Source: a virus
Lineage: Duplodnaviria > Heunggongvirae > Uroviricota > Caudoviricetes
Strand: one strand, 5' to 3'
Length of the DNA stretch: 64,000 nucleotides
IMG/VR virus record: IMGVR_UViG_3300044796_000394
The notes under the pieces are model-generated. The model made no database searches. It had not been told where the DNA came from and saw only the letters and a list, made by a program, of their open reading frames with translations. Position numbers and translations under genes: made by a program. Of this stretch, positions 1-64,000 are shown in pieces. Numbering within the stretch: position 1 is the first letter of the stretch; each line of letters opens with the position of its first letter.

Positions 1-2
1 TA

Positions 3-821
3 GCAGTTCCGGGGCACCCAAGTACAGCCAACATTCTCGGATTGTTGGACTTCTGTGAAAACGTGCGTGAAGACTGTTTCTCTGTCATTGAACCTCCATT
101 CGGCTTGAGTGTAACGGAAATTATTCACTGGCAGAATGGTACTCACCCGCTCAACGACACAAGATTTGATAGCAACTTTGGTTCGCTTTACTGGCCGTGG
201 GTTAAAGTTCGTGATACCTTCAACCGTGTTGATGTATGGGTTCCGCCAGCAGGCGTTGTATTGGGTGCTATCGCAAGATCAGACACCATTGCGGCTCCTT
301 GGATCGCACCAGCAGGCACCACCCGTGGTCTCTGCCCAACAGTCCTCGACGTATTCACCCGTCCTACGCTTGCAGAGCGGGACTCAATGTATGGAAATCG
401 CAATGCGGTCAATCCGATTGTTAACTTCCCAGACATTGAAGCATTCGTCATTATGGGTAACAAGACGCTTCAACGCCTTCCATCGGCTTTGGATCGCATC
501 AATGTTCGCCGGATGATGTTGTATGTTGAAAAACAAATCAAGAATGCTTCACGTGATCTGTTGTTTGAACCTAATGACTCTGTCACGTGGTCGAGATTCG
601 TCTCAATCGCCACTGGTATTCTTGACACGGTTAAGAACGGTCGTGGCATCACAGACTACAAAGTTCAATGTGACGATCAATTGAATACCGCCGATGTAGT
701 AGATCGCAATGAAATGCGAGCAAGAATTGGCATCATCCCGACTAAGGCAGTTGAGTTCATCTTCATTGAGTTCTCGATCTTCCGAACGGGAACTGCTTTC
801 ACCGAGAGCACAACTTTCTAA
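3..821 (+). CDS. Tail sheath protein, C-terminal part (gene starts before the window)
   Basis: Frame open from base 3; sheath motifs YWPWVKV, PWIAPAG..RG, GNKTLQ..SALDRINVRR, LFEPND, P.KAVEFI.IEF (T4 gp18 family). Confidence 0.95.
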   Translation, partial: AVPGHPSTANILGLLDFCENVREDCFSVIEPPFGLSVTEIIHWQNGTHPLNDTRFDSNFGSLYWPWVKVRDTFNRVDVWVPPAGVVLGAIARSDTIAAPWIAPAGTTRGLCPTVLDVFTRPTLAERDSMYGNRNAVNPIVNFPDIEAFVIMGNKTLQRLPSALDRINVRRMMLYVEKQIKNASRDLLFEPNDSVTWSRFVSIATGILDTVKNGRGITDYKVQCDDQLNTADVVDRNEMRARIGIIPTKAVEFIFIEFSIFRTGTAFTESTTF

Positions 822-832
822 TAGGAATAAAT

Positions 833-1453
833 ATGGCAAGAAATTCTTGTACTGATTATACAACGTCTGCGAATACCGTATTTAGCAGCACCCCCGCTGC
901 CAGTGGCAACATGGGCATCGGGGCTTTGGGTGATCAGAACACTCTGTTGAAACGGAAGTTTCGGTTCCTCTTTGGTATCGATTTCTGTAATCACTCTAAG
1001 CAAGTCAGTCCTTCATTCGTCAAGATGGCTTCACGGCCTGACATTACGATTGAAGACACTGAGTTGCACTTTTTGAATGAAACGACTTGGATTCCCGGCA
1101 AAGCCAAATGGGAAACCATCACGGTAACCTACTACGACGTAGCAGGTGCTCAAAATGCGGGTCTGTATTCGTGGCTTGCTACGGTATATGACTTTACTAG
1201 CCAATGTCGCACAATGGCCTCCAAGCCAATTGACTACGCTGGTACGGCACACCTAGTTATGTTGGATGGTTGCGGCAACCCACTTGAAAAATGGACACTC
1301 GGCAACTTGTGGCCAACCTCAGTCAAGTTCGGTGAAGTAGGCTACGACTCAAGTGATGTAGCTGAAGTAGAACTGACTTTGCGTTATTCAAACGTAACTT
1401 ACGTCAGCTTCTGTGGCCCACAACCTGATATTTGCCCTTGCTCAACCTGCTAA
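833..1453 (+). CDS. Tail tube protein (T4 gp19-like)
   Basis: Follows the sheath gene; KRKFRF..ASRP.I..GKAKWETITVTYYD, W.L.NLWPTSV.FGE..YDSSD..E.ELTLRY. Confidence 0.9.
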   Translation: MARNSCTDYTTSANTVFSSTPAASGNMGIGALGDQNTLLKRKFRFLFGIDFCNHSKQVSPSFVKMASRPDITIEDTELHFLNETTWIPGKAKWETITVTYYDVAGAQNAGLYSWLATVYDFTSQCRTMASKPIDYAGTAHLVMLDGCGNPLEKWTLGNLWPTSVKFGEVGYDSSDVAEVELTLRYSNVTYVSFCGPQPDICPCSTC

Positions 1454-1457
1454 TCCA

Positions 1458-1488
1458 ATAGTAGACAATACAAAGTATTGTCTACTAT
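1458..1488. other. Perfect 14-bp inverted repeat (hairpin) between the two tube genes
   Basis: ATAGTAGACAATAC-AAA-GTATTGTCTACTAT. Confidence 0.7.
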
Positions 1489-1496
1489 CTTAATAC

Positions 1497-2072
1497 ATGG
1501 CTAGAAACTTATTAGAAATTGATCCGGCGAGTCAGACCGATTGTAACATCATGGGTCTGTCTCATGGGTTAAATCTTAACGAACTCTCTCCAAAGCAAAA
1601 GCACCGTTGGTTGTTCAGCATTCCTGATGTGTCTGCTCAACCCAATAGTACCAAGACTCTACCGCCACGTAAAGGCGCACGTCCCGGCGTGTCTTTTAAA
1701 GAACAAGAATTCCAACATCTTTCCGAAACGATTTATTATCCACTCAAAGCTGAATGGAAAACGGTCAACCTCGTACTTTATGACATTAGATGTAACAAGA
1801 ATCCTGTTTTTGATTGGCTAAGACGGATATACACACTTTCCAATAACAGTAGCAACAGTTTAACATTTAATCCTTGCCAACTTCTAGGTAGCGAGTTCAA
1901 AAAGGACAAAGCCCTTTTGGAACTTTACGACGGTTGTGGCAACACATTAGAACAATGGACTTTTGAGAACATTTACCCAAGTAGCATTGATTGGGGTGAT
2001 CTGGATATGGACTCATCCGATATAGTCGTGGTCGATCTCACACTCAGATACGACAGAGCATACATGTCATAA
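1497..2072 (+). CDS. Second tail tube-like protein (gp19 paralog)
   Basis: PKQKHRW, ARP, W..V.L.LYD, YDGCGN.LEQW..ENIYP.SIDWGDLD.DSSD..V.LTLRYDRA; clearly similar to 833..1453. Confidence 0.88.
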   Translation: MARNLLEIDPASQTDCNIMGLSHGLNLNELSPKQKHRWLFSIPDVSAQPNSTKTLPPRKGARPGVSFKEQEFQHLSETIYYPLKAEWKTVNLVLYDIRCNKNPVFDWLRRIYTLSNNSSNSLTFNPCQLLGSEFKKDKALLELYDGCGNTLEQWTFENIYPSSIDWGDLDMDSSDIVVVDLTLRYDRAYMS

Positions 2073-2078
2073 ATTTTG

Positions 2079-2107
2079 TTGACATATTCCTTCGTTTAAG
2101 TTATCAT
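2079..2107 (+). promoter_or_regulatory. Sigma70-type promoter
   Basis: TTGACA-17 bp-TATCAT upstream of 2140. Confidence 0.6.
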
Positions 2108-2139
2108 GTTTCCTTGTAATTTATTCATGGAGATGCGAT

Positions 2140-2676
2140 ATGTCTAACGTTGCCGTACCCAAGAATCTTGGAAAATTGTCAGCAACAAAAATTGTTTATT
2201 ATGCCATGAGCAAAGGATTAACTACAAGCAAAGACATTAGGGCATTTTTTGACAAATGCGACAAGACAGGCAGACGAAAAACTATCGTAATGGGCAAAGG
2301 GACTTTATCTACCGTCCGATCACAATACCTACTCTCAGTTCGCACTCATAATCCCGATCTCGATAATAAAATCTGCGAAATATTTGACAATGGATTCCTT
2401 GGGAATCTAATAGATGCCATTATCGTCAAGCCGGGCATTAGTAGAAGTGAAATTCGGGTATTCTTATACGGCACTATAAAAAGAGTGTTATCTGATACTA
2501 CTCTCAGCGAGTTGAAAGAAGCAGAAATTCTTACTTGCGAGATGGCTACAACAGGACATCCAAGCCAATTAATGCCAATTGACATTAAACAATTAAAAAA
2601 ACATCAACTGTATTATCACCTCGAAACACTCAAGCAAAGATATACCAAAAAAGAAATTCTAGATGCATTGCGTTAA
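2140..2676 (+). CDS. Hypothetical protein
   Basis: 178-aa ORF with GGAG SD, upstream promoter and downstream terminator. Confidence 0.7.
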   Translation: MSNVAVPKNLGKLSATKIVYYAMSKGLTTSKDIRAFFDKCDKTGRRKTIVMGKGTLSTVRSQYLLSVRTHNPDLDNKICEIFDNGFLGNLIDAIIVKPGISRSEIRVFLYGTIKRVLSDTTLSELKEAEILTCEMATTGHPSQLMPIDIKQLKKHQLYYHLETLKQRYTKKEILDALR

Positions 2677-2678
2677 AC

Positions 2679-2707
2679 AAAAAACCCCTCGTTTAGAGGG
2701 GTTTTTT
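2679..2707. terminator. Bidirectional intrinsic terminator
   Basis: AAAAAACCCCTC-GTTTA-GAGGGGTTTTTT between convergent genes. Confidence 0.85.
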
Positions 2708-2712
2708 ATAAG

Positions 2713-2910
2713 TTATTCTAATACAATTGCACCGTTAACTTTTGTTTTTACAATAGCAAACAAATCAACGTCCACGTTGCCTGTATCCAAGGTGTCAAAG
2801 TCCATGCCATAAATGTCACGACCAACCACCCGATAAGCCTCTTCTTCATTCTTGGCATTCACAACAAATACCCGACTTGAAGATGATTCAATAGCTACAA
2901 ACTGTTTCAT
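2713..2910 (-). CDS. Hypothetical protein
   Basis: 65-aa ORF with SD, packed in a minus-strand run. Confidence 0.6.
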   Translation of the reverse strand: MKQFVAIESSSSRVFVVNAKNEEEAYRVVGRDIYGMDFDTLDTGNVDVDLFAIVKTKVNGAIVLE

Positions 2911-2919
2911 AAGTTCCCT

Positions 2920-3144
2920 TTAAAATTCAATTCCAAGTACCTTTCGGCATTCGGCCAGTGCTTCTTCCAATTGTTTTGTCTTCCAAGCAAGTACACGACA
3001 GGCACCACTTTTGTTAAGTCTGCCTTTCTTAGTGTAAACCTTGTTTTCGTTTCCCAAAAGAGCTTCAATCAATTCCCCATGTCCACTTTCCATGAGCTTT
3101 TGAATTAACTCGCCCCGCTCCAACAAGTCAACCATGTTAGTCAT
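2920..3144 (-). CDS. Hypothetical protein
   Basis: 74-aa ORF (VYTKKGRLNKSGACRVL), packed in a minus-strand run. Confidence 0.65.
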   Translation of the reverse strand: MTNMVDLLERGELIQKLMESGHGELIEALLGNENKVYTKKGRLNKSGACRVLAWKTKQLEEALAECRKVLGIEF

Positions 3145-3214
3145 AATTTGCCCCGATGTGATTTATTGATGCTTTAATATAGTAACGGGCAATACCCCAA
3201 GTTAAGTTTTTTTA

Positions 3215-3670
3215 TTATTGTTCGTGACTTTCAATTTTGATTTCAGGTTTTTTATAGTTGTTTTTCTTTCTGGCCTTCATCGAATTGGTCTGACGATCAG
3301 AAGTTTTTTCCGATAGATGGTCATGGTAACGAATCTTCAGTTCATTATAATTTTTAGCAGTCCTGTAAAGTTGACGGAAGTGATTTAAAATAATCGTCGT
3401 ACAAAAGTTAAATGCACGACCCTTCTCTGGATCAAATCTATGCAGTTTTTCAAAGCAAATCAGCACACCTTCCTGCAAAGCATCATCCTTATCAACCAAC
3501 TGAAAACGAAACGCCCTAATGATATTCTTGGCAAGAAGATAAAAAGCTTCAGCTAATTCCACCCGTGCCTCTGCGAATTCTTTAGAGTTTTCCCCTAAAT
3601 TATCCTTGGTGGATTTGAAGCGACCGATAATCGCTTCGAACATGTGGTTATTCAAATATTCGATTTTCAT
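3215..3670 (-). CDS. Late-transcription sigma factor (T4 gp55-like)
   Basis: YLNN..F, LA.NI...F, DD..QEG...C......FDPEK..AF.F.T.I pattern typical of gp55-type sigma factors. Confidence 0.8.
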   Translation of the reverse strand: MKIEYLNNHMFEAIIGRFKSTKDNLGENSKEFAEARVELAEAFYLLAKNIIRAFRFQLVDKDDALQEGVLICFEKLHRFDPEKGRAFNFCTTIILNHFRQLYRTAKNYNELKIRYHDHLSEKTSDRQTNSMKARKKNNYKKPEIKIESHEQ

Positions 3671-3776
3671 AGGATTCCGGTTCTAAAAAAATTGTGAGAC
3701 TTGGCTATTAATTATTATGTATGCCACTTTCCATTAAAATAGAAAGAGTCGTTCTAAAATTATTAAAATCAATAAA

Positions 3777-3971
3777 TTGTTTACCGAAATGTTAAACAAT
3801 CCTTTCGCCGCCAAGGTCTATCGTGACATTGCGAAGTGTTATGCGGATGCAGGATATGTTAACGAGGCCACCGTTTTTTCGGAATTAGCCCAAGAGGTTT
3901 TTGATGAGTATCACAGCGCAAATCATTCTGATGCCGGGAGAGAACCTAACGAAAACGCTGGAAAGCCTTGA
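3777..3971 (+). CDS. Hypothetical protein
   Basis: 64-aa ORF overlapping the next gene; uncertain. Confidence 0.35.
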   Translation: MFTEMLNNPFAAKVYRDIAKCYADAGYVNEATVFSELAQEVFDEYHSANHSDAGREPNENAGKP

Positions 3972-4755
3972 CGGTCAAGTTTCTCACGCTTTGATCGGAC
4001 TCTACAAAGATGCTCATGTGGAAAAGCTCCCAAATTGGTGCAAGACCAAACCTGTCAACTCTCATTTCAACGAATGGCGCAACCAGAACCTCAAAGGCCA
4101 AACCCTTATCATCAATCCGGGGGAAGAACTGTCCGGCGATTTGGACATAGCAGAAGGAACGTACAGAGTATACGTCATGGATGAAATGTCAGTGTCAAAG
4201 GAAACTCGTATCGTTCAACCGGGCGACGGCAAATTCGTCAATCCAATTTACGAATGCTTTGATACGCCGCAAAGAAAAGAACTAGTTAACGTTTTTATCA
4301 AACCCATAGCAACGGGAAGTCATTTGGATTTAGTTGAAAAGTGGATCAAAGAAGAACCCGGTTCATGCGAAGCGGATTACTACAAAGCATTTGAATTGCT
4401 TAGTAAGAACGACACCAAGGGCTTCATCAAACAGGGCGAGTACTTCTTGTTCCGTACGGGCGAGAAGAACCGATCTTCCATGATCATGATGAAATACTAT
4501 TTGGGCGTGATGTTGTTGAGAGACGGACAACCCAACAAAGCAGCGAGCTACTTAATGGCGGGATTGGAAATGGCACCAACAATGGCAGAGTTTTGGTGCG
4601 GATTAGGAGATTGCTTCCGCAAGACGGGTCAAGCAATGAAAGCGATGAGAATGTACAAGAATGCTATTATTATGGGCAAGAAAAGAGATACTCAAGATGA
4701 CCTTCCAATCATCTTGAGTATGTATGAAGAATATCCTCAAGGGATGTTTTCATAA
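3901..4755 (+). CDS. TPR-repeat protein, possibly a degenerate glycosyltransferase-TPR
   Basis: C-terminal TPR-like helices (YYLG, P.MAEFWCGLGD..A...YKNA); N-terminus resembles a decayed GT2 domain. Confidence 0.65.
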   Translation: MMSITAQIILMPGENLTKTLESLDGQVSHALIGLYKDAHVEKLPNWCKTKPVNSHFNEWRNQNLKGQTLIINPGEELSGDLDIAEGTYRVYVMDEMSVSKETRIVQPGDGKFVNPIYECFDTPQRKELVNVFIKPIATGSHLDLVEKWIKEEPGSCEADYYKAFELLSKNDTKGFIKQGEYFLFRTGEKNRSSMIMMKYYLGVMLLRDGQPNKAASYLMAGLEMAPTMAEFWCGLGDCFRKTGQAMKAMRMYKNAIIMGKKRDTQDDLPIILSMYEEYPQGMFS

Positions 4756-5462
4756 ACTTGATTTTGAGAATATCTAATCACTTCCAAAGCTTGTTTTTCG
4801 TTACATCCATATAATCCCGAACCCCAAGCAGCATTGAGTTCAATCGCTGCCCAACCTCGATCCTTAATGACACCAACATCAATCACAATAGCTTTGGGTG
4901 TTTCTACTGATTGAAGAACTGATTCGGCAAATGCCACAGCTTCTTGTTTTTCTGGAAATGACGAATACCAATCTTCATCTTTTTGAAGCAGTCCATGCCG
5001 AAGATAAACCGATAAAGTTAACACCTTGCCGTTCAAGGCGAAACACCGAAATTCCTTTTCCCATTCTACTGATTCTTGTACCAAAACTGATATGTTGCCT
5101 TCAATATACTCTGGCAACTTATCATATACCTTGGCAGCGAACGATTTGTCATTGGGCGGCTTAACAAAACACGGAAGATGTTTTTTGGCATCTTCAAATG
5201 TCGTTAATAAAATTTCACGTTTTCTGAATTCCTCTGGCAACCTAACCAACCAGTCGTCAGGCGGCTCATTGGCTATTATACCTAATTGATCCGCAATCAT
5301 TGGTGTAAACAGCGATTCAACGTAAAGTACAGGATCGAAAAGAGGCTTATCGGGCAATCGCCAATTCTGCAATCGCTCAACATTCCAGCCCAATTCATGA
5401 GCCGTACGCCAAAGGCGTTGACTGTCACTGGTGTAACGAGAAGATAAGATAAGTGTCGGCAT
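4737..5462 (-). CDS. ATP-grasp domain protein (R2K/DUF4343-like)
   Basis: FVKP..DKSF.AKVY, V.W.KEFRCF, V.DVG.....GWA.IE.N.AW.SGLYGC; start MPTL. Confidence 0.8.
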   Translation of the reverse strand: MPTLILSSRYTSDSQRLWRTAHELGWNVERLQNWRLPDKPLFDPVLYVESLFTPMIADQLGIIANEPPDDWLVRLPEEFRKREILLTTFEDAKKHLPCFVKPPNDKSFAAKVYDKLPEYIEGNISVLVQESVEWEKEFRCFALNGKVLTLSVYLRHGLLQKDEDWYSSFPEKQEAVAFAESVLQSVETPKAIVIDVGVIKDRGWAAIELNAAWGSGLYGCNEKQALEVIRYSQNQVYENIP

Positions 5463-5463
5463 A

Positions 5464-5805
5464 TTAACCCCATATTCCAAAGCATTCATAGAAACCATTT
5501 AAGTCTGATCGAAAGATGTAGGCGGTGATTTCTTCACCGTCATGGTCGCCTTTCATTTCTACAAACTCTCTGTCATACAGGGCTTCGTGTAAATCAATTT
5601 CTTCAACATCTTCGTCGGGAACATCCCAAAGTTCGCCCTCTACCGAATAGCCATCCCCATCCGGAACAAGAGCCGGAAATTTGCCATTTTCAAACAGCCG
5701 GTAACACTCTTTTGTTTCGGCTTCGTTATCTACCAGTGTCGCATTTTCCAAATAATGGTTGTTGCGGTGCCCGGACTTTAACGTACCATAAACGAAAAGA
5801 AGCAT
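5464..5805 (-). CDS. Gamma-glutamylcyclotransferase (AIG2/YtfP-like)
   Basis: LFVYGTLK.G..N..YL, FPAL, V.GELW.V, D..E..Y.R. Confidence 0.9.
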   Translation of the reverse strand: MLLFVYGTLKSGHRNNHYLENATLVDNEAETKECYRLFENGKFPALVPDGDGYSVEGELWDVPDEDVEEIDLHEALYDREFVEMKGDHDGEEITAYIFRSDLNGFYECFGIWG

Positions 5806-5807
5806 AA

Positions 5808-6074
5808 TTAGCCCTTTCTCTTGGGTTTGGGTTTACTCATTGCTTCAACTGCTGCTTGTAGGGCTTTTTTCGCTTTTTTCGCCTTTTTGGGCGGTGAAAT
5901 CCAAGATCCATGTGCAGGGTCCCACGCATAAATATGACCACTTTGCAGATCAACAAAAGCCCACTTGTCCGGACAGTGCGTTTTGATCGGACCAAGCGGA
6001 AAAGTTTCTACGTATTCTTTAACGATTTCGCCTGTCAGCAATTTCGTTTCGTATTTCGGCGTCATTTTTGTCAT
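5808..6074 (-). CDS. Hypothetical protein
   Basis: ATGA-coupled to the upstream ATP-grasp gene; TxCPxKWAFVDL. Confidence 0.6.
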   Translation of the reverse strand: MTKMTPKYETKLLTGEIVKEYVETFPLGPIKTHCPDKWAFVDLQSGHIYAWDPAHGSWISPPKKAKKAKKALQAAVEAMSKPKPKRKG

Positions 6075-6829
6075 GGCAAAATCTCCAAAACGGCTTTCAA
6101 GATCGGAACAACATCGCACTTATAGATACCAGCTCCGTTGATCGGGCCGATTTCCATAAGTTTGAATCCATCATCCGTTAAGGCAACATCAGCTACATAT
6201 AATGGATGCGGATGCCACTTGGACGCTTCAATAAGATCGGCAGCAGCTTTCGGAAAACCATTTTCAGTTAACAGTCCACCTTCGCTGTATAGACTTCCCG
6301 TTATGACTTTGCCATTGGCCACAATCATACGGAATTCTTTTTTGATGACTTCAGGACGAGAAACAACACACAAAGTATCGTCTTTGGTGTTATACGTTCT
6401 GGCGTTCTTTTCCCATACCTTGTAATAATCCTTTTCAATCACCGCACCCGTAAACGTCTTATCGTTTGAATCGGGACGAATGAACATCCTATTATTAACA
6501 CCGAACATCTCATACAATTCATCCTTCAACCTCACCACTTCGGCGAATGGATAGAAGGCATACCGCTGTTGTACAAGGTCTTTGCCCCAATAAGGGTAAT
6601 AACCTTGGCAGGAAAGTTTGTGCCAGTCACACCACAGCGTCGGGCAATCAGGACGAGTCTGTAACTGTTTGATGAAATTGAGAGAACCGAAGAAAGTAGC
6701 CGGTTTGGGAAGGTCTTTTGTTTTGGCGTTAATGATCTGAACGTCCATGCCTAATTCTTGCGCAGCGTACCCCATCCGGTTGACTTCCCGGTGATCGTAA
6801 ACATGTTCTTCTATGAGGAGCGTTGGCAT
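6071..6829 (-). CDS. ATP-grasp domain protein (R2K-like), second paralog
   Basis: FIRP....KTFTG.V, I.KEFR..V.NGKVITGS.Y, YVADVA......K..EI......G.Y.CD. Confidence 0.8.
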   Translation of the reverse strand: MPTLLIEEHVYDHREVNRMGYAAQELGMDVQIINAKTKDLPKPATFFGSLNFIKQLQTRPDCPTLWCDWHKLSCQGYYPYWGKDLVQQRYAFYPFAEVVRLKDELYEMFGVNNRMFIRPDSNDKTFTGAVIEKDYYKVWEKNARTYNTKDDTLCVVSRPEVIKKEFRMIVANGKVITGSLYSEGGLLTENGFPKAAADLIEASKWHPHPLYVADVALTDDGFKLMEIGPINGAGIYKCDVVPILKAVLEILP

Positions 6830-6831
6830 GT

Positions 6832-7083
6832 CTATCTTTTATCAATTTGTTCATTATCGAGCTTGTCTTTAATGGACTGCTCATAGCGTGCGCCGAGATT
6901 CATTGCCGCACAGAAAGCATCCGCATCTTCTTGCCAAGCGAACGTTAACTCTGCGTTGTGCTTCATCATCAATACGCTCTTCTTTTTGGTGTTCATGATA
7001 CGGAAGTACTTCATCATCATACCCGGCCCCGCACCATCGGATCGAACGTAAGAAGATTCCATAACAACGTAAGCGTTACTCAT
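6832..7083 (-). CDS. Hypothetical protein
   Basis: 83-aa ORF with GAGG SD. Confidence 0.55.
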   Translation of the reverse strand: MSNAYVVMESSYVRSDGAGPGMMMKYFRIMNTKKKSVLMMKHNAELTFAWQEDADAFCAAMNLGARYEQSIKDKLDNEQIDKR

Positions 7084-7125
7084 GACAAACCCTCATGTGT
7101 TTATCCATGATAACACATTAGTAAA

Positions 7126-7716
7126 TTAAAATAAAGAGTTAAGATCGTTGACAATTGCTGTAACCTGATCTTGGAAACGGGCAATCTGTACAATCTTACG
7201 ACCACTTGGCAGCTTGTTTAACTCTTTTTCTAACTCATGGATTGTCGTATTGATGATCTTCCAATTCATTTGATTATCACGACTTTGCTGCATGACATCT
7301 TCGGCTGAACCAGTTGGCGAGACGGCAAAAATCGCATCAATGTCATTAACGACAACAGTGATCTTATCCCTGAATCGGGATGCTGCCATCATTCTCTTGC
7401 CCTTTGGAACTTCTTTCAAACGATCATTCAAATTGAAAACGTTACAATTAATAACCTTCCAATCGTTTCTGACTGCCTTGCGTTCCGCTTCTTCCTCTTC
7501 GGGCGTAATGACTTCTTTGGTTGGGAAATAAGACTGCAAACGATCCTTGTACTTTAACAAGGATCGCAGAAAGGTCATATTACATCCACAACCGGGATCT
7601 TTCAAAAATGATTTGATTTGCTCTGCGGACTCTGGAAACAGGTCTTGGAAACGCTTGTCCCAAAGTGCCTGTTTCAGATCCATTATCGTTACTTTATTCT
7701 TCATCCGAATCCTCAA
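7126..7716 (-). CDS. Hypothetical protein with an internal ~45-aa tandem duplication
   Basis: WKVINC..RFRDKITVVVND and WKIINT..RFQDQVTAIVND; PGCGCN motif. Confidence 0.75.
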   Translation of the reverse strand: MRIRMKNKVTIMDLKQALWDKRFQDLFPESAEQIKSFLKDPGCGCNMTFLRSLLKYKDRLQSYFPTKEVITPEEEEAERKAVRNDWKVINCNVFNLNDRLKEVPKGKRMMAASRFRDKITVVVNDIDAIFAVSPTGSAEDVMQQSRDNQMNWKIINTTIHELEKELNKLPSGRKIVQIARFQDQVTAIVNDLNSLF

Positions 7717-8083
7717 AAGTCGTCAATGAGACAATGTACACGTAGATAGCAGCGAATACCGGGGACAATAGGCTAATCATAAAGCCCCATACTAATGCCC
7801 AAAGTTCAAACCGACCGAACTCAGGCCCGAAGCCAGCGAACCGAGCAATAGCGAAAACGGCCAAGCCGCTCCAGAATCCGTTGCACTGGTGACAGTTCAT
7901 CATTTCTACGACTTTATCAAAGAACCATTCCAAGCACGAATAGTTTCCCCATCGCTTTTGTGGTGCTCCGTTTTCGTTTTCTTTAAAAATTAACCAATAC
8001 TTGAACGAACTCGCAATTGAGCTGTCGGCAAGAAGGTGGCTCAAACCGATACCACCTAAAATCATAAGTACAAAATTCAGCAT
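7694..8083 (-). CDS. Membrane protein, DUF1360-like
   Basis: Hydrophobic segments around C-x2-C-xGFW. Confidence 0.65.
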   Translation of the reverse strand: MLNFVLMILGGIGLSHLLADSSIASSFKYWLIFKENENGAPQKRWGNYSCLEWFFDKVVEMMNCHQCNGFWSGLAVFAIARFAGFGPEFGRFELWALVWGFMISLLSPVFAAIYVYIVSLTTFEDSDEE

Positions 8084-8086
8084 ATT

Positions 8087-8479
8087 TTACCGCCATGTGG
8101 ATAGATAAAGTTGATCCCCTTCTCGATAGACGAAAAACGCTTCCTTTATAATGGTCTCTGCGTTCAGTGTTTTCTCTGCTTCGCCTATCAAACAATTGTA
8201 GTGTTCAACTACATTAGTTGATATTTTCTCCACAACAACAACTTCGCCGAAATAGTCGGAAAGTAATTTAACTTCATCCCCATCGACGGTGTTCAAAAAA
8301 TCCAATATGACTTTTTGTCCCATCGCTTTCAGATCGGGCGACTGTTTGGATAAAGCCCATGTGTGGAAGAGGTGTTTTCGTTTAGGGAATTTTTTGCGCA
8401 ACTCGCTATCTTCAAAAACGAGTTTTTCAACATTATAAAGGGTAATTGTTTTAGCCATCATTATATTACAGTGGCACAA
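8087..8479 (-). CDS. Hypothetical protein
   Basis: ORF of up to 130 aa in the same operon; start uncertain. Confidence 0.6.
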   Translation of the reverse strand: MCHCNIMMAKTITLYNVEKLVFEDSELRKKFPKRKHLFHTWALSKQSPDLKAMGQKVILDFLNTVDGDEVKLLSDYFGEVVVVEKISTNVVEHYNCLIGEAEKTLNAETIIKEAFFVYREGDQLYLSTWR

Positions 8480-8496
8480 CCTAGAGAGTTAAAAAA

Positions 8497-9579
8497 ATGA
8501 GTGAAGATAAATCTTTCAAGCAACAACGTAAGCCAACTAACCCGTTGGAAGGCTTTAATTTGGATGATGCTGCTGGTGTCATGGATAAGATCAAAAATTT
8601 AGAAAAGAACTATCAGGCATCCGACCCCTTGGCAGAGAAGCTAGGTGGCAATATGCCTTTCGGACTAGAAGGAAACGTGCCTCCCGAAGTTGCTAACATG
8701 TTTAAGAAAGACGGACTTTCGCAAATCAACAAGCAACCCGAACCAGCTCCCGCACGACCAATATCTCGTCCCAAAGTTAATAATACCAAACTTGATGAAC
8801 TCCTTCAAGCTCTCAAACCTTCTACCGCTCAGTACGAAGAAGCCATTCTCCCATCGTACTCCAAATTTTACAACAACGGTGAAGCACCCGAAGGTGGCAT
8901 CATTCACGTACGACGAATGACCGGTGATGAAGAAGAAATTTTAGGTACGCCTCGGTTCTTGAAAAAAGGCCAAGCAGTTGACATGATCTTTGAAAATTGC
9001 GTTAAGGAAAAAATCAGTCCTCAACATTGGTTAACTGTTGATAGAACTTATCTCTTGATGTATCTTCGTGGCATCTCATTGGGTACGCAATACGACGTTG
9101 AATTAACTTGTCCAATGTGTTCGGCGAGATTTGAATCCGTTATCGATTTGGATACTTTGCGAGTTCGCTATTGCCCGAAGGATTTCAATCAAGATTCATT
9201 GAAAGGTGAATTGCCGATCAGTAAGTTCAAGTTTGAGTACAGATTGCCAACCATTGTTGATGAAATGAAAATTGGCGAATACTACGACAAGGTGATCAAG
9301 GAAAATCGCCAAGACGACAGCGCCACGTTCCGCTTGGCAACACTGATCGAGGAAATTGAAGGCTTGGATGAATTTTTCGCCTTGATGGAGTTAATCAAAG
9401 CGTTGCCGATTGTTGATTTTGCTTACTTGAGAGAAATCGTCAGCGACTCTTTGTTTGGAACTGAAACCAAAGTTGATCAATATTGCTTAGCTTGTGACAA
9501 AGAATTCAAGACGGAGTTGCCGCTGGGAGCAAGTTTTTTCTTCCCCCGCCGGAAGAAGGCAAGCCCAACCCGAGCTTAA
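8497..9579 (+). CDS. Baseplate hub / tail assembly chaperone (T4 gp26-like)
   Basis: LPS...Y, R.MT..EEEIL, L..DR.YL...LRGIS.G..Y....CP.C, C..C......P....FFFP. Confidence 0.8.
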   Translation: MSEDKSFKQQRKPTNPLEGFNLDDAAGVMDKIKNLEKNYQASDPLAEKLGGNMPFGLEGNVPPEVANMFKKDGLSQINKQPEPAPARPISRPKVNNTKLDELLQALKPSTAQYEEAILPSYSKFYNNGEAPEGGIIHVRRMTGDEEEILGTPRFLKKGQAVDMIFENCVKEKISPQHWLTVDRTYLLMYLRGISLGTQYDVELTCPMCSARFESVIDLDTLRVRYCPKDFNQDSLKGELPISKFKFEYRLPTIVDEMKIGEYYDKVIKENRQDDSATFRLATLIEEIEGLDEFFALMELIKALPIVDFAYLREIVSDSLFGTETKVDQYCLACDKEFKTELPLGASFFFPRRKKASPTRA

Positions 9580-9596
9580 GGATCAAAAAGCAGCTA

Positions 9597-9755
9597 ATGG
9601 AGGAGCAGTGGTTTTTCCTTTATAATTTCCACATGTCTCCACAGGAAACAAAGAAAATACCGATCTTTGATCGCAAATGGTTTATAGATAGATTTGTGGC
9701 ACAAAAAGCCAAAGAACAAGAAGCCTACGAACGTGAAGTTAAAAAGAAGCATTAA
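9597..9755 (+). CDS. Small gp51-like hub chaperone (possibly also reached by -1 frameshift)
   Basis: Manual translation MEEQWFFLYNFHMSPQETKKIPIFDRKWFIDRFVAQKAKEQEAYEREVKKKH; P..R.W pattern downstream of a gp26-like gene. Confidence 0.75.
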   Translation: MEEQWFFLYNFHMSPQETKKIPIFDRKWFIDRFVAQKAKEQEAYEREVKKKH

Positions 9756-9756
9756 A

Positions 9757-9861
9757 ATGAAAAATACCTTAATTTTTATTATGATGATCGTATTATTGAT
9801 AGTTCTTTTTTACGCTGGCTTGTGGTCATTGATTTACTTGGGACAACATTATGGAAGTTGA
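9757..9861 (+). CDS. Small single-pass membrane peptide (34 aa)
   Basis: MKNTLIFIMMIVLLIVLFYAGLWSLIYLGQHYGS, starting 1 nt after the previous stop. Confidence 0.4.
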   Translation: MKNTLIFIMMIVLLIVLFYAGLWSLIYLGQHYGS

Positions 9862-9862
9862 A

Positions 9863-9905
9863 TCACGGAAAAAAATAAAATCACGGATTGATCTAAATTC
9901 ACGGA
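9863..9905 (+). repeat. Three TCACGGA direct repeats at exact 18-bp period (candidate operator)
   Basis: TCACGGA at 9863, 9881 and 9899, directly upstream of an HTH gene. Confidence 0.7.
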
Positions 9906-9934
9906 TTACCTTTCTACATACATTAGGATAGCGA

Positions 9935-10612
9935 ATGACCAACATTAGCATCAACAAAGCCGCTGCCATTCTTAACCTTCATGTTGATACGTTAAGAGAT
10001 TTGGACAGACGTGGTATTTTGATAGCGAATAAAACGACGGGTGGACATCGTCGCTATAACTCATTAGAGGTTTTTAAATTGGCGAACAAAAAAAATGGTA
10101 ATTTGACCAAATTCGAACGAACAATGTTGGCAACCAATTATTGGATACTGGCGTTGGGAAATTCGAAAGAAAAAGCTGAGTGGGAACGTAAAGCCGAAGC
10201 AGTTCTTTATGGTTATGAAGCAGAATATTTTCTTGATATGGATGATGACGTTTTATCATCAGATGATTGCCATGAAGTATCTGCTATTATGCAAATGTAT
10301 TGGATTGGACAACGAGAATATCAAAAATTGGATGATAAGTCTGGTATTACCGAATACCATATGACCAATTTAGGTTTTTCGGATGACAATCGTGCTGGAT
10401 ATGCACGATACCGAAAAAATGAAGATGGCCAAGAGTTATTTCAAGGCTTGGTTTCCGAATGTAAGGATTTCACCAAAATGGTTCCCAATGGTCTTGAGAT
10501 GGCCAGATACAGAAAAATGCTTTTGAGATGGAATTCAATCCAAAAAAATAAGAACATTGGTAAATTCGTTGATAAAGAAGATTTGATTGAAGTATTTGTC
10601 AATACCCACTAA
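9935..10612 (+). CDS. MerR/IS607-type HTH fused to a YfbU (UPF0304) domain
   Basis: N-term ISINKAAAILNLHVDTLRDLDRRG...TTGGHRRY; C-term LT..ER..L...Y.IL, GY, C.EV..I..MY, LGF, Y.KML..W resemble YfbU. Confidence 0.75.
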   Translation: MTNISINKAAAILNLHVDTLRDLDRRGILIANKTTGGHRRYNSLEVFKLANKKNGNLTKFERTMLATNYWILALGNSKEKAEWERKAEAVLYGYEAEYFLDMDDDVLSSDDCHEVSAIMQMYWIGQREYQKLDDKSGITEYHMTNLGFSDDNRAGYARYRKNEDGQELFQGLVSECKDFTKMVPNGLEMARYRKMLLRWNSIQKNKNIGKFVDKEDLIEVFVNTH

Positions 10613-10613
10613 T

Positions 10614-11492
10614 ATGAACCATGTAACATGGAGTCGTAAAATTAAAAAAAGAGACAAGATGTGCCAAACATGTGGCACATCTTGTCGCCTTGTCGCTCAT
10701 CATATTAAATCATGGGTTCAATATCCAGAATTTAGATATGATTTAACTAATGGCAAAACTCTATGCGAACAATGTCACAAAGACATAAAAATCAAACAAA
10801 ACCCCGCACAAAAACAAAGCAACCAAGATTATTCACAATTCGAACCAACTGGAGAAAAATACCATTATTGGAATGTGTTAAATAGCCAAGAACGGCGAGG
10901 TAAAAAATATTTCATTCTTTGTAAATGCAATTGTGGAACTATCAAATTCGTAGAAAAATGTGGACTCAAAAAAGGCAAAAGTAAAAGTTGTGGATGTTTT
11001 AAAAAAGAAATATTAATCCAAAATTTTTCTGGTAAAAACAATCCACAATATACTCATGGTCAATCGTTAAGAAAATCTTGGACAAAAGAATATCGTTGTT
11101 GGGTTGATATTAAAACTAGATGTTATAATGACAACCGTAGAGGATATGAGAATTATGGCGGCAGAGGAATTAAAATGTGTGAAACATGGTTGAATGATTT
11201 TGAACATTTTTTTGCCGATATGGGTAAAGCACCATCACCCAAACACGAGTTAGATAGAATTGATGTTAACGGCAATTATGAAAAAAACAATTGTCGATGG
11301 ATAACACATAGTCAAAATTGTTTAAATACCACCAAAAATAAATTTATAACATTGAATAACAAAACTCAAACATACGTTGAGTGGGAAAGAGAACTCCAAT
11401 TGACACGTGGTACAATAAGTCGTCGTGTTAAAAAAGGATATTCAATTGAACGGTGTTTGTCACCTGTGAAGGAGAGCAAAAATGAAGGATAG
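10614..11492 (+). CDS. HNH homing endonuclease (two HNH-type modules)
   Basis: RD..CQ.CG...L.AHHIK.W...PE.RYD..NG.TLC..CH; CKCNCG, SCGC, YGGRGI..C..W, LDRIDVNGNYE..NCRW. Confidence 0.9.
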   Translation: MNHVTWSRKIKKRDKMCQTCGTSCRLVAHHIKSWVQYPEFRYDLTNGKTLCEQCHKDIKIKQNPAQKQSNQDYSQFEPTGEKYHYWNVLNSQERRGKKYFILCKCNCGTIKFVEKCGLKKGKSKSCGCFKKEILIQNFSGKNNPQYTHGQSLRKSWTKEYRCWVDIKTRCYNDNRRGYENYGGRGIKMCETWLNDFEHFFADMGKAPSPKHELDRIDVNGNYEKNNCRWITHSQNCLNTTKNKFITLNNKTQTYVEWERELQLTRGTISRRVKKGYSIERCLSPVKESKNEG

Positions 11493-12210
11493 AGCACAAA
11501 ATCCAGTAGTCGGTGATGAAATTCTGTTAAAGATGTTCGCAAGAAATTCGAACAATCTAGCGGACGTTTACAGTATTTCATCCGTTGACATCTACAAGAG
11601 AGAATGTACTGAAAAAACCTGTGATAATCCCGAAGGCAACATTCTTATTGAGTCGCTGACGGATTGTGTAGCCCGTACGGATACCGGAACCTATCAAGTT
11701 ATTCTAGGAACTTCGGCACCACAATACACCATCGGAAAGTATCACGATGTTTGGAACGTTATCTTCAAAGCAGGAGACGATGTAGCCAAGGTTAAACAAA
11801 ACTTTAGCATCTATCCCGACCTGTGGATTACAAGCCCCACTCCGGTAGTGTACAGTTTTGACTTCTCATTCACACCGAATAGAATCAGACAGGGTTCAAT
11901 CAAGTGGCTTATCATTCAAATTACACCTAATGTACCGAGGGCAACCGACTTACAGAGGTATTACGAGAATGTCGCCATTTCAGCAGACTTAAAGATCAGC
12001 ATTGAACAGAATTGCGGGCCATGTACACCAGCGGAACGGGACTTACGAATGATCGTGGATTGCGAACCAGTAACGACAAGGGACAAGGTGTTCGCCTACT
12101 ACAAACTGGATACGACCGAAATGGACTGTGGCATCTACGACGTTACGTTTACGTTGGACTTTGCCGGAAACCGGGAAGTGAGTCCCATCCAACAGTTTCA
12201 GATATATTAA
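11482..12210 (+). CDS. Hypothetical protein, probably virion structural (beta-rich)
   Basis: 242 aa, AAGGAG SD, G.Y.D.W pattern. Confidence 0.65.
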   Translation: MKDRAQNPVVGDEILLKMFARNSNNLADVYSISSVDIYKRECTEKTCDNPEGNILIESLTDCVARTDTGTYQVILGTSAPQYTIGKYHDVWNVIFKAGDDVAKVKQNFSIYPDLWITSPTPVVYSFDFSFTPNRIRQGSIKWLIIQITPNVPRATDLQRYYENVAISADLKISIEQNCGPCTPAERDLRMIVDCEPVTTRDKVFAYYKLDTTEMDCGIYDVTFTLDFAGNREVSPIQQFQIY

Positions 12211-12218
12211 GTCGCCTG

Positions 12219-12225
12219 CTAAATA
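12219..12225 (+). promoter_or_regulatory. Candidate late promoter CTAAATA
   Basis: 7 nt before ATG 12233; the motif recurs before many genes. Confidence 0.5.
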
Positions 12226-12232
12226 CAACACC

Positions 12233-12787
12233 ATGAGTAATGACGACGACGATTTTGATGTAGAAGACATACTTGGAAATCTTAACAAAAAAGACTCCAA
12301 GAAAAAGAAGATCAATAGCAAACGCAAAGGCAACAATGGCGAGCTAGACCTGATCCTTTCTTTGACCGCTCGTTTTCCCGGCAAGACATTTTTCCGTGTC
12401 GTAGGCAGTGGAAACCGTGGCTCGCAAGTTAGCTTGGGCGAACACAAGGAAATGTTCACTGGTGATATTGTCTGCCCACCTAATTTCAAATTTACCATTG
12501 AATGCAAATACGGATATGACGGTGTAGAAATGTTGTCGTTCTTTCCGGACGGACATCGTCAGGTCAACGAATGGATCAAACAAGCCGCAAGGGATGCCGG
12601 TAGCCTCAACAAACAACCTTTACTCTGTTGGCGCAAGCCCCGTCAACCTTGGCTGGCCTTCATCAAATGGGAAATGTTACAAGCAATCACCCCGCAACCT
12701 CTACACCATATGAGGTATAAGGATTACGGGGTTCTCTCTCTTAGCTCTCTGCTAACCCAACCGGATGAATTCTGGTTCAAGTCCTAA
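12233..12787 (+). CDS. Holliday junction resolvase (PD-(D/E)xK)
   Basis: NSK.KG..GE, R..GSG, GDI..P..F.F.IECK, W..QA..DA....K.PLL. Confidence 0.85.
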   Translation: MSNDDDDFDVEDILGNLNKKDSKKKKINSKRKGNNGELDLILSLTARFPGKTFFRVVGSGNRGSQVSLGEHKEMFTGDIVCPPNFKFTIECKYGYDGVEMLSFFPDGHRQVNEWIKQAARDAGSLNKQPLLCWRKPRQPWLAFIKWEMLQAITPQPLHHMRYKDYGVLSLSSLLTQPDEFWFKS

Positions 12788-13038
12788 TATTTTGGTGCTG
12801 GTGTACCTTCAACGAAACCCTTGTTCCATGCCTGATCTAGTTCGGCATCATATTGGGTGTATTTGGTATGATTGAGAGTGTACGGATTGTCTAGGGACGA
12901 CAATCGCTTCTGTCCGGCCATAAGTCCCGTGTCGTGGGCTTGCTTGATTTGTTCGGCTCTCTGTGCTTCACTTTGACAACCACAGATAAACATTAACGTC
13001 AACAATAACAATACTTTTTTCAACATTTGGTACTCCAA
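12784..13038 (-). CDS. Putative lipoprotein
   Basis: KK-hydrophobic-CGC signal peptide; NPY...W..GF. Confidence 0.55.
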   Translation of the reverse strand: MEYQMLKKVLLLLTLMFICGCQSEAQRAEQIKQAHDTGLMAGQKRLSSLDNPYTLNHTKYTQYDAELDQAWNKGFVEGTPAPKY

Positions 13039-13071
13039 AAAACGCCCGCCGAATGGCGGGCGTTGGTTTTT
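13037..13071. terminator. Intrinsic terminator
   Basis: AAAAAACGCCCGCC-GAAT-GGCGGGCGTT-GG-TTTTT. Confidence 0.8.
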
Positions 13072-13299
13072 TCACTGTTCGCTAATCGTCAGAGTTACTG
13101 TCGCTGAATGGGCCTCACTGCGAATCAGTGAGACCTTATCCATGATTCGCCGGAACTCTTCGGCGGTCATGTTTTTCGCTTGGATGGAGTTGTAAACCCC
13201 GGTGCGAAAACTTTCAAGCGACTTCACCATTTTGTCGTAAATGGCGTCAAACTGTTTAAGCTGTTCCACTTTGTACCCCCAAGGAACGGATGACTTCAA
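13072..13299 (-). CDS. Hypothetical protein (true start probably the GTG at EQLKQF)
   Basis: GGGGG SD-like run before the GTG. Confidence 0.55.
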   Translation of the reverse strand: MKSSVPWGYKVEQLKQFDAIYDKMVKSLESFRTGVYNSIQAKNMTAEEFRRIMDKVSLIRSEAHSATVTLTISEQ

Positions 13300-14617
13300 A
13301 TTGGTCGATGATCTGACTCAACTCTCTGTTGCTCAGATGATTGCGAGCGGCTTCATCATGAACGCTCTTCTTGAGAACAGTTAAGTCCCCCAAGATTCCA
13401 TCCACATTTTTGCGGAACAACTCAAAGTCGATGTCGCCCTCAAAGGGCAGGTCTTGTGCTGTAACAACGACGCCGTTTTTCAACTCTTCTTCGCCGGGTT
13501 CCCGACTCACCGCATCGCTTCTTGGAGGGAGGGTATGCCCGTTGTTGACGCTATTTCTAGCGGGGTTCCCCACCTTTTTTTTTTCGCCCGCTGGCACAGT
13601 AGGAGTAGTCGGCTCTTCCTTCAAATCAGGCGGTACGGATTCGTCCGATTTGAGACGACACAAGACCTTCATCGGGGGCAGAGACACTTCAACCGGCTTC
13701 TTGAAGTTAAGTTTGTCATCCTCGTCTTCGGCTTGCCAGTGATCGATGTGCTTCGTCTTCGTGATCTTGAACTTACGAATCTGCCAAGGCTTGTTTGGGC
13801 CTTCTTCGTTTTCGTCCGTAGACAGGAGCCAGACTTGGTAGGGAGGGAACTCGATGATAACGTGATCGGCTGTGACGTAATCCTTAGCCGAAGGCGTATC
13901 TTCGATAACCGACCGCCAGATTTCGGCAGTGGAACAGAAGAAGATTTGGCCGAGCGTTTTCCGCATGTCGATCACCCACAGAGGGCGTTCTTCATCACGG
14001 AACAACCAGAGGTAGCGGGAATTGTCGTCCCCACGCTCTGCGATTGCCACGGCCATTGCGCCATAGTTAACACGGCTGAAGATTTCCTTCATACCGAGCA
14101 ACCGTTCGGCCAAAAACGTCGACATGGTAGGGAACTCTTCTTTGAGTTGAGTTTCCCGTTCCTTGGCGATGACTCTTGACGATTCGAACATGCGGAGCAA
14201 GATTTCGCTGTCACAATCGCTTTCAATGGAATACCGACCCTTCAAGGCCGAGAATTCCGGAATCTTCCCGTTGTGTACCATTGCGACACGACGGTCGTCT
14301 GATACGTGCGGGTGATTGTTCTTGTTAATTCTTTCCGGCCCGCCACCGACCGAAGTCGCCCGACAGTGACCGATGAACAAATCGACGCCGCCTTGAATGA
14401 AAGCGGGAACGTCTTTTTGCCAAATGTCTTGTTTAATGTACTCGGAACTCTTTTTGGGTTCCTTGTCGTACATGATCGAACCATCCGCAACCGAACAACC
14501 GTAAAAACCGGATGCGTCAGTGCCACGAGGTTCAGTTTTAACGAACAACTTGTTGAGCAAGTCGTAGGTTACTTTGGGGTCTTTGCTCACCCCAATAAAG
14601 CCGAAGATTCCGCACAA
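13256..14617 (-). CDS. Class II (Ntn) glutamine amidotransferase domain protein
   Basis: N-terminal MCGIFGF, RG.DASG, IGHCRATS, NNHP, HNG.I, CDSE. Confidence 0.88.
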   Translation of the reverse strand: MCGIFGFIGVSKDPKVTYDLLNKLFVKTEPRGTDASGFYGCSVADGSIMYDKEPKKSSEYIKQDIWQKDVPAFIQGGVDLFIGHCRATSVGGGPERINKNNHPHVSDDRRVAMVHNGKIPEFSALKGRYSIESDCDSEILLRMFESSRVIAKERETQLKEEFPTMSTFLAERLLGMKEIFSRVNYGAMAVAIAERGDDNSRYLWLFRDEERPLWVIDMRKTLGQIFFCSTAEIWRSVIEDTPSAKDYVTADHVIIEFPPYQVWLLSTDENEEGPNKPWQIRKFKITKTKHIDHWQAEDEDDKLNFKKPVEVSLPPMKVLCRLKSDESVPPDLKEEPTTPTVPAGEKKKVGNPARNSVNNGHTLPPRSDAVSREPGEEELKNGVVVTAQDLPFEGDIDFELFRKNVDGILGDLTVLKKSVHDEAARNHLSNRELSQIIDQFEVIRSLGVQSGTA

Positions 14618-14699
14618 AGTATCGCTCCTTTTTGTTCGTTCAAAACTCTGCGGGTGATTCGCAACTGTTTAGAACAGTTTAACATTTTAGAAAATACTA

Positions 14700-15119
14700 T
14701 CAAGCCCCAATGTTTTCTGGCGCCAGTCCATTTTCCGGCGATTCTTCTTCATCAGCATCTTGATCAGATGCCAAATCGTTAACGGGCACTTCGGAATCTT
14801 GGGTGATTTTCTCAATGACTGCAACCGCTCCAGCCAGTATACCAGACATATCTGATTTTTCATCTATAGCTTTACAGATGGCTACACCGACTTTTTGAAG
14901 CGATTTTAGAGAATTAAGATCCTCATCATCCCACCTACCATGTACAACACGACGAATTTGATTGATAATACCTTGGCTCGCACGAATCAAGGCACGATTA
15001 CCTAAATTCGGCGCATCTTCAGACAAACTCTGTAACGCAGACAAGATGTCTCCGACTTTTTGACCTAAATAATATTTGTTCTCATTAATGAGAAAGTTTT
15101 TGAAATGAATAGCTGCCAT
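14700..15119 (-). CDS. Hypothetical protein, candidate internal head protein
   Basis: Start MAAIHFKNFLINE; CTATATA 5 nt upstream. Confidence 0.65.
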   Translation of the reverse strand: MAAIHFKNFLINENKYYLGQKVGDILSALQSLSEDAPNLGNRALIRASQGIINQIRRVVHGRWDDEDLNSLKSLQKVGVAICKAIDEKSDMSGILAGAVAVIEKITQDSEVPVNDLASDQDADEEESPENGLAPENIGA

Positions 15120-15136
15120 ATTCTTATATAGTAGCC

Positions 15137-16159
15137 TTACAAAGCATATCGCAGCCAAATCGGCATCACACGCTGCAAGTAGTCCATGAACTTCCACAAT
15201 CCTATCCGACTGTCATTGTGGCCGTAACGATCCGTATAAGTTTCAGGAAATGCCATACCACAACCAAACAATCCCGGTGCAATAATGCCAGTTCTTGTAT
15301 CGTAAGTCAATTTCGCATTTTCACTGTACATGAATTCTTTGACCCTAATTCTCTTTGGAATAAATCCCGTAGCTACAACGATTTTATCACAAAACTTAAC
15401 ATTTTCTGTGAACGTTGATCTCACCAAATTGGGAATTTTCTTTCCAATTACCATCGTTTTCGTCCACTCTGCAACTTCGCCCTTCAACCCCTTATCATCG
15501 TACAAGGTATGATCTTCAAACTTAACAGCAAAACAAAACGGACTGCGGTAAACATTGGTGACTTTTTTGACCGGTAACTCAATGAGATTTTTAACGACTA
15601 ACATCGCTGAATGTGACGATCCAACAACCGCCACCTTATCTTCTTCAACAAAAGCTTCCCGACACTTTTCTGAATCAAGGGCAACTTCCAACGGAATCAT
15701 TTTTGGTCGTTTGATAAACTCATTATTTTCAATCTTATAAGTACCACCCGAAGCCATAATAATATTTTTGGCAAAGTAAACGGCCTTGTTTTGCATCGTT
15801 ACCTGCCAGCCACCTTCGCCTTCTTCAAGATCAACAACTTTACCCTTAATCGTTGGAATTTGTGATTTTAAGTTGTCCGTAACATCCATCAAAGGTTCGA
15901 TAATGTACTTTAATTGACAATTTGAATCAGGCGGCAATTCAAACAGTTCATGCTGAGGATGGTTTCCGAAAGACTTACAAGCAGTCAAAAACCTAACAAA
16001 CAACTCCACACGAGTATTGCTTGGTACATTTCGCCACTTGGAAAAATTGCCGACTTCAAAACTCTCATCAATCCAAACAACATCTTGTTTATTATCCAAA
16101 AGTTGTCCAACCGCTGCAATTCCTGCCGGGCCTGCACCAATGACTATCCAATCACTCAT
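15137..16159 (-). CDS. FAD/NAD(P)-dependent oxidoreductase (pyridine nucleotide-disulfide family)
   Basis: VIGAGPAG, second Rossmann-like VVGSSHSA, ATGF, G.AFP. Confidence 0.85.
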   Translation of the reverse strand: MSDWIVIGAGPAGIAAVGQLLDNKQDVVWIDESFEVGNFSKWRNVPSNTRVELFVRFLTACKSFGNHPQHELFELPPDSNCQLKYIIEPLMDVTDNLKSQIPTIKGKVVDLEEGEGGWQVTMQNKAVYFAKNIIMASGGTYKIENNEFIKRPKMIPLEVALDSEKCREAFVEEDKVAVVGSSHSAMLVVKNLIELPVKKVTNVYRSPFCFAVKFEDHTLYDDKGLKGEVAEWTKTMVIGKKIPNLVRSTFTENVKFCDKIVVATGFIPKRIRVKEFMYSENAKLTYDTRTGIIAPGLFGCGMAFPETYTDRYGHNDSRIGLWKFMDYLQRVMPIWLRYAL

Positions 16160-16176
16160 TATAATATCCTTGGAAA

Positions 16177-16377
16177 TTAATACTTCAAATCCTCGCCAGC
16201 CAGAACAGCTTCGAGCGGATTATAACATGCCTTATTCCATTTGTTCCATTGCGGAACAGTTACCCTAGCCTTGCAAGCAGGACACCAACGTTGACAACAA
16301 GCCGTTTCATCCAAATCATGATCCAATTCGTTTTGTGCCCAACGCAACACTTCCAACAAATCATTTTTAGTATTCAC
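16177..16377 (-). CDS. Hypothetical protein
   Basis: 66 aa with a CC..WCPAC motif. Confidence 0.55.
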   Translation of the reverse strand: MNTKNDLLEVLRWAQNELDHDLDETACCQRWCPACKARVTVPQWNKWNKACYNPLEAVLAGEDLKY

Positions 16378-16380
16378 GAC

Positions 16381-16803
16381 TCAATCCTCGGAAATCAACA
16401 ACTTTTTTGGCGTTGGTTTTTTCTTTTTACCAACTCTAATTTGCAAATCTTTGTCCCACATGTTAAACATGTAGATGCCGGGCAAATCCTGCTCAAATGC
16501 CCGAAGACGATAACCCCACCCATCATCGCCAATCTCTGTTACGACGGCACGAATGCAATCTTTCATCAAGGTTGGTGAAGTCGAAACAACATAGACCTTG
16601 TCGCCAACTTTAAACTTCTCAGTCTTTCGCCACAATTTCAAAGTTTCTTCCGCACACTTGAGATGCTCTTCAGTGTACTCAAAAGAAAAAGGATTGCATT
16701 CGATTTTCCGTTCTTGACACAGTTTCCTGAAATGAGCCTTGGCATCTTTGCCAAGCATTTCAATCGTATCCACCTTCAACATGACTTTGGTTTGAATGCT
16801 CAT
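16381..16803 (-). CDS. Hypothetical protein (KOW/SH3-like segment)
   Basis: ATGA overlap; KFKVGDKVYV. Confidence 0.6.
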   Translation of the reverse strand: MSIQTKVMLKVDTIEMLGKDAKAHFRKLCQERKIECNPFSFEYTEEHLKCAEETLKLWRKTEKFKVGDKVYVVSTSPTLMKDCIRAVVTEIGDDGWGYRLRAFEQDLPGIYMFNMWDKDLQIRVGKKKKPTPKKLLISED

Positions 16804-17081
16804 CTCTTGAGCTCCACAACTTTTTTGATTTGGAACTTTGGCAAAACGGATTCGTTATCAATGTACTCAGTTGCCAGAGCAATTGCCTCTTCCCCCGACA
16901 TTCTGGGATGTTGATAAACGAGATTGTAAAAGATTTCCGCCCGCCGAGCTGTTCTCGCAGCATCATCAGGATCGGTGGCACTGTAAATTTCCTTGCCGAT
17001 GACACCCGTTGTTTCAACGAGGTACTTCTTCTTCGACCACTGGCTCATTCTTGATCCCCTTGCGTTCCATTGCGATTTCAA
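16800..17081 (-). CDS. Hypothetical protein
   Basis: Packed between pyrG and the next gene; start probably MSQW. Confidence 0.55.
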   Translation of the reverse strand: MKSQWNARGSRMSQWSKKKYLVETTGVIGKEIYSATDPDDAARTARRAEIFYNLVYQHPRMSGEEAIALATEYIDNESVLPKFQIKKVVELKR

Positions 17082-18669
17082 TTAACTTGTGAAACAAAGG
17101 CGAAGAATTACCCAGACGACTCTTGAACTCTGGATGCGCCTGAACTCCCACAAAGAATGGATGCACCTTTGTATCTAATTCCATCACTTCAATCAATCCC
17201 GTTTGAGGATTGGTACCAGACACCTTAAACCCATGTTCAGTAAATTGCCCTGTGTACGCAGCATTAACTTCATAACGGTGCCGGTGTCTTTCGGAAATTA
17301 ACTTCTTTCCGTACGCCTTATATGCCAACGAGTCCTTAACCAACTCACAATCATAAGCACCCAATCTCAACGTTCCGGACTTGGTCTTAACACTTTGTTG
17401 CCCTTCAATGTAATGTACAACGTGCGAACCCTTCGTTGCGCTGAATTCTTGACTCGTAGCATCCTCAATGCCAATATGACGAGCAAATTCAATCACCGCA
17501 CATTGCAACCCCAAGCAGATGCCAAGGAAAGGTATCTTACGTTCCCGTACATACTCAATCGCCCTAATCTTGCCCTCTACTCCACGATTGTCAAAGCCGC
17601 CCGGTACAATCACACAGTCAATTCCCTCAAAGAACTTCTGCATACCTCTGAGAGTATGACATTCTTCCAATCGCTCAGCCTCAATCCAACGAATATTCGC
17701 TTTGGCATTGTTACTCACCGCTGCATGATAAATGGCTTCCTTCAAACTGAGGTACGCATCCGTCATACTGGTGTACTTGCCAATGATGCCTATATTCAAA
17801 TGTGGCATGTCTTTGGCGTTAACGTACTTCTCTACCAATTCCCGATATTTATGGATTCTAACCCCCGTACGACGCAAATGGAACCTATCTGCGATCAGAT
17901 CATCCACATGTCTCGTATAGAACGTAATCGGAACTTCGTACACGCTGCTAGTGTCTGGAGCATCGAATACCGCTTCCTTGGAAATCCCTGTTAACTCAGA
18001 AATCTTGGCAAGCAACTTTTCGGGGCATGGCCGATCAGTACGACAAATCAAAACATCAGGAAACAAACCAAATTGCTGTAATTCCGTAATGCTCTTCTGT
18101 AACGGCTTAGTTTTGAATTCCCCAATCGTGTTAACCCACAAAATCGGGGCAACATGGCAAAGCATGACGTTATTTGGGCCGTGCTTATGTCGGAATTGCT
18201 GAATGGCCATCATGAAGTGGCCGCTTTCCAAATCGCCTACAGTACCACCGATTTCAACGATCACGATGTCATGGTCTTTACCGAAGTCTTCTAGGATTGC
18301 GTGAATTTTATTGGTGACGTGGGGATGGATTTGAATTGTTTGACCGAGATACTTGCCTTCTTTCTCTTCATCAAAAACCTGTGAGAGAAGGTGGCCGTTA
18401 GTACAGATGTTCTTTTGTGAGACCTCGATACCAGTGATGCGTTCGTAAGTTCCTAAATCCAAGTCGGTTTCGGAACCATCGTCGCACACAAGGCATTCAC
18501 CATGCTGGTACGGTGAAAGTGTGGATGCCGATCTGTTGAGATAGGGGTCGAATTTGATGATATTAATTTTTTCCCCCCGCATCTTCAAAAGCAAACCGAT
18601 AGAAGCCGCCGACACACCCTTACCACAACCACTGATTACGCCGCCTGTCACAAAAATATATTTGCACAT
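17014..18669 (-). CDS. pyrG: CTP synthase
   Basis: KYIFVTGGV.S..GKG, DPYLN, P.QHGE, GGTVGD.E, KTKP.Q, GICLGLQ, ERHRHRYE, Q.HPEF. Confidence 0.98.
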   Translation of the reverse strand: MCKYIFVTGGVISGCGKGVSAASIGLLLKMRGEKINIIKFDPYLNRSASTLSPYQHGECLVCDDGSETDLDLGTYERITGIEVSQKNICTNGHLLSQVFDEEKEGKYLGQTIQIHPHVTNKIHAILEDFGKDHDIVIVEIGGTVGDLESGHFMMAIQQFRHKHGPNNVMLCHVAPILWVNTIGEFKTKPLQKSITELQQFGLFPDVLICRTDRPCPEKLLAKISELTGISKEAVFDAPDTSSVYEVPITFYTRHVDDLIADRFHLRRTGVRIHKYRELVEKYVNAKDMPHLNIGIIGKYTSMTDAYLSLKEAIYHAAVSNNAKANIRWIEAERLEECHTLRGMQKFFEGIDCVIVPGGFDNRGVEGKIRAIEYVRERKIPFLGICLGLQCAVIEFARHIGIEDATSQEFSATKGSHVVHYIEGQQSVKTKSGTLRLGAYDCELVKDSLAYKAYGKKLISERHRHRYEVNAAYTGQFTEHGFKVSGTNPQTGLIEVMELDTKVHPFFVGVQAHPEFKSRLGNSSPLFHKLIEIAMERKGIKNEPVVEEEVPR

Positions 18670-18817
18670 TATTCTGTTGCCTCTTCCTTCTGTAATGGTT
18701 GGGCACTCCCAAAGCCATATGTTTAACCTATATCTACAGTTAGTGTATTACACCAAGAATGATATTACCATTTTTGCCTATATAATCAACCCCATCACCC
18801 TTCAACGAGGTGTCCCA

Positions 18818-19228
18818 TTGCCATTCAACGTCATTTGTGAAAAATTAGCAAAAAAAGTAACTACGTGGGCTGGTTCCACCAATGCCACTATACTTGCTTT
18901 TGCTCTTATTATCAGTTGGACAATCGGGGGACTCTTTGAGGGCTTTTCCGATTCTTACCAAATGATAATTAATACCGGTACCACCATCATCACTTTCCTG
19001 ATGGTATTCCTCATCCAGCGTACCCAAAACAAAGACTCAACCGCAATACAACTCAAACTCAATGAACTCATCGCTTCCGTGGATGGTTCCAGCAACCGTT
19101 TACTCAATATCGAAGACCTATCCGAGTCTGATATCGAAATACTGCGCAAGAGGTACCGTAGTCTGGCTCTAAGAACCAAATCCGACGATAACTTTACGAG
19201 TCGTCACACAATCGAAGAGATTGAATGA
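18818..19228 (+). CDS. Low-affinity iron permease family protein
   Basis: FSD.YQ.IINTGTTIITFLMVFLIQ.TQN.D..AIQLKLNELI; GAGG SD before TTG 18818. Confidence 0.9.
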   Translation: MPFNVICEKLAKKVTTWAGSTNATILAFALIISWTIGGLFEGFSDSYQMIINTGTTIITFLMVFLIQRTQNKDSTAIQLKLNELIASVDGSSNRLLNIEDLSESDIEILRKRYRSLALRTKSDDNFTSRHTIEEIE

Positions 19229-19229
19229 C

Positions 19230-19916
19230 TTACAGTTTCTCTTTGAATGAAAACATGACCGCACCCCAGAGACGAGGATTGGAAATAACAGGCTTGAACT
19301 CTACCTTCTTACGCTTCTTAGCGACTTGATAGCATACTACGATACGGACATCATTGCCGTCACCATAGTTCGTTCCGCTGTCATGAATGAGATTCCAGTC
19401 ACTTGGAATCGTTACAGAGTCAGAATAAGCAGAGCCGCCAATAGCGAGAACTCCGTAAACCAACCAATTCTTGTGCCCTACCTTGAAAGTACCAGCATCC
19501 ACAGCAGCATTAACTGTTGAGGAATAAGCACTGCTCATCTTTTCAAAGGTTCCAATATTGTACCACTCATCATTAGCAATCAAGCGGTGTTTGGAAAGTT
19601 GGTGAGCCACAGTTACCGTAGTATCAACATTGACCACCGCTGCCAATTTGCTGAATACCGACAAGGCAAAAGTTCCGAACAAAACCTCTTTGATGAGGTT
19701 ATAGGAACTTCCTTGGGTGTCAGTACAAGTTGCGGCGGTTGTGTGACCAGTATCACCGGGGCCAGCAACGTGCATTACAAAGTTCGTGTAATTAACAGCC
19801 GTGACTTCGGTTGGAGCCGTTTCTGCTGTTACGGCAATCGTAGTTGTCGTAGTATCAGAACCTGCACTAACGGCTGTCGGGCCAAATGAGCGGTCGAATG
19901 TAATCTTATGTGCCAT
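19230..19916 (-). CDS. Hypothetical beta-rich, Thr-rich protein (possibly virion)
   Basis: 228 aa, AAGGA SD, ATAAATA upstream. Confidence 0.65.
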   Translation of the reverse strand: MAHKITFDRSFGPTAVSAGSDTTTTTIAVTAETAPTEVTAVNYTNFVMHVAGPGDTGHTTAATCTDTQGSSYNLIKEVLFGTFALSVFSKLAAVVNVDTTVTVAHQLSKHRLIANDEWYNIGTFEKMSSAYSSTVNAAVDAGTFKVGHKNWLVYGVLAIGGSAYSDSVTIPSDWNLIHDSGTNYGDGNDVRIVVCYQVAKKRKKVEFKPVISNPRLWGAVMFSFKEKL

Positions 19917-20018
19917 GAATTTTTCCTTTAACTTATTTATCCCGAAGCCAAAAATCTCTACAGTAGGTTAGTAAAACTTATGAAATCTAATTTTCTATTT
20001 AGCTATCTAAATATCACC

Positions 20019-20273
20019 ATGCTAAAATTTAACGAATATCACCAAATCCAAGAGTCTGCCGTAAACGAAATTCTCGTTAATCCTGCACTCAAACTCAAAA
20101 TTCGCAAGAATCAATTTGGTGAGTTTGAAGTACGTGTTTTGAGACTCGTTGGCAAAGTATGGCGTTCCAACGAAAAGGAAACTGCCTTTATGAGCGATCT
20201 TCAAGATGCCATTGGTACGATGCAAGATATGGCACGGAGGATGACCGTTTCCTCCGCACCAAATCAAGCTTAA
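20019..20273 (+). CDS. Hypothetical protein, candidate internal head protein
   Basis: Start MLKFNEYHQIQE; CTAAATA at 20007-20013. Confidence 0.6.
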   Translation: MLKFNEYHQIQESAVNEILVNPALKLKIRKNQFGEFEVRVLRLVGKVWRSNEKETAFMSDLQDAIGTMQDMARRMTVSSAPNQA

Positions 20274-22544
20274 CTAGAACGAAACGGCACAAGCGCCTCC
20301 TGCACAAGCTGCCTCTCCAATCAAGTTAGTTTCATCACTATCTTCGGTGAGTGAGGCGTAATCAACGTGCTTCCATTCACGCTTTAAGTCACACCACATT
20401 TTCCAATTGCTGACTTCTTTCAAGCAATAAATCATTCTACCTTTGTCGCCACTAAAGTAGCGGTCGGCAAATTGTTCTGCCCGACGTACCCAATCTATTT
20501 TCAGATCGTATTTGTTTAACCAATTAGGATTGTCCGGCTTTGCAACTTTATTAATACCACGCAAAGTATCACAAGCAACCCACAAGCTATCAAAAGCGTG
20601 AAGGCCATCCACAATTAACCCTGATGCGAAGATAGAGGCATCTCCATACTTGGCAACCAATTCTTCCGGCGTACTCACAGCACAGAACGGAGCTTGCGGA
20701 TAATCCAAATCACCAGTTGAAGGCAACAAACTGATACCTGCGAAGAATTCACGATTGTCATAGATGTAATTTTCTACTTCATCCCATTCTTCAGGTTTAA
20801 CTGAAACGGTATTAGAAACATTGTGACGAAGCCAAGGCTGCGCACATCGTTCAAGTCTAGTACCGGCACTCACCCAATTCTGTTGTGTCAATTTGACAAA
20901 CTTCAAAAGGTTAATAGCGCTGATATGCTCTTTCGTCAAAGCCTTATCATCAACTTCAATACAGAACGTCAAGATGGAATCATGACCATTCTTTGACCAA
21001 ACACTCTTTTCACAAGCCAACGGATTGACATCAGCAAAGAATTTCAATGGTGCTTCAAGGTTGTTACCCTGTACTCGTCGGAAATATCTCTTGCTGTGGT
21101 GAGGGTGGACGCCCGATGACGTTCCCAACATACAACTTGTCGTACCAGCAGGCTTGATACAAGTGCATCTGGCAGCAGGATTGATCCCCAACTCTACCGC
21201 AAATTCACCGTTAACTTCCTTGATAATTTCAGCCATCTTACGCTGAATATCAGGACTGAACATCACTCTGGAATTTTCCATCATTCCCGTAATACTGACG
21301 CCCAACAACGCTTCTCTAGCCGTAATCCGCTCACTGACTTCACCCAGATAAGGGAAAGACGTATAGCTGGCTTGGAGCGTACCGATGATAGCACCTGCAC
21401 GAGCAGCTACCTCAAAATCTTCTTCATTCTCAATCATCTTGCCGTTGATTTCGGTCAAGTTACAGAACTGCCAACCACTGTTTCCAAATTCATCATAAGC
21501 GTACAGGGCGATTTCAACGCAAGGGTTGAAACCACATTCTTCGCTGTCCGACCAGATGAATCCGGGTTCGCCGTATTCCTTAACCCAAGTCATCAGGTTT
21601 TTGAATTGCTCTTTGGTGGTCTTATTACGAATTAACAAGGCACTATTGTTGCTTCTTGCTCGTTGTGGGTTTTCATAGAACCAGTTACCGGTCTTGGCCT
21701 TGGCCATTTCCATATCGTCTGGACTGAATAAACAGATCGTAGCCGAACGACGAACACCACCGCTGAGAACGGCATCGGATGCGTACATCACAATGTCGTA
21801 AGCATCAATAGGTCTTAGAGCAACCGTTTCCGGGTTAATTGTAATTCTAGCGTGTAGTTCATTCTTGACAACTACTTCCGGTGTATTCAATTCGCTATCG
21901 CACTTTATGTCAAACTTAAGACGATTATCAAGCAGCTTGCGAATTAACTCTAATGATTTTTCCAGCGGTTCAGGGCCGGGGCATTTACCTGAGCCTGATG
22001 ACAGTGGGGTACCTTTAGGGCTGATGTTGGCGTAATCGAATTCAACCGTGTAGCCGAAGTAATCGGAGTCTGGATTCGTGTAGGAATCGATGAGGACGCC
22101 TAGAGAGTCGCCCCAACCTGCGATAGAATCGGGAATGAGGTATGTCATTCCACCATTGGCAGGTTTATGCAATACTGGCAACTTAGCAACGTGGTGCTTC
22201 TGTACAGAGAAACCTACGCCACTTCCGCAGAGGAGGAGGTAGAAGGCTTCTTGGAAAAAGCGTGGTCGGTCGCAATAAGAGAAACAGCAGTTGTAAATCC
22301 GAGCATTAACCTTTTCAATTGGCTTGCCACCGAATTGCAATGCTCGCTGAGAACCGAGTACTCTTTTTTCCAGTACACGATCAAAGGCCCAATTGATTTT
22401 TTCTTCGGCGTGTGAATGCTTTCTGATGTGCATTTGTCTGACACGATCTACCGCTTCTGGCCATGTTTCACGACGTTTTTTATCTTCTAGGTATCTTGCG
22501 TATTTGCTTGTGTATGTGTAATCTTGTAACGCTTCTACTGACAT
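20274..22544 (-). CDS. nrdJ: Class II (B12-dependent) ribonucleotide reductase
   Basis: SKYARY..RRETW, YNC, G.GVGFS, GGVRRSA, GEPG, NPCVEI, QFCNL.E, CIKPAGT, C-terminal ACAGGAC. Confidence 0.93.
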   Translation of the reverse strand: MSVEALQDYTYTSKYARYLEDKKRRETWPEAVDRVRQMHIRKHSHAEEKINWAFDRVLEKRVLGSQRALQFGGKPIEKVNARIYNCCFSYCDRPRFFQEAFYLLLCGSGVGFSVQKHHVAKLPVLHKPANGGMTYLIPDSIAGWGDSLGVLIDSYTNPDSDYFGYTVEFDYANISPKGTPLSSGSGKCPGPEPLEKSLELIRKLLDNRLKFDIKCDSELNTPEVVVKNELHARITINPETVALRPIDAYDIVMYASDAVLSGGVRRSATICLFSPDDMEMAKAKTGNWFYENPQRARSNNSALLIRNKTTKEQFKNLMTWVKEYGEPGFIWSDSEECGFNPCVEIALYAYDEFGNSGWQFCNLTEINGKMIENEEDFEVAARAGAIIGTLQASYTSFPYLGEVSERITAREALLGVSITGMMENSRVMFSPDIQRKMAEIIKEVNGEFAVELGINPAARCTCIKPAGTTSCMLGTSSGVHPHHSKRYFRRVQGNNLEAPLKFFADVNPLACEKSVWSKNGHDSILTFCIEVDDKALTKEHISAINLLKFVKLTQQNWVSAGTRLERCAQPWLRHNVSNTVSVKPEEWDEVENYIYDNREFFAGISLLPSTGDLDYPQAPFCAVSTPEELVAKYGDASIFASGLIVDGLHAFDSLWVACDTLRGINKVAKPDNPNWLNKYDLKIDWVRRAEQFADRYFSGDKGRMIYCLKEVSNWKMWCDLKREWKHVDYASLTEDSDETNLIGEAACAGGACAVSF

Positions 22545-22598
22545 TCTGATCCTTAATTCTTAAACTTTGAGGGAAGGTATTTAAAGTGATACCGTCAA

Positions 22599-22778
22599 TT
22601 ATTCTTTAAATTGTTGAGCAAAAGAGTTCAAATCAATGAAATGTTCCTTTAAAATGCCCGGAAATGATTCTTCTGCTTGTTTTAGAATTTCGGCATCAGA
22701 CGGAGTAGTAAGACTTTCATGATCGGCAGCTTGGAACCAATACAAAATACGATTTGCATCTTCTTTAGTTAAATTCAT
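22599..22778 (-). CDS. Hypothetical protein (59 aa, not in the ORF track)
   Basis: MNLTKEDANRILYWFQAADHE..., ATGA-coupled to the last array gene. Confidence 0.55.
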   Translation of the reverse strand: MNLTKEDANRILYWFQAADHESLTTPSDAEILKQAEESFPGILKEHFIDLNSFAQQFKE

Positions 22779-22996
22779 TCTGACTCTTCTTTCAATATTT
22801 CACATTTGATTTTTGGTTTTTTTATTCTAATAAGCGGTGTTGTTAACAATATCGAATCCATTGACGGATAGGCTCTTCGTATCAGAGGCATATGCAAAGT
22901 CGGATACGTTAAAGTCGGATACGTTCTACGATTTTCCGGAATCTCTTTGAGTGGAATTTCCTTAAATCCTTTTAATTTTTCAATACGTTCTGGCAT
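22775..22996 (-). CDS. Small protein with KxKIxCEIL C-terminal tag (array member 6)
   Basis: Ends KKPKIKCEILKEESE; TAATG coupling; internal 15-bp tandem duplication (TYPTL x2, 22896-22925). Confidence 0.75.
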   Translation of the reverse strand: MPERIEKLKGFKEIPLKEIPENRRTYPTLTYPTLHMPLIRRAYPSMDSILLTTPLIRIKKPKIKCEILKEESE

Positions 22997-23319
22997 TATT
23001 CTTCCCCCAATATTTCACATTGGATTTTAGACTTTTTCAACACGTAAGGCTTAGTACACTCATAGGCATAACTGTATTCATCCTGCCATCGTTCATTGCC
23101 GTTAAAAGTTGTACCAGAACCAACACCACGGGAACTGATACCAACACGAGGCATGGGAACGGCCAAAATAGATGGATTTTGAGCCATGACTTCAAGTTTC
23201 AATTTCTGCAATTGCTTAATTTTCAATTCTGCTATTATTTTTTCTTGTTCTGTCTTTGTGAGCTCTTTGAATTCTTTCAAAAAATTCTCTACAATTCTAA
23301 TTTCACTTTCAGTTGGCAT
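22996..23319 (-). CDS. Small protein with KxKIxCEIL tag (array member 5)
   Basis: Ends KKSKIQCEILGEE; TAATG coupling. Confidence 0.75.
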   Translation of the reverse strand: MPTESEIRIVENFLKEFKELTKTEQEKIIAELKIKQLQKLKLEVMAQNPSILAVPMPRVGISSRGVGSGTTFNGNERWQDEYSYAYECTKPYVLKKSKIQCEILGEE

Positions 23320-23630
23320 TATTCAATCTCCTTTAATATTTCGCATTTTATTTTTGATTTTTTGATACGAATGTAACCATAGTTAGTTTGCATGATAGGA
23401 TCTGCTGAATGTGAGACAGTTAATGGCTCGCCCCACGAATTTTGAAGAATAATCTCCCCACATGGATTTGCGCCAACATAATTAACAGAATGACTCCAAA
23501 CATTACGATCTGCAAACTGAGACGGAATATTAACTAGCGGTATACCCGATGACATACCATATTCAACTTCATCCCATTGTGATGACAATGATGATGAAAT
23601 TGATGTTGGCCACGTTGCATAAACTGGCAT
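23319..23630 (-). CDS. Small protein with KxKIxCEIL tag (array member 4)
   Basis: Start MPVYAT at 23630 (TAATG); ends KKSKIKCEILKEIE. Confidence 0.75.
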   Translation of the reverse strand: MPVYATWPTSISSSLSSQWDEVEYGMSSGIPLVNIPSQFADRNVWSHSVNYVGANPCGEIILQNSWGEPLTVSHSADPIMQTNYGYIRIKKSKIKCEILKEIE

Positions 23631-23833
23631 TATTCTTCCCCTAATATTTCGCAAGTAATTTTTGGTTTTGGAAAATATGATCCAAAAACTTGTTGGTGGT
23701 AATCTGCTGGCAGTGCGTAATGATGCCTATAATTTTTGTTGAAAATTTGTGATTGTGTGATTCCACAATGTCTGTATAAAGCAGCCATCACCTCTCGCTT
23801 CAAAGCCTCCAAAGTTTCTTCTTCAGTTTTCAT
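23630..23833 (-). CDS. Small protein with KxKIxCEIL tag (array member 3)
   Basis: Ends PKPKITCEILGEE; AAGGAG SD. Confidence 0.75.
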   Translation of the reverse strand: MKTEEETLEALKREVMAALYRHCGITQSQIFNKNYRHHYALPADYHQQVFGSYFPKPKITCEILGEE

Positions 23834-24029
23834 CTGGCAGCTCCTTTAATATTTCGCATATGATCTTGGATTTCTTTTTCGATTTCTCCGAGCTCCAGCT
23901 ATGATCAAACGGATCGTGCCAAACGTAATCGTCAGAGTAAGAGTTGGCGTACGAATACGAATATAATGATGTTGATGCCGCTGGCACATCAACCGTGATG
24001 TTCATATCTTCAATAACAACTTGTGGCAT
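23823..24029 (-). CDS. Small protein with KxKIxCEIL tag (array member 2)
   Basis: Ends KKSKIICEILKELPDEN; TAATG coupling. Confidence 0.75.
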   Translation of the reverse strand: MPQVVIEDMNITVDVPAASTSLYSYSYANSYSDDYVWHDPFDHSWSSEKSKKKSKIICEILKELPDEN

Positions 24030-24253
24030 TACTCTTCCCCCAATATTTCACAGGTGATTTTAGACTTGATTTTAGGCTTAACAATTTGTTTGCCGTATCT
24101 TGTCAAGGTAGGTGTGGTGGCGATACCGTGGTAATACAATGGATTGACACGGGTACGGTAACTTTCACGGGCTGCTGTTTCGCTCGTATAATAATCATAA
24201 TACGAAGACAAGTTGATTGGCGTATTGCCTGTTTTTACTGCTTCTATTTTCAT
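24029..24253 (-). CDS. Small protein with KxKIxCEIL tag (array member 1)
   Basis: ATGA-coupled to the gp46-like gene; ends IKSKITCEILGEE. Confidence 0.75.
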   Translation of the reverse strand: MKIEAVKTGNTPINLSSYYDYYTSETAARESYRTRVNPLYYHGIATTPTLTRYGKQIVKPKIKSKITCEILGEE

Positions 24254-26205
24254 TTGATCCTACTTATTCCGTTTTCTTTAATGACTGTGATAGTATCGTA
24301 GTTACTTAACATTTCCAACAATTCAGGATCGTGTGTAGTCACCAAGACTTGACGATCTCTTGCCAATTCGCAAATCATGGCAAAAACGGATTGAATGCCC
24401 GGTCTGTCCAGATTTGTACCAACCTCATCCAGACTGACAAGACTCGGACAGGAACCAGCCGTTAAAGCGGTTACGTTTGCGAATCCCTGCGAAATACCCA
24501 AGCTGATGCGTTGATGTTCACCGCCAGACATTGCGCTGTGTACGAAAGGATCACCGTCTGGAGGATTCCTCTCAATCTTCTCAACCAATTCCGTATTGAA
24601 CTTAAGAGTGATCTTATTATCAATCAAGAATTGGAGCCAGAAGTTAATCTTGGCATTGAGCAATGGAACGATTTCATCAATGATAAACGACCGAATGCCC
24701 TTGTCGCCGAAACCCATAATCCAAAAATCGTAATATGGGATTTGAGAAGTATGCTCATCAACTTCCTTACGCTGCGACATCATCTTTTGACGATTGAAAT
24801 CTAATTCTGCTTCCAAATTGGCCAAGATCGGCCCATAAGGATCGCCTGCCTCGTACTCAGTTACTTTCTGCTCTAATTGTTCTGACAGTGTATCAATCTT
24901 TTGTTCGATAATCAATGCCGCTGCATTAGCATTCTTCTGAAAAGCCGCTGTCAACTGTGAACGCTTGGATTCCAACTCACGAATATTCCTCACGACACCC
25001 AATTCACGAATTTTGGCATTTTCAATCGCTTCAACAATAGCCGCAATCGCCCTATCGTACTTGCCCATCTTGACAGCCGCCGCATCCCAATCGGTCTGAT
25101 TCTTCTTGATCTCTTCCCTGATTTCAGCAATCTGATCCTCGTTATGGGAAATCACGTGCTGGAAATTTTCCTTGTTCACAACACCGAAACAAACCTTACA
25201 TTTAGTACCGTTACTCGTCGTCAAAGAATGGGTTTGTTGCTTCAATTCCTCAATGTCTTTTTCACTCTTCTTGATTGCGTAAGCGAGTTCTTTAGTTCCT
25301 AGCATCAACGTTTGACGATCTTCACGTACTTGACTGTGTTTCTTTTCCGCTTCTCGAATCGCTTCCTGTATCGCTTGACGAGATTTCGTTTTTTCTTGAA
25401 TCGACTCTTCAACCAAAGAAATGTTCTCGTAGCTACTCACCGAATCTGGCTGAATTTGGGCCATCTCCTCTTTTGCCCTAACAATCTGTAGCTTCAATCG
25501 CTCAATGCTGTTCATCTGGCCCATTCGCCAATCTTCACGCTGCTTTGAGATGTTGATAATTTGCCGTTCAGCAGTTTGAACATTAACAGAACTTTTTTCA
25601 TAAACTGCTTTGATGACTTCCAGCTTTTGAAGAATTACAGTTTTCCGCTTCTTCGCCGACTCACAAAACTTATTGTACTTGTCTAGAGACAACAAACTCT
25701 CTGCGATCTGCCTTTTTTCAGAAGGGTTGCACATCAAGAAAGGCTTAGCGTTATGCTGGCCGAAACAAACAATGTTAATGAAGGCATTGTAGTTCAGTTT
25801 GATGATCTTGTTGATTTCATCTTGGGTTGCAGGAATACCACCGAGCTTCTGTAAATCGCCATCCTTGTACAGAGTCAAATCGTTCTTTTCTCTTCTGCGA
25901 TTGATCACATAAGCGTGACCGTCCAATTCAAAGCCAATTTCAACTTCCAACTTGGACTTCATCTTAATGTTGATGACTTCGTATTGGTTGAGGCTCTTGA
26001 TCAGCTTGCCATAAAAGGCGTAAACAATGGCTTCTATGATGGTACTCTTACCAGCACCATTACTCGCATCTTTGCCAATATCAAGATTTTCACCTTTGAT
26101 ACAAACGATGTTGCCGTACTTTGTGAAATCGATGAAAAGAGGATTCTCGTTTCCGAACGATAAAAAGTTTGATGCTTTGATGTAATTGATTTTCATTCGG
26201 CGCAA
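24250..26205 (-). CDS. Recombination ATPase, SbcC/Rad50/T4 gp46-like
   Basis: NFLSFGN, G.N..SNGAGKST, coiled coil with CKVC zinc hook, MSGGE, LDE, H-loop TH. Confidence 0.93.
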   Translation of the reverse strand: MRRMKINYIKASNFLSFGNENPLFIDFTKYGNIVCIKGENLDIGKDASNGAGKSTIIEAIVYAFYGKLIKSLNQYEVINIKMKSKLEVEIGFELDGHAYVINRRREKNDLTLYKDGDLQKLGGIPATQDEINKIIKLNYNAFINIVCFGQHNAKPFLMCNPSEKRQIAESLLSLDKYNKFCESAKKRKTVILQKLEVIKAVYEKSSVNVQTAERQIINISKQREDWRMGQMNSIERLKLQIVRAKEEMAQIQPDSVSSYENISLVEESIQEKTKSRQAIQEAIREAEKKHSQVREDRQTLMLGTKELAYAIKKSEKDIEELKQQTHSLTTSNGTKCKVCFGVVNKENFQHVISHNEDQIAEIREEIKKNQTDWDAAAVKMGKYDRAIAAIVEAIENAKIRELGVVRNIRELESKRSQLTAAFQKNANAAALIIEQKIDTLSEQLEQKVTEYEAGDPYGPILANLEAELDFNRQKMMSQRKEVDEHTSQIPYYDFWIMGFGDKGIRSFIIDEIVPLLNAKINFWLQFLIDNKITLKFNTELVEKIERNPPDGDPFVHSAMSGGEHQRISLGISQGFANVTALTAGSCPSLVSLDEVGTNLDRPGIQSVFAMICELARDRQVLVTTHDPELLEMLSNYDTITVIKENGISRIK

Positions 26206-27233
26206 ATCTCCTGTGCTATTTTGAGCAAGTCATTCGTGTCTAAATTTTGTGTATTGCTGGCAGAAATGAACCTTTGGAAAAGGTCGCCATCTTGCAAATT
26301 GAATTTGAGCATTCGATCTTCTTTGGATTCTTCTTTCGCAATGATTTCCTTCGGTAGAAATGTTACTTGTGAATCCGGTGATGTAGAACGTACCTTGCTC
26401 TGTAAATCTACTACGTCGGCAGAATTGAGGTCATCGACGTAAACCCTCACGAAATTGCGGCCCAAATCTTCGGGCAAATCCACAGCATCCAAAATCAAAT
26501 GCTTCGGTGAAAAATCATTAACTATCGCAATCGTTTCCAATGTTTCAGTATCCATCGCCAAGATGTGTTTTTCCTGAAAGGCTTCGTTAAATGTTAACTG
26601 TAATGGCGAACCGATGTACTCTACCTTGTCGGTCAATTTTTGGGCACCGTGATAGTGTCCCAAGAAAACTCTGTTCCATCCGTCAAAAAGATCACGGCTA
26701 ACAGGTACCATATCGTTTTCATTCTCAACCGATACTTCTGCTTTTGTTCTATGATTAAAGTTAAGTACGGCACCATCTACGGCAATATGACCAATCAATA
26801 CGTTAGACTTCTTCGCTTTCCAATTCTTTAGAGTATTAATTGGATTATGAGTGAAGGGCAAGAAGTCAATTGGGAAATCGCCGACCATCACGGTTGATGG
26901 TTCCGATACGACAGTAACGTTTTTAAGGGCAGCGAACGGATGTACACTAGAGATTTCTTTACTTTCGTAAAACCACAGATCGTGGTTGCCGAGTAGAAGA
27001 TAAAGATTAATGTCGGGATTGGCATTCAGAACATTGAATGTTTTGTTGTAAGCCAAAACTTGAATTTTTTGACGGTCTTGAAAGAGGTCGCCGCCAAAAA
27101 CGATATTTTTGATCTTCCGCTTGCGGGCCGTATCAAAAACCCACTGGAGGACTTTTAGACAATCCTCCAAGCGATCTTGACTACCTTTATGTGCTGCGAT
27201 GTGAACGTCTGAGAAAAATAAAATTTCGGGCAT
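26193..27233 (-). CDS. Recombination nuclease, SbcD/Mre11/T4 gp47-like
   Basis: SDVH, GGDLF, GNHD, LGHYH, YIGSP.Q..F.E. Confidence 0.93.
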   Translation of the reverse strand: MPEILFFSDVHIAAHKGSQDRLEDCLKVLQWVFDTARKRKIKNIVFGGDLFQDRQKIQVLAYNKTFNVLNANPDINLYLLLGNHDLWFYESKEISSVHPFAALKNVTVVSEPSTVMVGDFPIDFLPFTHNPINTLKNWKAKKSNVLIGHIAVDGAVLNFNHRTKAEVSVENENDMVPVSRDLFDGWNRVFLGHYHGAQKLTDKVEYIGSPLQLTFNEAFQEKHILAMDTETLETIAIVNDFSPKHLILDAVDLPEDLGRNFVRVYVDDLNSADVVDLQSKVRSTSPDSQVTFLPKEIIAKEESKEDRMLKFNLQDGDLFQRFISASNTQNLDTNDLLKIAQEICAE

Positions 27234-27299
27234 AGAAGTACCGAGGGGTTATGTCGGTATATTCTAACGATAATCTTTTCATTTTCTATCTTACTTTTT

Positions 27300-27695
27300 T
27301 CACTTCAACAAACTCTTGGGCTTTTGCTCAACTTTGGCAACTTTATTTAACTTTGGATTGCGTTTTGAAACACTAATCTCATTGAAAAATTCGTTATACT
27401 TTTGATCGTCAGCGACACGTCTTAACACTTTCCAAACGTCGGCAATGGAAATGTTTTGGATAGGTACAGGAGTTGCCGGTGGTGGTGGTGCGCCCATTCC
27501 GCCCATATCACCGCCCATAGGAGGCCCGCCACCCATTCCGCCCATCATAGGATCAGCACCGGGAGCACCTCCCATCGCATCAGGGGCACCACCCATTTCA
27601 CCACCTGGAGCAGGCGGCATACCACCAGCCGGGGGCGGTGGACCAAGAGGAGCTTCGGTTAAGCGGGTACAGGCTTCATAAAAACTTTGCTTCAT
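27300..27695 (-). CDS. Gly/Pro/Met-rich low-complexity protein
   Basis: Start MKQSFYE..LTE; CTAAATA 7 nt upstream. Confidence 0.7.
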   Translation of the reverse strand: MKQSFYEACTRLTEAPLGPPPPAGGMPPAPGGEMGGAPDAMGGAPGADPMMGGMGGGPPMGGDMGGMGAPPPPATPVPIQNISIADVWKVLRRVADDQKYNEFFNEISVSKRNPKLNKVAKVEQKPKSLLK

Positions 27696-27807
27696 ATGAG
27701 ATTATTTAGTACTATTTTCTTGACTTATGAGAAAAATTATGAGATTATATTATCAACGCTGGTTGAGCCGGAACCAGTAACAACGTAGATTCTCAGGGGA
27801 GAAGACG

Positions 27808-28137
27808 ATGAAAAGACCACTTCAAGAACCCAAATCTCAGCGATACAGAGCAATTGCCGTCTTTGCCAGTGGCAAAGAAGGGTTGATAACGCTCGGTAGC
27901 AACTACGCCTTTGTACAGGAAAACTACGACGAAGCGTTTCACAAACTGTACGGCGTGGACAGCGAAGGGAACCAAACAGCGAGCATTAAGGAGGTTCATG
28001 TCCAGCAATGGCAAGGGCAATCCGATGTTGGCCGCTGGAATACCCTCAAGGTTCTTCCGGTGCCACAACCCGTCGTCATCGGCATCGGCGTACGCAAAAA
28101 GCCGGTTGAAACCGCTGCGGAACCGACCATCGGTTAA
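27808..28137 (+). CDS. Hypothetical protein
   Basis: 109 aa with GGGGAG SD. Confidence 0.65.
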   Translation: MKRPLQEPKSQRYRAIAVFASGKEGLITLGSNYAFVQENYDEAFHKLYGVDSEGNQTASIKEVHVQQWQGQSDVGRWNTLKVLPVPQPVVIGIGVRKKPVETAAEPTIG

Positions 28138-28159
28138 ATAAAAAAATATTTTTCACAAA

Positions 28160-28183
28160 ATCGGCGGATTTTTATCCGCCGAT
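28160..28183. other. 10-bp inverted repeat (hairpin or operator)
   Basis: ATCGGCGGAT-TTTT-ATCCGCCGAT in an intergenic gap. Confidence 0.55.
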
Positions 28184-28197
28184 CATTATTTAACGGT

Positions 28198-28491
28198 ATG
28201 ATAAACGTTAAACCCCCAGATCCGTTTTGTGAAGCCGTATTAGGTGAATTCAAACCGGACAAAGTAAAAACAGACAAAGGCACTCTCGCCTTTGCACGCA
28301 AAGGCGAACTTTTCATCGCCGAAGAATACGCACAAAAATGGGTTGATCCCGTTACCTTCCAAAATAAATGGATCTTTGGAAATGTGAACCTAGTCGAATG
28401 GCGACTGGTAAGCAAATTGGATGGCTCGGTTAGCTACGAAAGGCAAATGGAACCTTGCCTCAAAGGTGGCAAACTTAAGGATATGCTCTAA
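28198..28491 (+). CDS. Hypothetical protein
   Basis: 97-aa ORF followed by a terminator. Confidence 0.6.
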   Translation: MINVKPPDPFCEAVLGEFKPDKVKTDKGTLAFARKGELFIAEEYAQKWVDPVTFQNKWIFGNVNLVEWRLVSKLDGSVSYERQMEPCLKGGKLKDML

Positions 28492-28494
28492 ACG

Positions 28495-28521
28495 AAAAAG
28501 CCCGGCTTAGCCGGGCTTTTT
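28495..28521. terminator. Bidirectional intrinsic terminator
   Basis: AAAAAGCCCGGC-TTA-GCCGGGCTTTTT between convergent genes. Confidence 0.85.
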
Positions 28522-29925
28522 TCATTCTTGTACAGTCACTTTATGCCCTTCGGCCTCAATGATCTTCACTCGCTTCCAAGAGTGCTTTTCCAGATAATCA
28601 TTGATTTCAAAGATAAAGTCATAATACTTTAAGTGATCCTTGTCATTCGCCATACGCAATCCACGACCAAATCTTTGAATAATCTGGTGGTCGGCCTGGC
28701 CCCCGCACGCATTTACGAGATTATGACAAAAGACGTTAATACCGGTATTGAAAATACCGGAAGTCGCAATCGCAACCAAATCGTCTTCATCGTGCTTCAA
28801 TCGGTCAATGATATATTTGCGAGTCTCTAGAGTATCCTCGCCTCGTACCCACAACGAACCGGGGATCAATTCCTGCAACCTGTCGCCGTGGGCAATTCTC
28901 TCAACAATTACCAAGGAACGACCTTTCAAGCCTTTCACTAGATCAGAAACCTGCTTATGAAAATGTTCATTTTCAGCAATACCAAATGTAACTGCATCCA
29001 AATAAATCGCATATGGAATCTTAGGTTCTGTGACTTTGGCAAAATAGCATTCCGCACTGGATAAAATGTTCCGATCTTGAAGTTCTTTGGTTGTTAACTT
29101 TCCACTCTCGGTGCTGTCGGTCAAGAAGGGAGGGCCAAACCATCCCTTGACATCATACATCTGGCTTTCATCCTTGCCTCCAAACTTGAACGGCGTAGCG
29201 CTCATTCCAATCCGTACAGAGCAATTCTTCATCGCAGCGTAAATCTTCTTCGGCACCTTGCTCATCATTTCATGGATTTCGTCCACGATCAACACTTGGA
29301 TTTTGCCGAGTACCGGTTTAAGTAAGTGGGCGCTCTGAGAAGTGCTACAAGTGATGTAATTCGGATCTTTCTTGGAACCGTACAGCCTACCGCATTCCAA
29401 TCCCAAAGACTTGATTTCTTCGTAGTTCTGATCCACCAGAGAGGTTTTATTGGCTAGAATAAGCGTTGGCGTCTTAGGCGGCAATGCCTTGACAATCGCC
29501 TTCATCGTATTGGTTTTACCAGATGAAGTCGGAGATGTAATGAGACCACGACTGTATTTGATTGTGTGGTTAACGTAATCAACTTGATAATCCCGAAGTT
29601 CCTTAACTGGATTCGGGCCTTCATTCAAGAAGTACTGATTGATGGAAGGAACACGCCAAGTGATTTTGTTACGAAAATCAGCGACCGTGTAAGGAGCACC
29701 CAACTCCTTCAAAGCACCCTTGACTTCCGGAAGCAGACCAGTTAAAAACCTACCGGAATCTTTCTTGAAGAAATCATCGTAACCGTCCCAGAGTTTTTGT
29801 TTATATCGAAAGTTGTGAAAGTAATTCTTGGCTCTGACCCGCAATGCTCTCCAAAGTATATGCTTCAAGCCCTCGTCTCCGGATTCCAACCAACTATAAT
29901 TGTTTTCTAACCGTAAATTGTTCAT
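28522..29925 (-). CDS. SF2 DNA helicase (UvsW-like)
   Basis: LRDYQ, SPTSSGKT, VDEIH, SATP, TGIN, Q..GRGLR; N-terminal WDG motif. Confidence 0.9.
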   Translation of the reverse strand: MNNLRLENNYSWLESGDEGLKHILWRALRVRAKNYFHNFRYKQKLWDGYDDFFKKDSGRFLTGLLPEVKGALKELGAPYTVADFRNKITWRVPSINQYFLNEGPNPVKELRDYQVDYVNHTIKYSRGLITSPTSSGKTNTMKAIVKALPPKTPTLILANKTSLVDQNYEEIKSLGLECGRLYGSKKDPNYITCSTSQSAHLLKPVLGKIQVLIVDEIHEMMSKVPKKIYAAMKNCSVRIGMSATPFKFGGKDESQMYDVKGWFGPPFLTDSTESGKLTTKELQDRNILSSAECYFAKVTEPKIPYAIYLDAVTFGIAENEHFHKQVSDLVKGLKGRSLVIVERIAHGDRLQELIPGSLWVRGEDTLETRKYIIDRLKHDEDDLVAIATSGIFNTGINVFCHNLVNACGGQADHQIIQRFGRGLRMANDKDHLKYYDFIFEINDYLEKHSWKRVKIIEAEGHKVTVQE

Positions 29926-29963
29926 ATGAATAAGATACTAACATACAAACTAAAGAATGTCAA

Positions 29964-30533
29964 TTATTCTTTGAATTGTCCAGCAAGTAATTTGGGATAG
30001 CGACTTTTTGGCAACCACGGGGCAATCATACGAATTAACGTCTCAGTACCCGGAACCGTAAAGACAATCACATAACTCTTGCGTGATTTATTAATATTAC
30101 AAGGAATTTCAACCTCATTGAAATATTGTTCAATGATTTCATTGCCTTTTAAGCCAAAAGACTGCGTCCGAAGACAAGCGTTCTTCATCTTGCGGCCAAT
30201 CAGTGTGCCACTATCACCGTACCAAACTGCAAGCCCCATATCTCTCAACGGATCAAGCCATTCCATGCAAACTTGTTTTTTGCCGTCGGGATAGCAGAAT
30301 TTACGCAGATCGGTGAAAATTGGATGTGAAACAGAACGCCAAGTACAAGTCGTTCCACTGATATACCACGGTGTTGCGGCCCCGTAATGCGCAATTTCGC
30401 TCGCCTTGGTTTGAAGCCAAGATAAGTGCTTGCTGCTGTGTCTCATACACAAGTAGCTGTTCTTAGAGCCTTGGCAAATATATCCATTGCCAAGCAGCGT
30501 ACCCAAGACGATTTGTCTTTGATTGTCGTCCAT
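29964..30533 (-). CDS. Free-standing LAGLIDADG endonuclease-like protein
   Basis: LGTLLGNGYI and GLAVWYGDSG motifs. Confidence 0.8.
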   Translation of the reverse strand: MDDNQRQIVLGTLLGNGYICQGSKNSYLCMRHSSKHLSWLQTKASEIAHYGAATPWYISGTTCTWRSVSHPIFTDLRKFCYPDGKKQVCMEWLDPLRDMGLAVWYGDSGTLIGRKMKNACLRTQSFGLKGNEIIEQYFNEVEIPCNINKSRKSYVIVFTVPGTETLIRMIAPWLPKSRYPKLLAGQFKE

Positions 30534-30647
30534 GACAATATCTATGCTCCGAAGCGATCAATTAAACATTAATGACATATATAAGAAAAGAGATATTACG
30601 ATCTTTATTAGACGACAGTTTGAAGGCGAGGAAGGTATATAAATTCT

Positions 30648-32045
30648 ATGAGACATTTAAAATTCCGAGAATTTCAAGAAGCTAAAGAAGCCAAAGAAAA
30701 GGGTTTGGCAACAGAACCCGCTGGTAAGCCGAACAATGCCCCGGATGGCGGCAAGGGTCCAGCCGTAGGCAAAGGCTTCGGAGATCAAAATGGTCTTGAA
30801 CCAAATAAAGAAAAAGACGGTGGCAAGGGTGCCAATGTCGGCAAGGGTTTGGGCGATGAAAAAGGTGTTATCACCAAAGATCAAGCCATTCCCAAAGAAG
30901 GCAAGACTGTAGAACTCATTAAGATTGATTCTGGCTTCATTGGCAAGGATTACAAGGGTTTTTTGGCTACCAAGTATGGGAACAAGGCCGAAGATACCAC
31001 CCAACCGTACGCTGACAAAGCCGACGATACCGGAGTTTATCTTTCCTCATCTTCCGAAGACCCAAAAAAAGGTTTAGCATTTGATGCGATGCCCGGAATG
31101 ACGGCAACCAATTCCGGTGGTGAAGAACCTAAGTTCAATTTCACGAAGAAAAACATTGCCAAATTAACGTCCGAAGAATTCCTCAAAGACACTCAAAAAT
31201 TGTCGCCTACTGATTTTGTTAATTATTACGCCGAGAATACTGAAGAAGAACCTTTACCTACGATTACCGACTTGAATGGTAATCAATTTACGCCAGATCC
31301 AAATCAAACAATTGAATATCTTGCTCACTTGGCAGCTAAAAACCCAAGATTGATGACTCGTTTTGTACGAGAAATCAAGAGACACGAAGGTGGCTTCAAC
31401 AAATTATTCAGTGAAAGCGCAGATCATCCAGAATTCGTTACGAATATGGTTGAGAGTATGTCAAAGCCTGAAACCGGCAAAAAGTTCTGTCATCGTATTG
31501 CCCGTGGTATGAATGATACCTACATGACGGCACTTGATAACTATGTTATGGAAAACAGGTTAAACGAAGAAGTACAGCCGAAAAAAGACCTATCTGTCGA
31601 AGACGGTGGGCCAGTCGGAAATCCTCCCGAAAATCCTTCGGGTATGTCTTCCCCACAAATGAAACAACCGCAAGGCGGGGCATTTGGTGGTGGTGGACCC
31701 GCACAACCCAACCTTCAACCTCCGGGCGGGGCAATGGGCGGCGGAGGACCGGCTGGCCCATCAGCTCCCCCACCGGGCGGCGCAATGGGCGGCGGCGGTG
31801 CAATGATGGGCGGACAAGCTACAGGGCCAGCAGCAGGCCCGGCAGGAATGGGCGGAATCGGCGGCGGGCCACCTTCATTGCCTCCTACCGGATTTGATGC
31901 CGGTGGTATGCAGCCCCCTCAACCAACAGCCAAGCTTAAAGGTGAAACGGCTCACGGTAACATGATTGAAAGCATGGGTGGTTTCCCTCACATGCACACC
32001 CATATGGCTTCATTTTGCATTAACGGAAACTGCGACAAAAAATAA
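30648..32045 (+). CDS. Hypothetical protein with a Gly/Pro/Met-rich tail, candidate head-associated protein
   Basis: 465 aa; start MRHLKFREFQE; repeated DGGKG..VGKG.GD. Confidence 0.75.
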   Translation: MRHLKFREFQEAKEAKEKGLATEPAGKPNNAPDGGKGPAVGKGFGDQNGLEPNKEKDGGKGANVGKGLGDEKGVITKDQAIPKEGKTVELIKIDSGFIGKDYKGFLATKYGNKAEDTTQPYADKADDTGVYLSSSSEDPKKGLAFDAMPGMTATNSGGEEPKFNFTKKNIAKLTSEEFLKDTQKLSPTDFVNYYAENTEEEPLPTITDLNGNQFTPDPNQTIEYLAHLAAKNPRLMTRFVREIKRHEGGFNKLFSESADHPEFVTNMVESMSKPETGKKFCHRIARGMNDTYMTALDNYVMENRLNEEVQPKKDLSVEDGGPVGNPPENPSGMSSPQMKQPQGGAFGGGGPAQPNLQPPGGAMGGGGPAGPSAPPPGGAMGGGGAMMGGQATGPAAGPAGMGGIGGGPPSLPPTGFDAGGMQPPQPTAKLKGETAHGNMIESMGGFPHMHTHMASFCINGNCDKK

Positions 32046-33076
32046 TATAAATTAACGTCTTCTTGATATGTTATTTCTAATAAGAACACGCCGGAGAGCT
32101 CTTCCGATACTCCAAAATGAGTGGCTATTATACGTGTAGGTAATCCGTTTTGAGACATACCAATAATTATTGGTATGTCTTCATCTTTAATCTTTCTAAC
32201 ATACTCTCTTGTTATTTTTTCTTTAATAATTAGCTTATATTTCATACTTTCGGGTATGTTAATATTCTGCCATTCATCAAGAAATCTATCTCTATTCTCA
32301 GGGTTAAAGCATATTCTATTTGATCCCTTGTTGTTCATAGCATACAAAGAACATTTCAGATTTTTATTAAGAATACAAACAATTTGACATAATTGTTCAT
32401 AACCAAAGCCTTTATTGCTGATGATGGGCGAACAATCGTTTCTGGTACCATCATCCAAATACCAAATTAACAGACCCAACGAATCTAATTGCTCTATTAG
32501 TTCATACGGTATAGTATCTTTATCCTTTGACTTACCACTATAAAATTTGGTTCTTAATTCGGTAAAAATTGGATGAGAAGGTGTGATAATTGTTGGCTTT
32601 TTTACCCAAATTTTTTCACCTTTTCTTTCAACCAAAGCATTTGATTCAAAATAATTAGGTTTAAATATTTCGAATCTATCTTTCTTCCAAAGAACATAAT
32701 CACGTTGTTTGAAACCATGAGATTCACTAAAGATAAAATGTATGGCGTTTCCACCTCTCTTAATACACCCATCACCTAATATACTCCCAATTAATACCTG
32801 CTTAACTTCATTGGACAAATCATCAAACTTTAAACTATGATCTAATTTGTGATATTTTGTTCTATCAACAAAAGTTTCAGCCAACTGACCTTGTCTTACT
32901 TTACATGCAAGAGTTTTTTTAATCTTTAACTTACAACATTGCGTCAAGATAGAACCTAGACTTCTATGTGGTAAAAGTTTTTGAATCTCTTTTGTTAAAA
33001 AATCCTTACCAACTTGTTTCAACAAATCGGTTTCCTCATTTGTCCATTTTTTACCCATAAAAATCCTTAATCTCAA
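31988..33076 (-). CDS. LAGLIDADG homing endonuclease with N- and C-terminal HTH-like domains; probable frameshift near 32102
   Basis: IGSILGDGCI, GLLIWYLDDG; WT.EE..LL N-terminus; an alternative-frame ending stops at 32052. Confidence 0.8.
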   Translation of the reverse strand: MRLRIFMGKKWTNEETDLLKQVGKDFLTKEIQKLLPHRSLGSILTQCCKLKIKKTLACKVRQGQLAETFVDRTKYHKLDHSLKFDDLSNEVKQVLIGSILGDGCIKRGGNAIHFIFSESHGFKQRDYVLWKKDRFEIFKPNYFESNALVERKGEKIWVKKPTIITPSHPIFTELRTKFYSGKSKDKDTIPYELIEQLDSLGLLIWYLDDGTRNDCSPIISNKGFGYEQLCQIVCILNKNLKCSLYAMNNKGSNRICFNPENRDRFLDEWQNINIPESMKYKLIIKEKITREYVRKIKDEDIPIIIGMSQNGLPTRIIATHFGVSEELSGVFLLEITYQEDVNLYYFLSQFPLMQNEAIWVCM

Positions 33077-35040
33077 TTGTCATAACTAATAGTATCGCCA
33101 TTTGAAACGTCTTCAAAAGCAATATTGGTTTTTGTAGGCAAAAATGGCGAATTTTCATAGACGCTATTATTCGTGGTTTTGTGCTGACCTTCTTCGGCAT
33201 CTTCATAACAATAAACACCCCAAACTTGTTGCTTTTGTTCATCATAAAAAATGCCCATATCGGTATTATTTGATCCCCAATGTTGAACTTTCTTGTCAGC
33301 ATTAAAGGCATCTAGTTTTCTATACCAAAAACTTTTTGGTAATCTGCCGGTAATCTCACTAAGAATTTTCTTGGTTTCTTGATCACCTTCTTTTCGTTTT
33401 CGTTTTTCGCCATGCTTGTATGTCATATACAATTTGGTTAATTTGTCTATTTGTTCAACTTCGACCTTAATAACTTTGGCTGAAGTAATTTTAGATTCCC
33501 ACACTTCTGCTTCATATCCACCATTTGGTGTAATATAACTTACAGCCCTTTTGGCTTTAGTTTGAAATTTTTGAACTCGTGCATGCTTGGGAAGTGATCC
33601 ATCAAATTTGTAATTATCGATATACTCCTTCATTCCAACACAAGAAACAATCTTGGATTTATGTCGACCATATCCACACATTCTTCCGTAAAGTGCTTGT
33701 GTAATGGCTGCTATGTTTGATTTGCCTTTCGTTAAACTAAAAGAAGAAGCATCTAATGCTAATCTAATTTCAGGAGGAAGCGTCCACGAGCATTGAAGAA
33801 CATCTACAACTACCAAACAATACGATTTAGTAGGAATCGAAGGGAGTTTTTTTGTTAAACTGGTGTTCAAATGCTTGGGTCCATAATGCCTAATAACCTC
33901 TAAACCCAAACTAGTCATGTAATCCGCTGCCACATCGGCGGCTTCAATACAACTCCATCGACTTACATTGTGTTGTTCAAAATATTTTCCCTGATGGAAA
34001 AATTCTACTAAAGATCTAACTTTATTTTTGTCAATTTCACTGCCACTACGACCTGAATGATATTTGAAATTTGAAGGAATGCATTCTTCAATAATTACAT
34101 CTTCCTCTATGTAATTTTGATCACAAGGCATCTTTCTGCCGCAAATTGTTGATGGACCGACATAACCCAGAGCCAAATTCAACAATATTTCTTCCCACAA
34201 ATATTTCTTACTAGAAAAAAGTTGTTCAAAAGGCGTTGCCGATACAGTTAACATAGAAACAGCGGCATTCAATTCCATTTTTTCCAAAATTTTTCTTGAA
34301 AACAACCCTCCAACTTCCGTACCCCAATGAGACTCATCTGAAATTATTAAAATCGGTGATTTTTCAGTAGCTTGTTCAATATACTCATCTATTTCTTCCG
34401 CAAAATCTTTTCCTTTATTTAATCTACTAGCGATGACGTCACGACTATAATCTCTCACAGACGCCGTGTAAGCATATTGATCAATTCTATCCTTAATTTG
34501 TTTTTCCAAATCAGTTTTTCCATTCATGGAAATAATGATAATTCGACCACCTATCTTACCTTCATTTTCCCATTTCTTTAACATGATTTCGGCAACAACC
34601 AAAAAAACGCCAGTTTTACCAACTTGGAATGGTGCTGTAATTGATATGAACTTTTTACCTTCATTAAACGCCTTCACCACTCTACATGCTGCTTCTACTT
34701 GTGTTTTATAAGCTGGCATATTAGCAAAACGTCCCGTTCTCAACATTAATTTTTCTGCTTTTTGTAAATCATCCTTAAACATTCGGGAATCTGGTGTTGC
34801 CAAACACATCTCGCTAAATCTTCTTTTAGCGTAAGTCTCTTTTTTCATAGACTCGGTCAAAAACTTTTCTCCTAAAAACCAATCAGTACGATCATCACCA
34901 CCTAAATTAATTTTCAACAAATTTTGAATGGTTTCTCGTTTTTCAAAAATATTATAAGCAATCTCATCTTGTTTAAGCATCATTGCGTCCTTAAAAACGG
35001 TTTCTTGTGTGTAGTATAGTTCCTTAAAAACAATTTTCAA
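33073..35040 (-). CDS. SF2 helicase-like ATPase
   Basis: Q.GKTG Walker A, DESH Walker B, SATP, Q...GRMCGY. Confidence 0.7.
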   Translation of the reverse strand: MKIVFKELYYTQETVFKDAMMLKQDEIAYNIFEKRETIQNLLKINLGGDDRTDWFLGEKFLTESMKKETYAKRRFSEMCLATPDSRMFKDDLQKAEKLMLRTGRFANMPAYKTQVEAACRVVKAFNEGKKFISITAPFQVGKTGVFLVVAEIMLKKWENEGKIGGRIIIISMNGKTDLEKQIKDRIDQYAYTASVRDYSRDVIASRLNKGKDFAEEIDEYIEQATEKSPILIISDESHWGTEVGGLFSRKILEKMELNAAVSMLTVSATPFEQLFSSKKYLWEEILLNLALGYVGPSTICGRKMPCDQNYIEEDVIIEECIPSNFKYHSGRSGSEIDKNKVRSLVEFFHQGKYFEQHNVSRWSCIEAADVAADYMTSLGLEVIRHYGPKHLNTSLTKKLPSIPTKSYCLVVVDVLQCSWTLPPEIRLALDASSFSLTKGKSNIAAITQALYGRMCGYGRHKSKIVSCVGMKEYIDNYKFDGSLPKHARVQKFQTKAKRAVSYITPNGGYEAEVWESKITSAKVIKVEVEQIDKLTKLYMTYKHGEKRKRKEGDQETKKILSEITGRLPKSFWYRKLDAFNADKKVQHWGSNNTDMGIFYDEQKQQVWGVYCYEDAEEGQHKTTNNSVYENSPFLPTKTNIAFEDVSNGDTISYDN

Positions 35041-35079
35041 TGCTCATTTGAATTTACTAATAAAAATTATAACTACGAT

Positions 35080-35643
35080 ATGGCAAAAGTTTTAGAGTTA
35101 TTCCACGGCACCCCTACTGATTTCAATACCTTCACCGTCGATAAGGTCGGTAATGGTCACGATCAAGAGGGGCCGGGCATATACTTAACAAACAACAGAC
35201 AAGATGCCCTTTACTACATGCGTGGCAAGGGCTTTCTTTTTACACTTAAAGTTACTTTGAATAAGGTTGTTCCACTGAAGGGTAAAGTCAACAGAGCACA
35301 AGTCATCAAGTTGATGAAAGCGGCTCCCAACCTAAATGACACACTTGAAAATTGGGACGAAAATCCACATCGGGCATTTTTGACCGCATTAGACGGCATG
35401 TTAAACAACGAAACACCCCATCAGGTGTTTCAAAGCGTCTGGTATGATTTTTACAAGAATACACCACAGAACTACGTAACCAACATGTATAGCATGTTAG
35501 GATACGATGGTGTGATTATACCCAAGCCTCAAAAAGTTGGAATGTTCCCTTCTAGCTTCGGCATGAAGAATCTCATCCACGTGATCGTATTCAATCCGCA
35601 CTCAATTCAGATTATTAACAAAGAAGCATTGATTGTAAGTTAA
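35080..35643 (+). CDS. ADP-ribosyltransferase-like protein
   Basis: LFHGT...F..F, G.GIYLT....A..Y, GYDGVI, V.NP..I.I pattern. Confidence 0.65.
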   Translation: MAKVLELFHGTPTDFNTFTVDKVGNGHDQEGPGIYLTNNRQDALYYMRGKGFLFTLKVTLNKVVPLKGKVNRAQVIKLMKAAPNLNDTLENWDENPHRAFLTALDGMLNNETPHQVFQSVWYDFYKNTPQNYVTNMYSMLGYDGVIIPKPQKVGMFPSSFGMKNLIHVIVFNPHSIQIINKEALIVS

Positions 35644-35654
35644 TAACCATATTA

Positions 35655-36452
35655 TTAAGTTTTTCTGACAGACTCACTCAATCGCCTTTCTATTAATTTA
35701 CAATACTCATTACTGATTTCCGATCCAAAATAAACCCTATTCAATGATAGTGCGACCTTGGCAGTTGTTCCGCTTCCCATGAATGGATCGTACACCCAAT
35801 CCTCTTCATTACTCCAACTAATCATATGGTCACGACAAAGGGACTCTGGGAAAATCGCTGGATGTTCGTGGGCAATCATTTCCTCTGCCACGCTACCACC
35901 CGACACCACGTAACTCCAAACATTCTGTAATTTGACTTGATCGTTAACCTTGACTTCTTTTTCCGTGAACACCCCGGCCTTGTTTCTGGTAATTGGCCGA
36001 GTTCTAACAGTTCTCTTATCATTCCATTTATTACGGCGTGGCTCAACGATTGGATTGAAGGTTTTCGGCGATCCTTTGGATATTATGAAGTTGTACTCAA
36101 AGGCTTGGTAATAGCGATTAGTTCCACCCACGGGAGGCGGGTTGTCCTTCATGTAAATCATCGTATCATGGATGTTGAACCCAATCTCTTTGAAGTAAAG
36201 GGCTTGCTTGAAACTCGTTAACGTTTCACTGCCGTCAACAGTAGCGTCATTGACAATCCATACGATTACACCACCACTTTTGACGGTGCGATAAAGTTCC
36301 TTGGCGATATTCTCAAAGTCAAACGAATACCCCTTATAATCTCTTAGATTATCGTAAGGTGGACTCGTAATCACTAAGTCAATAAAATCGTCTGGCGTAT
36401 TCTTGAGGGTAGCTAAGCAATTTTCATTATAGATACTGTTCGGCTGAATCAT
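35655..36452 (-). CDS. Orphan DNA methyltransferase (N4-C/N6-A, beta class)
   Basis: TSPPY, HPA.FPE, DPFMGSGTT, GSEIS.EY. Confidence 0.93.
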   Translation of the reverse strand: MIQPNSIYNENCLATLKNTPDDFIDLVITSPPYDNLRDYKGYSFDFENIAKELYRTVKSGGVIVWIVNDATVDGSETLTSFKQALYFKEIGFNIHDTMIYMKDNPPPVGGTNRYYQAFEYNFIISKGSPKTFNPIVEPRRNKWNDKRTVRTRPITRNKAGVFTEKEVKVNDQVKLQNVWSYVVSGGSVAEEMIAHEHPAIFPESLCRDHMISWSNEEDWVYDPFMGSGTTAKVALSLNRVYFGSEISNEYCKLIERRLSESVRKT

Positions 36453-36712
36453 AGAATCTCAAAGCAATTTTCCGGTACAAAAAAGATGTAATCCGGGTAA
36501 TCTTCATCCCCTTGATTGAGTAGGATGTTAACAAATCTCATCGACTTGGCTTTTTTCCCACTTTTGACGTTTCTTTCGTCGCTGAACCGGACTTCTTTAA
36601 CATCAAAGATTTCGCCTTCATCAAATTCCCACTCTTGCTCATCATTATACAGAATGCCGTAACATTCCAGACGTACGAGTAAACTGATCGTTTTCGTGAA
36701 TTTGATTTGCAT
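36449..36712 (-). CDS. Hypothetical protein
   Basis: Coupled ORF in a minus-strand run. Confidence 0.55.
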   Translation of the reverse strand: MQIKFTKTISLLVRLECYGILYNDEQEWEFDEGEIFDVKEVRFSDERNVKSGKKAKSMRFVNILLNQGDEDYPDYIFFVPENCFEIL

Positions 36713-36719
36713 GAATTAT

Positions 36720-37151
36720 TTATTCAATGATGTGTTTTTGTTGAGGAAATTTCCCGCCGGTACGACCTGCTCCGATTTCCGAGGCATCGTGGATGTGAAG
36801 CGTATAAATACCGTGTGCGAGACGTTTCGGATCTGGTTCAGCAGAAAACCACATCTTTTTATCGGGGGCACAATCCATAAGAACGATAACAGTATCACCA
36901 TAATCTTTAGGAATAGTTCGCTGGATTAACTGTTTGCTTGCTTCGTCTTCTATGAAAATTGTATAACCGCTTCCACTCGACATAAGACGCCCAATATTTT
37001 CCACCTTTTCAGGCTGAAAGGGTGGATAGTTCATTGTGCAGTTCGTACAACATAACCCAAATAAAGCAAACAATAATATTGCCACCGAAATCAAAATTGG
37101 TGTTTGAAAAATCAAATAGAAGCGTTTCAAAATTCTCATCACTTCTCCCAA
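36720..37151 (-). CDS. Hypothetical membrane-anchored protein
   Basis: N-terminal hydrophobic segment. Confidence 0.6.
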   Translation of the reverse strand: MGEVMRILKRFYLIFQTPILISVAILLFALFGLCCTNCTMNYPPFQPEKVENIGRLMSSGSGYTIFIEDEASKQLIQRTIPKDYGDTVIVLMDCAPDKKMWFSAEPDPKRLAHGIYTLHIHDASEIGAGRTGGKFPQQKHIIE

Positions 37152-37825
37152 TTATACCGCCAAATTGGAACATTCGGCGGATAGTTGCCGTTATAAAAAT
37201 CTTCTTCACCCAAGTAATCAAAGATGGCAATTAACGCTTCTTTACGTGCGATGAAAGTATACTTTCTGCTATAAGGCATACCCGGATTGGAATCGCCTAT
37301 AGCTATCCGCATATTTCGCCAAAAATTCCAAAGCTCTTCTGACTCACCTTTAATTGTTTTGAATGTCTCTATTCTATCATTTTCTAATCCCGAATCAATT
37401 CTGGATTGGATATAAATGTTGAAATGATATGCGAATTGCTCTCTATCTATCGCCGTAAAAGCATTGACATAAAAGTTAAAGTGATTTGGATTAGGATATT
37501 TCCAATAAATGGCATTACGTCGCCTCATATCGGCAAAGTCGTAAACCGTATAAGAGTAATCATCATCATCTGTCAATTCATGTTTTTTGAATACTTCCTT
37601 AAGAGCTATCTTCAATCTCTTAACTTCGAAAGATTGTTCGTTGAGATACTTCTGTGGTTGTCCACCAGCAACCATATTTTCATAGGTTGTAGTCCACGGA
37701 GCAGGCAATTCGTAAATTGTGTTGTATGGACAATCTTGTTGTAAAAAAGATTCCGCCAAAGCGTAATCTTGTGGTGTTGGTTGCAAAAGGAATATAAACA
37801 AAAACGTATTTAAAAATGAAAACAT
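37139..37825 (-). CDS. Hypothetical protein with a signal-like N-terminus
   Basis: 228-aa ORF. Confidence 0.65.
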   Translation of the reverse strand: MFSFLNTFLFIFLLQPTPQDYALAESFLQQDCPYNTIYELPAPWTTTYENMVAGGQPQKYLNEQSFEVKRLKIALKEVFKKHELTDDDDYSYTVYDFADMRRRNAIYWKYPNPNHFNFYVNAFTAIDREQFAYHFNIYIQSRIDSGLENDRIETFKTIKGESEELWNFWRNMRIAIGDSNPGMPYSRKYTFIARKEALIAIFDYLGEEDFYNGNYPPNVPIWRYNWEK

Positions 37826-37828
37826 AGA

Positions 37829-38245
37829 TTATTTAGCTGAGTCGATCTTTTTCCGCATTGCATTCACAGTAGGTACAAGACTGACGAACCCTTTATTGTT
37901 TTGGTGTCTTTCAAGGAATAACTTAGTTTTAGCGGCATCAATGCCAAAATCATTAACTATATCTGCGTATTCGCCCAACAAACTAGCAACTTCATCGGAA
38001 GATGCTGCTTCAAATCCTATCACTTGAAGAATCTTATAGTTCTTAATTGTACAGGTATTGCCGTGAAAACACGACAACATACAACTAACAATCTCTTCTT
38101 CATTCAGAAGTTCGAGATAATAAATCTTGGTTTTATCTGTCAACTGCTTTGCTACAACGCCCAAGTCCGTTGATAGACAATGAAGTTTGTAATTGAGCAG
38201 ATCAGATGGATCTTGTTTTCCATCAACCAATACATAAACTTTCAT
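37829..38245 (-). CDS. Hypothetical protein
   Basis: 138-aa ORF in an operon. Confidence 0.6.
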   Translation of the reverse strand: MKVYVLVDGKQDPSDLLNYKLHCLSTDLGVVAKQLTDKTKIYYLELLNEEEIVSCMLSCFHGNTCTIKNYKILQVIGFEAASSDEVASLLGEYADIVNDFGIDAAKTKLFLERHQNNKGFVSLVPTVNAMRKKIDSAK

Positions 38246-38247
38246 AA

Positions 38248-38667
38248 TTAACTTTCACTTTCTATGATTTCATCATAAGTTGGATATTTGTGTTCTAACC
38301 ACTTCATGTTACAATAATCGTAAATTTTTGCATCTTTCGGGATTGTATAAGAACAATGAAGATCCTTAATGGGAACGCCACGATAAGAAAAGATTGCCGG
38401 TTCATAAAATGGTCGCATTGCTTCAATGAAATCTTTTCGACATTGATGTTGCATTTCATATCGGAGGATGTCTTCTATTTCACCCGGCGTAATTGGATTA
38501 CCCCTTTGACTTCTAAAAACCCCCAAAATAAATTCTGGGCTTTCTACATCGGGGTTAAATAGTACATCATTAGACGTAAGTTGTCGCTTCATGTTAACAT
38601 CCACCATCATCCAATTCCCATGTTTCCAAAATGACACAATCTTTGTTGATGCGACATCCCCAATCAC
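38248..38667 (-). CDS. Hypothetical protein (start uncertain)
   Basis: ORF in an operon. Confidence 0.5.
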   Translation of the reverse strand: MIGDVASTKIVSFWKHGNWMMVDVNMKRQLTSNDVLFNPDVESPEFILGVFRSQRGNPITPGEIEDILRYEMQHQCRKDFIEAMRPFYEPAIFSYRGVPIKDLHCSYTIPKDAKIYDYCNMKWLEHKYPTYDEIIESES

Positions 38668-38974
38668 CCTTGTAATCTTTCCAGTTAATTACTTGTCCCA
38701 TTTTATCCAAACTGTCGATCAAAGCATCTAACGCTATCTGTTGATGCGGCGTACAATCTCGACTGAAAAATTTGGTGTAATGCGACAATGGGCCAAATGA
38801 CGGATTGATTTCAAAACAAAAAGAACGAAATACACTGTCTGGCAAAGAAAAAATCTTGTGACGTTCATCATATTTAAAATGCGTAAAAATGAACCCTTCC
38901 ATTGGTGCATTGCTGTACTTAGACTTAGTCTTAGGGATCATTGGAAGAACAGAGCCAACGGGCATCATTTTCAT
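38594..38974 (-). CDS. Hypothetical protein
   Basis: TAATG-coupled to the upstream ORF. Confidence 0.5.
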   Translation of the reverse strand: MKMMPVGSVLPMIPKTKSKYSNAPMEGFIFTHFKYDERHKIFSLPDSVFRSFCFEINPSFGPLSHYTKFFSRDCTPHQQIALDALIDSLDKMGQVINWKDYKGDWGCRINKDCVILETWELDDGGC

Positions 38975-39288
38975 TAGACAGCTCCGAACGCACAATTTTT
39001 AACTATTGCTTCTTTTATTGCGTCACTTGTAGAATGTATCCGATAAGTTCGGAATGTTCCACTAAGATTTTTTTGCCGACTTTTGCCCTCACCGACCAAA
39101 ACACGACCCCAAATGAAACAATGGTTGTCTATTCCATTGATCACTTTATCTTCTTGATTGAGCCAAGCGATTACACTTCTGCCGCTGTCCCCTACTTTAT
39201 CAACCACGCCGTAAGGAATATCGACAAAAATTTCATCGAGATTGCTGATCTTGCCAGCATCATCAAATTTGATTATAGGAAGACTCAT
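38974..39288 (-). CDS. Hypothetical protein
   Basis: 104-aa ORF right after the PLP enzyme gene. Confidence 0.55.
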   Translation of the reverse strand: MSLPIIKFDDAGKISNLDEIFVDIPYGVVDKVGDSGRSVIAWLNQEDKVINGIDNHCFIWGRVLVGEGKSRQKNLSGTFRTYRIHSTSDAIKEAIVKNCAFGAV

Positions 39289-39289
39289 G

Positions 39290-40519
39290 TTACACCTTTT
39301 CTAATGCTTGTTCAATGTCCCAAATAATGTCATCGTGATTTTCCAATCCGACTGAGAATCGGATCATCTTATCCGTAATCCCCATCTTAACTTGCTCTTC
39401 TTGCGGAATAGCCGAGTGAGTCATGGAGTATGGGTGTTCGGCAAGCGATTCCGTACTGCCAAGGCTTACGGCCAACTTCGCCAACTTCAAACTGTTAAGG
39501 AACCTGAAACATTCCGCCTCGCCACCTTTGATGTCAAAGGAAATCATTGCCCCACCGGAAGTGTACTGGTTCTTCCAAATTTCAAATTGTTGTCCCGTTG
39601 AATATCCGAGAAAATACACTTTTTCAACTTTAGCGTGTCCTAACAGGAAACCGGCAACGTGTTCAGCATTCTTGGCTTGTGCTTCCATTCTGATCTTTAA
39701 CGTTTCCAAGCTTCGCATCATCATCCAAGCCGTCCAAGGATTTGCCATACTTCCCAAGTGGGATCGCAACTTGCGTACAGGTGCCATCATCGCCTTGCTG
39801 CTGCATACGGAACCGGCAACTAGGTCTGAGTGCCCGCCGATGTACTTGGTAGCAGAATAAAGCGAGTAATCAGCGCCATGCTTGAGCGGCTGTGACCACA
39901 ATGGCCCCATGTACGTATTGTCTACGGCGACAAGTGCCCCGTATTTGTCTGCGATCCGCTTGGCCATCCGAATGTCGTACAGAGTGTTTGTGGGGTTCGC
40001 TGGCGTCTCTACGAAAACCATCTTTGGATAAACAGCTCCCTTGTAGTTTTCCAGCATACTAATAATTTCTTTTTCCGTCTGATCGGGCCAATAGCCGATA
40101 GACTGAATGCCCAAATTCTTCAAGTAATGTTTAATGAAGAAGTGAGTTGCGCCGTACAGGGGATTGCTGTAAAGAACAAGATCGCCCGGTTTGAGGTTGG
40201 CGAGCATAACTGTGGAAATTGCTGCCATACCGCTTTCAAAGGATGCGCAGGCTTCGGCACCGTCCCAAATGGCCAATCTTCCTTCAAGGATTTCCAAGTC
40301 GGGATTGTTCATCCGACTGTAAATCAACCCGGTGGATGATGTGGGGGCTTTGCGACCGCACTGAATGTCAAAGAACTCTTTGCCTTTTTCGGCTGAGTCA
40401 AACACGAAAGTGGAAGTTAAGAAGACTGGAGGCTTGACGGCACCCTCTGACCACGCAGGGTTATAGCCGTGGCTCATCATCAAACTTTCAGGGTGAAATG
40501 CATGTGTCATTGAAGTCAC
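39290..40519 (-). CDS. Cys/Met metabolism PLP-dependent enzyme (cystathionine gamma-synthase / methionine gamma-lyase family)
   Basis: PPVFLTSTF, YSR..NP, SGMAAI, ETPANPT, VDNT, SATKYIGGHSD, AVSLG..ESL..HP..MTH, R.SVGLE. Confidence 0.95.
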   Translation of the reverse strand: MTSMTHAFHPESLMMSHGYNPAWSEGAVKPPVFLTSTFVFDSAEKGKEFFDIQCGRKAPTSSTGLIYSRMNNPDLEILEGRLAIWDGAEACASFESGMAAISTVMLANLKPGDLVLYSNPLYGATHFFIKHYLKNLGIQSIGYWPDQTEKEIISMLENYKGAVYPKMVFVETPANPTNTLYDIRMAKRIADKYGALVAVDNTYMGPLWSQPLKHGADYSLYSATKYIGGHSDLVAGSVCSSKAMMAPVRKLRSHLGSMANPWTAWMMMRSLETLKIRMEAQAKNAEHVAGFLLGHAKVEKVYFLGYSTGQQFEIWKNQYTSGGAMISFDIKGGEAECFRFLNSLKLAKLAVSLGSTESLAEHPYSMTHSAIPQEEQVKMGITDKMIRFSVGLENHDDIIWDIEQALEKV

Positions 40520-40992
40520 TTTAATTGAGAATTTAGAAAATTATTAAAATCTGTTTGCGTATAATTAGCAATCCAAGTATAAAAAATACCGCCCAAGATA
40601 ATACAGCCCAAAAAACCAAATATGAAACATTTTATGAAACGTTTAATCCAATGAGGTTTTGGATTTGGATTATTTGTATGGTCTAAATACTTTTTTAAAA
40701 ACCCCGACTTCATACCGTATTGCTCTATAACCAATGAACCTTTTCCACTCAAAGACCAATTGACAAAAGATGCCAATTGGTTCTTACGATACAATTCTTC
40801 AAATGTTAATATTGCTGGTGTTGGCGGCGGGCCATTATAATGAATTAAGTTATATTGTTCAAGGAGTGATTTCGCTTGTTCAATTACTTGATATTCATAT
40901 TTTCCTTGCTCTAAAGCATTTGATGGGTGCCCATAAACAGGCTCTTTTGCAAGAGAAATCAATATTTCTTCGGCGCAACCTAGTAAACTCAT
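40516..40992 (-). CDS. Hypothetical membrane protein
   Basis: C-terminal transmembrane segment; ATGA coupling. Confidence 0.6.
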   Translation of the reverse strand: MSLLGCAEEILISLAKEPVYGHPSNALEQGKYEYQVIEQAKSLLEQYNLIHYNGPPPTPAILTFEELYRKNQLASFVNWSLSGKGSLVIEQYGMKSGFLKKYLDHTNNPNPKPHWIKRFIKCFIFGFLGCIILGGIFYTWIANYTQTDFNNFLNSQLK

Positions 40993-42155
40993 TCCATTAC
41001 CTTTTGTTTATAGCTTAAAGTTATCAAGAGTAATCCGCCGAAACCCACTGACATAAACAAACCAACCATTTGCCAGTGAGTCAAAAAGTGTCCTATTGTT
41101 ACAGACAATGAACCAAACATAATTCCCAATCTACAGAAAACATTGCCGATTGCCATGTAGGAACTTCTGGCATCAGAGGGAATCATGTCAGCCATCAACG
41201 CTTGTTCTGACGGTACCATTACCAATTCGCCCATTGTAGCAATCGCCATTAACAAAATCAATATCCACAAGCAATGGCTGAATCCTGCCATCAAAGACAT
41301 TGCTACAATCAGTACACTTCCGCCAATATAGAGAACCTTGCGGTGATTGGTATTTTTGATCAAGTAGGAAGAAACGATCCCTAACAAAACGACCAACAAA
41401 GTATTTTCTGAAATCAATAAAGTGTAATTGAATAAACTACCTTCGGCGGCACACTTAACTGCCAAGTAGTTTCTGACTTGAAATTCAACAGAGCCGAGGA
41501 AAGCGGCCCCCAAACTGAAAAAGACGAACCGGCGGTCTTTCAAGATAGCCAAATAGTTCTTAACCATATTGTGCTTGGGTTCCGTACCAGCATAGAGTTC
41601 TTTGATGAAGAACTTCAACAGGCACCACGACAAGACAGCCCCTATAGCCATCATCATCATCAAAAGAAATTTGTATTCCAGAAACAGCAATCCGCCTACG
41701 AGACTGCCGCATAGGAACGCCAAATTGTGAAGCCAGTACTGTAGTCCGTAAACGAACTTGCGATCCTTTTCATCCGTAGCATCCAACGTCATTGCTTGTG
41801 AAGCAGGTGCCGAGAAGCCGAATAGGATCGCATTGAGAGAACTGCAAAGTAGCGTAACAACCGGCCACTCGACCAAGTAGTTCGCATAAGCCATACAGCT
41901 GAAAGAAAAGATTTGAATGGTCGTTGTAAACATTAACAGTTTGCGACGACCGAGTTTATCAGAGAGATGTCCGCCGTAGAAACCAGCGATTGAACCCATA
42001 GCGACGTTAACTGTAGTCAATATCCCCGACCACACTTCGCCGAAATGTTGGGCGTAGTAAATGATCATGAACGGAAAAACCATACAACCGAGCAAACAGT
42101 TAACAAACGACTCGAACAACCGTAATTTGATATTACGGTGCAGGGAACGGAACAT
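40989..42155 (-). CDS. MFS transporter
   Basis: About 12 hydrophobic segments; motif A GG.LSDKLGRR. Confidence 0.9.
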   Translation of the reverse strand: MFRSLHRNIKLRLFESFVNCLLGCMVFPFMIIYYAQHFGEVWSGILTTVNVAMGSIAGFYGGHLSDKLGRRKLLMFTTTIQIFSFSCMAYANYLVEWPVVTLLCSSLNAILFGFSAPASQAMTLDATDEKDRKFVYGLQYWLHNLAFLCGSLVGGLLFLEYKFLLMMMMAIGAVLSWCLLKFFIKELYAGTEPKHNMVKNYLAILKDRRFVFFSLGAAFLGSVEFQVRNYLAVKCAAEGSLFNYTLLISENTLLVVLLGIVSSYLIKNTNHRKVLYIGGSVLIVAMSLMAGFSHCLWILILLMAIATMGELVMVPSEQALMADMIPSDARSSYMAIGNVFCRLGIMFGSLSVTIGHFLTHWQMVGLFMSVGFGGLLLITLSYKQKVME

Positions 42156-42199
42156 CTCAAGCCTCTAGTTATATATGATTTACTAAAATAACATATAAC

Positions 42200-42556
42200 T
42201 TACTTGACATCAAGATAGAAAACTTCACGGGCAGTTTGTTCAAAAATCTTTTGTGCTTCTTGAAAACCTAATCGACTGTTAAATCCACCAGTGAATAATG
42301 GTCCAGCAGGTCTTTCATCAGAAGAACTTCGAAGAGAGTGTTGCTTGGCTTCAATCGTAAAAAAGTTAACAGGTAGTGGATCGTCTGTCAGATAATAACT
42401 TATCTGATACGTTTCCGAAAACAGGCTTCGTGCTGTTCTAACTGAATCCAACAAAACGTACTTAGTAGTTCCGTTGAAATCAATCACGGGTGCAGAAGAC
42501 AGATATGCGGCCACTTGATTGCGAAAATTTTTCATTCTAATGTTTTTTGATGACAA
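42200..42556 (-). CDS. Hypothetical protein
   Basis: ORF in an operon. Confidence 0.55.
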   Translation of the reverse strand: MSSKNIRMKNFRNQVAAYLSSAPVIDFNGTTKYVLLDSVRTARSLFSETYQISYYLTDDPLPVNFFTIEAKQHSLRSSSDERPAGPLFTGGFNSRLGFQEAQKIFEQTAREVFYLDVK

Positions 42557-42744
42557 AGCTTTTCAAGATTGTATTCTTTTATTCGTTTGGCCTCATCGAC
42601 AACTTTCCTAATCTCTTCAATTAAAAACATTGTTTCTTGAATATGATGCTTCTCTAATTCGTGGTATCGCTCTTCCCACGATTTATCTGGGTTCATCTTG
42701 TACGGAACAACCTTAATCCATTTATAACCTGAATAGTCTGACAT
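42532..42744 (-). CDS. Hypothetical protein
   Basis: 70-aa ORF. Confidence 0.55.
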   Translation of the reverse strand: MSDYSGYKWIKVVPYKMNPDKSWEERYHELEKHHIQETMFLIEEIRKVVDEAKRIKEYNLEKLCHQKTLE

Positions 42745-42751
42745 ATTAATC

Positions 42752-43135
42752 TCAAAGTGGTGGAATATAAAATGGGTTGCCGCTCAACAATCCCTTTGCT
42801 ACCGATTTAGTCTTTGATTCTTTGTACGACAACAACCAGTTTTCTTCATCAAGCTTCTTCATGGAAGTATTGAAAAATTCCCATGCCTCAATCGTATTGT
42901 CATAATGATCAACATTACGCAAAACGCCCGATGAAACATCAATTTCATTTAGAGTGTTAGAAAAACTTAAGGTAATCTTATCGGAAATAGGCACTTCAAT
43001 TGGGCCATAATCCGTAGCAACTAACATGTATGGAAAAACCGGCCTATGACTGATCTTGACATACATTTCAGGAAGACTAATACTTCCATGCTGATTACGG
43101 CCTTCAAACTTCCAGCGAAATTTTTTCTTTATCAT
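42752..43135 (-). CDS. Hypothetical protein
   Basis: 127-aa coupled ORF. Confidence 0.55.
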   Translation of the reverse strand: MIKKKFRWKFEGRNQHGSISLPEMYVKISHRPVFPYMLVATDYGPIEVPISDKITLSFSNTLNEIDVSSGVLRNVDHYDNTIEAWEFFNTSMKKLDEENWLLSYKESKTKSVAKGLLSGNPFYIPPL

Positions 43136-43350
43136 TTTAACTTAACATTAGAGTTGGTTTCAATCCAAACGTGCGCACCACATTTCAACGGCTTGTCTGG
43201 GCTATAAATAATTCTACAAGGACCATCAATAATGACTTCTTTGGCATAATCATTTGATTTATAAGTTTTGACTGTAATCACCGGATCTTTCAATCCGGCT
43301 TTTCTGTTTTTCTTGATAAGATGTTGGTTAACGTGTATGATTTTTTTCAC
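43132..43350 (-). CDS. Conserved small phage protein
   Basis: IHVNQH.I..N.K....PV.TVK...YSPDKPL.CGA.VWIET pattern. Confidence 0.7.
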   Translation of the reverse strand: MKKIIHVNQHLIKKNRKAGLKDPVITVKTYKSNDYAKEVIIDGPCRIIYSPDKPLKCGAHVWIETNSNVKLK

Positions 43351-44758
43351 TTGATTTCACTCATTTGTAACATTGCCTCTTCAACATAAGGTCTTGAGGA
43401 GAATCTGGTTTTGAGGGTTTTTCCACCACGGGCTTCGCTGAGAAATCGTGCGAAAATCAAACCGTGCTTGATAGGGTCAACGTCGGTAATGCCTAAGACG
43501 TAGTTGCAAAGAGAAGCAACACCACTACCACGACCCGGCCCGACCGCTTCGTGTCCGGTACCCCATCCAAGATATGAGGGGCAAACCCGTCTCGCTTCAT
43601 CCGTGAACATCTTTTGAATGAGGAAGTAACTCGCAAATCCCTTGCGGATAATTAACTCCATCTCTTCCATTGCCCGCATCCAGTAAACCCGCTTGTTCAT
43701 CAAGCCACGCCATTTCATCCCCTGTGTGACGGCTTCTTTGAACTTCTCTTTTTCATCAGCAATGAAGGGTAGTTTGCTTTCCCTGTCAATCTCTACCCCT
43801 CTTGCCTTCTCACATATACGAACGCTATTCCTCTTGGCTTCCTCGAACATTTCAAGAGGAATAACATCCGAATACATTTGCTCCCACTTCTCGTTCAATT
43901 CATCTTCCGACTTCATCCATAGATTCGTGTCCTGCAGTTCAAAAATGTCAGCCTTCTCATCCGCCGCCAACTTTTTCTCAATGTCAGCAATCGTCGTCTG
44001 CTTTTGAATCATCAACATGTATCGCTGGTATTTGCTGTCCGCTTTGTCGCAATAGTGGCAATCCTGCGTCAGAACCAGTGGAATGCCGTACTTTTGATGG
44101 GCTTCAATCAACCATTTGTCGTAGGGTTTCTGTTTGACGAAATCCAGCAACATGAGTTCGAGGTAGAAATTCTTCCCGAACATTTCCATGTATAACTTTA
44201 ACTTTTCTTCCGCCTTATGGCCCGCATGGACAACATCGCCATTACTTGCAACCAAACCTCTATCAAATGCTTGTCCAATCTCACCAATATAACAACATGA
44301 GGAAAACGTTACGCCTTCCTTATGCTTTAAGATTTGTTCGTGAGTCACCCGTGGGTATCTATAATATCCGTTTGCCCATCCCCAACTTGATAATTGAACA
44401 AGGTTCTTATATCCAGTTAAGTTGTGGGCGACGGCGAGGAGGTGATAGCTTTTCTTATGCTCTTTGAATTCTTCGGGCGACATCGCCTTACGTTCATCTT
44501 CATCATTTGTGTGCTTATTTTGAACGTACAGTTCAATGCCATAAATGGGCGATAACGAGTGTCCCGACTGACTCATCTCGTCGCAGGCCCGGATTTGACG
44601 GGGTACAGAACCCATCATGCCGTGGTCTGTGATACACAAATAATGTTGGTCTATTTCTTTGGATCGCTTTGCATATTCCTCTACTTTTGCATAGCCATCC
44701 AATAAAGAAAATCCGAATGTCGATGAACATGCTCAAAGCCTGTTTTATTAAATTTCAT
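43347..44758 (-). CDS. dnaE: DNA polymerase III alpha subunit, N-terminal (PHP + partial palm) fragment, with a -1 frameshift at ~44708
   Basis: ATG 44758 gives MKFNKTGFEHVHRHSDF, then SLLDG in the -1 frame; TDHG, G.E.Y, N..GYKNL..LSS, SCC..GE, D.HY, VGPGRGS, LGITDVDP, F.RFL; ends before the PDID motif. Confidence 0.85.
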
Positions 44759-45588
44759 GACGTACCTCCCATTCTTTTTAAGTTCTTAATATAATTTTCA
44801 TAGTCTGCTTTATCGTATTTGGCATTTTTTTTAGCGTTATCGCTTGATGACAATGGTTGAAGATTTGACAAATCATTAATGATTTTCAAATTCCAAACGC
44901 CATGATCAATAAACGCTTTGACGGGAATGATGTGATCAAGATGCCAATCACCATCTTTAACACTTAACCAATTGGGATGACTTTCGATGTGATCTTTGAG
45001 TTGTCGCCAATCATAACCCAACAATTCCAAAGTTCTAGCTGCTTTTTTCTTGCCAGTATACTTCAATGCATGAGTCAATGCTTTATGACAACGATCTTTG
45101 AAACTCATTTCAAGTGCTAATGCTTCTCTGTCTTCCCGCCATTGGTAATTATTTTTACCAGTTATACGAATTCTTTGACACTCTTTACATCGTCTTCCAC
45201 GCTGAAAATTATTCCATCTAATTATGGAATCGGTGCCACAAACACAAGTATATCTCATCAATGTTTGAGAGTCAATATATTCTTTTTCTAATAACTTACA
45301 GCCTTGTGAAACAAAATAGTCATGAACATACTCATGTGTCAAACCTCTTGTTTCTTTTAGTTTTTGAGCTATTTTTTTAAAGCCGCATTTTCTACAACGA
45401 TTACCTCGTTTAAAACTATCTAAAACGATCTTACTGGTATTGCCGCAACTACATCGATAATTTAAAGGCGTGCGAGCATTCTTGTACTCTTCATCTAATA
45501 ATTCGCACCCTTGATCCGCAAAAATTTGTTTGACATGTTCGTAGGAAAACTTTAACTTGTCTGCTGTTTTTTCATATCTTGTCTTCAC
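44755..45588 (-). CDS. HNH endonuclease with repeated zinc-ribbon modules
   Basis: Y.C.CG...F.RG.RC..C x2; LGY....LK.HIE, WHLDHIIP, NLQPL...DN..K. Confidence 0.85.
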   Translation of the reverse strand: MKTRYEKTADKLKFSYEHVKQIFADQGCELLDEEYKNARTPLNYRCSCGNTSKIVLDSFKRGNRCRKCGFKKIAQKLKETRGLTHEYVHDYFVSQGCKLLEKEYIDSQTLMRYTCVCGTDSIIRWNNFQRGRRCKECQRIRITGKNNYQWREDREALALEMSFKDRCHKALTHALKYTGKKKAARTLELLGYDWRQLKDHIESHPNWLSVKDGDWHLDHIIPVKAFIDHGVWNLKIINDLSNLQPLSSSDNAKKNAKYDKADYENYIKNLKRMGGTS

Positions 45589-45845
45589 TCTATTATAACC
45601 ACTCCTTTGAAAACCTGAAAGGCTTGTGTGGAAGTAATCCTTTTTTCCAACTTAATAAAGAACGTGGTGTCGTCTGGCAAATTTTCATCTAAGATGAACT
45701 GCTTGATGACACTATACACTTTCTTCTTCAATAAATCATCATACGTTTGATCGACCATGAATCTAAAGCTTTTGTGCAAAGACGCATTCAGAGATTTGAT
45801 TCGTTTGGATCTGACCCACGTATTTTTCACTTTCATATTATTCAT
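45585..45845 (-). CDS. Hypothetical protein
   Basis: Coupled ORF. Confidence 0.5.
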   Translation of the reverse strand: MNNMKVKNTWVRSKRIKSLNASLHKSFRFMVDQTYDDLLKKKVYSVIKQFILDENLPDDTTFFIKLEKRITSTQAFQVFKGVVIIE

Positions 45846-46092
45846 ACTTTTCTTTCAGAACCCGAACAGCATTCATGAACATCTTTGTGTTACGAGGATC
45901 ATCGCAAGCGTGATGCCAGACATTCAATAAGTCTTGGCGGTCTCTCCCTACGAGAAATCCCAATTGCTCATTGTAAAAATCCAATGCCGCACGCATATTT
46001 TCCGGATCGCTAATATCTGAATACCGCAATCCTTCTTCGTACACTGAAGTAGCAATATCTGCAAAAACTTCCAGCAACTCACTATTTTTCAT
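45838..46092 (-). CDS. Hypothetical protein
   Basis: 84 aa with GGAG SD. Confidence 0.6.
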   Translation of the reverse strand: MKNSELLEVFADIATSVYEEGLRYSDISDPENMRAALDFYNEQLGFLVGRDRQDLLNVWHHACDDPRNTKMFMNAVRVLKEKYE

Positions 46093-46175
46093 GGCAAGAA
46101 CTCCGGATGGTGAAAGAAATAAGCGGCCACTTAACTAACCGCTTATCATATAAGATAGATCGCCTATTTAGATTC

Positions 46176-47078
46176 CTACTCTTCAATTTTGTAAGGAATC
46201 AAAGGGAACTTCTTATCAAAGTCTTCAACGGCCTTTTTCTTGGGCATTGAAAGCAACTTTGTATCATCGACAGTCAAGTTTTTGAATGGCGTTGTATTCA
46301 GCACCTTTTCTTCTGGTACTTCAATAGAGTCATCCAAGATAAAATCTACTCCAGCTCTTTCCGCCCAACCCATGAGCCTTCGCATTGGAACGTACAATTG
46401 AAAGCCAACTCCAGCACTTCGGACGATCATACCAACATATTGGCCATCACTTTCACGGAACAAGCCGCCACCGGATGAACCGGGATATGCTGGTGCGGAA
46501 GTTTGATCAAAAACCGTATCATTCCTTACTCGTCCATATTGACTGACAAGACCATTCGTTAAGCTATTCGATCCTTGTTGCCCTAAGAGACTTCCGACAT
46601 GGAATACCTTCTGTCCGATGGGCAGAGGCTCTGGGTCTGTACAGAATGTTGTAGAATGCTTGAATACGTTTCTCTTGCGGACTCTGAGAAGTGCTAAATC
46701 TTCGCCGTGTTCGGCATCGCTGTATCGGATGACTTCGGCATTAAGTGCGATGTATCCGACCGATCTACCGTCTTCGTAGATTTCTTTGACAACCTTGGCA
46801 TCATCAAAAGTGACGATGTTTGGTTTTGGGGTTCGTTTGAGCGTTTCCAATACGTGTGCGCAAGTCAAGATGTAAGTAACACCGTCTCTGACTTTGACAA
46901 CACCGGAACCTTGCGAACTATCGGCATGAATTGTTACGCTGACATTTTGAAGGTGTGTTGGAATTTGTTCTGCTGTTAACTTCGGAACTTCAACTTTTGG
47001 AACTTTTGGGGGTTCATCGCCAAGTGTGAATAAACAACCACTCAATATTACCAAAGGAATTAAAAACCACTTTTTCAT
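46176..47078 (-). CDS. Trypsin-like serine protease with a lipoprotein signal
   Basis: MKK..LSGC lipobox; GSGV, TCAHV, DLALL, PGSSGGG catalytic-triad motifs. Confidence 0.88.
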   Translation of the reverse strand: MKKWFLIPLVILSGCLFTLGDEPPKVPKVEVPKLTAEQIPTHLQNVSVTIHADSSQGSGVVKVRDGVTYILTCAHVLETLKRTPKPNIVTFDDAKVVKEIYEDGRSVGYIALNAEVIRYSDAEHGEDLALLRVRKRNVFKHSTTFCTDPEPLPIGQKVFHVGSLLGQQGSNSLTNGLVSQYGRVRNDTVFDQTSAPAYPGSSGGGLFRESDGQYVGMIVRSAGVGFQLYVPMRRLMGWAERAGVDFILDDSIEVPEEKVLNTTPFKNLTVDDTKLLSMPKKKAVEDFDKKFPLIPYKIEE

Positions 47079-47099
47079 AATTTTCCAAGAAATGAGAAT

Positions 47100-47129
47100 G
47101 CCAACGGGGGAGGTTAAGCCCCCGTTGGC
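47100..47129 (-). terminator. GC-rich hairpin after spoVR (terminator-like)
   Basis: GCCAACGGGGG-8 nt-CCCCCGTTGGC; weak U tract. Confidence 0.5.
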
Positions 47130-47136
47130 GATTTTA

Positions 47137-48690
47137 TCAAACTGCTGGTTCGCCGACAGTCACCTGATCGTCCTTGCAGTAATACATGATCTGTTTTTCA
47201 TCCTTGTCTTTGGAAAGGATCGCACATGGCCCTCTCCAAATTGCGCTCAGCGCCCGCATGGTTTCCTTGGTCTTGGATGGGTGGAGTGTTCGTCCATCCC
47301 ATTCGTGTTCCATGAGGAAGATGCGTTGGCCTTTGTAGTTGGGTTCAACCAACTTGATCACGGGCAGGCCACGGTTAACATACTTCTGGATGAGCATCGC
47401 CTTGATCTTCTGAGCATCCCGCTCCATGATCTTGTAGGTACCATCAGGGAATTTCTTCCACTGATAGAATTGATGCTTGTCGCAGAATTCTTGGGTGAAG
47501 AATTCCGCCAGTGCGGTGACGTCGTTGTAGTGGCGACGGACTTCGAAAATCTTGTCGTGGCCGAGGCCGAGTTTCTTGTCCCACTTCGCCTTAACTTGTG
47601 CGTCTTCGCATTCATCCCATTCTTTGCCGAACTGTCCCTTGTTCCAACGTTCCTCAATGTCGGTGAGAAGCATGTATCCGAGTTTGTACGGGTTCATACT
47701 TGTCTTACCACCGAGAACACCGGCTTTGTGGGCGGCATACTCCACAATCCCGTCGTCTTTGGCGAGACCGTATTGAGCCATCATCTGACTATCGACTCTG
47801 GATGCCCAACCTTCGTTAAGCATCTTCGTCTGCCCTTGTGGGGCAAAGTACATTGCTTCTCGGTACATCATGCTGATGATGTCTTGTTGCCAAGGCTTCA
47901 ACGGGGCATGATCCTTGAGATAGCCGAAAATGTCCTTATCGGGCTTCTCAAACAATCCGATGCTCTTGCGGACTTCTTCATCCTTGATACGTCCGTATTC
48001 CGAGTCGATGTACTTCTGGTCGTTGATCCACTCTTCCATGTACTCATGTCCCTCTTGGACTTTGAGACGACGAGGATGTTCCACATGGCGGCGGACCGAA
48101 GGGATCGGGTCGTGCGAAATGCGGCGGTTCCAAGCTTTGGACGAGTCGATCAGCGTTTCCACCGACATGATGCGGTTGATGAAACGGTTAACATTTTCCT
48201 TGCCCCATTCCGCCGACAACTTGCGGATACGGGTACCGTGGTTCGCCAGTTCATTCATCATGTTCTGGGAAGTCTGGGAGAAGAAGATGTTGTTTTTGAA
48301 GAAGTCGTTGTGGCCGGTTGCGTGAGCAATAACAGTCACATGGTCAACCCACGTATTGGAGTCAAGACAGTAGATGTAGCACGGGTTCGTGTTAATCACC
48401 ATCTCGTAAATACGGTGCATGCCGTATTCGTATCCACGTGAGAGGTCTTCGTACTGTTCGCCGAACGACCAATGCGGGAAGCGGACGGGGAAACCGCCGT
48501 AAGCGGCCACTTCCGAGATACCGTCGTAGTCCAAGAATTCTACGACTGTGTCATAGAAGTCCAGACCCCAATCACGGCACGATTTGAGAATGCCGGGAAT
48601 TTCTTTCAGAATTTCGGGGGGAATCTTAACCCCCGGAATTGTATTGTCCCCTTTGAGTAGTTCAGGGGACTGCATCAGATTAGCAGCCAT
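47137..48690 (-). CDS. spoVR: SpoVR family protein
   Basis: AYGGFPVR.PHWSFG, IYEMVIN..PC..Y, AH..GH.DFFKNN, TKMLNEGWAS, NPYKLG. Confidence 0.93.
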   Translation of the reverse strand: MAANLMQSPELLKGDNTIPGVKIPPEILKEIPGILKSCRDWGLDFYDTVVEFLDYDGISEVAAYGGFPVRFPHWSFGEQYEDLSRGYEYGMHRIYEMVINTNPCYIYCLDSNTWVDHVTVIAHATGHNDFFKNNIFFSQTSQNMMNELANHGTRIRKLSAEWGKENVNRFINRIMSVETLIDSSKAWNRRISHDPIPSVRRHVEHPRRLKVQEGHEYMEEWINDQKYIDSEYGRIKDEEVRKSIGLFEKPDKDIFGYLKDHAPLKPWQQDIISMMYREAMYFAPQGQTKMLNEGWASRVDSQMMAQYGLAKDDGIVEYAAHKAGVLGGKTSMNPYKLGYMLLTDIEERWNKGQFGKEWDECEDAQVKAKWDKKLGLGHDKIFEVRRHYNDVTALAEFFTQEFCDKHQFYQWKKFPDGTYKIMERDAQKIKAMLIQKYVNRGLPVIKLVEPNYKGQRIFLMEHEWDGRTLHPSKTKETMRALSAIWRGPCAILSKDKDEKQIMYYCKDDQVTVGEPAV

Positions 48691-48716
48691 TCGTAAGTCT
48701 CCTCTAAGGGTTGGGG

Positions 48717-49958
48717 TTAGGCGATTTCTTCGATCTTAACACTTTTCTTGCTGCTCTTGACACCTTTGCCGAGCAGTTCTTTCAGAGCGTTCTTGACGGC
48801 GGCGTCACGATTTTCTGGTGTGGAGAAGAAGTCCCAACCAGCATCCTTCGGACGATCAACCGACGTTGTGCGGACATGATCCGAGTACAACTTACCTTGC
48901 TCCAAAGACTTGTCCACAGCCGCCTTGAGTGTTTGCTCGTAGCTATAAGCCATGACTTGTGTGATGCCGAAAAGGTTAACCGCTTTCGGCCCCAAATCCT
49001 TCTGCAGCAACTTGATGAAGGTGCTGTTATCATTCATTTCGTTTTCGCCGTCACCGAAGTAGAAGGCGTAGATATTCCACTTGGCAGGATCGAACTTGCC
49101 CTTCGGCGAGATGAGCTTCTTCATCAAACGCAGAGCGGACGAACAACGAGTACCACCACCGTACCGCAAGTTGTAGAACACTTCTTGCGAAACTTCCTTG
49201 GCTTCCGTATCGTGCCACAGGTAGACGGATTCTGTCTTCTTGTAGAAGGTGCGAATCCAGAGGTCGAGCCACCAGCTAATATCGCTCACTACGTCGCACT
49301 TGTTAACATCCATCGAGCCGGAACCGTCTCGCATGAAGAAGATCACAGCATTGCTGCTAGGCTTCTTAATGATGTTGTATTGGCGATAGCGACGATCATC
49401 GTTGTTGGGGAGCAAGAGGGGAACGTTTTGATTGTACCCCAAGAGCGGGTGAAGCTCTTGCAAATTGCCTTGTGCGGCCATTCGCTTCATCGTTTGGCGA
49501 AGTGTTTTTCGCTTGTGGAGAAGTGCGTTCGGGCCAATCTTCGAGATGCCGTTATAAACGACTTTTTCATCTTCGAAGGTTTGGCTGGCTTTGGGTTGGA
49601 GATCAGGCAATTCCAATTCGTCTTTGAGCATCTTGACGATGTACTCAAGATCAACTTGAATGTTAATGCCTTCGGCGGGATCGTCCCCGGCATCGTGACC
49701 ATCCTTGCCCTTACCCTTGGCAGGATCTTTGCCGATAATATCGCCCGGCTTGCCCGGCCCACGACCTACACCATCTTGCGGCTTTCCGAAAGTGATGTGT
49801 GGGAGTTCAATGCGTGGGATCGTAATCCCGATTTTGCCGTTTTTACCACGTTGACGGAAGATTTGACCCGTCTTAATGAACTTCTTGAGTTCTTCGTTAA
49901 CCTTTCCGGAAACCGTATCACGGAATTCCTTGTGGTCTTCTTGGATGTTGTGCGATAT
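48717..49958 (-). CDS. yeaH: YeaH/YhbH (DUF444, vWA-like) protein; frame extends to an ATA at 49958
   Basis: Open frame ISHNIQEDHKEFRD..LKKFI..I.IP.I.LP...FG; ELELP.L.PK, D.SGSM, GGT..SSA, WNIY.F...DGEN. Confidence 0.88.
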   Translation of the reverse strand: MSHNIQEDHKEFRDTVSGKVNEELKKFIKTGQIFRQRGKNGKIGITIPRIELPHITFGKPQDGVGRGPGKPGDIIGKDPAKGKGKDGHDAGDDPAEGINIQVDLEYIVKMLKDELELPDLQPKASQTFEDEKVVYNGISKIGPNALLHKRKTLRQTMKRMAAQGNLQELHPLLGYNQNVPLLLPNNDDRRYRQYNIIKKPSSNAVIFFMRDGSGSMDVNKCDVVSDISWWLDLWIRTFYKKTESVYLWHDTEAKEVSQEVFYNLRYGGGTRCSSALRLMKKLISPKGKFDPAKWNIYAFYFGDGENEMNDNSTFIKLLQKDLGPKAVNLFGITQVMAYSYEQTLKAAVDKSLEQGKLYSDHVRTTSVDRPKDAGWDFFSTPENRDAAVKNALKELLGKGVKSSKKSVKIEEIA

Positions 49959-50136
49959 GGCAGCACCTTACTTTCTGTAGCTGGAATCAAATCATTTTTG
50001 GAACAGGATATTCACCAGCAAAATACCCATTCGCAGAACACCGTAATTGATACTTAACAAATTGATAGAAAGAAGATGATGCTTATGTGTTTATTTTAAC
50101 AATCAAAAATCAAAATGGAAGCGGAGTTAATTTGAT

Positions 50137-50171
50137 AAAAAACAGGGCAGTGGCCATTCCACTGCCCTGTT
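50137..50171 (-). terminator. Intrinsic terminator after prkA
   Basis: AACAGGGCAGTGG-CCATT-CCACTGCCCTGTT with an A-run giving a U tract on the minus strand. Confidence 0.8.
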
Positions 50172-50180
50172 CAATTACAT

Positions 50181-52283
50181 TCAGTCGCCGGTATCGCCAC
50201 GGGCGAAGATGCTCGCCACGTAGTTCAGAACGTCGGTGGCACTGTTCTCGTTGTATCCGAAGTTGCGGATCATACGAGTCTTCACAGCGTCGATCTTCTC
50301 TTGAAGGTCTTTGTCGCCGACAGTCGCACCCTTGGACAGAGCCGAGAGCTTGATGGTGTCTTTGGTGTCCTCAAAGAGCTTCTTCTCCAAAGCCTTGGCC
50401 AGCTTGGGATTCGAGTCCCACTTAACTTCCTTGCCACGCAAGTGAGCGGTACCGATGAAGGTAGCGATCTGGCGGCGGAAGTCATCGGCGTATTGCTCAC
50501 CGATTTCGGCCTTCTCTTCGATGCTCCGCATCAAACGTTCGTCCGGTTCTTCTTCCTTGCCGGTGAACGGATTGGTGATCTTCGTCTTCTCAACGTGGGC
50601 GACCACGTTGTCGATGTAGTTGGTGTACAACCGGACGATTGCGTTCTCGTCGCTCACCAGAGCCTTCTGCACTTCGTTCTTCAGGATGTCGTCCAGTTCC
50701 TTCTTGACGAGCTCCACGCAGTTGTCGTACCAGCTCTTGTCGTTCTCGTCCACGATGAGGGCGAAGTTGCCCAAACCGGCCTTGATTTCGTTCAAGACCA
50801 TGAACATGTTAACATAGCCGGGGTTGTCCACCAAGGCGTTGCTAATCTTGTTCTGGACGTATCGAGCCGACACGCCACGAGCCATACCTTCGTTCGGGTA
50901 CTTGTCCCGAAGTTCCTTCACACGGTCTTCCGTCCAGTTGGGCAAGCTGCGTCCGTCGTACAGCTTCGCCTTGTCCACAGGGCTGACGGAGTCCTTACCG
51001 TCTTGGAGCCGAGTGAGGATCGCCCACAGAGCGGCGATTTCAAGGGTGTGAGGGGCGATGTGGATGTGTTTAACACGATCCTTGCCGTAGTCTTGTTCCA
51101 AGACCTTGATTTCATCGCTCCACTTGAGCAGGTAAGGCACGTCGACCCGCACGGTGCGGTCTCGGAGAGCTTCCATCGTAACGTCTTGCTGGAGCTTGAC
51201 GAATTCGGGGTTGTTGGTGTGGCCGATGATGACCATGTCAACATCGATCTGAGGGAATTTCTTCGGTTTGAACTGGCGTTCTTGGCAGACGCCGAGCAAG
51301 TCGTACAGGAATTCCTTTTCCAGTTTGAGGACTTCGATGAATTCGATGAAGCCACGGTTGGCAACTTCAAACTCACCGTCGAACCCGAAGGCACGAGGGT
51401 CGCTGTCCACACCGTAGTGAGCCAGCTTGGTGTAGTTAATGTCACCGGTGAGTTCGGTGGCGTCTTGGTTCTTCGGATCTTTCGGTTGGAAGGTACCGAT
51501 ACCGATACGCTTCGATTCGCTCAGCACGATGCGGCTGACCCGAATGTGGTTCTCGACCACTTTGCCCCAATCGCCTTGATAGCGAGCGAGCAGTTTGTCC
51601 ATGAAGAACTGGCAGATCGGGTTAAGTTCGCCGCCGAGTTTGATGCGGTGCAGGTTGCCCTTTTCCGCTTCGGGGGTGATCTCTTCGTTGATGATGTTGA
51701 GCTTCTCTTCGATATCCTTGCGTTGAGCCAAGGCGATCAGCTTGAGAGGGTCGTCGTTCATCGGGCACTTAACTTCATCTTTGATGTCGAGTGCTTCGTG
51801 GATGGTCACGCCGTCGTTATCTTTCACGGCGCCGAGGTTCGTCCACGTATAGGTGTAAATCGCACCTTCGTCGGTTTGGCTGAAGCGTTCCAAGCCACGC
51901 TTCAACAGACGGCAGATCGTGGATTTGCTGCTACCCACAGGGCCGTGCAGCAAGAGAATCCGCTTTTCGGTGCCGTACCAGTCAGCGGCACCCTTAATGT
52001 GCTTGACCAAGCTGCCGAGGGTGTCTTCCAACCCGTGGATCGGAATTTCGACGTCGTTGAAGAATTTGTACTTGGTGACCTTCTTGCGGTATTTAACCGA
52101 CTCGTAGGTGCCGGGGGCAATCACCATGTTGTACAGCCGTTGGTAGGCGCTGTAGGCCAGTTTCGGTTGAGCGAAAACGGCGTCCAAGTACTCAGTGAAC
52201 GTCATGGTTTTGTTCAGCTTGTTGTACTTTGCACGGTCGAACTTCGCAGCCAGTTCCTCGAAACGGCGGGTCTTTGCAGTCAT
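50181..52283 (-). CDS. prkA: PrkA/YeaG family AAA+ serine protein kinase
   Basis: LLHGPVGSSKST, IGTFQPKD.KNQD.TELTG, SDPRAF.FDGE...ANRG..EF.E.LKL, HTN.PE, EA.RDR, APHTLE, G.S.RY. Confidence 0.95.
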   Translation of the reverse strand: MTAKTRRFEELAAKFDRAKYNKLNKTMTFTEYLDAVFAQPKLAYSAYQRLYNMVIAPGTYESVKYRKKVTKYKFFNDVEIPIHGLEDTLGSLVKHIKGAADWYGTEKRILLLHGPVGSSKSTICRLLKRGLERFSQTDEGAIYTYTWTNLGAVKDNDGVTIHEALDIKDEVKCPMNDDPLKLIALAQRKDIEEKLNIINEEITPEAEKGNLHRIKLGGELNPICQFFMDKLLARYQGDWGKVVENHIRVSRIVLSESKRIGIGTFQPKDPKNQDATELTGDINYTKLAHYGVDSDPRAFGFDGEFEVANRGFIEFIEVLKLEKEFLYDLLGVCQERQFKPKKFPQIDVDMVIIGHTNNPEFVKLQQDVTMEALRDRTVRVDVPYLLKWSDEIKVLEQDYGKDRVKHIHIAPHTLEIAALWAILTRLQDGKDSVSPVDKAKLYDGRSLPNWTEDRVKELRDKYPNEGMARGVSARYVQNKISNALVDNPGYVNMFMVLNEIKAGLGNFALIVDENDKSWYDNCVELVKKELDDILKNEVQKALVSDENAIVRLYTNYIDNVVAHVEKTKITNPFTGKEEEPDERLMRSIEEKAEIGEQYADDFRRQIATFIGTAHLRGKEVKWDSNPKLAKALEKKLFEDTKDTIKLSALSKGATVGDKDLQEKIDAVKTRMIRNFGYNENSATDVLNYVASIFARGDTGD

Positions 52284-52511
52284 GCTCGCTCCATAATAGA
52301 TGGGTGCCGTTTGAGGCACAAGAAATGCCGAAACTTAGATTTCGGACGAATTGATAATGTGATGAAGAGACTTTGATAACCGACGTATTATTTAACCAAG
52401 CAAATTATTTATCAACGATAATTACTCAACCAACTGTCAACAAAAGTCATAAAGAAGATGATGTAAATTGTAACAAGAACCAAACCTTCAATCCATGCGA
52501 ATAAATCTTCT

Positions 52512-52751
52512 TTATGCTGCTTTTTCATTTCGTGAACTTGTCTCATCCTTTGTTGATTTTTTAACTTCCTCTACAAGCTCATCAAGAGTCATATGCTCTG
52601 TGCGGGAATAATAACTACCATCAATACCTGCTGCCATTCCAGCCCGAAAGATGACTCTACCTTCGCTGTCTATTTCTATTTTGGTTCTGTCGCTTTCATC
52701 CCGTTTCAGATTTGCGAGTAAAGCAACCAAGTGTTCAAGTTCCTGTTTCAT
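52512..52751 (-). CDS. Hypothetical protein
   Basis: 79-aa ORF. Confidence 0.55.
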   Translation of the reverse strand: MKQELEHLVALLANLKRDESDRTKIEIDSEGRVIFRAGMAAGIDGSYYSRTEHMTLDELVEEVKKSTKDETSSRNEKAA

Positions 52752-52825
52752 ATTCGTCTCAGCGGTGTTGTGAGATCATCATACCACAAGAATTTTCAGT
52801 TTCTATCTTTTCCGATTTCAAGAAA

Positions 52826-53161
52826 TTAACCCTGTTGAGTAAAGGGATCAATATCTGCGATCTTGCCTTCGTATTTGCTAATGTCGTCAATAGCGTTGTA
52901 TTCGTGCTTATGCGTATTGTTTGCCTCTGCTACTCGCCGTAACGTTTTAGAATTTTCGTAATTCGTTTTAGCAACGTAGTCAAAGTCGTCTTCTTTTGAC
53001 GTTCCTCTCGGATCGGCAAAGATAACAGCACTTGGTCGAGTATTCAATCGTTCTGGTTTTTTAGAACACTTGGAACACTTAATTTTGTCAACTGCTTCCC
53101 AACGACAAATTTCTTCAAAATTGATAGAACAGGCTTTGCAATGAAAACAATAAATAGGCAT
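52826..53161 (-). CDS. FmdB-like zinc-ribbon protein
   Basis: MPIY.F.C..C...FE.......C..C. Confidence 0.8.
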   Translation of the reverse strand: MPIYCFHCKACSINFEEICRWEAVDKIKCSKCSKKPERLNTRPSAVIFADPRGTSKEDDFDYVAKTNYENSKTLRRVAEANNTHKHEYNAIDDISKYEGKIADIDPFTQQG

Positions 53162-53165
53162 AGAA

Positions 53166-53195
53166 TATCTCCTGACCTTAATTAGTGAGGAGATA
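53166..53195 (-). promoter_or_regulatory. Hairpin that can sequester the SD of the zinc-ribbon gene
   Basis: Minus strand TATCTCCT-CACTAATTAAGGTC-AGGAGATA-TTCT-ATG. Confidence 0.45.
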
Positions 53196-53203
53196 CTAAA
53201 ATC

Positions 53204-53728
53204 TTACAGTTTCGGAAGTTTGTCGGTATCCACTTTGGATGCGCTTTGGAATAGAACAGTACCAGCACTCAACTTGTCACGAGCTTCCATGAGGGCAGTA
53301 AACGCTTCCTTCGACTTATCGTGAATAGGAATCGCATACTTTTCAAGAGTTCGCAGAAGTTCGCCATAAATCATGTGCAGAGCCGCCGCACAATAGCGAT
53401 CTTCTTCTTTGATCACTGTTCTCGTTAACTTTTTACTTTCTTGATCAGTATTATCCATCTTGACTGCCAAGCCGTAATAGAAAACACCATCTTCTTTGCC
53501 GGGCTTGCGTATCAATTCAGGACAACGATCCATCCACTTTGCCAACTCTACACTGTCTACGCCCAACTTGGAAGCTAAAGAATTGGGAGTCCGCATGTTC
53601 CGGCCAGACTTTAACTCTTTGGCGAATTCTTCAATGAATTCTTTGGAGCCAATAGTACTTACAGAAGGGGACGAGGTCGTGCGTACGATGACTTCTTCGG
53701 TCGGAATTTCTCGTATATCCTGCGACAT
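53204..53728 (-). CDS. Hypothetical protein (possible winged helix)
   Basis: 174 aa, AAGGA SD. Confidence 0.65.
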   Translation of the reverse strand: MSQDIREIPTEEVIVRTTSSPSVSTIGSKEFIEEFAKELKSGRNMRTPNSLASKLGVDSVELAKWMDRCPELIRKPGKEDGVFYYGLAVKMDNTDQESKKLTRTVIKEEDRYCAAALHMIYGELLRTLEKYAIPIHDKSKEAFTALMEARDKLSAGTVLFQSASKVDTDKLPKL

Positions 53729-53769
53729 TTCTAACTTCCTTGGATGAGTATTAACTATAACCCATAAAA

Positions 53770-54270
53770 TTAGGAAATCAACTCATATTCAATTACAACA
53801 AAATCTTTATGGGCTTTTCGAGAAGTTTCACGGAAATTTTTAGGAACGAAAAAGAACTTGTTGCCGTCATGTTTGCCCTGAACCTGAGATAAGATTATCT
53901 TATTAACCGCTCCGGTTTCCAAGGCCAATTGATAAATCTCAGCACCACCAATAATGAAAATATCCTTACCTTCATTTTTCACAGCATCTTCCAATGCTTC
54001 AATCATATTTTTACAAAATATTGGCCCGCAAAGACCCTCTTCGATTGTTTTATGAGGATCGGCTCGAAGATTTTGACGACTGATTATGTAATTAACCCGC
54101 TTCATCAACGGTCTTTTTGGCAAAGTATCCCATGTCTTACGACCCATGATGACAGAATGTCCCATCGTAGTTGCTTTGAAGAATGCTAAATCTTCAGGCA
54201 AATACCAAGGAATCTTTTTGCCATCTCCGATAACCCCATTTTCATCTGCTGCGACGATGATCGTTGGCAT
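53770..54270 (-). CDS. folA: Dihydrofolate reductase
   Basis: A.DENGVIG...IPW.LPEDL.FFK..T, IMGRKTW..LP.RPL..R.N, IIGGAEIY. Confidence 0.95.
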   Translation of the reverse strand: MPTIIVAADENGVIGDGKKIPWYLPEDLAFFKATTMGHSVIMGRKTWDTLPKRPLMKRVNYIISRQNLRADPHKTIEEGLCGPIFCKNMIEALEDAVKNEGKDIFIIGGAEIYQLALETGAVNKIILSQVQGKHDGNKFFFVPKNFRETSRKAHKDFVVIEYELIS

Positions 54271-54351
54271 AACCTATAACCCCTACGATAATTACTGAAA
54301 TGATGACATATGTAAAATAACATAGCCACCAGAGAATATCCAGAGAGGCTA

Positions 54352-54570
54352 TTAAATCAACTTTTTCACTATCGTGTTTATTGTCCATTTGTTATTTTCA
54401 TTTGCAATATGGTTTTCTAAAACATAAGTTTGCGATTTGTACGTAATAACAATAAACTTCCAATAGGACTTACCCGAAGGCGTCACACCTTTATCACCAC
54501 CATAAATTTGTCCAAAGGCAAACAAATCATCGCTATTTGGTAACATTAACGATAACCTTTTTCTTGCCAC
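54352..54570 (-). CDS. Hypothetical protein
   Basis: 72-aa ORF. Confidence 0.45.
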   Translation of the reverse strand: MARKRLSLMLPNSDDLFAFGQIYGGDKGVTPSGKSYWKFIVITYKSQTYVLENHIANENNKWTINTIVKKLI

Positions 54571-54839
54571 ATACGATAAATGATATCAACTTCTTGAGGA
54601 GTGTAATAAACGCCCTCTACCGCATTTCTGGCAATTTTTATTTGTTCTTTGCGAGTCAATTTATGACGACCCGGATAAAGTCTGTCTGGACAGATATTTG
54701 TATCCATCAAACCGCCATTGATATACTCAACAGTCACACCCCAAGGCGTAATAACGACACGTTTGTTTCGTTTTTTATTGTAAACTAAATAGCAATAAGG
54801 ATAACTCATACTGTAACCGGCATTCTGATTGGAGGACAC
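54546..54839 (-). CDS. Hypothetical protein
   Basis: ORF coupled to thyA; start probably MSYPY. Confidence 0.5.
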   Translation of the reverse strand: MSSNQNAGYSMSYPYCYLVYNKKRNKRVVITPWGVTVEYINGGLMDTNICPDRLYPGRHKLTRKEQIKIARNAVEGVYYTPQEVDIIYRMWQEKGYR

Positions 54840-55738
54840 GGATCATATCCGATAATGTTAAAATCTTCCATTTTATAATCAAAAATAGAATTCGCTTTCT
54901 TGATTTCTATCTTCGGAGAAAGTCTTTCTTCCCTGCTCAAATACTCCTTAACATCATCAAGTTGGTTAACGTATATATGAGCATCTTCGGTATGATGTAC
55001 AAAACGATATGGTTTATATCCAGTTTGTTGAGCCAACATGATACAGAGGGCACTATAAAACTGAATGTTAGCCGGTACACCAACAGGGAAATCACAACTT
55101 CTCTGATTTAATAATAGCGACATTCTTCCATCATTATCAATCGAAACGTGAAAACAATAATGACATGGTGGCAACCGCATAATCGGCAAATCCACCGGAT
55201 TCCACAAACTCACAATTAATCTACGAGAATCTGGATTGGCTTTGATTTCGTTAACTAACCAACTGATTTGATCTACGCCACCCGGCTCATATTTTTCAAT
55301 CCCAACCATATCCGCATACGAACCATCGGATCGCTCTCTGAATATGGCTTGGTCAGCACCGTGGCCGTACTTACCGCCGAAGTGCCTCATCTGGAAGCCG
55401 TAAACCGGCCCAAGATAACCTTCCGCAAATCCAGTACGTTCATAAAATGCTTTATTATCAGGATGTGCTTCGGAATCAGCCCAAGGTGTCCAGAAATTAC
55501 AACCTAATTTTTTCAGGTCTTCGTTACTTGTAGAGCCAGAAAGCATCCACAATAATTCAGCGAACACTGCTCTTGGAAACAATTTTCGCTTAGTAACAAG
55601 AGGAAAATGTTCGCTAATATCATAAGTTGAAGTGAGAGAAAAAACAGTTAAGCAATCAACGCCCGTCCTGTTTTTTCTAAGTTCACCGTTTTCAAGAATG
55701 TATCTTAACGAATCGTCGTATGGCTTCAGTATGTACAA
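54806..55738 (-). CDS. thyA: Thymidylate synthase
   Basis: RTG, FPL.T, ELLW, LGPVYGFQ.R, P.SRR..VS.WNP, LPPCH, QRSCD...GVP.N, D.HIY.N. Confidence 0.97.
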   Translation of the reverse strand: MYILKPYDDSLRYILENGELRKNRTGVDCLTVFSLTSTYDISEHFPLVTKRKLFPRAVFAELLWMLSGSTSNEDLKKLGCNFWTPWADSEAHPDNKAFYERTGFAEGYLGPVYGFQMRHFGGKYGHGADQAIFRERSDGSYADMVGIEKYEPGGVDQISWLVNEIKANPDSRRLIVSLWNPVDLPIMRLPPCHYCFHVSIDNDGRMSLLLNQRSCDFPVGVPANIQFYSALCIMLAQQTGYKPYRFVHHTEDAHIYVNQLDDVKEYLSREERLSPKIEIKKANSIFDYKMEDFNIIGYDPCPPIRMPVTV

Positions 55739-55750
55739 TCAAATCTCGCA

Positions 55751-56065
55751 TTAACGTGAATAATCAAATGGATGTGCTGCTTTAGTATCCGGTCTATGAT
55801 TGCCGTAATCAGCATTCATTCGCATCATGCGGTACTTGCCAGCAGGCGATGCAAGTAATTCTTGGTACTCAGCATAGGCGGCTTGTTGATCGCCTTGATG
55901 CTTAACTACTAAGCTTGTCCAATATTTAAAGTATTGAGGATCAATTGGGCCGGGGGTTGTTGGCTTTTGAGCCGCCATTGGTGCTTGTGGTTTTGGAGTT
56001 AAGCCCAAAAAGCTACCTAAACCTTCATTGGTTTTTTGTTCTAGGAATTGGTGAAAATCTCTCAT
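55751..56065 (-). CDS. Hypothetical protein, candidate internal head protein
   Basis: Start MRDFHQFLE; ATACATA 5 nt upstream. Confidence 0.6.
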   Translation of the reverse strand: MRDFHQFLEQKTNEGLGSFLGLTPKPQAPMAAQKPTTPGPIDPQYFKYWTSLVVKHQGDQQAAYAEYQELLASPAGKYRMMRMNADYGNHRPDTKAAHPFDYSR

Positions 56066-56113
56066 GCAGATATGTATGCCACGGCGGAAAAATCCGCCGT
56101 GGCACATTAACTT

Positions 56114-56896
56114 TTACAGCATAGTTTTGAACTTTTTGAGAACAGTCATGCTGGCATCATTGGTTCGCCAATCGTACTCTGGGTGCCATTGAGTTGAGAT
56201 CCACTTATCACCTGTCATCAACTCAATCACGAATTTGCAGTCTTGGTGTCCCACGAATGAGAAACCGTAAACTTTAACGCCCTTCGATCCATCGTAATCG
56301 GACTTGCTTTTCGTACCGTAGTACATCAACCCTTGGTGGTGGAACGAATTCACCCACAGGGTTTCATTGGGGGTGATCTTCATGTGTGCATTGATCAAAG
56401 CTCGTTCAGCCGATTGAGCATAATCGAAGTTTGCCATGAAGTCTTCGGGATTGACGAGCGTGACGCTGTGGGTCGGTTCCCAAACCTTAACGTCAATTTG
56501 GCCGCTTGGCTGATGGCACACAGCGCCGCCCGTCAAGTCGGTGACGAGCTTCATCCCTTTACTGACGCCGATCATTTGATGACCACGACAAATGCCGAAG
56601 AGAGGTTTGCCCATCTCGTACACGTTGTTCAAAATGGCAAGCTCACGTAAATCACGCTTGTAATCAAAGCGTGTTAAGTTGCTGCCGTTCGTGATAGATT
56701 CGCCGTAAATGGTTGGGTGAATATCAACACCACCACACAAGATGACAGCGTGACACTTCTTGACCCATTTTTTGATGGTATCAGGATCGTTCATATACAG
56801 CATCAGGGGTTCGCCGCCGAGCATATTCTCGACCATATCGATACAGTCGGGCGTAAACTGACTCGGTCCAGTGAGTCCGATGATTGGCTTGGCCAT
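56114..56896 (-). CDS. Class I glutamine amidotransferase, peptidase C26 / gamma-glutamyl hydrolase (PuuD-like)
   Basis: PIIG.T, GG.DI.P..YG, RD..E, GICRG.Q, VNSFHHQ, QWHPE. Confidence 0.9.
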   Translation of the reverse strand: MAKPIIGLTGPSQFTPDCIDMVENMLGGEPLMLYMNDPDTIKKWVKKCHAVILCGGVDIHPTIYGESITNGSNLTRFDYKRDLRELAILNNVYEMGKPLFGICRGHQMIGVSKGMKLVTDLTGGAVCHQPSGQIDVKVWEPTHSVTLVNPEDFMANFDYAQSAERALINAHMKITPNETLWVNSFHHQGLMYYGTKSKSDYDGSKGVKVYGFSFVGHQDCKFVIELMTGDKWISTQWHPEYDWRTNDASMTVLKKFKTML

Positions 56897-56935
56897 TACC
56901 TTGTCCTAAAAAAGAGTAAAGCGGTTAGTGGTATA

Positions 56936-57328
56936 TTAACCCACGCTGTCGGTGGTTTCTAGTTTAGTTTCTGAAGGGAATGGAATAGTTTTTTCGCAAC
57001 CCTTCACCTTGAAAACCGGGGGCTTTGGTTCGTCTTTCTTTAACACTTCCACGGCCAAAGGATGCAACTTGGCCAAATCTTGAAGAAACTCCAATGTGAA
57101 CTTGGCCTGATCTTCATCTACCCGTGGCCCCCAAGTACTCACCATCAATTTCAAAAGCCCAGTATCCTGCCAACCAGCGACTTTAGCCGCCTGATAAGCA
57201 GCAGCCTTGGCCTGTGCAGAAGTACCAGCCCATGTTTTAGAACCCATGTCCATCCAATCTTCAATGTTGAGCTTAATGCCCTGACGTTGGATGTCGCCAT
57301 TTAGGCTTACAATAACAGGATTACTCAT
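56936..57328 (-). CDS. Hypothetical protein
   Basis: 130 aa with GAGG SD. Confidence 0.6.
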   Translation of the reverse strand: MSNPVIVSLNGDIQRQGIKLNIEDWMDMGSKTWAGTSAQAKAAAYQAAKVAGWQDTGLLKLMVSTWGPRVDEDQAKFTLEFLQDLAKLHPLAVEVLKKDEPKPPVFKVKGCEKTIPFPSETKLETTDSVG

Positions 57329-57335
57329 AAATACC

Positions 57336-57626
57336 TCAAAGTTGACCGTTGGAAATATCTGTTAATTGAATCTTGTAACGGGTTTTTGTTGGCTTGTAAT
57401 TAGATCGTTGAACTTTTTCTTGTCTGACTTCTACCATTCTACCACCAAAGAAATCCAATTTCACCTTCGGTGGCAGACAAGTATTACAAACAAACATCTT
57501 ATCATCATTGTATCTGTACGATCCATATTTTAACTGTACCGCATGGTTACAGAAGGCACATCGGGGAGTTTTGGCGATTATTGCTTGAACATTACTTTTC
57601 ATGATGTTTACTAAGTTAACTCCCAT
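57336..57626 (-). CDS. Hypothetical zinc-finger protein
   Basis: CAFC...CNTC; start uncertain. Confidence 0.5.
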   Translation of the reverse strand: MGVNLVNIMKSNVQAIIAKTPRCAFCNHAVQLKYGSYRYNDDKMFVCNTCLPPKVKLDFFGGRMVEVRQEKVQRSNYKPTKTRYKIQLTDISNGQL

Positions 57627-58125
57627 GAAGTCTATTATTATTACAACACAATCGTCGCTCCACCATCAATGGTTAGCGTTTTCGTCTTGGTACTCTATCC
57701 ATCGCAATGCACCACACATTAAAGTTGGTGTTATCTTCCCAAGAACAGTCAATACCTTTCACTTCAATTGGCTTAGAAAATGCGACATTCCTTTTATCGC
57801 CTATTCCAAAGATCATAATCTGGCAGAAACAGGGAATCAATTGGAATTGATGAAATGCACCATGATTCCTGATTATGTCATGATGATCCGCTCCGATGAT
57901 AGCAACCTCGATCAATGGTCGCCGGTTACAAGCAAAGAACCAGCAAATCTAGTCGACATCAGACAATTCGGCAAATTCAGTTTTGATCAGTGGATATTAA
58001 CTGAAAAAAGCCATCCCTTTAACAAGACAGCTCAATTGATCGGAAAAGAAAGAACAGTGAATGAACAAAAAGTAATTAAGTTATGGCGACAAATGGCCGA
58101 TGCCTACGATTTCCTTAACCGCTAA
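57625..58125 (+). CDS. Hypothetical protein
   Basis: Start MKSIII; long ORF opposite the flanking genes. Confidence 0.6.
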   Translation: MKSIIITTQSSLHHQWLAFSSWYSIHRNAPHIKVGVIFPRTVNTFHFNWLRKCDIPFIAYSKDHNLAETGNQLELMKCTMIPDYVMMIRSDDSNLDQWSPVTSKEPANLVDIRQFGKFSFDQWILTEKSHPFNKTAQLIGKERTVNEQKVIKLWRQMADAYDFLNR

Positions 58126-58453
58126 CGCCCGTAGGAACCATTTCTTTTTTCTTGCCAGCCTTTTGATCTTCATCATGATCGTCTTTAACAAGATCCAAAC
58201 ACTTGCGAATACGAGCAGGCCAACGGGTAATCTTGTCTCTTGGTACACCTAGCAACTTTTCGGCCTCATCCAAGTTCTGCCCAAAGACGGCCATGAAGTC
58301 ATCCCAAAACGTTTTTCCATCAGTACGATCCGAGCGAATCTCTAAGCCACGACGTACCAACTCCTCACCACCAGATGTGTCACCTTGTGGATACCAAAAA
58401 TCTTGCCCAACTTTTTTCTGACTGTCTTCAAATAAACGGTAAAATGAGCTCAT
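58115..58453 (-). CDS. Hypothetical protein
   Basis: Start MSSFYRLFE; CTACATA 5 nt upstream. Confidence 0.7.
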   Translation of the reverse strand: MSSFYRLFEDSQKKVGQDFWYPQGDTSGGEELVRRGLEIRSDRTDGKTFWDDFMAVFGQNLDEAEKLLGVPRDKITRWPARIRKCLDLVKDDHDEDQKAGKKKEMVPTGVSG

Positions 58454-58478
58454 GTAGGTATGTAGCCCCCGTTAAATG

Positions 58479-58508
58479 AAAACAGGCACTCGCAGTGCCC
58501 GTTTTTTT
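58479..58508 (-). terminator. Intrinsic terminator
   Basis: Minus strand ACGGGCACT-GCG-AGTGCCTGT-TTT. Confidence 0.6.
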
Positions 58509-58510
58509 AC

Positions 58511-58792
58511 TTATGCAGTTCCGCTAACGTAATCCAAGAATTTGAAATCACCGCTGGTGAAGTTGTTCAAAAGATACAAAGCTTGTCTACCGGAAATCGT
58601 AAGTTGATCCCCGTGCTTCAAATTGTGATTGTCCCGAAGGAAATCAGGGAACCAAGCAGAGCGAGTGAGTGCGAAATTCGCACCCTCTGTGCGATTGTAC
58701 GGCTGACGATCTTGCAAACTGTGAACAGTCGTAAGATTAACAGTAAAAATCATTGGCATATTAATACCCTCCTTGTAATATTTATGCTTCAC
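58511..58792 (-). CDS. Hypothetical protein
   Basis: AAGGAGG SD before the internal MPMIF start. Confidence 0.6.
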   Translation of the reverse strand: MKHKYYKEGINMPMIFTVNLTTVHSLQDRQPYNRTEGANFALTRSAWFPDFLRDNHNLKHGDQLTISGRQALYLLNNFTSGDFKFLDYVSGTA

Positions 58793-58837
58793 CGAAAAAG
58801 TCTATTATTTAAGGAGCTTCATATGGATATGTAAGAC

Positions 58838-59026
58838 ATGCCAAACGATAAAGAAAAAGAAATTGAAGGATTGAGTTCACTTAAAGTTTTCTTCGATCAA
58901 TTCGGCGAAAATGACATCTATAAACAAATTTTTCTAGAGGAATTATTCAAGTTCCTCTACAAAGAAGTTGTCGGCAAACCTATGCAAGACTTTACTTCTT
59001 GCGACGACGGCGAACCTTGTCCTTAA
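58838..59026 (+). CDS. Hypothetical protein
   Basis: 62-aa ORF overlapping a minus-strand ORF at its 3' end. Confidence 0.4.
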   Translation: MPNDKEKEIEGLSSLKVFFDQFGENDIYKQIFLEELFKFLYKEVVGKPMQDFTSCDDGEPCP

Positions 59027-59171
59027 AACGTTCTTTGAATTCTTCTTTAGATTCTTCTTTGCGAGTCTCTTGAAGATTCTCCGCTAAGTCGCCCATACCT
59101 TCCTTGCTCAACCACTTCTTAAAATCGTGAAGTGAAAAGGTAGGATCTTCGTCTTCGTTATAATCGTTCAT
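58992..59171 (-). CDS. Hypothetical protein (59 aa, not in the ORF track)
   Basis: MNDYNEDEDPTFSLHDFKKWL...RRRRKK, ATGA-coupled. Confidence 0.5.
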   Translation of the reverse strand: MNDYNEDEDPTFSLHDFKKWLSKEGMGDLAENLQETRKEESKEEFKERFKDKVRRRRKK

Positions 59172-59356
59172 TGTCCAGAGTCCAATTTAGTACCTCTTCT
59201 ATCTTGATCGTATCTAAAGAACGAAATAGAAGGTATCTTGTATTTATCAGGGATTATCTTATTTTTTGGCGGGGGAGCGCCGTTATCGGCCAATTTCTTG
59301 TCTCCTAATCCCTGCCCGCCCCACATTGCTCGCCACTCGGTAAAAGTTATCATCAC
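59168..59356 (-). CDS. Hypothetical protein
   Basis: Start MITFTEWR; coupled to the upstream gene. Confidence 0.55.
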   Translation of the reverse strand: MMITFTEWRAMWGGQGLGDKKLADNGAPPPKNKIIPDKYKIPSISFFRYDQDRRGTKLDSGQ

Positions 59357-60198
59357 CTAAACCACTCTGCTAGATACGTGAGTGATATATAGTCCGCATT
59401 ATTCAACTTACTACCATAAGAAGCATTTGCAACTTTAACATCAGCCTTCTTCATCCAAAATAACATACCATCCAAAATAGAGTCAGACATTACATGAGGT
59501 GAATAAGTAAACAAACCATTATCTAATTCAACAGCACCGGGCCTTGCCTTCTCAAACGACTCATCACATCCAACAATCGCCAACTGTGACACACCAAACT
59601 TGTACGCCAAGTGAGTCGCAGCACACACTGGATTACGATAATCATCTACTGTATAAGACGCTTGACGTTTTCCAAACCTAGCTGTAGGAGTTGGGGAATA
59701 TTTATAAGTCACAATCTTGCGATTAACTATATGTCTCACAAAAGCAGGATAAGTCCTATTACTGACAATCACCTTTGGAACCTTAGCCACACAAGGCAAA
59801 AACGACATACACTCAACATAAGGATTATTAGCGATGTAATAATTCATCCGCAAATCAGAAGGCCATTTATTCAAGACACCATTAACGCCGATAATAGCCA
59901 CCGAACGAGGCAAAGCACTCACTGCCTTAATGACTTCGGCAAAATTATGACCATCTGAAACGATAACAGCTTTTTGCTGCCGAATAGTTTCCATGTCAAT
60001 TGGTGCCATCCTCACCATTTGATTTTGAGATTCATTGGTTGCCAATAACCCATATTCTCTTTCGGACAAAAGATTGTTAATGTCCAGAGATTGCCCACCT
60101 TTGGTAAAATCTCTGATCCACAAACCATTGGCCGTTAAGACGTACTGATTTTGGTTCTTACTTTTTTTGATTATTGTTTTCACGTTATAACTTAACAA
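59353..60198 (-). CDS. DUF115/Maf-like (glycosyltransferase-related) protein
   Basis: VIVS.G, IIGVN, A..LA..FG...L..VG.D..F pattern. Confidence 0.5.
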   Translation of the reverse strand: MLSYNVKTIIKKSKNQNQYVLTANGLWIRDFTKGGQSLDINNLLSEREYGLLATNESQNQMVRMAPIDMETIRQQKAVIVSDGHNFAEVIKAVSALPRSVAIIGVNGVLNKWPSDLRMNYYIANNPYVECMSFLPCVAKVPKVIVSNRTYPAFVRHIVNRKIVTYKYSPTPTARFGKRQASYTVDDYRNPVCAATHLAYKFGVSQLAIVGCDESFEKARPGAVELDNGLFTYSPHVMSDSILDGMLFWMKKADVKVANASYGSKLNNADYISLTYLAEWFR

Positions 60199-60433
60199 TC
60201 ATTGACTCTAAAAGGAATTTCGATTCACCATTGGTAAATTCAACCAAAGCAGCAAACCGACCACCACAAATCGCTGCCGTATCCCTTGGCAATATTGACC
60301 ACCATTGAATTTTTCCGTCAACCAACAAACCTTTGCTAAAATATCTTACTAAGTACCCAACAGGATATTTTTTTTCCAAAGCCTTTATATGAATTTCATC
60401 AAGCCATTCATTTAACATATTATCTCCTAGCAC
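60185..60433 (-). CDS. Hypothetical protein
   Basis: AGGAG SD before MLNEW. Confidence 0.5.
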   Translation of the reverse strand: MLGDNMLNEWLDEIHIKALEKKYPVGYLVRYFSKGLLVDGKIQWWSILPRDTAAICGGRFAALVEFTNGESKFLLESMIVKL

Positions 60434-62291
60434 ATGGCGTAATTACGACGCAAGGATAACTCTCATCAACTTCAGTACCAGCAGCACTGACAACTAAATT
60501 GATTTTAACGGGTTCCAAAGGAATTGGAGGGCCATTATAGAACATAGGAATTTTAGCAGACTCAGGTACTTCAACTTGAATCTTCGGCATCTTATTTGGG
60601 AACTCTACACCAATCGCAGGCATCTTCTCTGGGAACTCAACCTTAAGTCTCGCCAGATCAGGAACACTAATCGGAATAGATAAATTACGCAAAGGCTCCA
60701 AATTGAAATTCAAATCAGGTATATTCGGTACACGTACATGAATTTCTTCCGGAACGTTATGCTTGATTTGAATGTCTGGAATATCAGGTGGTAACAACTT
60801 GAATTCGCCATTGAACGGCACTTCTTCATGAGATACATTTTCTTCATTATCATCAGCTAACAAATTAGCACGACGACGACGCATCTTAGGACTTTCCAAT
60901 CTCAACACCGCATTCAACGTCGGCATACCACTCCAGTCAACTTTAACGTCTGGAATCTTGGGTACTTTAATTTTTACACTCTTGGCAAACTCTTGTCTGA
61001 ATTGCGTAAACACAGTACGAATAGATTCAGCATCAAACTCTAGCTTTGGTACCGCTTCAAATCTCAACGCAGTAGAAAGACTAATCATGCTTGGAAAATG
61101 AATAGAGCTAATAGCCCGTTCAATACCACGCAAGCTGATAGACTCCAAACGAATAACGCTAGGAATGTCAGCCCGAATAGGTTCTACTTGAAGTACCGGC
61201 AAATTACAAGGCCCAAACTGAATTGGCGGAATTGGCGGCGGTGGCCCAAACATCATCATCGATGGCGTATTCTTAAAATTCACAACACTCGGAATTACAA
61301 TACTCGGCCCAAAAATACGACTAGGTATTCTAATGGGTGGTGAGAACTTAATCTGACTCGGTATGTGAACCGGCGTAATCTTAATTTGACTTGGCGTGTT
61401 TCCACCACCACCGGGGATACTCGTAATACCCGGCAATAAAATCGGTGGTAAATTCAACGACGAAGCCGGTACGATCATACTAGGGATCGTAGTCGGTGGA
61501 ATTTCTGGTGGAACCGGAATGTTAATGGTAAACGGTGGTGGTGTCGTTGAAGGGGGCAACGGAACATTCAAAGTCGGTTCAGGCGGCAATACTGGACTTA
61601 CAACGAGCTGACACGATTGACCCTCTAAAACTAATACAGGCGTTATTGTTGAACCCGGCGAATAAACATGTGTACCACTTTTTTGAGAAGTCGTAAAAGT
61701 TCCATCGCCGAATTGAAGGTTAAACGTTGCGCTACCACGAATATCCAAACTATATCGGATAGTTGTACCAGTAACCGGACTGGCTGAAACTACCTCATAA
61801 ACAAAATCAACATCCGGACACAAATCATCCACCAAAAACGGAGAATCGGCCAAATGACGAATTCGCCAATCCAACGTCGTTACATCTTCGGAAAAGTTTT
61901 CGCCAATAAATGATTCAGCCAACAAAGTAGCATTAGCAATTTGATTATGATGTTCGGCGATTACAAAACCACGCACCCAAGTACCAGCCGCATTAAACTG
62001 CGTATTACGTCCACCAATTTGTCTGGTACACTTTTTGAGACGACAAACTTTACCGTTAGAATTCTTTTGTACTGAGCCAAAATAAAATAATTCGCCGGAT
62101 ATGGTAGCATAGCCATTATTTGGCCAAACCTCAGACTCGTCAAGTTTTCGTGGACGTACAGGGATTTCATCCGCCCAAGCATCGGTATCAACCGTTGTTT
62201 TCGATTCGGATGTGTTGTATACCTTGAATAGCGTATAATCGGAGTCTATTGCTACAGGGTACGTCGGTGATGGCGGAAACAAGAATGACAT
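60420..62291 (-). CDS. Putative virion protein with a PKD-like domain and Pro-rich repeats
   Basis: YP...DSD.TL, IAEHHN, FGDGT..H.Y..G, long P/I-rich region; ATAGATA upstream. Confidence 0.7.
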   Translation of the reverse strand: MSFLFPPSPTYPVAIDSDYTLFKVYNTSESKTTVDTDAWADEIPVRPRKLDESEVWPNNGYATISGELFYFGSVQKNSNGKVCRLKKCTRQIGGRNTQFNAAGTWVRGFVIAEHHNQIANATLLAESFIGENFSEDVTTLDWRIRHLADSPFLVDDLCPDVDFVYEVVSASPVTGTTIRYSLDIRGSATFNLQFGDGTFTTSQKSGTHVYSPGSTITPVLVLEGQSCQLVVSPVLPPEPTLNVPLPPSTTPPPFTINIPVPPEIPPTTIPSMIVPASSLNLPPILLPGITSIPGGGGNTPSQIKITPVHIPSQIKFSPPIRIPSRIFGPSIVIPSVVNFKNTPSMMMFGPPPPIPPIQFGPCNLPVLQVEPIRADIPSVIRLESISLRGIERAISSIHFPSMISLSTALRFEAVPKLEFDAESIRTVFTQFRQEFAKSVKIKVPKIPDVKVDWSGMPTLNAVLRLESPKMRRRRANLLADDNEENVSHEEVPFNGEFKLLPPDIPDIQIKHNVPEEIHVRVPNIPDLNFNLEPLRNLSIPISVPDLARLKVEFPEKMPAIGVEFPNKMPKIQVEVPESAKIPMFYNGPPIPLEPVKINLVVSAAGTEVDESYPCVVITPCARR

Positions 62292-62318
62292 ATCTTATCT
62301 ATCGCTACTTGCTGTCCT

Positions 62319-63998
62319 TTAATAAACGGTCATATTGAATTGTTCGCCCGAAGGACGATCCGGCAATTTCGAGAAGGTCAAATCAATTTCACTGAATTTC
62401 AAGAAAGAGGAATTCGTGTAATCAAAACTCAAATAAGCGTTATGATTGCCGTCACCATTAGCTATCAAAGAATTAGCCGGGGAATCAAAGTTAACTACCG
62501 AAGAATCCTGTAAACTACTGAATGCTGGACTACCTACACCCGGACCGCCTGTTGACCAAACATTCGTCGTTGGATTATAAACAGCGACCTCACCAGTATT
62601 GTTGAAGAAATAAACACCGTTTGATAACGATACCAACTGACCTTCATGCTTGGTATCACCCGGAACATCAGGCAACTTACGTATGACCCTCATAGGATCG
62701 CCTAAAACGCCTTCTGTGCGATAAAAACTCTTAATGCGGAAATATTGTCCCGTACCATCATTGCGTGCTATAAAGCCCGTAGAATTGCGCCAGCAGGTTC
62801 GGTAGACGCTAAACTCACCATCGATACCATCCCCAACGTTACTTGTTAACTCCCCCGCACCATTTTGGAACATTTCAGGTCTAAGAGTTTGACCACCAAC
62901 AGTTAGCGTAGATAAATCTACAATTTGAAGGTCGGTATCCGTTATATCGGTTGGGCTACCGGGCCTCGTACCAAACATAAAATAAATACTACTAGGCGAA
63001 TTCAGAGATAGCCAATTCCAAGAGCGAGTTAAATAATTGGAAGTGCCACTAATATTCGGTGCCGAGAAAGTATCTGTAAAACCACTATACTCAGCAAATC
63101 GAATCACTTGCGATGATGAATAGTCAGCAGCACCTTCACTCCAATATAATATCGAAGCACCTTGATCGCCCGATGTAACCAATGATCGTGGCGTGAATCC
63201 ATTATTTCTTCTGAACTCTCGCTTCTGCTGATCTTCACTAGGTTGTCCAGTAAGAAATGCCGAATTGCGAGATACAGACAAGCTGGTAGCTGTTCTGGTT
63301 TTGAAAGTCTCGCACAAAAGACCGAATTCGTGCATTTGAAGGTTCTTAGTAACCGCAGTCGACATCGCCGAAGGATCAAAGATACCCATCCAAACGTTCG
63401 TATTTTCAACAACATCTACCACTTGAGGAAACGTTGTAATTCTGAATGAACCAAAAGTAGAATTTGCTCTCAATTTAATGTCATATAATCCACCCAAACT
63501 CCAAAGACCTTCAGCATGACTACCGGACGAATGAGGTACGTCATCCGACATACTCCAACTATAAGACACAATGGGATCTGAACTTTGTTCACCATTATCA
63601 AGTACTGCCATATCAACAGGCACATTCGCCTTTGTTTTCAGTACACCACCTATGAGTTGTTGTGTTGGAGAAGGATCAAATTCAATCGTTGCCTCATCTG
63701 GTGCAAGCGTTCTGGCTTGGATATAATTCGGCAAAACAATCGTATCTGTTCCATAAGGATTTGTTACGGTTAACGTCAAATCATACACACCCGGAACAGT
63801 GTAAGTTTTTGTTACATCGCCGGGGGTTGGGGCTACATCCGCAGTACCTTCTGCTTGACCGGGAACAAAAGCAAAATTCAATGTTTGAGTTGTACTGTCA
63901 CCAAAATCATAAACATATTGCGTTGGCGCTCTTAAACTCAAATCTTTGATGGAAATAGTAAACGGAACAATGCCAACTCTACTATTAACAGTTAGCCA
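62319..63998 (-). CDS. PKD-domain virion protein (5' end beyond the window)
   Basis: Frame open to the window end; YDFGD, TYT.PG.Y...LTVTN.YG. Confidence 0.75.
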   Translation of the reverse strand, partial: WLTVNSRVGIVPFTISIKDLSLRAPTQYVYDFGDSTTQTLNFAFVPGQAEGTADVAPTPGDVTKTYTVPGVYDLTLTVTNPYGTDTIVLPNYIQARTLAPDEATIEFDPSPTQQLIGGVLKTKANVPVDMAVLDNGEQSSDPIVSYSWSMSDDVPHSSGSHAEGLWSLGGLYDIKLRANSTFGSFRITTFPQVVDVVENTNVWMGIFDPSAMSTAVTKNLQMHEFGLLCETFKTRTATSLSVSRNSAFLTGQPSEDQQKREFRRNNGFTPRSLVTSGDQGASILYWSEGAADYSSSQVIRFAEYSGFTDTFSAPNISGTSNYLTRSWNWLSLNSPSSIYFMFGTRPGSPTDITDTDLQIVDLSTLTVGGQTLRPEMFQNGAGELTSNVGDGIDGEFSVYRTCWRNSTGFIARNDGTGQYFRIKSFYRTEGVLGDPMRVIRKLPDVPGDTKHEGQLVSLSNGVYFFNNTGEVAVYNPTTNVWSTGGPGVGSPAFSSLQDSSVVNFDSPANSLIANGDGNHNAYLSFDYTNSSFLKFSEIDLTFSKLPDRPSGEQFNMTVY

Positions 63999-64000
63999 AG

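Follow-up and report, generated by a model that had tools for sequence, protein, structure and literature searches.

The capsid-targeting sequence of the internal proteins of T4 is N-terminal and cleaved, and SspB-type adaptors carry a C-terminal peptide that docks on the N-domain of ClpX. DSAD1 is reportedly one protein directed against one sensor, DSR2. On the bacterial side, Avs families recognise the folds of capsid, portal and other core proteins, and Lit and CapRel respond to short motifs of the capsid (PMC12803255); the Gol region both binds EF-Tu and switches on Lit (PMC3014915), and prohead proteases activate CBASS through cleavage (10.64898/2026.03.04.709575).

The locus described here, in which six coupled phage genes (ORF1 to ORF6) encode small proteins with one shared C-terminal tag, resembles several of these systems in part. 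As in the proteins with the T4 capsid-targeting sequence, one short tag is carried by unrelated small proteins, but the array tag is C-terminal, overlaps the ribosome-binding site of the next gene and sits in a replication block. Proteins of the capsid-targeting type were rejected as an explanation, the shared motif being C-terminal and the N-termini having only Met1 in common. The likeness to DSAD1 is that a small phage protein would replace a structural trigger; the array differs in having linear excerpts of several triggers, one tag and coupled genes. ORF6 copies a capsid segment that aligns with residues 96-107 of T4 gp23, which is reminiscent of the Gol region and the Lit/EF-Tu exclusion system (PMC3014915), but Gol lies inside the full capsid protein and triggers the defence, whereas the array has some 11-16 residues, placed in a tagged gene of their own. 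With SspB-type adaptors and the engineered CLIPPER degraders (PMC12373786), the array shares a bait, a loose linker and a constant terminal peptide, and the CLIPPER degrader is the nearest engineered design; the array tag has its own sequence, the baits are phage excerpts and the protease partner is only putative. The folded substrate-binding domain of the SspB family, expected of an SspB-type ClpX adaptor, was not found (no Pfam match; pLDDT 0.44 for the Atlas model of ORF5). No account of tagged excerpt genes was found in the searched literature, which covered few subscription papers, and word look-ups in passages of PMC13581612, 10.1101/2025.06.06.658234 and PMC13728456 returned none. The architecture fits no published family tested and appears to be new as an architecture, with a putative function.

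The window, that is, the whole stretch of 64,000 nucleotides that was analysed, belongs to a virus record of 174.7 kb (G000:C1) with an estimated completeness of about 35%, and the window stretch was present in two runs, both of peat metagenomes, one of which may be its source. Proteins of the record also occur on a contig of 614,480 bases, and its capsid protein is T4-like with 68% identity to the capsid of the 595-kb phage LR756511.1; therefore, the record is most likely a piece of a T4-like megaphage. The array is located between genes for a gp46/SbcC-like recombination nuclease subunit (24250..26205, minus strand; phrog_77, E 2e-78), whose stop codon overlaps the start of ORF1, and a class II ribonucleotide reductase (RNR; nrdJ, 20274..22544, minus strand; phrog_367, E 4e-99; PF21995), which forms the downstream flank. 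The PHROG and Pfam scan placed gp47, gp46, class II RNR and CTP synthase around the array, a recombination and nucleotide block. A Pro/Gly/Met-rich gene of 131 aa lies directly upstream of gp47 (27300-27695, minus strand), and a similar gene is found there in most of the relatives compared. Many genes of the record (e.g., G000:C1 8874-10328, 15753-15962 and 91076-91432) start with a short M-x-x-F-x-[ED]-[WF]-like motif, which we take to be typical of capsid-targeted proteins in such phages.

According to a preliminary description of this DNA, six consecutive ORFs on the minus strand, each encoding 67-107 aa, separate gp46 from nrdJ; their coordinates, ends and overlaps were all reproduced. These are ORF1 (24029..24253, 74 aa, tag at 24032-24067), ORF2 (23823..24029, 68 aa, tag at 23838-23873), ORF3 (23630..23833, 67 aa, tag at 23633-23668), ORF4 (23319..23630, 103 aa counted from ATG, tag at 23325-23360), ORF5 (22996..23319, 107 aa, tag at 22999-23034) and ORF6 (22775..22996, 73 aa, tag at 22784-22819), all on the minus strand. 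An untagged gene of 59 aa on the same strand (22599..22778), coupled to ORF6 and with neither an excerpt (panel p 0.94, see below) nor a family, ends the array. A seventh tagged gene, ORF7 (G000:C1 130579-130779, equal to L001:1580-1780; 66 aa, minus strand), lies after a gene labelled by its sequence as aspartyl-tRNA-synthetase-like. One-base TAATG overlaps join ORF1 to ORF2, ORF3 to ORF4, ORF4 to ORF5 and ORF5 to ORF6, four-base ATGA overlaps join gp46 to ORF1 and ORF6 to the untagged gene, and the ATG of ORF3 lies 11 bases within ORF2. In all eight genes (the six of the array, ORF7 and the untagged follower) the called frame had the best codon-usage score of the six possible frames.

The bodies that precede the tag are rich in Tyr, Ser, Thr and Pro. 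They had been said not to align with one another, and indeed just 3 of 21 body pairs reached p<0.05, over short stretches scoring 26-35. An ordinary paralog family of a known domain was rejected, since full-length alignment is absent and no Pfam or PHROG match below E 0.009 was obtained for the six. An exact 15-nt tandem duplication that keeps the frame is located in ORF6 just before its capsid-like segment (22896-22925). Contigs from one RNA run (X2) covered 29 of 30 bins of 20000-27500, neighbouring genes included, with a gap at 23012-23262; as the contigs assembled from an RNA library may derive from DNA, this does not demonstrate transcription. Within 22450-24500, 11 promoter-like sites were counted as compared with 6.0 +/- 2.7 in shuffles, which fits one operon and is otherwise uninformative, and no terminator was detected in the same interval.

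The motif K[SP]KIxCEIL is located at or close to the C-terminus in all seven members. A profile of the tails matched exactly seven places when all six frames of the 174.7-kb record were searched, and a DNA matrix of the tag scored the seven copies at 43-50 and the next place in the genome below 10; both were built from the same seven copies and thus exclude further copies but give no independent significance. Comparison of the seven copies showed constraint on the tag at the amino-acid level, with pS of 0.91 and pN of 0.07 over nine core codons. Variable columns numbered 3, 1 and 8 (of 9 each) at codon positions 1, 2 and 3, so that third positions made up 8 of 12 (p 0.0016), and this bias toward synonymous changes indicates that selection acts on the peptide. 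A DNA repeat cassette of the att or CRISPR kind was rejected on the same values, as frame-independent conservation is absent and the copies stand solely in frame at gene ends.

Behind the core, the codons for G or K and for the subsequent E spell GGGGAAGA or AAGGAG, a few bases ahead of the next start. When pairing was computed with what we take to be the anti-Shine-Dalgarno motif, five of the seven starts behind a tag reached -7.9 kcal/mol or lower, which is stronger than the 10th percentile for 131 genes of the genome (-7.4), with one moderate and one weak start. Therefore, G and K at this position are best taken as alternative ways of spelling a ribosome-binding site. The tag had been described as K[SP]KIxCEIL[GK]E; K[SP]KIxCEIL stands as the core at the protein level, and the [GK]E[ELI] end is explained at least partly by the Shine-Dalgarno sequence of the next gene. 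The stretch GAAATATT, which contains the rare ATA codon (11% of Ile codons), is identical in the six array copies, and the seventh copy, which has ATC CTC, lacks it and retains the peptide; the invariance points to shared descent or an extra RNA constraint. The tag of ORF7 holds the strongest Shine-Dalgarno sequence (-11.4 kcal/mol), for an overlapping downstream gene that is histidine-phosphatase-like by eye.

Several candidate identities for the tag were examined. The option of a follower peptide with a reactive Cys, raised in the preliminary description, found no support, in that no enzyme that would modify a RiPP precursor was recognised among the 18 proteins of 17014-30533 in this record of about 35% completeness. 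A docking or oligomerisation handle, raised there as well, may apply. Mimicry of a bL21 strand was rejected (profile rank 122 of 37,214 windows and column-shuffle p 0.31, with a profile from 9 of 18 sequences); in two records retrieved by the tag pattern (L028 and L228) the bL21 strand almost exactly equals the tag, and the bL21 family overall does not. Pfam and PDB searches of the tails gave no match. The predicted complex of the ClpX N-domain with the tag scored 0.00, which is evidence neither for nor against docking. A gene of 194 aa (G000:C1 139025-139609, minus strand) is ClpP-like by eye and is a candidate tag partner. The partner may also be encoded outside the 174.7-kb record.

Among the bodies, ORF5 carries the clearest resemblance to core phage proteins. 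Aligned with the phage's own proteome, it matched the C-terminal helix of the portal (ORF5 segment 23149-23286, minus strand) with a score of 89, as compared with 59 for the best of 30 shuffles, and blastp matched it to the portals of two relatives with E 5e-7 and 1e-6. Directly after the portal helix follows the stretch RVGISSRGVGSG (23101-23148, minus strand), in which 12 of 16 residues are identical to the prohead protease, the SSRG motif of the active site is conserved and the p value on a panel of ten core families was 0.0025. In its protease motif ORF5 has the consensus of the clade, and the portal helix turned up only in the three megaphage portals. On these alignments, the assignment of ORF5 as a joining of a portal C-terminal helix to a prohead-protease active-site motif is firm. 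None of three candidates checked was a homolog of ORF5.

Probable capsid excerpts were identified by sequence comparison in ORF6 and ORF1. The segment MPLIRRAYPSM of ORF6 (22859-22906, minus strand; panel p 0.030) corresponds to IPLVRRIYPQL of the phage's own capsid, the match extending over capsid residues 61-76 with 6 of 16 identical; the segment of T4 gp23 with which it aligns presumably lies inside the 29-residue Gol region. The segment LTRYGKQIV of ORF1 (24074-24106, minus strand; panel p 0.047) resembles the C-terminal TRYGK segment of the capsid protein. In blastp among 10,115 ORFs, the top non-self match of ORF1 (E 0.65) and the second non-self match of ORF6 (E 1.3) were to LR756511.1, in each case to a small gene with the respective capsid segment at its end. 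ORF4 contains the stretch GANPCGEIIL (23442-23474, minus strand; panel p 0.19), which is like the NPC-E loop of the RNR active site, and windows of ORF4 matched RNR models and nothing else in the libraries (phrog_367, E 0.039, in PHROGs; TIGR02505, E 0.043, in NCBIfam), which weakly suggests a possible excerpt of this loop. For ORF3, a candidate excerpt of the capsid backbone helix (23762-23803, minus strand; 5 of 14 identities to residues 299-312 of the own capsid) was not significant on the panel (p 0.34). The N-terminus of ORF2 resembles by eye that of the tail sheath, and its best panel match was sheath column 25, which was not significant (p 0.87); ORF7 had no significant excerpt on the panel (p 0.76). 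By sequence, one of the seven members is thus a firm case and two are probable, whereas a further one is possible and three are unproven.

The ten-family panel was picked after the motifs had been seen, and its p values are corrected. Three of the six array members reached p<=0.05 on it, as compared with 2 of the 55 small genes that served as controls (Fisher exact 0.005), and the combined p was 0.002 (0.042 without ORF5). When about 118 family profiles were used as an unbiased panel, ORF5 alone was significant (ORF6 p 0.36, ORF1 p 0.87, ORF4 p 0.16). At residues identical to the core protein a different codon is used in 9 of 15 cases for the portal, 5 of 12 for the protease, 6 of 6 for the capsid segment of ORF6 and 7 of 7 for RNR, and the excerpts are therefore re-coded and not fresh duplications. 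The three capsid blocks lie only at the 68th-80th percentile of conservation among seven T4-type sequences. A constant tag with variable cargo had been proposed at the outset: the tag is constant and the bodies differ, but the cargo does not appear to be arbitrary, firmly so for portal and protease and probably for the capsid.

Ten distinct relatives with gp47 and gp46 were compared, namely nine of 11 close loci (two near-duplicates were omitted) and LR756511.1. In none of them does a run of small genes follow gp46, RNR being directly next or one gene later, and the array is therefore an insertion. The tag profile found the seven copies in the own genome and none in 52 related records (0 of 5 and 0 of 47, mostly fragments, one 91% complete). 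Scans with DNA patterns of the tag gave no matches in IMG/VR in one scan and seven in a second, of which three lay inside long frames and four departed from the peptide pattern; 31 matches in metagenomes, with no array or small-gene tail; and 3 and 19 matches in GTDB, with no tag found. A word-index protein search with a profile of the tag found four own proteins among 168 candidates and no tag elsewhere, and missed two own members present in the index. A search of 1.84 billion proteins, listing matches at E<=0.001 only, returned six own proteins and one unrelated repeat protein; a match through the tag only is expected at E of about 0.1-1, and this search therefore does not establish the absence of the tag. 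No shared C-terminal motif stood out in the small ORFs of LR756511.1, of a second related genome (G051) and of part of a third (G002), and no informative match was obtained among GenBank phages when ORF1, ORF5 and two excerpts served as tblastn queries. The tag thus looks particular to its own lineage as far as these sequence searches reach.

Excerpts that lack the tag are more widely spread. In LR756511.1, 5 of 739 small ORFs carry a capsid segment at z>=6.9 (588014-588313, plus; 234344-234796, minus; 430481-430852, plus; 195953-196459, plus; 278791-279024, plus; z 6.9-17), and the first two of these end in the segments found in ORF1 and ORF6. At the same threshold 1 of 372 small ORFs was found in G002, a gene of 68 aa with the excerpt at its end (G002:C1 186902-187108, minus; z 17.9), and none of 401 in G051 had a capsid excerpt above z 6.2. 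In the window itself, an untagged gene of 130 aa outside the array (56936..57328, minus strand) contains a T4-type capsid excerpt, the EFLQDL segment (z 7.3, panel p 0.005). The habit of carrying excerpts is therefore common to part of the clade.

We consider it about an even chance that the array is a set of co-expressed decoys, in which excerpts serve as baits on a shared handle against host sensors of phage proteins. The mini-proteins would be made together with gp47, gp46 and nrdJ and would present trigger-like peptides on loose linkers, and the excerpts would bind the sensors with which the host detects phage proteins and prevent these from firing. The tag would dock every member on one partner, which could be a protease, a phage protein or the members themselves, and this partner would hold or destroy whatever the excerpts catch; alternatively, the tag would cluster the members. 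The combined end of tag and ribosome-binding site would let baits be added in tandem with translational coupling kept. Likeness to known defence triggers is firm for ORF5 (portal and protease) and probable for ORF6 and ORF1 (capsid). Arguing against decoys, CBASS reads protease activity, which is absent from a 16-residue excerpt, a capsid peptide on its own could set off a Lit-type system instead of blocking it, and Avs receptors read folds and not short motifs (PMC12803255). Our confidence in the decoy reading is held at this level because sensors that read folds may ignore peptides and sensors that read motifs may fire. A more tentative extension, which we consider doubtful, is a modular and extendable anti-immunity cassette, in which each excerpt together with the one handle would deliver a bound sensor to a common inactivating partner. 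With equal reserve, this extension counts excerpts of capsid (three places), portal, prohead protease, RNR and tail sheath, and would amount to a natural bait-and-degrade library, in which the DNA end of each unit also provides the ribosome-binding site of the following one.

Other explanations place the function elsewhere. The tag may be a shared docking signal on unrelated cargo, with ORF5 the sole true excerpt and the other resemblances due to chance, as the unbiased panel leaves only ORF5 and four of seven bodies were not significant on the ten-family panel; we judge this unlikely, given a combined p of 0.042 even without ORF5, the independent retrieval of LR756511.1 capsid-excerpt genes by ORF1 and ORF6, and the retrieval of RNR by ORF4 in two libraries. 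Slightly less probable is that the members are tagged dominant-negative poisons, whose excerpts would block the assembly of heads or the supply of nucleotides in T4-like phages that infect the same cell, while the tag localises or multimerises the poisons. The stretch GANPCGEIIL of ORF4 differs from GFNPCVEIAL of the phage's own RNR, and for the untagged gene at 56936-57328 the match is to T4-type capsids, so that some excerpts may be foreign; the best excerpts, however, fit the own clade (the consensus protease motif, and a portal helix known from three megaphage portals) and would strike the phage itself.

That same closeness to own-clade proteins would suit self-regulators, whose excerpts would vie for interfaces used in assembly of the phage itself or for partners in the host, such as EF-Tu in the case of the capsid segment, and whose tag would address them to one site; the T4 Gol region binds EF-Tu (PMC3014915). 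The array is missing from all relatives examined, unlike a core assembly function, and is located in the recombination and nucleotide block, and we give this explanation a low probability. Least probable, and already largely refuted by the codon pattern, is a DNA or RNA cassette, an A-rich enhancer with a Shine-Dalgarno sequence that spread by recombination, with the peptide as a by-product and the bodies as captured debris. The pairing at five of seven starts beyond the genome's 10th percentile and the invariance of GAAATATT with its rare ATA across the six array copies would be expected of such a cassette, but the tag changes at synonymous sites, the seventh copy with ATC CTC retains the peptide, no out-of-frame or intergenic copy exists, and every frame is open and has a coding score.

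Most core phage proteins are read by bacterial sensors and are hard for phages to change; a design that copies just the piece being read and places it on a shared handle would offer a general solution to this problem. If the cassette reading is true, the excerpts would map the epitopes read by bacterial sensors, including an unreported sensor of the RNR active-site loop; each excerpt would amount to a short, testable prediction of what a sensor recognises, and the partner could be sought with the 9-residue tag as bait. Should the members not act as decoys, the growth of such arrays would still be explained by a peptide under selection that also serves as the ribosome-binding site of the next gene.
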